Of a stretch of DNA of 64,000 nucleotides, positions 1 to 64,000 are shown one piece after another; within the stretch, counting starts at the first letter, position 1, and every line of letters begins with the position of its first letter. The DNA comes from the human T2T-CHM13v2.0 reference genome, Homo sapiens. Below the pieces are notes generated by a model. The model was given only the letters and a program-made list of their open reading frames with translations. It was not told the DNA's origin and did not search any database. The stretch lies in the NCBI RefSeq assembly GCF_009914755.1, contig NC_060930.1. One strand, given 5' to 3'. Made by a program: the position numbers and the translations under genes.

Positions 1-329
1 TCATTCATCATTCATTCATTCATCCCATAAGAGTTATATGCCTATTTACCAGTAAGGCATCATAGTTGTCTATGTATGGGTGGCTATACCTTCAGGGAGG
101 AAAAGGTATAGCGAATATGGTAGTGAATAAATATCCCTGGGTGTAGGGTTCAATTGTGAAAGTAAAGCATTACATAAACAAATGCAACCATTATTAATTA
201 GTTACCTTCTGTTAGCTAGCTTGGATTTTATTTGGCAGATAATGGGGTTTGTATGATTTGTGCCATGTCACTTCTCTGTGACATCACTGGCAACAGACAG
301 TTGTGTGTCTTTTCATTCCTCCCTTCTTA

Positions 330-530
330 CATTCATAAACACATGTATTTGTTTACTTTAACAAAATGGGATCATAGTATACTGTGCTTTAGAGTATTCT
401 GTCACTTGCCTTTTCCCCCTCCACATGTCCATACGCTATAATCATCCTTCCAAGCCAAAACATCTCAATCTTTGTTGTTGTTATGAATGGCAGCATTCAT
501 ATTTGATGAAACCAGAATTGATATGTCATC
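330..530 (-). mobile_element. Old L1ME-type 3' fragment
   Basis: acaaaatgggatcatagtatactg...cacttgcctttt resembles the antisense L1ME 3' end; highly diverged. Confidence 0.4.
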
Positions 531-575
531 ATATCTTCAAGGAGTTTCCTTTTATTTAAATTAATTATTAATAAC

Positions 576-784
576 TTTATTAGAGACAAGCTCTTGCTCT
601 GTTGCTCAGGCTGGAGTGCAGTGGCACGATCATAACTCACTGTAACTTTGAACTCCTGGGCTCAAGTGATTCTCCCGTCTCAGCCTCCCAAAGTGTTGGG
701 ATTACAGGTGAGAGCCACCAAGCCTGGCCAATTTCTAAAAAAAAAAATTTGTAGAGATCAATTCTCGCTATGTTGCCCAAGCTG
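576..784 (-). mobile_element. AluJ-like, 5'-truncated
   Basis: agacaagctcttgctctgttgctcaggctggagtgcagtgg...gaactcctgggctcaag (J-type); ends early in left arm. Confidence 0.85.
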
Positions 785-927
785 AGAGTTTCTGTTTTAA
801 AAATGCAGCAAAACTGATCAGTTCTCATAATTGAATTGAAGCTAGATAAGGCATTTAGTATTCGATTTATTTATTTAAAGAATTCCACCATCCTTTAAGG
901 GGTCTTGTGTGTACAAATTTGATATGA

Positions 928-1258
<331 letters not shown>

Positions 1259-1752
1259 AACATTTTTCAAATAGAAAATCTGAAGCTAAAATCACCCCTA
1301 AAGGACAAATAACAGGACTACAAACAGCGATAAGACAAGGAATTCTATGGGCAACACTTAAGTCTACTGCAGCTTGGGCTGGATATTCTCCTTAAGGAGG
1401 AACCTGTCTTTGATTGTTCCATTGCCCTTCAACTCTGAGCCTATTCAATCATTGCAGAGCTTTTGCTCAGTAGCCACTCTCTGTATTCACAGAGGGGCCA
1501 CCTGCCTCCCTACCCGGCATCTCGGAGCACCTTGCGTGTGCTTGGGTGTCCTGGAGAGCTGAGGAAGCCTGCTCACTAGGGCATCTTCTGCTCTTGCTGT
1601 TTTATTGTGAGCAGAAGGGAGCCATTCTTCTGTAAGGTTGGGTGTACGATGTGGTCCTGTTTTCAGGGAATATTCAGTCCTTGCCTTCTTCTGCCATTTG
1701 ATAGAAGACTTTGGTGTTTTGGTCTGCCGTAATATATTTATACTAATTTGTA

Positions 1753-2106
<354 letters not shown>

Positions 2107-3254
2107 CTATGTGGATCAAAAATTTCAAATTTGTCTGTTCAAGTCTATGTAAACATCATTATGTAAAAGTAATCTGAAAATAGTTTTTCATGCAACAAGA
2201 ATAATGTATATTTTCAGTCTCAAAGTTGAAATGAATGAGAAATGTCAAAACAAAATGAATTGATTGGGAAATCAAATCTAAGCACTGACAAATATGAAAA
2301 GTGTATTATCTAATTAGTAGTTTATGAAAGTGAGGCACTTTTATAATCAAAGAAATAAAACCTTCCAGAGAGATACAGAATTACTCTGACCTGAATTATT
2401 TTAATGGGAAAGAGTTGTTTTTGTTTAAAAATTTCAGGTGAAGTTTGATAATTTTATCTTAAGTCCACTTGGCTTCATTTTGTTGGGCAGCATTGGACAG
2501 GACAGTGCAGCCTTATACAGATGACTCTCAGTTCTTTAAAAAAAAATTAAAATGGGTCCATGAGAAAATAAAAATTTAATGTATCTTAAGTAGAGGATCT
2601 TGAGAAAGCTAAAAACTGCTTACCTAAACTGAGACATTACCACGGATTTGTAGCTAAGTCATTTAGAATAGACTTTATTTGTAAATGTAAAATGATACTG
2701 GCACCAAGATATGGTTGTGAAATAGGAAGTCTCCAGAAAATAATGAAAAATTATAAACCGTGCCCATAGACAATAGTCAGCAAAAACAGATTGTGGAAAG
2801 ACAGGAAGACAGAGCTTATCCTAGTCATGGTACTGAGTGGAGAAAATCTCAGAATTGTGTGCACTCAAAAACTGTGCAGCCCTGTTGAAAACATTTCTTG
2901 TAATATTATCTTATAATAGTTACATCTACCTGCACACTGTCTCAAAATAACTTTAGTGTCACAATAATTTTGGTTGAGCTCAACAACGTTCTTTTATCTT
3001 TCTAAGCCATATTCATTTCTCAGGGATGATTACAGAATTGGTTAATTTGAAAGAGTTGTAGCATAAATATTGTGACTCATGAAATGTTTTTAGTACTTGT
3101 TTTAGACTTTCATTTCCTTTGGTCATGCTCTTGTGGGAGATTTAAGCAGTAATAGCATTTTCATTTTTCTTTCCTGCATTCCTTACCCATGAGAAGGTAA
3201 TCTTTAATACACTGTTTTTACTTAGTAAGTTCTGGTGTTTTAAAGAAATGGGTT

Positions 3255-3310
3255 TTTTATTCAATCATAATTTATTGAACACCTACTAAGTGCCCAGCAC
3301 AGAATCAGAT
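3255..3310 (-). mobile_element. L2 3'-end fragment
   Basis: tttattgaacacctactaagtgcccagcac is the reverse complement of the L2 terminus. Confidence 0.6.
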
Positions 3311-5179
3311 GTTAATCTAACATAATTTTCCTTTTTTCAAATGGTCTTATTTGATTTTTTAAAAAATGGATATTAATGTACACTAGAATGGAGATTTTTG
3401 TTTACCAGTTATTTGTTGCTATATAAATGTGGGTTAAATTAGTTTTTCTTCCTTATACCACCAACCTTTCAGACTTTTAAAGGAATTACTGTAGAATTAA
3501 AATTAATAGATTCCTCAGTACTGGCCAAACTCATGGATTTGTGGCACTTCAGAATAATATTGGCTTTTAATGAACAGAATAGATTTGCATGGAAATGCCA
3601 GTTTCAGGGATAGAATTAGAGTTGGGATTTATTTTTTCCCTGAAGATCTGCTTCGAAAATTTGCCCCAGGTGATCTCTGTCCTTGTCCTAGGGTCACTCC
3701 AGAATTACCACTTTTTTCTGCTTGCGATTCATAAAGGTAAGAAGGACAAACTTAGTCTGTTTTGTAGTGGAATTGTTATTTTTTTTTAACCTTATCTTTT
3801 ATTTTCCATGTAAAATTGCTTTTCCCTCTTTAACTACCTCGCATAGACAGGGCAGGTAGAGTGAATGTCAGATGAATTAAGGTAGCACTGAACTCCTTAT
3901 TTAGCCTGTCAATAGCTGCATGATTGTTTTTGCATGAAATCCCAAGTTCGTATTAGCTGCTCAACTTTCAAACTTTAATGGGGAAGTCAGTCTTTATTCT
4001 TCAGTAGTGTATGATCCGTGAATTAAGTTTGTATTATGCCTTCTGTCCCAAAATTTCCTCTCTCTTAGCTTCTCCCTAGCCCCAGAGATCAGTTTCTCTG
4101 CATGTGTCAAACTTCCTTTTCTCTCCTCATATTTCATTCTTCCAGGATCTGTAATGTGTCCAAGTTCTCATAGCTCACTTAAAAATGGATGGAGTCCAGA
4201 GGGATCAGTGCCGACTTTTCATTAATCTATTAGAGCTTCACATTTACTGGCTTGCGCCAAGAGATGTGGGAGAGGAGGAAAATGAGTAAGATCTCACCTC
4301 CTGGAAAGGAGGGTGCCACTGCTTTTTCAGTGGTAGAGTTGCTCCCTTAAAGCAGACTCTCTCCCAGCTGAATTCTGAGCTGAGTGTTACAGAGATAAGT
4401 CAGCTTGAATCTGGAGGAGTGAGAGAGTTTGGCTAGGGCCCTGTGACAGCTTTGTGGTCAGGAAAGAATATGTAAATTCACTGAATTCCCAGGCATTTCA
4501 GCCCTAGAGGAGAAGGATTAGGGGAATCCAAGAGTCCTGACCTTACTGTGAGACTGAATTATAACTAGAGCCCTTTTTAACTAACACAGCTTGAGTTTCA
4601 TATTTGAAATAACGCTTAAATCAAAATAGTCTCCACTCTTCCCATATACTGATGGGAAATTTATTAAATGTTAAAGTCTAATCTGAAATCAAATATAGCT
4701 TTAAATAAAACTATGCAACATCATTTAGTAGTGTTTATAACTTGAGTGATGACTGTCTGGGCTCAATAACCCAGATAGGAGAAGGAATTCCATGGCCCTC
4801 CTTCCCAATCCAGACCTGTCTGGAAGCATTTATTTGTACTAAGTTTTCCAGTCTGAAAGTCTGTGTCATTGTTTAGACTCTGTGTGAATAAACAGACAGA
4901 GCAATAAACTTCCTCTTCAGGTGAGGTTTATATCTTTTAAACTAGACTGTGGCCTCTAAGCCATGGCTTTCCTGTAGAGAGGCTGCATAATTCAGTTCTG
5001 CAGATGTTTTGGTGAGGCTTTACCATGTGCCCAACCTGCACTGTGTTCTTTTAGGCATAATGATAATTGCAAAGAAACATGGCTCCTAATGAAGTTGTAG
5101 TCATTTTTGGGAAAAGTGAGTCTGACACACATTAATTAAGATACCTACTTCAGAAAATCTTAAAATATGTATCATCGAG

Positions 5180-5474
5180 GGCTGGGCGCGGTGGCTCACG
5201 CCTATAATCCCAGCACTTTGGGAGGCCGAGACGGGCAGATCAGGAGGTCAGGAGATCGAGACCATCCTGGCTAACACGGTGAAACCCAGTCTCTACTAAA
5301 AATACAAAAAAAAATTAGCCAGGCGTGGTGGTGGGTGCCTGTAGTCCCAGCTACTCAGGAGGCTGAAGCAGGAGAATGGCGTGAACCCGGGAGGCGGAGC
5401 TTGCAGTGAGCCAGGATCACACCACTGCACTACAGCCTGGGCGACAGAGCGAGACTCTGTCTCAAAAAAAAAAA

Positions 5475-5478
<4 letters not shown>
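5180..5478 (+). mobile_element. AluY
   Basis: Y diagnostics gagatcgagaccatcctggctaacacggtg and gaatggcgtgaacccgggaggcggagcttgc. Confidence 0.95.

Positions 5479-5538
<60 letters not shown>
5479..5538. repeat. (TA)n(CA)n compound microsatellite in Alu tail
   Basis: Seen directly. Confidence 0.95.
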
Positions 5539-5542
<4 letters not shown>

Positions 5543-8520
5543 AAATGTCATCAGTTCAAGCAGATATGCGCTTTGTAGTCAGGAAGAGGAAAAATGAGTG
5601 TTGGCTTTAGTTTTGGGGGGAAGTTTGCTGAAATAAATTGGATTTAAGATGATCTGTGCAGAATGTGTTCACTTTTGGGTGCCAGATTTTAATAAAGTTA
5701 TCATGGAGCTTCCTATTTGGGTATCAGGCATGACTTAACATCTAAACATCAATCCCTACAACCGTAGGCTAGGGCTCAGACCTAGAGTCCTCAATCTGGT
5801 CCGGCCTGCCTAAAACCCTTGTTTATTTCCCCAATATGCTGTACAAATGGTATTATTTACTCTGGGTGCATGACATGAATAATAGTTAAGTAGCACTGAA
5901 TTAGAGGTATTTCTTTGGAAGGCAAAGGGTCTAGAAACCAGGTCTCTTGAGGAATAGTTGAAGGGCCTTGGCATATGAGCTTAGAGCCGAAAAGATTAAG
6001 GACAAACAAAATAGTTATTTTCAAACATTGCAAAGACATTTTGTTACAGAACAAGTTTATTTGTTCTACATCAATTTAAGATGCAGCATGGGGCCTGTTG
6101 GGTAGATGTACAAGTGAGCACACAAGAATCCAGCTCAAATAAGAGGTTTCTCACGATTAAAATGCTCGACAGAGCACTGTTTTTCAGAGCAGTGCCTTCT
6201 TCATTTCTAAAAGTGTTAAAGAGAAATTGGATGTCCTTGCAGCCGGCTATGTGGCTAGGGTGGCTGGGATGCACTAAGTACGTGTTTAGGGATCCCAGGC
6301 AAGTAGAAATTATGGAGGCTTTTTAGAAAAAGACAACTATAGCATGAACAGACACACCAGGGGAACAATGAGAACAGGAAATGTTCGTGTGCCAGGAATG
6401 TGTGGAGGAAATGACACGAGCATGAGATTGGTGATCAAGAACTTTAAATATTCTGATAGGCAGTGGGGAACCGTCTTGCTTCCAGTCCTGGGGAAGGATA
6501 TCACAAAACCAATGTCTGAGGAAGCTTTGCTTTCTGTCTTGTGCCAGAGGAATGTTAGGAGAGAGGGAAAGAGATATATTCCATGCAGGGAGATCACTTT
6601 GGGAGCTTTCCCCAATTATACTCTTTCTTAACTGTGCTATGGGTGGGTGGAGAGGGGAGTAATGGAAACAGAGACGGAACATAATCAGAATTTAATGGAA
6701 GAGCTAATATGGGTTTCCTTGAAAATTGTCCTGAAATAGAACTCTCCAAATTATTAATTGAAAGTGATGTGGTCAGTTTGTTAGATCAGCAGACCACAAT
6801 CAGATATCTGCATCTTGGTGCACCACTCAAGCTGACCAGTGACCTGAGACAAGTCATTAAAATTCCTTATATTCTAATTCCCTAGCAGTATTATCCCAGC
6901 ATGAGAGAATGTTTGCAAAACATTCTGAGTCTTGGATGAAAGGTACCTTATTATAATAATATTATACTATAATTATTCTTGTTATTGGGGTTATTGTTCT
7001 CAACATTGATGCAATTTAATACTTCCTACCTTAGGGATATTTTTGTCTTACAGCAGAATTGTGAAAGTGGCTTTCCTGGGAGATATTCTTTGAAAGACTG
7101 GGAAATCTTTCAAATATTTGTTTTAATAATAGCTCATTGAGGAAATGTGAAAACTATGTAATATTAAGGATTATCACTCCTATTTTCTTCTCAATCTAAT
7201 ATCTAGGATATGTTGAAAATACTTTTGTTTCATCTCCTTACAGGGAGCTAGAATGGTTTAGATTGGTGCTTTCCTGGGGTACTGATTTTTTTTTTCCTGT
7301 GGAATTCTCTGAACAGGGCTTTCCTCAAAAGAATACATTAAGACTGTCAGAATGATTCTTTTCAGCAGATTAAGCCTTGCAGATGCCCTTTGTTGAAGGA
7401 AAAAATGCATTATTCTGAAAGTCCTTCTGATCTTCAGGAAAACTGAAAATATCAAATATTCTCCTACCATTTGAACTTCCCTACAAGAAAACCCCAGATA
7501 TTTTTATTTTCTGGTCTACAATAATTCAGAGCTTATTGTATTTTAAGATGAGGATATAGACATGTTTTGAAGAAAAATTAACTTTTTACATATTCATTTA
7601 CTGAAAGGAAGACACCCTTCCCCCCACCCTGGAAAGACAGAAATCATAGTGCTTCGTTTTTATTTTTTTGTTTCCTATTTCTTGCACCTGGACATTTTCC
7701 TGGATGAAGTGATGTGTACGGCATAATTATCCTGGGACATAATTGCTTCATGTGTGTCAGCAAGACATGGTTCAGATATTTATTGAGCTCTGGTTGTCTG
7801 TGTCCTAAATAAGACCGTGCTATTTCAGGGTTGCAAAAACAACTCCAATGCATTGGAAAAAGCAGAAAGGAGGACATTCCTCAAAAAGAGTTGGTTTCAT
7901 GGTTTAGAAATCCATTTATTGCTTGCACCGACAGACTGTGCTTGAGTGTGCGAAGGCTCACTTTGATTTATAGGGGCTTATAAAATGCTCTGCTCTTTGT
8001 ACCCAAAGCCACAGACCTGCTGTGAATAGGGCACGGGCCCTGAGTTTTTCTGGTGGTCAAATTTATAAAACCAAACAATAATCTCTTTGGGAAGCTCCTC
8101 AAAGGCGAGCCTGAGTCTGTTAACTTCAGTCTGTACAATGTCTAGCATAGGGCCACATGTTGACGAGCCCTCATAAATGTCCTTGTTGCTGTTGATGAAT
8201 GAAGGATTGAAACTGGGAATAGCATGTAGGGCACAGGCGTTTGTTTTCCATGACAGATAGGAAGAGAGCTTGTACATGGGGAGGGGATAGATGGGGGGGT
8301 CAAGGACATATTTTGGGGGATGCTACTGTATTCTTTAAGAAAAAGGAAAAATGGCTCAAATTATCTTTCAGTAGTGTCATGGCCCTCTGCTAGGAAACTG
8401 GTTTATGATTTGAAGGTGTCTGAGACGTTCACTCTGATTACAGTGCAAAGGGTCATTTGCACTCTATGATGCAATGATGGCGGAATTCTGTCTCAACTTT
8501 GCTGTCGGCCACTCTGACTA

Positions 8521-9148
<628 letters not shown>

Positions 9149-9322
9149 ACTCTGACTAATCTTTTATTTCAGTCCCTTCCCCTTCCCTTTCTCCCTCATT
9201 CCCCACTTCCTTTCCTCCCACTTTTCCTTTCTTCCTTCCTCAACTACTTGTTTAAAACCTGTTTCTCTTCTAGGCTATAAAGATCCCGTTTCCTTCCCAT
9301 AGCTGAAGACCATTTAGGGAAG

Positions 9323-9440
9323 GTGGAAGTACATGCCTATAATCCCAACTACTTAGGAGACAGAGGCAGAAGGATCACTTGAGCCCGGGAATTTTAGTCC
9401 AGCCTGGGCACCATAGCAAGCCTCCATCTCAAAAAAAGAA
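9323..9440 (+). mobile_element. FLAM/FAM-type Alu monomer
   Basis: Single monomer ...gatcacttgagcccgggaattttagtccagcctgggca...catctcaaaa. Confidence 0.8.
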
Positions 9441-9932
9441 AGCGTTTTCATATATGAGTAAAGCTGAGGCTTGCTTATGTCCAGAGGGGGAAAGGTTACA
9501 CATTTTCAAATATACCTGTTGCATTTTCTTACACAGAAAGTGGGATAGCAAATAAATAGAACATCTTGTCTGTAGGATGAATGTAACCTTAAGAAGTATT
9601 GCAGTGTGTTATTATTGCTTAAAATGTATTTATTTAAGACCTCTTTGTTGAGAAAATTTCTCAGTTTGGGTGAAAAGATAGAGAATGGAACCAGTATGCA
9701 GTAGTTATATTGTTGAGGGAGTCTTGAAGTGGCAAAGAAAATGAAGTATTTCTTTCAAATAGTATTTTGCAACCGAACTGAAATTCCACTCTGCACAAAT
9801 GTGCCTGCGAAAAGTTACAGTAATTTAGGATTGAAAAACCTGTATGTTGCTAAATTCATAGTTAACCTAATTTTAGTTTTTGCAGAAAAGACGATTTATA
9901 GTATGAAGAAATGATAATACTTTTTTAGGAGT

Positions 9933-10362
<430 letters not shown>

Positions 10363-10933
10363 AAAAAAGATTTTTCATGCGAAAATTATGTGATTTTTGG
10401 TTACCTTTGTTGTAAAAACATTTTTTCCTTTTTATTTGCTTCCTAGAGCTCTATTCAGTGAGAAGGTTTTATTCTGTGTATTAATCAGCACACACTTCCC
10501 ATGCACATCTTCTCCTAAAGTGAAGGCCTCCAACCTGAATTTCATCCCTGTCTCCAATCTAATCTTTATCAGGGTGATTTTGACTTCGTCCTACCCTCTG
10601 GATGGCAGTGGGGCCACAGGTGGTAACTGTCACTCTTTGAAGCTTCCTCATGTCCATAGGCCTCGGTCCCGGGTCCATTTGTTCTCAGCAGCGGGTTGTG
10701 CCCTTTGCATCTGAGCTTGTTCAGTGTCCATAGTCCATGGTGTCCCTCCTCAGGTCTGGCTTTGCTTTGTGGTTCACATGGCTCACAATCCGGCTTGCCC
10801 AGGATACTGCCACTGTACCCCTGCTGCTCCACCATAGTTATTCAGAACACCACTTTCCTTCTCTAGTTTCGTTCCTGAGTTATTTCAGGTATTAGTGCAG
10901 AGAGGGGCCAGGTTCAGCTTGGGTGTTACTTTA

Positions 10934-11389
<456 letters not shown>

Positions 11390-11514
11390 TTGAGTGTTAC
11401 TTTAAATCTAATATTGTTGTATTGGGGTAGAGGTAGAGAAACCATTGCCTGTAGTAACTTAGTAACAATGGGTCTATATTAGTAGGGTTCTGATCTGGGA
11501 AGAGGATATCAATT

Positions 11515-11792
11515 ATTTACTTAATAGATAATCATTTACCACCTATTTTGTGTCAGATACAGTTCCAGGTCCTGGGAATTATAGAAGTCAAGAAAACAGA
11601 GTCAGGGCCCTAAAGAAGCATGCATTTTGGCAAGAGACAGTGGCAATAATAATAATAAAAAAAGATATAATTTAATGTCGGGTAACAATAAATGCTGTAA
11701 AGAAAGCATAGCATGGAGATAGAGAAGTTGCTGCAAGAGCTGTTTTAGAGGGGGCGGCCAGGGACAACTTCTGAAGAAGGGACACTTGAACC
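11515..11792 (-). mobile_element. L2a fragment
   Basis: cacctattttgtgtcagatacagttccaggtcctggga...ctgaagaagggacacttgaa. Confidence 0.7.
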
Positions 11793-11796
11793 ATCG

Positions 11797-11836
11797 TCAC
11801 AGTCATCTAGATAGATCACAGTCATCTAGATAGATC
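11797..11836. repeat. 19-bp perfect tandem duplication
   Basis: tcacagtcatctagataga x2 plus tc. Confidence 0.95.
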
Positions 11837-12084
11837 TTGTGCAACGGGAAGGCCTCTTCGTATTCCCTCTAAGCTCATAGAGGATCGTGAAAAGTCTGTG
11901 GAATCTTACTGGGGATAGGACAGTAATTTACACAGTGCTATGGCGATTTGTTTTGTATGTATTATCTTCAGCTGCTGGGAACTTGCTTTCCATAGTCCAT
12001 CTCTAGCCATCTCCAGTCCCAACAATCCTACAGCCTACATTTGCTGTTTGGTATATTACCCAGATCACGTTTTCAGTCACTTTA

Positions 12085-12393
12085 TTTTTTTATGTATTTA
12101 TTTATTTTTTGAGATGGGGTTTTTCTCTTGTTGCCCAGGTTGGAGTGCAATGGCGCGGTCTTGGTTCACTGCAACCTCTGCCTTTGAGGTTCAAGCGACT
12201 CTCCTGCCTCAGCCTCCCAAGTAGCTGGGATTACAGGTGCCCGCCACCATGCCCGGTTAATTTTTGTATTTTTAGTAGAGATGGGGTTTCACCATATTGG
12301 GCAGGCTGGTCTCGAACTCATGACCTCAGGTGATCTCCCTGCCCCTGCCTCTCAAAATGCTGGGATTACAGGTGTGAGCCACCATGCCCAGCC
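12085..12393 (-). mobile_element. AluSq-like
   Basis: ctcttgttgcccagg diagnostic; TSD tttcagtcacttta. Confidence 0.95.
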
Positions 12394-13226
12394 GTTTCAG
12401 TCACTTTAAAAGTTCTAAGAGGTATGGAGAGAGAGGGGCATTTTAGAACATGGAGCCGCACAGCTATAGAATGTGTCCTGGCGCTGTTCCCTGTCCGTCA
12501 TGTGGCTCTGTAGGAAGAAGACATTCTGGGAAATTCTATGCTCCAGGTCCTAGCTTGGAGCCTCCCTCCCTCTGTGAGGTTTGCAACATTTCCTGAACCT
12601 TAGAGAGTAAAGGGAAATGTGCTCCTATATCCAGAACTTCCAAATGTAAGTGTTTGCCAAGTGCTTTGCAATCTGCCTTTCCATAATTTCTCTCATTATC
12701 TCTGTGATGGGATTTATCATGCTGTACTGCACTTTACTGAGTAAATGTAGGGACAGATGGAGGTGGCAGACTGGAGGAGAAGAGCAAGAGATGACATTGA
12801 GCTGGGAGCTCTTCACAGGAATGGTCCGTCTGTGGGCTTCCTGGGGGGTGAGGAGGGGGGACAAATATGTGATTGGCACATGGTATTGCCATTCAGTAAC
12901 ACCTGTGGCATGAATAAGCTACCTAGGGTGAAGGTGAGCTGCTGTTTCGAAGTTTTGAATACAATTATATTTTAAATTAATGAAGAGATCCTGGCACTGA
13001 GGAGGTTGAAATCCTTTTGCATGGTGGATTTTCTGGATCTGAATTTTATAAGGAATTTTTTTTTAAATAGCATTGAAAGATTTTTAGTAGATGAAGACAA
13101 CATGCGTAGTAAGGTGGCCATTATATGGTGAGTCAGTTCACTATGCCCTAGGATTTGAATTGCTGTTAAGTTTTGGATGTTGTAACTGACTGCTGGTTGG
13201 TCTGTTCCTATTTTTGCTGCTGTTGT

Positions 13227-13420
13227 TCATCCATCCAACCATGCATCTGTGCATCCATCTGTCCATTCATTCATCCATTCATCCATTTATCCATCCATCC
13301 ACCCACCCACCCATCCATCCATCCACCCACCCACCCACCCACCCATCCATCCATCCATCCATCCATCCATCCATCCATCCATCCATCCACCTCTCCACCC
13401 ATCAATCTGTCCACTCATTT
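13227..13420. repeat. (CCAT)n/(CCAC)n tetranucleotide repeat
   Basis: Seen directly; explains the HPSI-rich ORFs. Confidence 0.95.
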
Positions 13421-13424
13421 CTAT

Positions 13425-13500
13425 TACTTACTAGTAGTGTGATTATTTTCTTCATCTCACTTGGACTCAGTTTTCTTCATCTACAGAATGGTGAGTTTTG
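13425..13500 (+). mobile_element. MIR core fragment
   Basis: acttactagtagtgtga...ctcagttttcttcatctacagaatgg. Confidence 0.6.
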
Positions 13501-13839
13501 TCTAGGTTATTGAAAGGGTCCTGTTAATTCTAGAATCCTAAGATTCTTACCATTTGATTACAGTTTGTGCAAGACAATTGGAAAGAATACAAACATGAAT
13601 TAAACATGGGTTCTGCCCTCCAAAAGCACATTGTCTGGTAGGCGTGCTGACATAGAAACATGGCACAAATGTGAGTAGAGAATGACCAAGTACCAAACAC
13701 AGCTGCGGTTAATGTGTGCGATGGGAATTTCAAGAAATTCAAGAAATTTGGCTGCAGATGTTAAGGAAGGCTTCAGAAGGAAGGTGGCATTTATGTTTGA
13801 GTAGAGCAAACTGACATGTATTAACATCATCAGTTGATT

Positions 13840-13995
13840 AGCATCCTCATTTCATTTAATGTTCACAGTAGTGTATGGTCTTCACTTTACTATCCCCATT
13901 TAGCAGATGAAGAAACTGAGGCAGAAAAGGAGATTAAGTAACTGGCCCAAAGCCACCCAGCTGTATTGTGGCAGAGTTGTGATTAAGAGGATGTC
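13840..13995 (-). mobile_element. MIR
   Basis: tatccccatttagcagatgaagaaactgaggcaga...taagtaactggcccaaagccacccagct. Confidence 0.85.
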
Positions 13996-14040
13996 TGTCA
14001 ACCCCCTTTCATCCTTTTGTCTTAAAAAATCGAGTCAGTA

Positions 14041-14340
14041 GGCCGGGTGCGGTGGCTCACGCCTGTAATCCCAGCACTTTGGGAGGCCGAGGCAGGCGAA
14101 TCACCTGAGGTCCGGAGTTCGAGACCAGCCTGACCAACATGGTGAAACCCCGTCTCTACTAAAAATACAAAATTAGCCGGGTGTGCTGGCGCATGCCTGT
14201 AATCCCAGCTACTCCAGAGGCTGAGGCAGGAGAATGGCTTGAACCTGGGAGGCGGACGTGCTGTGAGCCGAGATCGTGCCATTGCACTCCAGCCTGGGCA
14301 ACAAGAGTGAAACTCCGTCTCAAAAAAAAAAAAAAAAAAA
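14041..14340 (+). mobile_element. AluSp
   Basis: ctgaccaacatgg, caacaagagtgaaactcc; TSD aaaatcgagtcagta. Confidence 0.95.
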
Positions 14341-14407
14341 ATCGAGTCAGTAGAGAGATGAGGATTGCAGGATTCCTCCCTTTCCCTCCCCTCCACTCCC
14401 CTCCGCT

Positions 14408-14960
<553 letters not shown>

Positions 14961-16612
14961 TTTATGACTCTAAGACCTTCTTATGATTCCAACATCCTTT
15001 CATGCTCCTAAGCTCTTCCATGTGATGCTGAGGAAACTCCCCTCCCCTCCCCAGATGTCTCCTGCAGCCTCAGCCCTTGAGCATTTTCATCTCTGGGTTT
15101 CTGTGCTAAGGAACTCAGGGCCCTGGCTTCCCATCCTACCATTCTGAACATCAGCACCTTTAAAAAAAACCCCTCTCAATTCTTGGGATTCTGAGAAGAA
15201 AACTCCTTCATCTTCCCCTTTCTGCTCTTTCCTAGATTTTAACCTAACTTCAGCTATTTCAGAACGTTTTCTGTTCAATAAATGAATAATTAGATCTTCT
15301 TGGGCTTTGCCAGTGAAAAATATACCATAATATTTAGATTAAAACAGTGTAATGACTACACTAGCAAAATACACCCCGGTTACATGATGAATTCCTCCTT
15401 TTCATTTTTATTTGTGGTATCCTGGGGTGGCCTACTGGAGAAAAAAATACTATTTGATCCTCCCTGGGTGGTCAGACAGGACTTGTAAAGACTCCTGTTT
15501 GTTTTGTGTTGAGGTTTCAAAGGCACGCAGGCTTTTCTACATAAAGATGTTCTAAGAAAATACGGATTTTTTTTTGAAGTTGCTGTGTATAAAGGGAAAT
15601 TCAAAGCAACCGTCTTCCCTTACAACTACCAGCTAATGTGATTAGAGCGTCTCTTTTCACCAGGCATCTTTGTTGTTACCATCTCTGGTCATTACCACCA
15701 GTCTTGAGGGGAGATGTATGCTTACAAAAACCACCTCCACCTGGCTTTATTTTTGGCGCGATCACACAAACATGTGTTTTAATTTTAAAGATTATATTTA
15801 TTGTCACATTTAGATTTTTTTTAAAAAAACACTAAGAAATCTGAGTGTTGTGTGTGTGTGTGTGTGGTTCAGGATGCACTGGAGGTGTGTGCTGCCACAA
15901 CAAATTTCAGGCCACGTGTTCTGCAGATTCCAATTAGCAAGGCCCTCCTGCTGTGGTGTGGGAGAAAAGTTTGGAGTGGGGTTAGGGCTGGCTGAGTGTA
16001 GGAGGCTTTTTAATGCAATCTTTGCAGAACTCCCTCATTAGCACCTCGAGGTCAGTGGGAACTGGTATACAGAGCACAGTTGGCATTTTCTGCTATGCAT
16101 GGTGTGTGTCAGCCATTTTATTTATCCATGCTTATTTTCTCCGTTTCATAAAATTAATTGTACTTAATGGGGGAGGGGTTGATAATGCTGAATTATTTTA
16201 AGCCTGGAGGGAGCTCAGCAGCTGTGTCCTAGATCAGACCACCGATCTATCTAATAGGTTGTCTTGCTACCGGATCCACTGGACGAATGTGTTTCGCCAA
16301 TTAGACGAATCCCTATATGGAGAGAAAAATGACCTTGAGCCCCAGAAAGCCAGACAGTTGCTTCGTGCCATGTCTTCACCTACTGAAGCTGCTTCACCGC
16401 CTTGGCCTGATAGGAGTGTAGTATATATCTAACCTCTAGACAATTAAATTTCTCCTTTAAAAAAATAGCCACTCTTATGTGAAATAGTCAAATCTTTCAT
16501 GACTTGCCAAGATACTTGCTTTTGGAATCAGGTGCTTTCGGGTGTAGCCTCTAAAAATTTTAAAGGAGAGCAAATCTTCCAAGCTTCCTTCTTGTATCAA
16601 GGCATAACCTGC

Positions 16613-16712
16613 TGAGGTCCAGGCTGCAGTGATCCATGATCATGCCACTGCCCTCCAGCCTGGGTGACAGGCTGAGACCCTGTCGCAAAAAAAAAAAAAA
16701 AAAAAAAAAAAA
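16613..16712 (+). mobile_element. 5'-truncated AluJ 3' end
   Basis: gaggtccaggctgcagtgatccatgatcatgccactg...A26; degenerate TSD aag(g/a)cataacc. Confidence 0.85.
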
Positions 16713-16814
16713 GACATAACCCCCTGCTATAAAATATATATATGTGTGTATGTGTGTGTGTTTAAGAGGAATATCAGAGAAAGATAAATTTTTAAGTAAA
16801 AGGAAATATTATAA

Positions 16815-17191
<377 letters not shown>

Positions 17192-17313
17192 TTAAAAGAT
17201 AAGCCTGGGCACAGAAAACAAACTTGATGTATGATAGAATCTTGCACTTTTTAAGTCCTGGAGTTAAAATTTACTGTGGCTTTGGTGTGACTCTACCAGC
17301 AACAGGATGGCAC

Positions 17314-17327
17314 TCAGTAGAGGGCAC
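17314..17327 (+). promoter_or_regulatory. Candidate CTCF site
   Basis: tcagtagagggcac matches CCASYAGRKGGCRS at 13/14. Confidence 0.35.
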
Positions 17328-17520
17328 ATGGTATAGTGGGAAAACCTCTTGGGGGTCAACCAGGTCCAGATTTTGATCTGTGCCTCTGCTGCTACTAGCT
17401 CTGTGACCTTAGGCAAGTTACTGCACACACTTGGCCCCAGTCTCTTTGTAGCCTTCTGCTGCTATTGCTGCTAGCTTCACAAAATCGTTTCAAAGGTTAA
17501 ATGAAGTAAACTATATAAAA
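17322..17520 (+). mobile_element. MIR
   Basis: catggtatagtggg...ctactagctctgtgaccttaggcaagttac. Confidence 0.75.
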
Positions 17521-17531
17521 TAAATATCTAG

Positions 17532-17859
<328 letters not shown>

Positions 17860-18316
17860 TTATATATTAATGTTAGTTCATTTTCTTTTCTTCTCATTAC
17901 ATCCAAGGACTAGTAATTTTCCAAGGGTAGTAATGTTCCATTAATTTTGGGAGTCACTCTGGAGAATCCTGTAAATTTTCCAGATACTGAAATCTAAGCC
18001 TACAAAGGCTTAATGACTCTCTTGCAATGCCTTAGGAGTAGCAGAGTTGGTGCCCAAATCGTGCCTCACTGAATGCTTCCAGCTTTACTACAGGTGTGAG
18101 GACGACGTAGAATTCTGCACTGAGTCCCTGGCGTGGCTCTAAAACAGTCAAGTGCAGTGACGGTCTTAAGTGTAGAAAACACTCGACTTTCCAGATCTTC
18201 TAGGAACCTTCAAAATACACAGAAATGTGTAGTGAAACCTTACCCTACTGTGTCGCCGTCAGTTTACTTTTACAACTTTTGACTCAGTTTCCCTTTCTGT
18301 CCCCTAGTACCCTCAG

Positions 18317-18384
18317 GTGACTACAGATGTGTTAACACCCAGCATGTTCCGGTAGGAGACTTTCTGGATGGGGAAGATTTCCAG
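18317..18384 (+). other. Candidate non-coding (5'-UTR) cassette exon of host gene
   Basis: Pyrimidine tract tttccctttctgtcccctag with tandem acceptors (AG 18306-7 and CAG ending 18316) and donor CAG|gtaaag at 18385. Confidence 0.4.
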
Positions 18385-18690
18385 GTAAAGGACCACCCTG
18401 ATTCCCTTCGTGGCTATAGCCTGCTGCCTGCCCTTCCATGGGCTGCCGCAGACTTCCTGATGGCCACTGCTGCCTTCCTCCTTCTCCTTTTTTGCATTGA
18501 TTGATTGGTTCCTTATCTATGCTATTTTTCTATGATTTTTTGGTATTATTTTTAAGTATTCATACGTGTACACTGTTAATGATATAAAACATGCATGGAG
18601 TGGTAAGCCCTAACTTCAGGATAAGGCTTACCCTCTGAGGAGGGAGGCTGGGGCACTTGGCCAATGTCAATTCTGTCTCCAATGTTTTAA

Positions 18691-19063
<373 letters not shown>

Positions 19064-19128
19064 AGAACTCCTTATTTTTATTTAAAACATAACTGTAGTG
19101 TCACTTTTGCTCTTAAAACAGTAGTTAA

Positions 19129-19249
19129 GGCTAGATGTGGTAGCTCACTGAAATCCCAGCACTTTGGGAGGCCAAGGTGGAAAGATCGCTTGAGCCCAGG
19201 AGTTTGAGAACCAGCCTGGGCAACACAGCGAGAACCCCATCTCTACCAA

Positions 19250-19300
<51 letters not shown>

Positions 19301-19542
19301 TACATTTTTTTTTTTAGCCAGGCATGGTGGCACATGCCTGTAGTTCCAGCCACTTGGTGGGCTGAGGCAGGATCACTTGAGCTCAGGAATTTGAGGCCAT
19401 AGTGAGTTGTGATTATGCCACTGCACTCTGGCCTAGACGACAGAGCAAGACCCTGTCTCAAAAAACAAAACAAAGAACAACAACAAAAACAACAACAAAA
19501 TTACCAAGAGCTCCCCGCCAGCCAAAACAAAAAAACATCCTC
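19129..19542 (+). mobile_element. AluJ with (TA)n-expanded linker and compound tail
   Basis: J diagnostics gcttgagcccaggagtttgag; TSD aaacagtagttaag at ~19116 and 19543-19556. Confidence 0.9.
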
Positions 19543-19691
19543 AAACAGTAGTTAAGTCCTTCATATCAAATATCCAACTAGTGTTCAGTATTCCAATTAT
19601 AATTGGAATATATTTATATAGAGAGATAGTAACAAAACCAAATTTGTTTGGCATTTCAAATGTTTGAAGATGCCAGAAGTTTAATCTAGAG

Positions 19692-19865
19692 TAGTGGTTC
19701 TCAAAATTTGGTCCTAAGACCAGCAGCATCAGCATCACTTGCGAACTTGCCAGAGACGGAAATCATTAGACCCTACAGCTGACTGAATCAGTGATTCTGG
19801 GAGTGTAGTGTTTTAACAAGCCTTCCAGGTGATTCCAATGCGTGGTAGAGTTAAGAGAACTACTG
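19692..19865 (+). mobile_element. MER5A (hAT-Charlie MITE)
   Basis: TIRs tagtggttctcaa / ttaagagaactactg; ccagcagcatcagcatcac; 8-bp TSD atctagag/gtctaaag. Confidence 0.9.
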
Positions 19866-20210
19866 GTCTAAAGGAAAGCAAAATTTTATGCTCTTTACAC
19901 ACCCTATTTTGCATTTGTCTTTGTGTTTAACATCACAGCATGTGCTGAGATGATGTGCTTACACACTTGGGTCACCAAGATGGAGTCCAGCCTTCTATTG
20001 CCTTCTAGGGCCTGTGCCAAGCCACCTTCCATTTCTAGCTGTGGAGGGCAGCACACACAGACTGCTGCTGCATTAGGAAGTGTGTAGGAGAGCAGGGAAT
20101 GGAAGTGGTGATCATGATTTTCTGGAGCAGGACAGAGAGAGTGAAAATAGAGATCTGGGTGTATTTGATGGGGAAATCACCTTCTTTTTTAAAAAGCATA
20201 CTTACAAAGT

Positions 20211-20401
20211 TGTGGTCCTCAACTGCTGGCAGCACAGTCGAATCACTCCAGAGGGCTTTGAAAGACACTGGTGCCCTGGCCTGACCCCAGGAAATTCTGG
20301 TTTCAATTGGGTTGTGGGTGGGGTTAGGGGTGGTCCCAGCAACAGCAAGATTTAAAGGTGCTTCAGGTGATTCTAATTGCAGTCATGGTCCAAAACCACT
20401 G
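20211..20401 (+). mobile_element. MER5B-like hAT MITE
   Basis: gtggtcctcaact...gaatcac...caggtgattctaat...aaccactg. Confidence 0.7.
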
Positions 20402-21151
20402 GGAAAGACTTGTGTTTGGTTTGGGATTCAGTTGGGAAACTAAGATGAAAATATCCTGCAAGAATGCACTCGGGGGTCTTACCCTTCAAACGAGTAAGTA
20501 CTTTGCAAACTCTGGTTCTTAAGCCATTAGCGACCTGGTTTGGGGGAGTTTTTTTCTGCCATCTCTAGCTTTTTTTGTTGTTTTGAGCTACTGCTGACTC
20601 TTTCTGCAGTATTTCCGGCTAGTTTTTGTCTAGGTAAGGAGATTTGAATATGGTTTGTCTACTCACTTGTAGGTGTCTTGGGCAGAATATGCATTTTTTA
20701 AAGTATACAAATGACACCCTCTTTCACCTCCTTCATTCTCTTTCCTGTAAATGGCTATAGCTCCAGGAAATGAACTCGAGAGACTGATACTACATTTTGC
20801 AATGTGAGGCTTTTTAATTTTTCTAAGACTATCAACGAGACCAGAGCCTTCCTTGCAGTCTCCGAAATTATGGAAAGGAAAGGTTGGGCTGTATTTGTTG
20901 GTTGAGTGTTGAAATAGTCCATGGAAAAAGGAAAGGGAAACAAGTTCTACTACTGATTTTCTTGGCAGAGTTTATCACCTGTCCCCCCCAAGTTTCTGGC
21001 AAGTGTGATTAGAAATTGACTTGCAGGATTTGCTCACACTGGCTTCCCAAGACAGTTTTTGCTTGCATGCTGCTGACTAGCAGTAGTTAATTTGCTATCT
21101 TTCACATGTGTTATCCAAAAATCACAGAACTCATTAGAAATAAACAGCATG

Positions 21152-21445
21152 GGCTGGGCGCGGTGGCTCATGCCTGTGATCCCAGCACTTTGGGAGGCCG
21201 AGGCGGGTGGATCCCGAGGTCAGGAGTTCGAGACCAGCCTGGCCAAGATGGTAAATCCCTGTCTCTACTAAAAATACAAAAATTAGCTGGGCGTGGTGGT
21301 GGGCACCTGTAATCCCAGCTACTTGGGAGGCTGAGGCAGAGAATTGCTTGAACCCAAGAGGTAGAGGTCGCAGTGAGCCGAGATCACGCCACTGCACTTC
21401 AGCCTCTGCAACAGGGCGAGACTCTGTCTCAAAAAAATAAATAAA
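21152..21445 (+). mobile_element. AluS
   Basis: Full dimer; TSD aaataaacagcatg. Confidence 0.95.
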
Positions 21446-22086
21446 ATAAACAGCATGAATTTGGTTGGTCATATTTGCAGGATTAGCCAGATGTAAATCT
21501 GAGTTGCACTTGGGAGGTTTGGTGGGCTTCATTTAAAAACAAATAGAACCCCAGCCTTGAGTAGAAGCAGATTTTTTTAAAAAATGAAATATCTTACTGG
21601 AAAACAAACCTTATTTTTCCAATAGAAAATATGGGGAAGAAGTAAGCTTTTTTTGGTGCCAATATTTATTTTATTTCATGCCCTTCTTGCTGATGGCAGA
21701 TGTGGCAGAAATAAATACCCAATTTCATTTTCCAAAATGGGAAAAATTTAATCAATTCAAGAATTTATTTATTCTTAATTTATAGCAGAGGTTTGAAACC
21801 TGACTGGTTAAAGTATTTAATATGCCTCTTAGGAAAATAAACATACATTTATGTATTTCCCAAACCATTTTGTGGAATAATCACCACACAATGGGTTATT
21901 GAAGAGGTGTGTTGGCCTTGAGGCTGTCTAATTCTTAGGCCTTTTGAAAAGTGTTTAAGAGATATTGAAAAAGTTTTTTTTCATGTGATTACAATATACG
22001 ATTTGTGTGATTGGAAAATTTCTGTTTTCTGTTGATATGCAAACTCACTGCCAGCAATACCAAATATTCATATGCCACCTGCTTCC

Positions 22087-22420
<334 letters not shown>

Positions 22421-22994
22421 TAAACAAACAAACAAACAAAAAAAACCCTTACCTTTGAAGAACCAAAAAAGGAATTCAAATTTTATTGAAACTTTTTGTG
22501 TTTATCCTTTTAGATCACACTAAATCAGATGAGTACACAAATGCCAAGGAATTGACTCTTACAAGTAGAGATGATGTTTCATGCAGACACATGAGTTAAA
22601 GGTGTGCTAGAAACTTCCCATGAGCTGATTTTGATCATTCTTTGCTCTAGTACCCCCAAAGCTTAGCTTAATACTTAATTATATATCATACTACCTTCTC
22701 TCTCTCTCTCTCTCTGTGTGTATGTATTATTTTCCACCAAAATGGCTATTTGTAACCTGCCATAGTAAAAGGTCTGCTTATTCAAGACCAGGACAAGACT
22801 TTCCATTGTCTTGTCTTTCTGCCCATGACACCATTCATTTTTCTCTTCTTCAGCATTGAGATGAGATTTATAATGCATCGTCCTACCATTTTCTAGGCAT
22901 AAAGATAATTTGCCTGGTTAGCTTTTATTTAGTGATTCAAAAGAAATAGATGATCAGATCTGGCAGCGACTGACTTTTCACGATTCATTGCTGA

Positions 22995-23371
<377 letters not shown>

Positions 23372-23796
23372 ACTGATCTTTATTTCTAAAGAGCTTTTCT
23401 CCCCTTGCAGGATCTTTGGTGTCAAGATACTATAAAATTCCAGTAAATATGGCTGCAAGGAAGGGTAAAGAGAAAGAAAGAGAGACAAAATAAAGTACCA
23501 GAAGCAAATAGTCCTTTCCATATTCATGTCACGTCCGTAAGATTCAAGAAACGGATATTGAAGTGGAAGAACCAGACTTTCTCTTCATTCCTATGATCTA
23601 ATTAAATGTATTTTCACTTAAAAAAGGATAACAATATTAGATCTTAATGGGATTAACCTAACTGAAATTTATTTGACTTTGCCTTGACCATAAAGATTAT
23701 GAAGGATCCAAGTTTCATTTTGTGATGGTAGTTTCAGGTCTGTAATTTTTGCTACATTCCATTCCTGTTGCTGTTCTACTTAAAATATCAGTTATC

Positions 23797-24095
<299 letters not shown>

Positions 24096-24142
24096 TCAGT
24101 TATCAGACAAAACTTGTGTGTTGTATGGCGGAGACTTAGAAT

Positions 24143-24572
24143 AGACTAGAGTTTGAGTATTTTTCTTTTTTAAGTTTTGGAGATGTTAACTCTTACTGTT
24201 TTTATACTGAAGTGAAGTCTGTTAAGTTAAAGAGGAACCTTTCTTTTATTTTCTGTGTTTTTTGGTTTCTTTTTTCTTTTTTTTGGTCAGTTTCTTAGGG
24301 TTTCTCTTGCTTGGAATTATCTAGATGAACTGTTTCTTGAGTCCAGCTTCAGACTAGAGTTTGAGTATTTTTCCCTTTAACTTTTTGAGATGATTAACTC
24401 TTACTCTGTTTTTATACTGAAAGGAATCTCTTTAGCTAAAATAAAGAGGAATCTTTCTTTTATTTTCTGTGTTTCTTGGTTTCGTGTGTGTGTGTATGTG
24501 TGTGTGTGTTGCGCCAGTTTCTTAGGGTTTCTCTTGCTTGGAATTGATGAAATGCTTCTGAGTCCAACTTCA
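24143..24572. repeat. Diverged ~208-bp tandem duplication of unique sequence
   Basis: agactagagtttgagtattttt at 24143 and 24351; shared cagtttcttagggtttctcttgcttggaatt and gagtcca(g/a)cttca. Confidence 0.95.
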
Positions 24573-24632
24573 TTGATAACTACCTACTCCTCCCTTTCCT
24601 TTGTATGTGTTACAGGATTTCAGTAATACATA

Positions 24633-25390
24633 TTTTTTATTGTGGTGAAGTATACATAATATAAAATTATCATTTAAGCCATTTTTAAATGTACACTTCA
24701 TTGGCATTAAATACACTCATATTGTTGTGTGCAATTGTTGCCACTATTATCTTTTGAAAGTTTTCATCTTCCCTCTCACTCATAAGTGGGAGTTGAACAA
24801 TGAGAACACATGAGAGGGGAACATCACACTCCGGGGCCTGTCCGGTGGGGTGGGGGTAGGGGAGGGATAGCATTAGGAGAAACACCTAATGTAGATGACA
24901 GGTTGATGGGTGCAGCAAACCACCATGGCACGTGTATACCTGTGTAACAAACCTGCACGTTCTGCACACGTACCCCAGAACTTAAAGTATAATAAAAAAA
25001 AAAATAAAGTTTTTATCTTCCCAACCTGAAACTCTGTACCCATTAAACACTAACTCTTCATTCTTCCCTCCCCTCAGCCCCTGGCTACCACCATTCCACT
25101 TTCTGTGTCTATGAATTTGACTGCTCTAGGTACCTCATGTAAGTGGAATCATGCGGTATTTTTCTTCTTGTGACTGATTTTTTCCACTTAGCGTAATGTC
25201 TTCAAAATTCATCCATGTTTTGGCATATGTCAGAATTTCCTTCCTTTGTAAGGCTGAATAATATTCCATTGTATGTATATATCACATTTTGTTTATTCAT
25301 TCATCTGTTGATGGACACGGGTTACTTCCACCTGTTGGCTATTGTGAATACCTCTATGAACATGGGTATGTAAATATCTGGTCAAGTCCC
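24633..25390 (-). mobile_element. L1MB-type 3' end, interrupted by L1PA
   Basis: tgaaactctgtacccattaaacactaactc...ttcatctgttgatggacac...gctattgtgaata. Confidence 0.85.
24774..25005 (+). mobile_element. L1PA (PA6-PA8-like) 5'-truncated 3' UTR
   Basis: tctcactcataagtgggagttgaacaatgagaac...cagaacttaaagtataataaaaa; 17-bp TSD aaagtttt(c/t)atcttccc at 24757-24773 and 25006-25022. Confidence 0.95.
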
Positions 25391-25414
25391 CATGAAAAGT
25401 GTCTTTGTGATTAA

Positions 25415-25720
<306 letters not shown>

Positions 25721-25989
25721 TGATTAAGTAAAACACCCTGATGCTGATTTAGATACCGATTTAGCAACTTTAAATATTATGGTATTAATAATAACCATTA
25801 ATTAATAATAAAGCTTTTTATGTAAAGTGATTGGAATGAGTTTGTCAGGTATGAGTTATAAAGGCCTCCAGAAGCATATGGGGAAGTTAAACACATGGCA
25901 ATGAGAACTCTTTTAAGAATGCACCTGGCTGGATACCATGACCTGCTTAAGATCTGTGTTTTAGAATCGTCATTGAAAAGAAATGTTGC

Positions 25990-26292
25990 AGCCAGGCACA
26001 ATGGCTCATCCCTGTAATCCCAGCACTTTGGGAGGCCGAGGTGGGCAGATCACTTAAGGCCAGGAATTCAAGACCAGCCTGGCCAAGATGGTAAAACCCC
26101 CTCTCTACTAAAAATACAAAAATTAGCTGGACGTGGTGGTGGGCACCTGTGATCCCAGCTACTCAGGAGGCTGAGGCAGGAGAATCACTTAAACCCGGGA
26201 AGCGGAGTTTGCAGTGAGCCGAGATCACGCCACTGCACCTCAGCCTGGGTAAGAAAGTGAGACTCTGTCTCAAAAAAAAAAAAAGAAAAGAA
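25990..26292 (+). mobile_element. AluSx/Sz
   Basis: Full dimer with A-rich tail. Confidence 0.95.
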
Positions 26293-26639
26293 AAGTTGCT
26301 GCATGACAGACATCTGGAAAAGTTAAACTATAAAATGACTTGCAAAATTAACATCCTCTGGTTAACCAAAATCCTCAAAGCAGAGGGCAATCTGGTGTTT
26401 GGGATGTGAGTCCTCTCCTCTAGAGGGTCAGGCTTATCGCTTGGAAAGCAGATTAGCACTGCTAGCACACACCACCTAAAGATACGCTTCCCATCCTCAC
26501 ATTCTTGGTGTTTTCAGTGTTTCGTCTTATCTGTTGTATTCTTTCAAATTCCTTAAGCTTAACCACAGACAAGCTCCTTCTTGGAGTTAACACTATTTAT
26601 CAAGTATATACCGTATGACCAAGCTATATATTACTGCTA

Positions 26640-26855
26640 GCTGATGTTTATTCATACTTGGCCCATGTTAGGCACTGTTCAGAAGCCCTTTACATGTGTT
26701 GTAAGTTATTTAATTATTCCTTATCTCTGTTTGTTTGATATCAGCAAAACTTCATTTTACAAATGATGAAAACGAGACACAGAGAAGTTATCTTGTTCAA
26801 GGACATAGGAATTGGCAAAGCCAGAACTTGACCCCAGGGGTCTGACTTCAGACCA
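26640..26855 (-). mobile_element. MIR
   Basis: cattttacaaatgatgaaaacgagacacagagaagttatcttgttcaaggacatag...tctgacttcaga. Confidence 0.8.
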
Positions 26856-26864
26856 TGTATCTTT

Positions 26865-27165
26865 TTCTTTTCTTGTTTTCTTTTTCTTAGAGACAGGGTC
26901 TCGCTGTGTTGCCCAGGCTGGAGTGCAGAGCAATCTTGGCTCACTGTAGCCTCAAACTTCTGGGCTCAAGATATCCTCTTGCCTCAGCCTCCCGAGTAGG
27001 TGTGTGCCACCACACCTAGCTAATTTTTTTTTTAAATAATTTTTTTGTAGACATGGGGTCTTGCTATGTTGTCCAGGCTGGCCTTGAACTCCTGACCTCG
27101 AGCAGTCCTCCTGCCTTGGCCTCCCAAAGTGTTGGAATTATAGGCACGAGCCACTGCACCTGGCC
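26865..27165 (-). mobile_element. AluJ
   Basis: agacagggtctcgctg...cctcaaacttctgggctcaag. Confidence 0.9.
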
Positions 27166-27252
27166 CCCATTTACCTTTGACTGCCATGGCATGCTGACCT
27201 GCATTTTACTGTTGATCAAACTTATGAAAACACTCTCTAGAGGATGAATTCT

Positions 27253-27627
27253 CTTTCTTTCTTTCTTTCTTTCCTTCCTTCCTTCCTTCCTTCCTTCCTT
27301 CCTTCCTTCCTTCTTTTTCTTTCTTTCTTTCTTTTTTTTTTTGAGACAGAGACTCACTCTGTCACCCAGGCTGGAGAGCAGTGGCATGATCTTGGCCCAC
27401 TGCAAACTTTGCCTCCTGGGTTCAAGTGATTCTTCTGCCTCAGCCTTCTGAGTAGCTGAGATTACAGCTGTGTGTCATCACACCCGGCTAATTTTTTATG
27501 TATTTTTTGTAGAGACGGGGCTTCACCATTTTGGCCAGGCTGGTCTCGAACTCCTGACCTCAAATGATCTGCCCGCTTAGGCCTCCCAAAGTGCTGGGAT
27601 TACAGGCGTGAGCCACCGTGCCTGGCC
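27253..27627 (-). mobile_element. AluSx/Sz with (TTTC)n(TTCC)n tail
   Basis: Full dimer; TSD tctagagga. Confidence 0.95.
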
Positions 27628-28281
27628 TCTAGAGGACAAATCTTTTTAAGGTAAATAACAGAGCTTTTAAAGTCAGGAGTTCTCTGTGTCTCTCTAGGAA
27701 CCCATGCTGTATTAAATGGCCACAAAGTAGTTTGGAAGTTTAGCATCAAAGGACTAAGGTTTCTTCTGAACACAGTGCCCTTTATTCCACTTTTTAAGGT
27801 AAACACACTTCAAAGAAAAGGAAATTTTAAAAAGCCATGCTTTTTTAAGGAATGTAATATATTTTTTAGAACGGTATTATCACTCTTTATGAATTCATAT
27901 TTGGCAAAGAATTTTCTGGAAATATTAGGAATCAGCCTTACTCAGAAATTTGGTGTTAAAGGTTTGTAAAGAATATCTACTTATGCCCATTCATAATTAA
28001 CAGGGATTCTTCTTTTTCTTTTAAGGTTAAAAAAATTTTTCTTTTTAATTATTTCAGCTTTATTCAGGTTGAATAAGGGCATTCCAGCCAAGCAAAGTAA
28101 GGTGAGGGGTGAGAGGGGTTTCAGGCGGAGAAAAAAAACACGTAAAAGGACACCAAGTTGTAGCATGGTCTGGCCAGCGAACTTTAAATAGGAGGGAAGT
28201 CCATTATCATGGAAGGAGCAGGGGCTTCGGGAAAGGTTTAAAAAATTAATTATTCTTGAGTTTTGGTTTTACCCTCTGTGA

Positions 28282-28649
<368 letters not shown>

Positions 28650-28759
28650 AGATAATGTATTTAAGTTGTTCAGCAAAGGACCTGACACGCAGGTTTCCAC
28701 ATTGATATTATCATTATGTTGCTATCAGTTTTTTCTTTTTGACTTTTGATTTGTTTTCC

Positions 28760-29068
28760 TGAATAATATTACATTACATGGTTCAAAACCCAAAAAGTGT
28801 AATGTTCTCTCTTTCGTCTTTGTGCCTCATCTGTCAAGTCCCTTCTTCCCTGTCCCTGCAGGTAACCACTGTCCTGTTTCTGATGTAGCCTGCATTGTCC
28901 ACTGATGCTCTGTGGGAATATGAGTATCTCTTCTGTATTTCCTGCTTTTACACAAAAGGTAGCATATTGTACGCATGCTTCAGTGTCTTCCTTTTGGTTT
29001 TCACTTAACTATACATCTTAGAAATCTTCCCATATCAGTTTATAAGGGGCTTCCTCTTATAAGCGCCA
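28760..29068 (-). mobile_element. Old L1ME-type fragment
   Basis: caggtaaccactg...ttttacacaaaaggtagcatattgtac...tcttagaaatcttcccatatcag. Confidence 0.55.
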
Positions 29069-29768
<700 letters not shown>

Positions 29769-29828
29769 TCAGCATCCACCAATGTAACACCTTACATAAC
29801 CTTAGTACATAGTCAAAACTAGGAAATT

Positions 29829-30179
<351 letters not shown>

Positions 30180-30279
30180 TTAACTCAGGTAAGAGACCTT
30201 ATTTAGATTTAACCGATTTTTACATGCATTCTTTTTTTGGAAGGGGGTGTAGATTTTTCTTTTTTTCTTTTTTTTTTTT

Positions 30280-30690
30280 CCCCTTTTCTGTTTGGCTTAT
30301 GTAATGTAGCATGTTTTTAAGGTTCATGCAAATTACAGCATGTTTCAGAGCTTCATTCCTTTTTATGTCTGAATTAATATTCATTATACATATATACTAT
30401 ATTTTGCTTATCCATTCATCAGTTGATAGACACTTGGGTTGGTTCCACCTTTAACTAGTGTGAATAATGCTGCTATGAACATTGGTGGACAAGTTTCTGT
30501 TTGAGTCTCTGTTTTCAAGTATTTTGAGTATATACCACTGAGGAGTGAAATTGCTGGGTCATCTAGTAAGTCTATATTTAAGTTTTTGAGGAACCACCAA
30601 ACTATTTTCCACAGCAGCCCACCATTTTATATTCCCACCAGCAATGCCCAAGGGTTCCAACTTATCCACATTCTAACTAACACTGGTTTT
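30280..30690 (-). mobile_element. L1MB-type fragment carried as distal 3' transduction
   Basis: tatccattcatcagttgatagacacttgggttgg...gaggaaccaccaaactattttccacagc; lies inside SVA TSDs between two poly(T) tracts. Confidence 0.85.
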
Positions 30691-30789
30691 CTTTCTTTTT
30701 TTTTTTTTTTTTTTTACAGTTTCAACTATTAATTCAACACCTTAGTGAACACCTGCTCAGTGCGGGCATTATTATGTGTTAACTAGAGG

Positions 30790-33080
30790 TTTTTTTTAAA
30801 TTTTTTTTATTTTTATTTTTTTTATTGATCATTCTTGGGTGTTTTTGGGGGATTTGGCCGGGTCACAGGACAATAGTGGAGGGAAGGTCAGCAGATAAAC
30901 AAGTGAACAAAGGTCTCTGGTTTTCCTAGGCAGAGGACCCTGCGGCCTTCCGCAGTGTTTGTGTCCCTGGGTACTTGAGATTAGGGAGTGGTGATGACTC
31001 TTAAGGAGCATGCTGCCTTAAAGCATCTGTTTAACAAAGCACATCTTGCACCGCCCTTAATCCATTCAACCCTGAGTGGATACAGCACATGTTTCAGAGA
31101 GCACAGGGTTGGGGGTAAGGTCACTGATCAACAGGATCCCAAGGCAGAAGAATTTTTCTTAGTACAGAACAAAATGAAAAGTCTCCCATGTCTACCTCTT
31201 TCTACACAGACACGGCAACCATCCGATTTCTCAATCTTTTCCCCACCTTTCCCCCCTTTCTATTCCACAAAACTGCCACTGTCATCATGGCCCGTTCTCA
31301 ATGAGCTGTTGGGTACACCTCCCAGACAGGGTGGTGGCTGGGCAGAGGGGCTCCTCACTTCCCAGTAGGCGCGGCCGGGCAGAGGCGCCCCTCACCTCCC
31401 GGACGGGGCGGCAGGCCGGACGGGGGGCTGACCCCCCCCACCTCCCTCCCGGACGGGGCGGCTGGCCGGGCAGAGGGGCTCCTCACTTCCCAGTAGGCGC
31501 GGCCGGGCAGAGGCGCCCCTCACCTCCCAGACGGGGCGGCTGGCCGGGTGGGGGGCTGACCCCCCCACCTCCCTCCCGGACGCGGCGGCTGGCCGGGCGG
31601 GGGGCTGACTCCCCCACCTCCCTCCCGGACGGGGCGGCTGGCCGGGCAGAGTGGCTCCTCACTTCCCAGTAGGGGCGGCCGGGCAGAGGCGCCCCTCACC
31701 TCCTGGACGGGGCGGCTGGCCGGGCGGGGGGCTGACCCCCCCCCATCTCCCTCTCTCCCCGACGGGGCGGCTAGCCGGGCGGGGGGCTGACCCCCCCACC
31801 TCCCTCCCGGACGGGGTGGCTGGCTGGGCAGAGTGGCTCCTCACTTCCCAGTAGGGGCGGCCGGGCAGAGGCACCCCTCACCTCCTGGACGGGGCGGCTG
31901 GCCGGGCGGGGGGCTGACCCCCCCACCTCCCTCTCTCCCGGACGGGGCGGCTAGCCGGGCGGGGGGCTGACCCCCCCACCTCCCGCCCGGAGGGAGCGGC
32001 TGGCCGGGCAGAGAGGCTCCTCACTTCCCAGTAGGGGCGGCCGGGCAGAGGCGCCCCTCACCTGCCGGATGGGGCGGCTGGCCGGGCGGGGGGCTGACCC
32101 CCCCACCTCCCTCCTGGACTGAGCGGCTGGCCGGGCAGAGGGGCTCCTCACTTCCCAGTAGGGGCGGCCGGGCAGAGGCGCCCCTCACCTGCCGGACGGG
32201 GCGGCTGGCCGGGCGGGGGGCTGACCCCCCCACCTCCCTCCCGGACGAGGTGGCTGCCGGTAGGAGACGCTCCTCACTTCCCAGACGGGGTGGCTGCTGG
32301 GCGGAGGGGCTCCTCACTTCTCAGACAGGGCGGTTGCCAGGCAGAGGGTCTCCTCACTTCTCAGACGGGGCGGCCGGACAGAGATGCTCCTCACATCCCA
32401 GACGGGGCGGCAGGGCAGAGGTGCTCCCCACATCTCAGATGATGGGCGGCCGGGCAGAGATGCTCCTCACTTCCCAGATGTGATGGCGGCCGGGAAGAGG
32501 CGCTCCTCACTTCCTAGATGGGATGGCGGCCGGGCAGAGACGCTCCTCACTTTCCAGACTGGGCAGCCAGGCAGAGGGGCTCCTCACATCCCAGACGATG
32601 GGCGGCCAGGCGGAGACGCTCCTCACTTCCCAGACGGGGTGGCGGCCGGGCAGAGGCTGCAATCTCGGCACTTTGGGAGGCCAAGGCAGGCTGCTGGGAG
32701 GTGGAGGTTGTAGCGAGCCGAGATCACGCCACTGCACTCCAGCCTGGGCACCATTGAGCACTGAGTGAACGAGACTCCGTCTGCAATCCCGGCACCTCGG
32801 GAGGCCGAGGCTGGCGGGTCACTCGCGGTTAGGAGCTGGAGACCAGCCCAGCCAACACAGCGAATCCCCGTCTCCACCAAAAAAATACGAAAACCCGTCA
32901 GGCGTGGCGGTGCGCGCCTGCAATCGCAGGCACTCGGCAAGCTGAGGCAGGAGAATCAGGCAGGGAGGTTGCAGTGAGCCGAGATGGCAGCAGTACTGTC
33001 CAGCTTCGGCTCGGCATCAGAGGGAGACCGTGGAAAGAGAGGGAGAGGGAGACCGTGGGGAGAGGGAGAGGGAGAGGGAG
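30790..33080 (-). mobile_element. Full-length SVA (SVA_D-like)
   Basis: (CCCTCT)n head ~33020-33080, Alu-like ~32650-33020, GC-rich VNTR ~31320-32650, SINE-R ~30821-31320, AATAAA (tttatt 30821-30826), A-rich tail 30790-30820. Confidence 0.97.
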
Positions 33081-33193
33081 GGGGGTGTAGATTTTTCTAC
33101 AAAATTTTGTTATCCTTGTAGATTCAAGTAGCCATCACTGCAATTGGGATACAGAACTGTTCCAGCATGACCAAGAAATTCCCTTCTGCTACT

Positions 33194-33490
33194 TTTTGTT
33201 TGCATTTTTGAGACAGGATCTTGCTCTGTCGCCCAGCCTAGAGTGCAATGGTGCGATCATGGCTCGCTGCAGCCTGCAGCCTGGAACTGCTGGACTCAAG
33301 CAATCCTCCCATGTCAGCCTCCCAAATAGCTAGGGCTACTGCCACCACATTCATCTAATTTTCTATTTTTTATAGAGACAGAGTCTTGCTATGTTGCCCA
33401 GGCTGTTCTTGAACTCCTGGCCTCAAGTGATCCTCCTGTCTCAGCCTCCCAATGTGCTGAGATTACAGGTGTGAGCCACCACACCTGATC
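33194..33490 (-). mobile_element. AluJ
   Basis: gagacaggatcttgc...ggactcaagcaatcctccc. Confidence 0.9.
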
Positions 33491-33980
33491 CTCTTCTGCT
33501 GCTGGTTAATAGTTACACGCTTTTCCTAATGCTAATCACTGACAACTACTGATTAATCCACACATTTTATGTGTGCCTACTTTTAGAAAACCCAGCCAAA
33601 CATCATACCTTCCTAGGTGCAAGAATCCTATTTCCAACTTTTAAAATTCCCTATGGGCCTGAGTACTTAATGGGTGCTTAATAATGACTCCTTGAAACAC
33701 TAAGTAAAAAAAAAAAAATAGAACTCAGAGCTGAAAAACATATGAATCAAGATAATTTACAAAACAATAAAAAAGTTAAGACTACTTTCTTAAATATGAG
33801 CTCTTCAGGTTGACTAAGTGACGATTTATAATTTCTTTTCAGGGAGTCAGTACACCTAAAAGTGCTAATGATCTGAAATAAAGCTTCTCTAAAACATAAC
33901 TTTTTTTCAAAGCAATTCTACTAATATCTTTTCCTTTAATGACCTCTGTGATGTTGGTATGATGAAGTTTGTTATCCCTA

Positions 33981-34390
<410 letters not shown>

Positions 34391-34404
34391 CTATTTCAGT
34401 AGGT

Positions 34405-34530
34405 TCTTCTAACAGCCATGTGAGGTGGACGTTGTTATTTCCATTTCAAAGAAGAGAATGTGGACTCTCTGAGGTTCAATAACTTGCCTGTGGTCAGTTT
34501 ATATCAGAGACAAGATTCCAGATCCCACAT
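34405..34530 (-). mobile_element. MIR fragment
   Basis: aacagccatgtgagg...ttatttccatttcaaag...aataacttgcctgtggtca. Confidence 0.6.
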
Positions 34531-34586
34531 TCTCACCCTCACTCCACAATGAATGTTTTCCTCAAGAATAAAAGTCAAATAATTCA

Positions 34587-34870
34587 GGCCAGGCATAGTG
34601 GCTTATGTCTGTAATCCCAGTACTTTGGAAGGCTGAGGCAGGATTGCTTGAGCCCAGGAGTTTGAGACCAGCCTGAGCAATAGAGTGAGATCTTGTCTCC
34701 ACAAAAAATAAGACAAATTAGTTGGGTGTGGTGGCACACGCCTGTAGTCCCAGCTACTCCGGACACAGGAGGATTGATTGAGCCTGGGAGGTAGAGGCCG
34801 CAGTGAGCTGTGATCACACGCCACTGCACTTCAGCTCAGGTAACAGAGAGAGACCCTGTCTTAAAAAATA
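34587..34870 (+). mobile_element. AluJ
   Basis: ggattgcttgagcccaggagtttgagacc J-type. Confidence 0.9.
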
Positions 34871-35004
34871 AAGACAGGGTCTTTAAATAAGTAAGTTACG
34901 TAAGAATTCAGGTTGCTTGTCTCTGCCCCCTGTTTTTAAAAAAGTGTCAGTGGTAGTGGTGTTTTAGTACATTACCTACTTATAAAGGATAATATACTAT
35001 AATA

Positions 35005-35250
35005 GTTCATAAAAGTGGTTGAGGGCTTTGAAGTTAGCCAGACTTCTCTCCAAGTACCAGCTCGGCCACCCTCTAGCTTTGTGGACTATGGATGTGTTGT
35101 TTTATTTATTGAAGCCTCGTGGACTCATCTATAAAATAGAGAACCTGGTTGTTCTCCATCAGGTTGAGGGAATTCAATGGAATGAAACCTGGAAAGCACT
35201 TAGCAGAGTGCCTGGTATGTACCAGTCATTCAATAAACAGCAGCCATTAG
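35005..35250 (+). mobile_element. MIR, near full length
   Basis: gtggttgagggctttgaag...ctcatctataaaatag...aaagcacttagcagagtgcctgg...caataaa. Confidence 0.85.
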
Positions 35251-36282
35251 TGTATATGAATCTTTCATTTTATGGACTTTCCACTGCTGAGATCAAAATA
35301 CAAGCAAATAAATACTTAGATTGTGTTATGTGCAAAGCCACATACTATTGTTGGAATTAATGGAGGGACACAGTGATTTTTTTTTTGGACTTAAAAATAC
35401 TTGTTGAAATTTAGAATGCCATCTTGTCTATAAATTTTTTTAATTCATCAGTTAAGTTACTCTATTTTCAAATTGAAAGGCTGCCAATTTTTTTTTTTTT
35501 TCAAAATTCCTGATTTTGGTTTTAAATGAGTGGATTTTCCAAAAATGAAGGATTTGAATTAGATCTTACTAAGGTGCTGGTGACCCCATCTCTCTTTCAT
35601 TTACCTGACATATTCATTTCCTGAGAAATGGTCAGGTGGAGAGGCAGCTGATACGGATTTTTGTGTGTGTGGTGGGAGTGGGGGTGCTCGCTGCATACAG
35701 CTTTTGCTAATATTAAAAGATAATTGCGTACACTCAACAGGCATTGCAATTGCAGTCACATTCTCCTGTCGTCCAGGGAATGGCACTCGGCTCTGCCTAG
35801 CATGATGTTTGTTTGTTTAGGGCGAGACTAATGGTTGAGGTATTTGTGAGAAGCATTTGTATCATAGTGACAGACTGCAGGGCGCTCTTTCCTGTGTTAC
35901 AGATTGCTAGGAAATTGGATAGGACCTCCTGAGATATTCTATCCCATGCCTTCCCTCAAGACAAGCCTGTGACATACATGAGAATAGCGGTGGGGGTGGG
36001 GTGGAGAGTCAGGGACCCTGTGGGAGTGAGCTGCGTATCCCATACGGCCTGGAACGTCCTGTATTCTTAGGAACAGCCTGCACATAGCAATATAGAGCAT
36101 CCTTGGCACTGCATGGAAAATGGACTGATACTCTCTTGAGGGCCTCTTGGAAATCTCTAAAGTGAAGAAAGAGGAAGAAAGACAGCTTTGCTTGACAGTT
36201 CTCATCAGAAGCCTAAATGATACAGTGCAATGCTGAAAGTTGGAGGCTGGATTGGTGAGGCTGGAGTCAGATGGGGGTAGGA

Positions 36283-36393
36283 TAGTGGTTCTCAACTCTA
36301 GATGCAAATTATAACCTCCTGGTGGCCCATTGAAGGGTGTTGTCTTTAACCTCCCAGATGATTCTCCTGTACATCTGGGATTAAGAGCCACTG
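36283..36393 (+). mobile_element. Short MER5-family MITE
   Basis: TIRs tagtggttctcaac / ttaagagccactg; cagatgattct motif. Confidence 0.6.
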
Positions 36394-37328
36394 AGATCCA
36401 CACCCTGATGAAACAGCAAAGCAAAACACCAACAAGGGCAAATAAAAAACTGGAAACAACCCACAATGGTTGAATAGGTCCCGTATTTCCTAATGAGGCC
36501 ACTGGCCTTCCCAGTTGGCTGAAATTTCTCTTTTCACATTCTGAAAATGGGTCCAGTGGGCAAATATCCTGTTGATAGCTGAGTCCACCCAACTGCATTT
36601 TGTAGCATGTGGGATGTGGCTACTCTGTTTGCTCCAGAGTGAGAAGCAGGAAGTTCACTTTGGAATCATTATTTAAAGGCTCTCTGGGACCTCAGGCTTT
36701 AAACAGAAATATATAGTGCATTCTAAGGGGTATTGTGTTTAACTATTAATAATTGTTCCTTTCATATGAGAGATATTACTGTGTAGGGTGGACAGAAACC
36801 CTCTGAGAACACCATGTGTTTCATGTTTACCATGAATAAGTCTTTCCCTCTCAAAAATCATAATTTGGAAATCATTCTTTTCCTGTGAAAACCAGAAAGT
36901 TGCTTTTTTTTTCCTTCTGTTCTCTTAATAGGAACAGTAATAAAAGTTCCCATTGGGAAAAGCTTTCATTTTGACGTGGTGCAGTCAGTGGCGGTCTCTC
37001 TAGGAAAGCCCTGGAAAAGGCATTGCTGCATTTTTCTCTGTTGCATGTGTCTTTTCTCCCCTTAGTGTCATGTCCAAGCATGATGTCACTCACATGTCAT
37101 CTGCACATCCCAGGTCCCTTTGCAAATGGAAACTACAGAAGAAACAAAAATTGATTGAGTGCATAAAATCTATTTCAGGAACATCCTAAAGGGTCTATCT
37201 CAGAAGCACTGAGTTCCAAAGGATTTGCTGACATTTATTGTTCTGCTTCAGATTATTAAATGTCTTTCTGATCACATGATGCCATGTTTTGCATAGTGTG
37301 ACATATCTGTCCTGTTTTAAATTCATAG

Positions 37329-37412
37329 GAATTGGCAACAAGCTCATTTCACTGGTGGGTTTGCTGAAGCATTATCACAAGACAGTCAGAATGACTGATG
37401 AGTGCTCTTCAG
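37329..37412 (+). other. RBM47: 84-nt internal exon, probably 5'-UTR exon of RBM47
   Basis: Acceptor ctgtcctgttttaaattcatag|GAA, donor CAG|gtaggg, in an Alu-free stretch; gene identity is from my recollection of the RBM47 mRNA leader and needs BLAT confirmation. Confidence 0.6.
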
Positions 37413-37820
37413 GTAGGGAAATGCTGCCAGCCTGGTTTGTATTTTGTCTTACCAAGAGTTTTGCTCCTTAATTTTCTATTTCAGTTATGAATAATCCCTT
37501 TTCATGCTAGTAGCCATAATCACATTATAAAGGATTTAAAATTTGTCATTTCCTGGTAGTATTTCTTACAGCGTAAGCATTTTTGGTTCATGTACGATTA
37601 TTCTCCTTTTATTTTATTTTTTAACATGAGGAGATATCATAGGCCAATATTAAGATTTCCTAATTTTAATGTTAAGAGCTAAGCACATATTCTGGTCAAG
37701 TAGAGAAGTTAAAGAGTGACCAGACTTTATCTGAAATGGTAGGAATAGGAGACATGCTGTTCCATGATGTACCTTGACACGGTTTTTAAAAAGCAACATT
37801 TATGCCTGAGAATCTAATGA

Positions 37821-38211
<391 letters not shown>

Positions 38212-38247
38212 TGTTTCTGTGTCTTCTTAAATTTAGAGACCGTTAGC

Positions 38248-38764
<517 letters not shown>

Positions 38765-39108
38765 TTGGTAGCCATTCTTGTAGAGCACTACACATCTGTC
38801 TCTGACTGAACAGGCCCAGAGATGTGGACAAGTTGGTCTCATAGAAACTTATTTTCAAGTTCGTCATGTGAGAAGCCCAAGGGAGTGGAGGACAGCCGTA
38901 TATCTGGAAAGTGAAAACACGTAGCTGTACTTTTTGGGCAAACATAAAACTACATTTGAATATAGTAAATTCTTAGATAACTGTGAGCCATGGCCAACCA
39001 AAAGCATGGCACATACAAGGAACATGTGCCGGGTGGACCTTGAATGATCACATTTAACTTTGTGTCTGTAGAACTTGTGTTTCATTTTATTTTTCCCTTC
39101 CAAAGTTG

Positions 39109-39426
<318 letters not shown>

Positions 39427-40184
39427 CCTCTCAAAGTATTTTGAGTGGAACATTGTTCATAGAAGAAGTTACATCTTTTCTGGGGTTAGGATGTACATTT
39501 CATTAGGTCCTTCCAGATACTTAAAAGGTTCTCCGCATGCTGGTAGAATATGTGGTAATTCTCAGTTGATGAATTATATGATTGTGGCAGTTTGAATACG
39601 TAGATATTATAGATGTTGTAAATGGTTTTGTCAGGCAGAGTGAGCTACTATTTTAAACTAGCAAGAATATTCACTTTAACAGGCAGTTTCTTATTGGTGG
39701 CTAAGGCTGTTACAGCTATGTCAGTACTTTTTAGAAAAGATAAGCTGAAAGTATTACTCATTTATATTTATAAATCTAATCCTATGCATAACCAATGTTG
39801 AGCATTCCAAGCATTAATCCCGTGGTACTTGGCGTATAAAGGCCATGTGGAGCTAGACCTGGAAACACACCGTATACTCATCTCTTTTTGAATCTATGGG
39901 TATTTTTCCCCCTTTGGGAGTTCATTTTTCCTGGTTGTTCTGGGGGCTCACTGAGATGTAAGAGTTTCAGATTCTGGTTTCTTTGCGGAAAGACAGCAGA
40001 GTTCAAATTAGGCTCATAGACATTCTTGCCTAGTTGCCAATAATTCCTTACACAGTGACGATGGAGGTAAAAGAACACTGAGCAAGCCAAGAGCAGGGAG
40101 GGGAAGAGAGGAATCTCAAAGAATTCAGATGGGCCTACAAGGCAATTAATGTCAATACATTTCCTGTTTCCCACAACTTGGTTA

Positions 40185-40268
40185 GAGGTGGAGCTTGCAG
40201 TGACCTGAGATCGCGCTACTGTCCTCTAGCCCGGGAGACAGAGTGAGACTCTGTCCCCCAACAAAAAA
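40185..40268 (+). mobile_element. Alu 3' fragment (Y-like)
   Basis: gaggtggagcttgcagtgacctgagatcgcgc...gagactctgtc. Confidence 0.8.
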
Positions 40269-40280
40269 AGTACAATTTTT

Positions 40281-40595
<315 letters not shown>

Positions 40596-40638
40596 CTAAC
40601 GATGGCTATGTTATATATATATATATATATTTATATAA

Positions 40639-41365
<727 letters not shown>

Positions 41366-41794
41366 TAATGTGAGTTAGGTCATATTGAACCTGTGTTTAG
41401 AGATACGTAAGGACTTTGATTAGTGCCCATCTTGTGCCAGCTTGTATTTCCCGTTTAGAGTTGGCAAAGGACAACATGTTGTAGCATTGGTCTTAGATGA
41501 ATTATTGGTCTTAGGTTTTATTACCTAAAACCTGGATTTATTTATTTTTAACAATTAACCGAACTGTGACATCAATATCAGTTCCCATTCTTTGGTCACA
41601 GTTTAGTCATTTGAGAAAGGGTTGAGAGGCTTTTTAGGAGAAAAATTCATGCACATGCAGAGTCTACTCTAACACAGAACCACCTCACATTGAGTTTTGA
41701 AGCTAAATGATCTTTCCACGGTAATTATAATTAAGACCAGTATATTACAAAGAATCAGTTTACCAAAAAGAACTTTAAAAACCCTGAAGAACTA

Positions 41795-42091
41795 GGCCAC
41801 ATGCCTAGTTCACACCTGTAATCCCAGCACTTTGGGAGGCCAAGGCAGGCGGATCACCTGAGGTCAGGAGTTCGAGACCAGACTGACCAACATGGTGAAA
41901 CCCCATCTCTACTAAAAATACAAAATTATCTGGGCATGGTGGTGCATGCCTGTAATCCCAGCTATTTGGGAGGCTGAGGCTGGAGAATAGCTTGAATCTG
42001 GGATTCTGGGAGGTGGAGGTTGCAATAAGCCAAGATCATGCCATTGCACACCAGCCTGGGCAACAAGAGTGAAACTGTCTAAAAAAAAAAA
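41795..42091 (+). mobile_element. AluSq/Sp with altered 5' end
   Basis: ggccacatgcctagttcacacctgtaatccc... Confidence 0.9.
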
Positions 42092-43249
42092 GGCCAGCTG
42101 GGGACTGAGGAGCAATTTGGGGTTATGTTGATCTTCTTGGGCTGGCAGAGTCTCTGGGCAACAGAGTTCATGCAGCTGGATTAAGGTTGCACCCTGTAGT
42201 TTCTCTTTCCACTTGGACAGAAATGGAGGTGTTGGGCCTATAATCTGGTCCTTGCCCAAAGCCAAGTTAGTGTTATGCAGTATTTCTGTTTTGAACACAT
42301 TTGTCCTTATTTTCCCTTTTCTCTTCTTGCCCACTAGTAGGGAAAAAAATAATCCGAGTTATTTGCTTGGGTGGAGCCACTCTTTGATTGCAATGCCCCA
42401 GGGTTTTCTAGGTTAACAAATTGGAGCTTTCCAGCCGGCTGAGTAGGGGTGGGCTACAGCTCTTCTACCCTGCCTTCTCATATTCCTTTCCTTCCTTCCC
42501 ACTCCAGAAGAGAAAGCAGAGGCCTGGTTGCTGAGTGTGGAGGACATGCTGTTTTGGGGAGCCTAGGGACTGTTGACCACAGCTGTGTCTTTTTGTGGAG
42601 AGGAGTTTCAGCATATTCTTGGAAGGTGTGGGATGCAAAATATACACCTTTTAGTTGAGTACTTTTGTAATGCAGCCCTGTGTGCCTTAGAGCTCAGAAA
42701 CACTGGGGAAGGAGGGTGGGGTAGTTGGACGTGAGGGTGAGGATGGGTGGGGAGGAGGCGTAAATCTCCTGGGCTCCATCAGGGCAGGAATCAACATCCC
42801 AGGAAGCAGAGACAAACCCTTTGGCTTCTGTCCTTGTGCTCCATGGGTGAATCAGAAAGGACCGTGGTCAGTTATGTGGGAGTGCAGAAAGCCAGCCAGC
42901 CAGCACGATTCGCCTTGGAGGAATGACTTCTCATGCTGCCACCTCCTGCTTCTCTGCTGGGGGTGTGGAAGAAACAGTATGGGATGTGGGCGGTTTTCTG
43001 CTGCAGTTTATTGAACAAACAGCTGCCCTCCTCCATTTCTCTCCCTCCCTTACCCCCATCCCGCCACATCCTTCTTCCTGGGGCAGGGTATAACCATGCT
43101 GTAAACTTTGGTAGTGGGAGAATCTTGCCAATACTTTCTGAAACAGCAACTTTTTTTTTTTTTTTTGGCTTGGAACTGTTAGTTCAAAGCTGGAAACAGA
43201 GTAAATAAAATTTGATCTAGTCATTCTAGAAATGATTTGTATCAGTCCA

Positions 43250-43700
43250 GAAAATGGCCAGAGTCCAGTAGTTTGAATCTAAAAGAGCTGAACTAAGATA
43301 AGGTAAGGAGCCAGTTTTTTAACCTGGCAACCACATGCCCCAACTTGAAAGCCTGTTTGCTGCTCTTCTTTTGTTATCATAACCTCTTGAACAGAATACG
43401 CCATTTGAAACAACAGTAAACGCTTCTCAGTGGATAAGTTTATGACCTAGTTTTTGACCAAGAGCACTTACGGGATTGAACGGCGCGGGGAAGAGCAAAG
43501 GACCTTGGACACCATTCGCCAGGAAGTTCTGTGCAAACCGGGAGCTCGGGGCTCATTAGAAGCCGGAGACATTAAGCAGCAGCTGTTTTATGGTGTGAAC
43601 TTTTGCACAGAGGATTTCAAGAGGCTCATTCTCCTCGGAAGTCTGTTTGCAAAGTGGTTCTTTCTTGGCTGTTGCTTCATCCTTCTTCAGAGGCCTATTT
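43250..43700. promoter_or_regulatory. Candidate intronic enhancer
   Basis: Repeat-free, locally CpG-retaining; GATA (agataa), FOX (tgtttgc x2), CDX/HOX (tttatga, tttatgg), ETS (ggaagt x2), E-box cagctg. Confidence 0.35.
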
Positions 43701-44822
43701 TCACTCCGAGTGTGAGCATTTCATGCCAAACCCAGCCATGACCTTGTGGCTGCTGAGCTGCCCACATGGCCTGACCCCACAGGTCTTGGGATGGTGTGCG
43801 CAGCAGAGCTAAACCAGGAGGGGTGTCTATCTCAGCTCTGCTGGCTCTGGGGCTGGTCGCACCCTGCAGACTTGGAGTTGAGGACCAGAAACGCAGGGGG
43901 ATGTTACAAAAGGAGCGTGATCCTGCAGCCCCTTTCCTCTCTCATAAACTGGATGCTTGGCCCTCCATCCTCTCTCCAGCTTTTTTCGTGAACTCTTGCA
44001 CCCACTCTCAGCCTTCCCCTCTGCACTCTATTAAATCTGAACTTGAGTTCTTGTTCCGCTTAACATGGGAAGATATGCTTTTCAAGGAGAAGTATGAGAA
44101 ATGAATTAAAATATATCTACAGTTTACTAATGGTGGTATAGGCCTTAGAATATGGTTAACGAAATTTCTTCCTCCTTTCTTTTCTCTTCCTTCTCTCCTT
44201 CCTTCCTTTGAAATTGTTTTTCTTTTTATCCTCCCACTTGTATTTGCTTTTACAGTGAAACTACTCAACAAAGCATACTTAGATGTGTTTTAGAAAGAAA
44301 AATCATTCTCTCTAAAGAGCACTATTAAAGGCATGATGCAGTCTGGGATCCATGAGAATATAAAACACAGAATTTAAAGGGTCAAAGTTAACGTTAATTA
44401 TCTATTAACATGATTAATATTAGTAATAAAACTTACTGAAATGATTGGGTCCCATTTTTATATTTCACATTTCTTTTTTAGTAATGTACATCTTGTATAT
44501 CACAAAAGATTTACCTATTTCTGTTCTTTTATCATTGACACATGAAATCTATATACAAAAAGATTTTTAAATGGGGGGAGGCAACATTCCTATCATCTAA
44601 TGGAGAAATAATTATATACATGAAAGTGCATGAGAAAATAATATTCAACATTACAACTGTTTAGGCAGTGTTTTACATTTAAATTTAAATTTAATTTACA
44701 TTTGAAAATGTAAAAGGAAAATACAAGACTGCATGTGCAATATTATCTATGCAAAAGTACACTGTCGAGTGTTTAGAAGGAACCATGCCAGAGAGTTTAT
44801 AGTAGTTGAATATGGATTATGA

Positions 44823-45128
<306 letters not shown>

Positions 45129-45500
45129 GATTATGAGCATTTAAAATTGTTTTCTTTTTACATTCTCTTTCCTCAGTTTTCCACAATGAGCAAGCAAATC
45201 TTTTATAATTAGAACATCTAACCTTTATTAAAATACTTTAATAAGGATATCTTCCTCTCTGTTCTACCTATTTTTGTGACGTGGTTCATATTAATATAGG
45301 AATTACAAAACTTCAAAAAGTTATTCTTGTTTTAGGTCTGTTCATATTTGGAAGGCTTTCAATTTTATGTATACCTCACCCCACTTGGGGCCAGCCTGGG
45401 AGCTGTGGGTTTCCTCCCAGAGAGCTCTACTTAGAGAACAGGGCATTTCTTGCCTACTGTGGTAGTCTCCTTCATCTTCTCCTTTTTAAATAATTATTTT

Positions 45501-46140
<640 letters not shown>

Positions 46141-46817
46141 ATAAGTAAATCTCTCACTGCATTGCTCAGTGATTCTTTTTCTTTGACTTAAAGGACATAC
46201 TCTTTTACCCTGCTCATATTATGTTTCTGGTTTTTTTCCTTCTGGGATTTTCCTCTCACCCCATTGTGTTGTTTCTGCCCGTGTTCCTTTTTCCTCCACT
46301 GAGGAGATGATCCCTGAATTACTTTATTGAGGATGACTCACAATCAGGGAGCAACAAGTCGCCAATAAAGTTGACAGTGCTTCTTAGGGACCCCATTTGT
46401 GGCAATAAAATTTGCAACTAGGCAAGAGAAATTTCAATTTGCAATACAGTGTTTTTAATTGTTCAGATACGTCTTTAAAATACAGTATGGCAAGTTAAAG
46501 TCACTTACGAACTGCTGAGATTTTTCTTACCAAAAAAGGTGCTGCCTAGAAAGAACTTTTCAGCAGTGATGCTCAGTTGTTGGCTCAAACATTTGCAGTC
46601 TGAAATGATGAAACTGTGCTTGACACATAGTACAGAGGGACATGTTTCTTCCATATCTTGATTGGGAGAACCTTTGAACTAGAAGTGGCACTACCCAGGT
46701 TGGTGAATTGAGTAGATCCTTTAGGTACTGGTGCATTTTAGCCCTGGATCCACCTTTTATGTGCTACATAATAGAAATGAAATGAAAACTATTTAACTTT
46801 CCCTTGCTGCCTCCACT

Positions 46818-46938
46818 TTTTTTTGTTTGTTTGTTTCTGAGACAGAGTCTCACTCTGTCACCCAGGCTGGAGTGCGGTGGCACAATCACAGCTCATTGCA
46901 GCCTCAACTGCCTGGCTCAGACAATCCTCCTCCCCGGC
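46818..46938 (-). mobile_element. AluJ 3' fragment
   Basis: caatcacagctcattgcagcctcaac; truncated by next Alu. Confidence 0.8.
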
Positions 46939-47233
<295 letters not shown>

Positions 47234-47897
47234 TTTTTTTTTTTTTTTTTTTTTTGATTCTAAAGGCACACATATTAGAAATTAGAATCTTATGCTGGAT
47301 AGACATCTCTCCCCTTTTTCCTGTTTGCCCAGTTTTCAAAGGTTAGGGGGAAAACAGTCTCCAGAGTTTTTATGCTTTCTCAATTTGTAACATGTGGTGG
47401 GATAGCATATAATATGTCATTTATATATTTCTGTTTCTTGCCTATATTTGCATTTCTTATTTTCTTCCTGTTCTGTCTTGGTATTTCCCTCCATCTCCTA
47501 CTCTATCCCTAAATCCTTTCCAGGGTGCAAGTCAATAAATATCTGAAATTATTGCCTATTTCTGATGTCTTTCATTTTGTGTCATGCTTTATAAGTTCAA
47601 AATTCTGTAACAGTGACCATCACTTGTTACTCTTGAACATATCAGTTATTTCCAAAGTATTCTTTGTTATTGGATAGTCAGTGAATGTCTGGGGCTGAAT
47701 GAAGATATTCTGGGTAGAATATGCAGTACTTTATACCTAAAAGTGAATTGTAGGAACACTGAATTACTAACTAGATGAATAGCATAGCAAACCATCCGCT
47801 GAAACCTAACAAAAGTAGCTCATTTGGGGAGTGAGTTTTGGAGAGTCACTCTGCCTCTGTTCTGTAGATTGTGGCAAATAAACATGATATAGTATAC

Positions 47898-47900
<3 letters not shown>

Positions 47901-47936
<36 letters not shown>
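47901..47936. repeat. (GT)18 microsatellite
   Basis: Seen directly. Confidence 0.95.
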
Positions 47937-47938
<2 letters not shown>

Positions 47939-48099
47939 GTGTAATACTATCTATTTGAAATGACAATGTAAAATGAGCAGGAGACCTTTTAAGACCAACA
48001 AGGAGCTTCCTTTATCACTACTGATTCTCGTGTCGAAATAGAGCTTAGAGAATCTATGATGAAAACACTGTGACCCAAGTTCACACTCTAAGGTCAAAC

Positions 48100-48185
48100 T
48101 TCCAAAGTTCAGCCCTTGTCCTTGTGAATCACTTAACCTTTCTGTACCTTCGTTGCCTCGTCTGTACAATGGGAATGCTGCATAG
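48100..48185 (+). mobile_element. MIR fragment
   Basis: tcacttaacctttctgtacctc...tctgtacaatgggaat. Confidence 0.55.
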
Positions 48186-48448
48186 GGCAATTGTAAATTC
48201 TCCACTCTGAATGCCATCCGGGTAAGTCCCACCTGACTGAACTTGTCGATCTTAGAGCTGACCTGTCCCACTGGAGGAAGACCTCAGAGACCATTCCCCA
48301 TACAAAATTTGGCCTTGCCATCGTCTGTCTTGGGCAAGTCGTTTTAACCTCTCTGACTTCAGTGACTTCTTGTGAAATGAGATGATGGTGCTATGTGATC
48401 TTTTCCCTTAAACCTCAAGCCAAACAATAGGTCCAGGCATAAGTCCTG

Positions 48449-48708
48449 CTTTTTTTTTTTTTTTTGAGACGGAGTCTTGTCCTGTTGCCCAGGCTGGAGT
48501 GCAGTGGCCTGATCTCGGCTCACTGCAACCTCCTAAGTAGCTGGGATTACAGGCGCCCGCCACCACGCCTGGCTAATTTTTTTTGTATCTTTAGTAGAGA
48601 CAAGTTTCACCATGTTGGCCAGGCTGGTCTCGAACTCCTGACCTCGTGATCCATCGCCTTGGCCTCCCAAAGTGCTGGGATTACAGGTGTGAGACACTGT
48701 GCCTGGCC
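48449..48708 (-). mobile_element. AluSg-like with ~35-nt internal deletion
   Basis: caacctcc|taagtagctggg junction; TSD taagtcctgcttt. Confidence 0.9.
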
Positions 48709-48951
48709 GTAAGTCCTGCTTTCTACATGAATAGCCCTGTTGAACGAGTGAGAGCGAGGGACAGGGACACATTGGGCATCTGCACTGTGTGGGGTGTTAC
48801 CTCATTGGCTTTCGCACTGCTACCAACTAGACAGGGATGGGCAATACACTGACTTCTTTGATTCCAGTCACCTTCATCCTTCTTATATCCTATCTAAGTG
48901 ATTTACTTGCCAAAAGCAGAGGACATTTCTGGAAGAAAAATAATCCATTGT

Positions 48952-49030
48952 GGCTGGGCGCGAGCCGAGATCGCGCCACTGCACTCCAGCCCGGGCAACA
49001 GAGCGAGACTCCGTCTCAAAAAAAAAAAAA
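48952..49030 (+). mobile_element. Mini-Alu (5' 11 nt fused to 3' ~56 nt + tail)
   Basis: ggctgggcgcg|agccgagatcgcgccactgcac...; TSD aatccattgt 48942-48951 and 49031-49040. Confidence 0.9.
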
Positions 49031-49333
49031 AATCCATTGTAACATAAAAATAAAAACAACACCCAAGAGGGCTATATGTGCTTGTTTTCCAGCAGGAAAA
49101 CCTCGCTGCCTTCCCTGCTCATTCTCTCTCCAGTCCTTGAACCTTTTCTTTCCTTAAGACTTTTCCCCAGGTCGGACTTAATGATGGACTCCAGCGTTGG
49201 CATGGTTTTGGTTGGGTCTGCATACTCCGGTAAGGCAGAGAACAATGCTCAATCTGTCCTGGCTTCCTGAGGCTGAAGGGCAACCCTCTAGTAGTGCACC
49301 TTGTGTCTGAGCTGTTTGTTGAGCTATACTTAA

Positions 49334-49645
<312 letters not shown>

Positions 49646-49938
49646 GCTATACTTAATTTTTAAGGAAAGTAATTGTTCATAAACACACAGAAAAGAGCAA
49701 AAAAATCTATTTCTTTTCTACCAAGTGGGTCTTGATGTTTCCATTCACATCTTTCTCATGCAATACCTAACTTGCCAGTAACGAGATAAAGAGCTTCAGT
49801 GGGGAGGGAGGAGATTTCCTCAATCCACCTACATTTGATCAGATTTTCTAACTTAAAGAATTGAAAAACTCTATTGTGGTTTTTCAGAAGAAATTACGAT
49901 GATATAATTTATGTTCAGAATATTTTTTGAATCAATTC

Positions 49939-50234
49939 TTTTTTTTTTTTTTGAGACAGAGTCTTGCTCTGTCACCCAGGCTGGAGTACAACAGCGCTAT
50001 CTCGGCTCACTGCAGCCTCCACCTCCTGGGTTCAAGTGAGTCTCCCGCCTAAGCCTTCTGAGTAACTGGGATTACAAGCACCCGCCATCATGCCTGGCCA
50101 ATTTTTGTATTTTTAGTAGAGACAAGGTTTCTCCATGTTGGCCAGGCAGGTCTGGAACTCCTGACCTCAAGTGACCCACCCGCCTCAACCTCCCAAAGTG
50201 CTGGGATTACAGGCGTGAGCCACCACACCCGGCC
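49939..50234 (-). mobile_element. AluSx
   Basis: Full dimer; TSD ttgaatca(a/g)ttcttt. Confidence 0.95.
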
Positions 50235-51283
50235 TTGAATCAGTTCTTTATCTGAGTGCTAGATTCCCTTTGAAAAAGAAGATTCTGTTTTTTTCTCATT
50301 TTTTTTCTGTAGCATCTTAGAACTGCAGCATGTGCAGAGTTGATGCTCAAGACATAATTAATGGGTTAATGGATAAATGAACATCTCCCTAAACCTTGTC
50401 CTCCCCTCTATTTTATTATACTCTTGGCCAGTGCCATTGTTCTTGAGAATCTCTGCTAAAGCCAAGTGACTTGGTTTGCGATCTCTTGCACACAATGTAT
50501 TAGTTTTCAGTTTTTACTTTGCACAAAGTATTCTCTCTCTCCAGGTTGCCCTCCTTCCCCCATTTAGTGTTTCACATTTGTAATCATTGACAAAATCTAA
50601 CCCCATACTCAAACCTTCTTGTAGTCCTCAGCTTGTGGCCCTGTCCACCTCGAGCTCCTCCTCACTCGGCAGCTCTCCATTTTCACCTTAGTCATCAGCA
50701 GACACTAGACTGACTTGCTGTGTTTGGAGCACCCAGAAGCTGAGGTTTTATCCTTGGAAACGGAGGATCTTTACTGTGATGGAGGATTTGGGAGTGTAAA
50801 ATTTGAGTGTGTGGTGGAAGGGACAGTTCATCTTCTGGGACAGAACACCCGGGGCAGACAGATCCCGGAAAGCTGGGGCGGTGCTGGTGGCAGTCCCGAC
50901 ACTGTGCCTGCATTGATGGGTTCACATGTACCTGAGATGAAGCGTCTTTCAAGGATGACTCTTTCACAGGCCTTCTCCTTTCTCTGACACTAGTCATTAA
51001 GAGATTAGATTTCTTGAAATATCAGCAGTTGTTGGCCCCCTTGCTGAATAAAGCTTGGTAGCCTAAGGAGGAAGGGATTTCTGAATAGATTTTCAGCCCT
51101 GAAAAAATGCTGAGTTTTAAAAATAAACATTCATGGTGTAATGTACTCTTTTACCTCCTGCGAACGGGCATATGCTTTTCAAAAATGTAGTTACAGTCAA
51201 GGGCATTTAGAGGTGTTTGTAAAGAGGAGGGGGAGAGAGAGAAAGAAAGAGGGAAAAAAAGATTCTTTTGTTTCTCCTCCTAG

Positions 51284-51692
<409 letters not shown>

Positions 51693-51694
51693 AG

Positions 51695-51993
51695 TTTTTT
51701 GTTGTTGTTGTTTTGAGACAGAGTCTTGCCCTGTTGCCCAGGCTGGAGTGCAGTGGTGCAATCTCAGCTCACTGCAACCTCATCTCCTGGGTTCAAGCGA
51801 TTCTCCTGCCTCAGCCTCCCGAGTGGCTGGGATTATACGCACGTGCCACCATGCCTGGCTGATTTTTGTGTTTTTAGCAGAGACGGGGTTTCACCATATT
51901 GGCCAGGCTGGTCTCAAACTCCTAACTTCGTGGTCTGCCTGCCTCGGCCTCCCAAAGTGCTGAGATTACAGGTGTGAGCCACTGTGCCCGGCC
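51695..51993 (-). mobile_element. AluSg-like, tandem with previous
   Basis: Full dimer. Confidence 0.95.
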
Positions 51994-53079
51994 AGTTTTT
52001 GTTTTTTAAACCAATGTTTATACAAGAAGAGTTTGGAACTTATTCATGAATAAAGTCATTCTTTGGCCTGTTGTGTAGCAACAAGGAGTGCTGGATTTTA
52101 TGGAAGATGGCTTGTGGTACTGAAGTATCAGGAGAAGGAATGAATAAGGGTGAAGATTCAAACTGGTAGTAACATCTAGAAGCAAACTAGGAGAAAATTA
52201 TTTCACGAAGGGAAGGATGTGACTATTGATGGGAAGGCTGTAGCCACCAATCTGAGAATACTTTAAAACAAAAACAGAGATAGAGCCTGGCATGAGCAGT
52301 TTAGGATCAAAATGAACAGTAGGCCCTAGAAATTTGTAACATTGATGTTATCTTCTCTATGAATCGTTGGTGGGGTTAAGAAATAATTTTCATCAGCGTC
52401 TTGACTTGTCTGGCCAATTAAGCAAACGTGTGTCTGCAGTGTAAGCCTGTTAAGTGGAAAAGGTTGGGCCTACTGGGTATAATTGTAATTGAGAACAGCC
52501 CATCATCTCTCTTTTAATTTTATGAAAATAAATGCATATTCTAAGTAGAATAAAATCATGGTTAAGAAAAGAAAAATGTTACATCTGTATCAGTATGTGG
52601 ATTTCATAGGATTTTTTTCCTTCTTCTGTGGGACCTGAGACTCATTTGAAGTAACCTTGGCAGAAAGACCTTAGTTAGTCAGACTCTAAAGGATATTTTG
52701 AGCTGGAATATAAAAAGCACATGTAATAATTAATGTAACAGCAGCTAAAAGTGCCTGAGGTCAGTAGTTGCTACATCTATATTGCATGTAAACAAAGTGT
52801 TAGCCAAAATTACTTTCAGAGAGCCCTAATTACGTCTGTTTTAATTTAATTTAGTTTGATTTAATGATACTTTTTATATGAATTTGCTTCATGGTTACTC
52901 TGTTGAATTTCCTTTCCCTGAGAAGAACCCATAAGAGATTTTTTTCCCCCAAATGATTTAGTTTGGTGACTTTGGATACAGCCAAAGCATTGTATCTTAC
53001 GGCATAGCATCTTCAAGTGGAAGAATGTACCAGATATAAAGTCAGTAATTTAAGATGAATTAAAATTTTGTTTAGTTTT

Positions 53080-53710
<631 letters not shown>

Positions 53711-53879
53711 CGTAAGCTTAAATTTAATAGTTTTTCACAATGTATTTAATGGAAGCTATATCATAAGAAGTGGTGTAGAAAAAAGAGTGGTCCTGTTTCA
53801 AAGAAGAAAGAAGGTAACATTCATTGTTATTTTGAAATGGCTAAAGTTGAAAATGTTTTTTATTGATCTATTTGCTAGT

Positions 53880-54790
53880 TAGAATTTTAATTGTGATAAT
53901 TGTAGATTTACATCAGCTGAAGAAACAATGTAGCTTTACCTGGTCTCCCCTAGTGATAACATTTAGCAAAACTGTAGTACAATATCATAACTAGGATTGA
54001 TATTGATGTAATCTACCAATCTTACTCAGATTTCCATAGTTTTACCTGTACTCATTTGCGTGTGTGTGTGTGTGTGTGTGTATACTCAGTTGTGTGCAGT
54101 TTTATCACATATATAGGTTTGTATATCTACCACTACAGTAAAGATGCTGAACTGTTACAGCATGGATCCCTCCTATTGTTTTTTTGTAGCTGTACCCAGT
54201 TTCTTCTCACCAGTCTCCTATCCTTATCCCTTGGAAACTACTTATTGGGTCTCCATTTCTAATAAACTTCATATATGTAAATAGAATCATATAGTTCATA
54301 ATCTTTTGGAATTGGCTTTTTTCTTTCTTTTTTTTTTTTTTCGATGGGGTCTCGCTCTATCACCCAGGCTGGTGTTCAGTGGCGCTTTCTCAGCTCACTG
54401 CAACTTCGGCCCTGCCCCAGGCTCAAGCCATTCTCCTGCCTCAGCTTCCTGAGTAGCTGGGACTATGGGCACCCATCACCACACCTGGCTAATTTTTTTT
54501 TGTATTTCTAGTAAAGATGGGGTTTTGCCATGATGGCCAGGCTGGTCTCAAACTCCTGACCTCAGATGATCCACCCACCTCGGCCTTCCAAAATGTTAGG
54601 ATTACAGGCGTGAGCCACCCCACCCAGCCTATTTTTTATTTTAACCATTCTGATAGATGTGAAGGAGTATCTTATTGTAGCTTTAATTTGTGTTTCCCTG
54701 AGAGCTAATGATGTCGAACATCTTTTCTTGGCCATCCATATATCATCTTTGGTGAAGTGGCTGTTCATGTCTTTTCCCCATTTTCTAATT
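53880..54790 (-). mobile_element. L1MC-type fossil interrupted by Alu
   Basis: aaaactgtagtacaatatcataactaggattgatattgat...; ttttaaccattctgatagatgtgaaggagtatcttattgtagctttaatttg. Confidence 0.7.
54317..54629 (-). mobile_element. AluS
   Basis: Full dimer. Confidence 0.9.
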
Positions 54791-54815
54791 GAAGTTTTAA
54801 AAATCTATGTTTAAA

Positions 54816-55230
<415 letters not shown>

Positions 55231-55425
55231 CTATTAGATAAATAAATTGAGCCAATTGATGGGTGTAGGTAGATGCTCTGCAACAAATGGGTAAAAAGAG
55301 GAACTGTCAACTTTTTGTCGATCCCACAGTTGTCTTGTCAATAGCTTGGGCTTCCAGTTGTTCCCGCTTACCCAGGTTCTGTGCTCTTCCTCTCTTCTGC
55401 CCTAGACCTTCGATTCTTTCCATTC

Positions 55426-55733
55426 CTTTTCTTTTTCTTTTTTTATTTTCCAAGACGGAGTTTCACTTTTGTTGCCCGGCATGAAGTACAGTGGTGCGAT
55501 CTTGGCTCACTGCAACCTCCGCCTCCTGGGTTCAGGTGATTCTCCTTCTTCAGCCTCACGAGTAGCTGGGATTACAGGCGTGCACCGCCATACCCAGCTA
55601 ATTTTTACATCTTTAATAGAGACGGGTTTTCACCATGTTGGTCAGGCTGGTCTTGAACTCCTGATCTCAGGTGATCCACCTGCCCCAGCCTCCCAAAGTG
55701 CTGGGATTACAGGCATGAGCCGCTGCACCCGGC
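55426..55733 (-). mobile_element. AluSq/Sx
   Basis: Full dimer; TSD tccattcctttt. Confidence 0.95.
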
Positions 55734-56099
55734 TCCATTCCTTTTCTCTGCGACAAACCTGCGTGGTGATAGGTCCACTCCCTTGACTAGTTTAATTCTG
55801 AAGCTTATTGATGGATTCCTCAAACAGATCTTGTGGACCAAATTATTCTATTTTTCTGTAGAGCCTGGCGATTTGAGATAATCTATCTGCACAGTTTTGT
55901 AGTGTTTGCTTCCATCACTCAAGAGTAAGACAATATGTCAGAGTTATCTTGATGGAGGGATAAGAGAGAGATAGTTTGGAGACAGAGCAGAAAACCTTTC
56001 TAGTGTACTTGGTAATGAGTTTACTGCAGACTGACATATAGGGGACATCAGGGCATTTGCTTAGATGATGCATTTCTGTCCAAGTAATAGGGTGCACAG

Positions 56100-56330
56100 G
56101 AGCCCAAGGCTTAAAGACAAAATAACCTGTATTTGTGTCCTTGTTCTGCCCTTACTTAGTGACACTGGGCAGATTACCTAACCTCTCTGAGCCTCCACTT
56201 AATTAAAATGTAGTGATACTTCCCATACTACCCACCACAGTGGGTTACTGCAAAGATCAAATGGGATAATGTAATGCACTTGTCAGTGATAAAGCTCTAT
56301 ACAAATGTAGAGAGTATGTTTGTAATAATT
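56100..56330 (+). mobile_element. MIR
   Basis: cactgggcagattacctaacctctctgagcctc...gatcaaatgggataatgtaatgcac. Confidence 0.8.
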
Positions 56331-56440
56331 ATATTCCTCCTCTCCACAAAAGCAAACACAACCTGGAAGAGAAACAGGCATTTTCATAGAATGAGGTCAA
56401 ATGATCACTATAAGTTTCTTGAAGGAGAGGAAAACCCTGA

Positions 56441-56782
<342 letters not shown>

Positions 56783-57699
56783 ACATTATTGTTTTCTTAG
56801 ATGTGATTTTAATTTTGTTTGCTAGGCGATAAACTGCTGAAATAATTAACCAGCAATAATTGCTCTTCAGTTAGGCTCTAATATGACCACTGAGCAGAGC
56901 ATCTAAGAGACTTAAAATTGAGTTACTTTAGGTGTATACCATTCTTACCCATTTAAATTGTAGTTTTAAAGGTGGGTTATGAGTTGGCTTGCCAGTCAAA
57001 GCCTTGCTTGGGGTTGTATTTCTCTGTACTTTCATCTTTAATCATCAGCTAGATTAGTCTTCTGGTTGAGTATAGAAGCCAGAGAGACCTAGGTTTATAC
57101 AAGGAGTGCTATTAACTGTGTGTGACCTTGGACCAAAGATTAGATCCCTCTATCAGTAATATGAATTCAAGTGAAATTGTTAATTTACCACCTACACTGT
57201 CAAATTATTTGGATATCTGCCTTTAAGTAGTAATGTTACAATATATAGTACACACAAGAGAATTGGTATCCTTGTCTGTAAATTGAGAAGTTCACAGAAA
57301 AGGTTGATGAAGGTCTGATCAGGGGCGAAATTGTTTTGTTCTAAAATATATCATTGGTAGCAAGCAGTTTAGGTTTGGATGAAACCAAAAGCCAGTTCGC
57401 ATGTGTGTAGTTCTATACCCCAGGTCTTAGTTTGGGCAATGTACTTTTGTGACTTAGGATAATTATAAGGTCTCAAGGCTACTGTGAGGATCAGATGATA
57501 CTAACTGTATGAGAAAATGCTTTGGAAATTGTAATGTTCTGTGCAAACTTTGTTGTCAGTTGTATAGACCACAGTGGAGGAGGTGGTGGTAGTAGAAAGG
57601 AAAGGATGTGTTTGTCAAGCTTGAAAACTTGTGTTTAGGAATATTTTCAGCTAGTTACTGGGCAGTGCTTGTAAAAAAAATTCTTAAAAATTTCCTTCT

Positions 57700-58003
<304 letters not shown>

Positions 58004-59154
58004 ATTCCTTCTAGACTGCATGGATCTCACACTACTCCACTCTTGGAACACACAGCCATGAATTGAATCACTGTCTACTTTACATTTTAGCAATTCAGTT
58101 TTATATGGTGACATTTACAAAATTGTCCCTTAAATCTGGGAGAGCCAATGCAATGACTTCAGATAGCACAATGGGGAGAATCTTAATGGAAACCCAGCCA
58201 ATGATTAGATTAGGTGACAGGAAGGGGGTCAAATGGATTAGGGGAAAATGAGGAAGGAAGTGAGTTGAGTCATTATGCTTTTACTTACAGTATATTTTTA
58301 CAATTGATTCTGTGGGTAGTATGTTGTTTAATTCATTACAGCTTTCAAGGACCAATTTTAGATTAAAAGCATGAATGATTGAAGCTCTAACCAAACTCTA
58401 ATCCTAGATACTAGAAACCGATGACTTTTTAATGTCTTTTAATCTGAAATAGATTATGGCTTTTCTGTAGCTTTGGACTGTTCAAATGTTTATTTCCTTT
58501 AAAATACCAACAGCTTACTTCACCCTCTTTGCAAACTTCTAAAGGGGTTGCTTCCTGCCGTTTAATATAGGATATTGACTTTCTAAAGAGTGTGCATGTT
58601 TTAAAGAGACTTACATTAGAAATTTGATGTCTGAAGCTTGTCACTCTTTTATTAAGAATTTAAACATTGTATCTGATTACAATTACAACGCATAACCTTT
58701 GTAAAACCTTATTACTTATGTTTATCTTACTTGCATCCAATGATATGTCAATTACTATATTCAGTCATTGCCCTGAAAAATAACTCCAAGGAATTTATTA
58801 AATGGTGCTTTTTCCTTGATTTCCACATTGCGCCCTTTGTGGCTGATTTCATGTAGCCCTTTACCTGGAAGTCAGGCTTGGGAGTGATCTTGGCCAGCTC
58901 TTGTGAGTGGGGCCAGGTGAAGGGTACATTCTTCTTTCTTTCCCTCTGCGTGCTTGGCGGCTTCTGGAGCAGGTTAGCCTCACAAGTTTCTTTTGTTCTT
59001 GCTCTAAAATTTGTGGATGTTCATTAATTCCCATGTGTTTAAGCAGCCTGCAGCTTTTTCTACTGACCCATGCGTGGTGGCCACTTTGAGAGGGAAGTTA
59101 ATATTATTCTCATTTTTTGATTTAGTCTATAATTTGACTAAGTCTTCGGAGTAG

Positions 59155-59415
59155 ATTTCTCTGTCCACCCTATTTAAAATAGCAATATTGTCCCTCCAAT
59201 ACTTTGTCATTCTCTGTCCCTTTTACCCTGCCTTATTTTTCTTCGGAGCGCTTAAACGTATCTGATGTTATACTAAATATTTGTTTGCTGACTGGTTTAC
59301 TGTTGGCCGGTCTCCTAGAATGTAAACATTGTAGGCAACAACTTTGACTCTGTTCATTCAGAAGAGCGCTCGGCCTGGCAAATACACAAGTATTTGTTGG
59401 ATTAATTAATTAATT
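59155..59415 (+). mobile_element. L2a 3' end
   Basis: ccaccctatttaaaatagcaa...ccctgccttatttttcttc...ctagaatgtaaac...tatttgttggattaattaat. Confidence 0.8.
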
Positions 59416-60035
59416 AAATTTAATGCCATGAAACACACCAATCAAGGAGATAGATCCCCATCCCCCTAAGGTTAAGCTTATTCCAAATTCTAAGTTTGGT
59501 ATCTTTGAAACCTTGCTCCTTTCTCTCCGGCCTCAGTAACACTATCTTTTGTTGCATGAGAAAAAAAAAACTCCCAAAGAACATTATTTTGGGAGGAAGA
59601 GAGGCAAATGAATATGGGTGTCAGGTTATCAAGTAAATATTGGAACAATTTATAGCCTATGATTGGGAATGTTTATTTTGCTTAAATGTGTATTTGGTCT
59701 GACCTTGCAGTTAGAGTTACTCAGGAAGTTGCCTAAATGTTAATGAATGTTTATGATGTGGACTATAAGCTGAAAGCACTTAAAATATAAATATTTAAGC
59801 CATATGTTAAAAAATAACCAGAGCATTTGCAGCTATTTTGGATTGTGGAGGGAAATTGCCTGATTTATTGATAGAGCTGGGAATTTGGAGTCCTGGGTTC
59901 TAGTTCCATTCCTGCTTTTGGCAGCACTTCACAAAATGTCTATGTTTAATAAATGTTTAATGGGACAATATTAATCCTTTTAAAAATAATATCTTTGTAT
60001 CGCTTAGACTTTTTTTGTGCTCCAATTTCTCCAGC

Positions 60036-60334
60036 TTTTTTTTTTTTTTTTTGAGATGGAGTCTCACTGTGTCACCCAGGCTGGAGTGCAGTGGCAGGAT
60101 CTTGGCTTACTGCAAGCTCTACCTCCCGGGTTCAAGCAATTCTCTTGCCTCAGCTTCCTGAGTAGCTGGGATTGCAGGTGCATGTCACCACGCCCGGCTA
60201 ACTTTTGTATTTTTAGTAGAGACGGGATTTCACCATGTTGGCCAGGCTGGTCTCAAACCCCTGACCTCAAATGATCCACCCGCCTTGGCCTCCCAAAGTG
60301 CTGGGATTACAGGCATGAGCCACCTCTCCCGGCC
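60036..60334 (-). mobile_element. AluSx
   Basis: Full dimer; TSD cca(a/g)tttctcca(g/a)cttt. Confidence 0.95.
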
Positions 60335-60417
60335 CCAGTTTCTCCAACTTTATTGATATTTTGTTAGCTTGCTCCTCAGGGTTTTCTTTAAAAAAAAAAA
60401 AAAAGCCAGAAGTTTCC

Positions 60418-60420
<3 letters not shown>

Positions 60421-60470
<50 letters not shown>
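60421..60470. repeat. (GT)25 microsatellite
   Basis: Seen directly. Confidence 0.95.
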
Positions 60471-60472
<2 letters not shown>

Positions 60473-60964
60473 TTGCAGGGAGTTTGATTCCGTCTTCTCA
60501 TTAGTGCCGCATTAATACATTTTTCTGCCTCACATTTGTTTAAGCTTCACCTGAAAAAACAAAGTAATGTCGTACTTAAAATAGAGTATAACTGTACCTC
60601 ATGTAGTAAACGTAATTTATAAAGAACCGAACTAGATGAATTTTGATGGGGAAAAGGGAATGTTGTTTCCAATGAAGGTAACCAAAGATGAGAGCTTTGT
60701 TATCCCAAGCACAGAGGCTGGACCTGGATAAATCTTGAAAGCAAGCAACTAGGCACAAACCAGGTGCCTATCGAAAGAGGTCCCTTTACCACCATTAGTG
60801 TTATCAGGGCTTTTATGTCAAACTTCTGTCTGTACTGTGCTGGGTGAATTTTTAACTGAACAGGCTTTACAATTGGAGCAATGGGGCTAAAACCACTTCA
60901 GAATTCCAGAGGCCTGACTCAGCCCCACCTCTCAGTTGGCTCTTTCCATGCACTCATCTCTCTG

Positions 60965-61157
60965 CGGGGCTTTCTCGAGGTGTGGTCCTGGGACCACCGG
61001 CATCCGATCACTTGTGGCACTTGTTAAAGCTGCTAATTCCTGGTTTCGACGGTAGACCTGCTGAATCAGAAACTGTTGGGGAAGAGTCTTGAAATCTTCA
61101 TTTTTAACAAGCACCTATCAGGTGATTCTTAGGCACGTTAAAATTTGAGAGCCTGTG
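60965..61157 (+). mobile_element. MER5A
   Basis: ttctcgaggtgtggtcctgggaccaccggcatc...ctgaatcagaaact...ttttaacaagc...caggtgattct...tttgaga. Confidence 0.8.
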
Positions 61158-61200
61158 ATATATTCCCAGATTAGTACTGTCACATCTCTTAAGGTGGCAC

Positions 61201-61520
61201 TTTATTTTACTTTTATTTTTTAACTTTTATTTTTATTTATTTATTTATTTTTTTGAGACCGATCATACTCTGTCTCCAAGGCTGGAGTGCAGTGGCGCGA
61301 TCTTGGCTCACTGTATCCTGAGGCGATTCTCCTGCCTCAGCTCCTTGAGTAGCTCGAACTACAGGCAGGCGCCACCATGCCTGGCTAATTTTTGTATATT
61401 TAGAGAGACAGGGTTTCGCCATATTGGCCAAGCTTGTCTCAAACTACTGACCTCAGGTGATCTGCCTGCCTTGGCCTCCCAAAATGCTGGGATTACAGGT
61501 GTGAGCCGCTGCACCCAGCT
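61201..61520 (-). mobile_element. AluSz-like with small deletion
   Basis: Full dimer lacking part of right arm; TSD ggcactt(t/g)atttta. Confidence 0.9.
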
Positions 61521-64000
61521 GGCACTTGATTTTATATCTTTTTCTGGACTGTGCTATGCTATGAGTGGAGGGGAGAAAACTGAAATATGGAGAAAGATCT
61601 TTGTTCTCCTCCAGCTCCAGTTCCTTAATAAAGTTCATAGGAGGAACAGAGAGCCTATACACTCATTTCTTCAATGTGCCTGCTCTTTAGCGGGATATCC
61701 TATATCTACTAGATTTTAACATACTGATTTACATAAGCAAGGAACACTTCGACAGACCATTGAGAAAATCTGTGAGCTTAGCAAGAGCACGCCACTGATG
61801 CGCGTCACCGTTGGGTGAGGATGTTATCTGGCTGACCAAGCCAGATGCGTTTAATATGCAGGGTGGGTTGGGGCTAACATTTCAGTACTGAGTGACATTG
61901 AGGACTGGTTAATGTGATTGACTGATGTGGAATCTTCTCCCACACGGTATATGGTGGGTCTTACGAGAGAGTTGGGTAAAAATAGTGTGCTAAAGGTTCA
62001 AAAATGGAACATATGTGGTCAAACCTCTGTGATACTTGTTTATGAAGACTGTAAGGGTTGGAGTTTCCTGATGTGTGAAATGCAGCCCTACTAATGTAAG
62101 GGTATAGTCTGCCTGAGTTTTTCAGGAGTGGGCTCAGGGAGGATGCTTTCAAACCCTTTCAAACAGTTAGGAATTCTGGAGCTTTCAACTAGTCATGGAA
62201 AAATTGAGTTTTGTTGTACATTGAGCACCTGTGATGAGAGGGGAAAAGGCAGTTTCATTGGTTTACTTAAGTCAGCAGAGAAGGCTGCTGTGCACAGCTT
62301 CCATTGCATCATTCAAAAAGAGAGTTTGTGTGGGAACTTTGCAAGTCAGTTTCCCTGTATGAAGTGATGGAGAGAGTGATTAAGATACTGAGCTTTCTCT
62401 GTGTTCTTGCCGTTAACCATTGCCGGTTTGTGGGAGATTAAGAAGTCGATGCGTTTTATGGAGAATTAATTTATTTTGATATAGACAGATGGACGGGTCA
62501 TGAAAATTTGTTGACATACTTTACTAAACTGCTACATTAGATCAAATATTCCAAAAAAAAAAAAAAAGGGGTTTGAAGAGACCCAGTGACTTACAGGGTA
62601 TACTTTTATCACTGATGTGAGAAGACATATGAACACATTGAACTTAAAACAGTAGCAAACCCAGAGCATGGCTCAGCTGTTTGCAGACCAGCAGGGCAGA
62701 CACAGCTGTGCTTATACATTATGCTTGTAGGAGCTGGGGGCTGTGCTCAGTCCTCATCTCAGAACCCACCCACGACATGTGGATGCAGGGACGTCTCACA
62801 ATTTTAGAAGAGATTCACAGTTTTTCTTGGGCCCAATCCTGACTTAAATTCCTATAGCTGCTTTTGGAATATACACCTCTTCTCATTCCTGTTCAAAATT
62901 TGGATTCTCTACCTATTTTGTAGGCTTGTGGGAAGGATTAAACCAGACAATATTTATAAAGTTCCCATCCACTTACCGATGCACAATAAATTCTTGGCAA
63001 AATGAGTCCCCTCCCCTCCGTGAAAAAATAAAACGTATTGATAGAGGGAAAGGAATTTGTCCAGAGATGCAAAGCACTGGTGCTGTCAGCGGCTTTCTCA
63101 GGCTTTTTCCTTCCAGCAGTTTTCACCCGAGACAACCCCAAAGTGTCCTTTTACCTTTTAGTAGGACATGCAGTTGTGAGGGAGAGTCAGGTTTTCCTTG
63201 TTTATGCTTCCATAGTTTTTACCCTGCAGACCCTGAATATTTTTGCCCTTAGAACATAAAAAGGAGAGATAATGAAGCAGCCTGTTGTCACTAAGGAATA
63301 GAACCTTTACCTGTTGTTCCCATGACAGTGTAACAATACACAGGATCAACATGTGACAAGAATCTTTTTATTCCTTGTAAACCAAGAAACGAAAAGTCAT
63401 CTTATAAGCTGAGACATTTTAAGAGAACAGGCCCATGGTGTTTTCACCCCTTTGCTCTGTTGTTTTTTGGTTTTTGTTTCCAGGATGGGTAAAGAAACAG
63501 GTTATAGAGGTTTCCTGGAACACCTGTGTGAGGATCTCCCTGGATGCTGGGTGTTGGAGAGCTAACGCTGCACAGCCTGTTGGTGGGAAGAGTGAACAGA
63601 CGGTTGGTTGCATGTTGATAGGAGCTGTGGACACTCTAGTAAATACAGAGCTCTCCTTAGGGGGAAAATGCTTTAGCTTTAGATGTTTTGACTTTAGATC
63701 TTATTGCTGGGGTTTCAGACTTTTAGAGAGGCGCAGCTTGACTAAGATTAGCCAAAGCAGCATCTTAATTGAACGAGTGACAGCTATTGGGACAACCAGA
63801 TATAATTAACTCTGATGTTTTAGAATTCCTTTTCCATTCTTTGATTGGTTCGCTTGCGTTTTGATCCTTAATGATGTGTGCTCAGTGAATTACACTAGAA
63901 GAGAAATGTCTGTGTTTATATTCAATGTTACCAGATTATTCTTTTTGTCGAGGGCCAGGGCATTTTCACCTCATGGAAAGATGGATTGGTAAGGAACAGG

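What the first reader, a model, noticed from the sequence alone, without database searches (positions are those of the whole stretch)
30243..33098. SVA carrying a serial (two-generation) 3' transduction
Seen: the 18-bp TSD partner of the SVA head flank (33081-33098) is not next to the SVA tail but ~530 bp further out (30243-30260). In element orientation the insert reads SVA, A-tail (30790-30820), 74-nt unique/L2-like segment (30716-30789), A20 (30696-30715), ~410-nt L1MB fragment (30280-30690), final A-tail (30261-30279), TSD. The L1MC host sequence resumes on both sides of the TSDs. Established: SVA transcripts often read through their weak poly(A) site and L1-driven TPRT carries downstream DNA along. 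Inference: three A-tails record a grandparent, parent and this copy, so the insert barcodes two source loci. The sequence after the middle tail (gaaagaaaaccagtgtt) looks like an L1-endonuclease-type parental TSD.
Basis: partly seen in the sequence, partly recalled or inferred. Interest (0 to 1): 0.8.

Follow-up and report, generated by a model that had tools for sequence, protein, structure and literature searches.

The report
SVA with two stacked 3' transductions
A full-length SVA retrotransposon in a CASC15 intron carries two extra DNA pieces copied from chromosomes 9 and 7, each ending in its own A-tail, which is a clean but ordinary example of the known serial (concatenated) transduction process.

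Summary
An exact 18-bp target-site duplication (30243-30260 = 33081-33098) encloses a 2,820-bp insert. On the minus strand the insert reads: full-length SVA, A-rich tail, 74 nt, A20, 416 nt of L1, A12GA6.

The two extra segments map to different chromosomes of the same genome:
- The 74-mer maps to chr9:19,145,618-19,145,693 (74 of 76 aligned bases identical). There it ends 13 nt after a canonical AATAAA.
- The 416-mer maps to chr7:131,764,789-131,765,202 (99%; the next-best L1 copy is 78%). Its boundary lies at the edge of a (GAAA)n tract.

This rules out a single contiguous source. Neither origin has an SVA in CHM13, either at the junction or within 10 kb upstream, so the parent and grandparent copies are inferred and not seen.

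Two sibling copies support the mechanism. chr1:13.10 Mb carries SVA + 74 nt + A-tail. chr3:200.46 Mb carries that unit plus 299 nt of the chr1 flank, so it is a serial transduction whose parent is still in place.

Divergence suggests the lineage is millions of years old. Concatenated SVA transductions, SVA-less origins and the template-switch rival are all already in print. Interest is low.

The parts
33081..33098 (-). 5' copy of the target-site duplication (AGAAAAATCTACACCCCC in element orientation). The last 1-3 C are ambiguous with the start of the hexamer repeat.
33029..33080 (-). SVA (CCCTCT)n hexamer region at the 5' end, showing that the element is full length
   Evidence: (GAGAGG period 6, 33037-33084; 23-nt unit 33019-33083)
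32657..33028 (-). SVA Alu-like region
   Evidence: (Alu copies elsewhere match element positions 53-424 at about 70-90%), families D6/D7 (similarity to the neighbouring Alu)
31316..32656 (-). SVA VNTR (37-49-nt units, with higher-order 180-nt and 127-nt periods)
   Evidence: families D1-D5
30827..31315 (-). SVA SINE-R region. It has a 6-nt deletion near its 3' end relative to the chr1 and chr3 siblings.
   Evidence: (all 39 non-self hits scored, of 2047 candidates, are 97% identical over the full length)
30790..30826 (-). SVA poly(A) signal AATAAA (30821-30826) and degenerate A-rich tail 1, read as the genomic tail of the grandparent copy
30716..30789 (-). First transduced segment, 74 nt. Its origin is G000 chr9:19,145,618-19,145,693. 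The origin carries AATAAA ending 13 nt before the end of the segment; this copy reads AATTAA.
30696..30715 (-). Tail 2, pure A20: the poly(A) added at the chr9 site and carried as the genomic tail of the inferred chr7 parent
   Evidence: the siblings have A-runs at the same place
30280..30695 (-). Second transduced segment, 416 nt of L1 (sense relative to the SVA). Its origin is G000 chr7:131,764,789-131,765,202. It starts at the edge of the chr7 (GAAA)n tract.
30261..30279 (-). Tail 3 (A12 G A6), the poly(A) of the RNA that inserted here
   Evidence: not templated at chr7, where TGTGTGATTTT follows
30243..30260 (-). 3' copy of the target-site duplication

Best explanation
This is one L1-mediated (TPRT) insertion of a read-through SVA transcript that had already picked up downstream DNA once before.

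Step 1. An SVA sitting immediately upstream of chr9:19,145,618 was transcribed past its own AATAAA. The RNA was cleaved 13 nt after a genomic AATAAA, 74-76 nt downstream. This produced copies of the form SVA + A-tail + 74 nt + A(n).

Step 2. One such copy landed in the A-rich/(GAAA)n tract of an old L1 at chr7:131,765,20x.

Step 3. That copy was transcribed through its SVA signal, the 74-nt signal and its A-tail, and 416 nt into the L1. The RNA was polyadenylated at a site with no canonical hexamer but a GU-rich element just downstream. It inserted here at a TTCT/AC nick with an 18-bp target-site duplication.

What is shown: the insert structure, the two separate origins, the poly(A) signal at chr9, the inheritance of the SVA + 74-nt unit, and a sibling serial event with its parent in place.

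What is inferred: that SVAs once sat at chr9 and chr7 and were later lost (never fixed, or removed), and the order and number of generations.
For: Structure and TSD:
- The 18-mer occurs twice only, and 0 of 100 shuffles reach 2 matches.
- The host flanks are adjacent and collinear in all 7 of the 20 paralog loci that match both flanks.

Origins:
- The 135-nt probe (A20 + 74 nt + SVA end) gave 7 genome matches: itself; chr1 (94%, whole probe); chr3 (93%, probe 1-122); chr9 (97%, probe positions 21-96 only, which is the 74-mer without tails); and three chr10 hits to the SVA end only.
- The 416-nt probe matched chr7 at 99% over positions 2-416. The next best of the 40 scored hits (9245 candidates) is 78%.
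- Neither origin is followed by an A-run. chr9 continues TTCAGCTTGTGAG, and chr7 continues TGTGTGATTTT after four templated A.
- chr7 is an uninterrupted L1. 5 of 10 paralogs are collinear across the junction, and the two paralogs whose junction sequence was printed (L013, L016) have a native A-rich stretch where chr7 has (GAAA)n.
- At chr9, AATAAA ends 13 nt before the cleavage point.

Lineage:
- The chr1 copy is full length with its own TSD (GATATTTTAAT).
- The chr3 copy has a 15-nt TSD. It carries the chr1 tail structure plus 299 nt that match the chr1 flank at 98% over 1-299. The 38 other hits are 93% or less and cover at most 1-288.

Literature:
Against: - No SVA is present at either origin in CHM13. 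The junctions read straight through. In the 10 kb upstream of each origin, only the Alu-like part of the SVA finds matches (11 and 12 rows, all within element positions 53-424), and nothing matches the VNTR or SINE-R. Parent and grandparent are therefore not observed.
- The chr7-derived segment has none of 14 known poly(A) hexamers in its last 50 nt.
- The inferred nick at chr7 lies in (TTTC)n and lacks the usual A after the nick. An A-rich boundary is also what a template switch onto a poly(A) tail would use.
- Divergence implies an age of millions of years: 5 substitutions + 1 indel in 416 nt against chr7, and 8-12 private substitutions per ~590 nt in each lineage copy. Simple presence/absence polymorphism in living humans is therefore an unlikely reason for the empty sites, and loss has to be assumed twice.
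Confidence: 0.85

Rival explanations
1. Template switch for the last step. L1 ORF2p first copied an independent polyadenylated RNA from the chr7 L1. On reaching the (GAAA)n tract it jumped onto the poly(A) tail of an SVA + 74-nt RNA and copied that to its 5' end. One insertion, but no SVA ever sat at chr7.
For: - chr7 is SVA-free.
- The junction lies exactly at an A-rich/(GAAA)n tract that could pair with a T-rich cDNA end.
- A template switch between a processed transcript and an SVA_D RNA has been proposed for SVA-CKS1BP in PMC12593883 (Fig. 3d legend in section 7).
Against: - Read-through is much the commoner route in print: 27 concatenated events of 217 in PMC12593883, against a single switch example described in the passages I read.
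- The same lineage shows a read-through with its parent in place, chr1 to chr3.
- The chr7 piece is unspliced genomic L1 with no sign of being an independent transcript.
- The product is sequence-identical under both models, so nothing here discriminates directly.
Confidence: 0.08
2. Single transduction. The 74-mer, a native A-tract and the L1 piece lie side by side at one source locus downstream of one SVA.
For: None in this genome. It remains possible only if that locus is a structural variant absent from CHM13.
Against: - The two pieces map to chr9 and chr7.
- At chr9 the 74-mer is followed by TTCAGCTTG, not by A-rich L1 sequence. At chr7 the L1 continues collinearly with its paralogs on both sides.
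- The siblings carry the 74-mer + A-tail followed by different DNA.
Confidence: 0.01
3. Two independent insertions, or a chance repeat. The L1 piece + tail inserted first (or is local) and the SVA + 74 nt landed next to it later; the 18-mer match is coincidence.
For: None found.
Against: - The 18-mer sits exactly at the two outer boundaries and occurs nowhere else in 64 kb.
- No second duplication flanks either sub-part.
- The host repeat is contiguous across the site in paralogs.
- The L1 piece is 99% identical to chr7, while the 38 other L1 copies scored reach 80% or less, so it is not local old L1.
Confidence: 0.01

Closest known systems
Concatenated / serial SVA 3' transductions (PMC12593883, Mob DNA 2025; preprint 10.1101/2020.12.16.423102 of the HGSVC study, Fig. 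3D)
   Same: - SVA followed by transduced pieces from different loci, each closed by its own poly(A) tail, all inside one TSD.
- Offspring acting as source.
- Origins sometimes lacking an SVA.
- Very short transduced pieces that are the previous source's TSD. This may explain the 17-nt piece in the chr1 sibling.
   Different: - Those catalogues cover young polymorphic insertions. This lineage is a reference-genome copy with about 1.2-2% divergence from its origins, so it is probably millions of years old.
- Both of its source sites are empty in a complete genome.
- A search of supplement 1 of PMC12593883 for guessed GRCh38 coordinate prefixes gave no matching row. That is weak evidence, because the coordinates were guessed.
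SVA 3'-transduction families in the reference genome (Xing et al. 2006, PNAS, AMAC1 family)
   Same: Groups of reference SVAs sharing one 3'-transduced sequence. Here the chr1, chr3 and chr6 copies share the chr9 74-mer.
   Different: I could not read that paper: it is not held, and only a citing review's sentence was seen. Whether this group is listed there is unknown. What I say of its content is recalled.
L1 serial 3' transductions used to trace source-element pedigrees
   Same: The same mechanism: a weak own poly(A) signal, read-through, TPRT, and stacked tails.
   Different: The carrier is the non-autonomous SVA. Named from recall; no call tested it.
Template-switch chimeric retrocopies (SVA-CKS1BP in PMC12593883)
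   Same: Foreign sequence with its own A-tail placed 3' of a complete SVA within one TSD.
   Different: There the 3' part is a spliced mRNA, which excludes genomic read-through. Here it is unspliced genomic L1, so read-through is the simpler explanation.

Membership tests
SVA retrotransposon | Composite order: (CCCTCT)n, Alu-like, VNTR, SINE-R, AATAAA, A-tail | tested here: met
   Reading. TRF arrays. Alu matches to element positions 53-424. SINE-R 97% identical to all 39 other copies scored. AATAAA at 30821-30826.
L1-mediated (TPRT) insertion | Target-site duplication flanking the whole insert, terminal poly(A), T-rich/A nick site | tested here: met
   18-bp TSD. Tail A12GA6. The pre-insertion site reads ...TTTTGT|AGAAAAATC, giving a bottom-strand nick of TTCT/AC, close to TTTT/AA (consensus recalled).
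3' transduction | Non-element DNA between the element's own tail and the terminal tail, mapping elsewhere to a site not followed by poly(A) | tested here: met
   chr9 at 97% and chr7 at 99%. No A-run after either origin.
3' transduction | Source element present immediately upstream of the origin | tested here: not met
   No SVA at the junction or within 10 kb upstream at chr9 or chr7 in CHM13. Other human and ape genomes could not be searched. Such SVA-less origins are accepted in the literature as lost or rare sources (PMC12593883).
Serial / concatenated transduction | Two or more segments from different loci, each followed by its own poly(A) | tested here: met
   Two chromosomes; A20 and A12GA6.
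Serial / concatenated transduction | The intermediate unit (element + first segment + tail) exists as a retrotransposed copy elsewhere | tested here: met
   The chr1 copy has its own TSD. The chr3 copy is derived from chr1.
Template-switch chimeric retrocopy | The 3' part is an independent processed or polyadenylated transcript | not testable with these tools
   No transcript data or annotation for the chr7 site. There is no splice signature in the 416 nt.

The most novel reading that the evidence does not exclude
The lineage was a relay of short-lived source copies. At least two successive sources (chr9, then chr7), and possibly a third marked by the 17-nt piece in the chr1 copy, jumped and then vanished without fixing, while their offspring at chr1, chr3 and chr6 persisted. 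This would be an old, reference-genome example of the 'stealth driver / quickly lost source' behaviour that PMC12593883 proposes for young SVA_F1. The pedigree spans at least five loci and could be dated with complete ape genomes.
Probability: 0.5. Interest if true: 0.3.

Novelty: new member of a known kind. Interest (0 to 1): 0.2.

Why it matters
Stacked transductions act as natural barcodes that order retrotransposition events. Here they tie five loci (chr9, chr7, chr1, chr3, chr6) into one SVA pedigree, and they show that source copies can disappear while their offspring stay. That makes a useful worked example and a possible dating marker for hominid SVA activity. It adds no new mechanism, because every element of it is already described for polymorphic SVAs. 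I found nothing suggesting a functional consequence beyond an antisense intronic insertion in the lncRNA CASC15.

Tried and rejected
- Single contiguous source: rejected.
- Nested independent insertions or a chance TSD: rejected.
- SVA near the origins: looked for within 10 kb upstream and found none. The request for 20 kb was shortened by the tool to the upstream 10 kb. Downstream I saw only the ~1.5 kb of loci L004 and L009.
- The 17-nt extra piece of the chr1 and chr3 copies: I tried to map it, but there are 8 exact genome hits, 6 of them outside the lineage, so it cannot be assigned.
- Pfam support for the L1 assignment: the three whole-segment frames contain stops, and the one open 72-aa frame has no Pfam hit. 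The L1 assignment therefore rests on copy number (9245 candidates), paralog collinearity and my recall of ORF2.
- Literature searches:
  - 'SVA' + 'serial transduction': 1 irrelevant paper.
  - 'nested transduction': the HGSVC preprint.
  - 'source elements' + 'progeny': an L1 cancer paper, not used.
  - 'AMAC1': a review only.
  - 'CHM13' + transductions: 22 papers, of which I read passages of two.
  - 'CASC15' + 'SVA': 19 papers, 10 listed. None of the 10 listed titles concerns the retrotransposon.
- Xing 2006: not held.
- Supplement 1 of PMC12593883: searched for guessed GRCh38 coordinate prefixes. Only unrelated rows came up.
- Not determined: SVA subfamily (A-F), and presence of the insertion in apes or other humans.

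Full report
**1. What is in the sequence**

The window is CHM13 chr6:21,638,001-21,702,000. Read on the minus strand, positions 33098 to 30243 hold the following:
- an 18-nt repeat, AGAAAAATCTACACCCCC
- a (CCCTCT)n block
- an Alu-like stretch
- a 1.3-kb VNTR
- a SINE-R ending in AATAAA (30821-30826)
- a degenerate A-rich tail (to 30790)
- 74 nt of non-SVA DNA (30789-30716)
- a pure A20 (30715-30696)
- 416 nt of L1-like DNA (30695-30280)
- a tail, A12GA6 (30279-30261)
- the same 18-nt repeat (30260-30243)

The 18-mer occurs only at these two places in 64 kb. None of 100 shuffles gave two hits, and the repeat finder extends the pair to 22 nt at 95%. The SINE-R is 97% identical over its full length to all 39 other SVA copies that were scored, out of 2047 candidates.

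**2. Is it one insert?**

I searched the 111-nt left flank and the 120-nt right flank against the whole genome. I then compared both flanks with the 20 paralogous loci that came back.
- 7 of the 20 match both flanks. In all 7 the two matches are adjacent and collinear, and in L047 they overlap exactly over the 18-mer.
- 13 of the 20 match only one flank.

The host repeat was therefore continuous, with one copy of the 18-mer, and the 2,820 bp between the duplications is a single insertion. The pre-insertion site reads ...TTTTGT|AGAAAAATC. This gives a bottom-strand nick of TTCT/AC, close to the L1 endonuclease preference (consensus recalled).

**3. Where the extra pieces come from**

The window's own genome can be searched.

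*The 74-mer.* A 135-nt probe covering A20 + 74 nt + SVA end returned 7 matches:
- itself
- chr1:13,101,114-13,101,247 (94%, whole probe)
- chr3:200,463,270-200,463,390 (93%, probe 1-122)
- chr9:19,145,618-19,145,693 (97%, probe positions 21-96 only, which is the 74-mer without either tail)
- three chr10 hits to the SVA end alone

At chr9 the 74-mer lies in unique DNA. It is preceded by ...CTTTTTGTAA and followed by TTCAGCTTGTGAG. A canonical AATAAA ends 13 nt before the point where the A20 starts in the copies. The window copy reads AATTAA there, while chr1 and chr3 keep AATAAA.

*The 416-mer.* This probe returned chr7:131,764,789-131,765,202 at 99% over positions 2-416. The next best of the 40 scored hits (9245 candidates) is 78%. 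At chr7 the L1 continues on both sides. Upstream of the match lies a (GAAA)n microsatellite, in two runs of 20 and 56 nt. 5 of 10 L1 paralogs are collinear across this point. The two whose junction sequence was printed (L013, L016) carry a native A-rich stretch there, for example ATCAAAAAAACAGAAAATAA in L013. Downstream of the match chr7 reads AAAA then TGTGTGATTTT, not a long A-run.

**4. No source SVA is present**

Both origins read through without an SVA. In the 10 kb upstream of each, only the Alu-like part of the element finds matches. These are 11 rows for chr9 and 12 rows for chr7, all within element positions 53-424 at 69-91% identity, which means ordinary Alus.

**5. Siblings show the mechanism at work**

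*The chr1 copy.* It is full length; its 5' 694 nt are 96.7% identical to the window SVA. It is flanked by GATATTTTAAT on both sides. After the 74-mer it carries an A-run of about 31, then a further 17 nt and A12 before its TSD. PMC12593883 reports that such ultra-short pieces are often the TSD of a previous source. The 17-mer has 8 exact genome hits and cannot be placed.

*The chr3 copy.* It is 5'-truncated in the VNTR and has a 15-nt TSD (AAAAAATCTAGGGTG). It carries the whole chr1 tail structure plus 299 nt that match the chr1 flank at 98% over 1-299. The 38 other hits (an LTR-like repeat) are 93% or less and cover at most 1-288. It ends in another A-run.

chr1 to chr3 is therefore a serial transduction with the parent still present, in the same lineage. 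SVA + 74 nt + A(n) is demonstrably a mobile unit.

**6. Age**

- Window against chr7: 5 substitutions and one 1-nt indel in 416 nt.
- 74-mer against chr9: 74 of 76 aligned bases identical.
- chr3 against the chr1 flank: 98%.
- SINE-R + tail + 74-mer among chr6, chr1 and chr3: these differ pairwise by 3.1-3.7%, with 12, 8 and 10 private substitutions per ~590 nt.

At roughly 0.5-1 x 10^-9 substitutions per site per year (recalled), with two diverging lineages, this points to several million years, with a wide error because the counts are small. I therefore infer an older SVA lineage, probably fixed. Loss of the source copies is a more likely reason for the empty origins than present-day polymorphism. 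This is inference; ape and other human genomes could not be searched here.

**7. Mechanism and rivals**

*Best reading (0.85): two successive read-through transductions.* Points in its favour are set out in sections 3 and 5. There are three weak points:
- The parents are unseen.
- The chr7-derived end has none of 14 known poly(A) hexamers in its last 50 nt, although a GU-rich element follows the cleavage point.
- The chr7 boundary lies in a purine tract, which would serve a template switch equally well.

*Template-switch rival (0.08).* It yields an identical product and has a published SVA precedent (SVA-CKS1BP, PMC12593883). It is less frequent in print, and the 416 nt show nothing that calls for it.

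*Single-locus transduction, nested insertions and chance.* Each is at 0.01 or below.

An aside I cannot test: the AATAAA to AATTAA change in the 74-mer of this copy would weaken that signal and could have favoured read-through if it was already present in the chr7 parent. The chr1 parent read through with an intact signal, so the change is not required.

**8. Comparison with what is known**

- PMC12593883 (section 7 and passages) reports several relevant things:
  - 27 concatenated events among 217 transduction-bearing SVAs
  - origins lacking an SVA
  - ultra-short transductions equal to source TSDs
  - template switching
  - the idea of short-lived sources
- PMC10681720 (passages) uses transductions to find hot sources.
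- Xing et al. 2006, the catalogue of reference SVA 3' transductions, is not held, so I cannot say whether this group is already listed.
- My searches found no paper naming this locus. A search of supplement 1 of PMC12593883 for guessed coordinates found nothing relevant.

**9. Verdict**

The caveats are that both source copies are inferred and that three tails give only a minimum generation count. This is a tidy new example of a well-described process. Interest is 0.2.

Noticed in passing
L003 (G000 chr3:200,461,770-200,464,890), about 1169-2485: The sibling SVA is 5'-truncated in the VNTR and has four A-runs: its own tail, about A24 after the 74-mer, A9 after a 17-nt piece, and a terminal run. 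It also carries 299 nt of chr1 flank, and its TSD is AAAAAATCTAGGGTG. It records at least three transduction steps.
   Followed up: partly
L002/L050 (G000 chr1:13.096-13.103 Mb): This is a full-length sibling SVA with the 74-mer and TSD GATATTTTAAT. It has an extra 17 nt + A12 between the A-run and the TSD, and its 5' flank holds a local duplication of AAGCTTAAGATATTTTAAT. The 17-mer has 8 genome hits and cannot be mapped.
   Followed up: partly
window 30766-30771 (minus strand): The poly(A) signal of the 74-nt segment is AATTAA in this copy. It is AATAAA at the chr9 origin and in the chr1 and chr3 copies. Whether the change arose before or after insertion is unknown.
   Followed up: partly
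window 30846-30850: There is a 6-nt deletion (TCTGCA/G) plus a G>A change near the 3' end of the SINE-R, relative to the chr1 and chr3 siblings.
   Followed up: no
window 32534-33131: The RefSeq 'enhancer' feature in the hub annotation covers the SVA 5' end (part of the VNTR, the Alu-like region, the hexamer) and the first bases of the flank. That annotated element is therefore SVA sequence.
   Followed up: no
window 29850-30150 and 33200-33500: Alu elements sit about 100 nt from each side of the insertion site, with the A-rich tail of the left one at 30111-30149. Only about 110 nt of old host repeat remains on either side.
   Followed up: no
window 31396-32113: The SVA VNTR shows higher-order periodicity: a 180-nt unit x 4.0 at 93% matches, and a 127-nt unit x 2.7 at 31938-32284.
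   Followed up: no
L009 (G000 chr7:131,763,289-131,766,702), locus + strand 1429-1508: A (GAAA)n microsatellite (runs of 20 and 56 nt) has grown at the native A-rich stretch of an old L1. An Alu lies directly upstream of it.
   Followed up: partly
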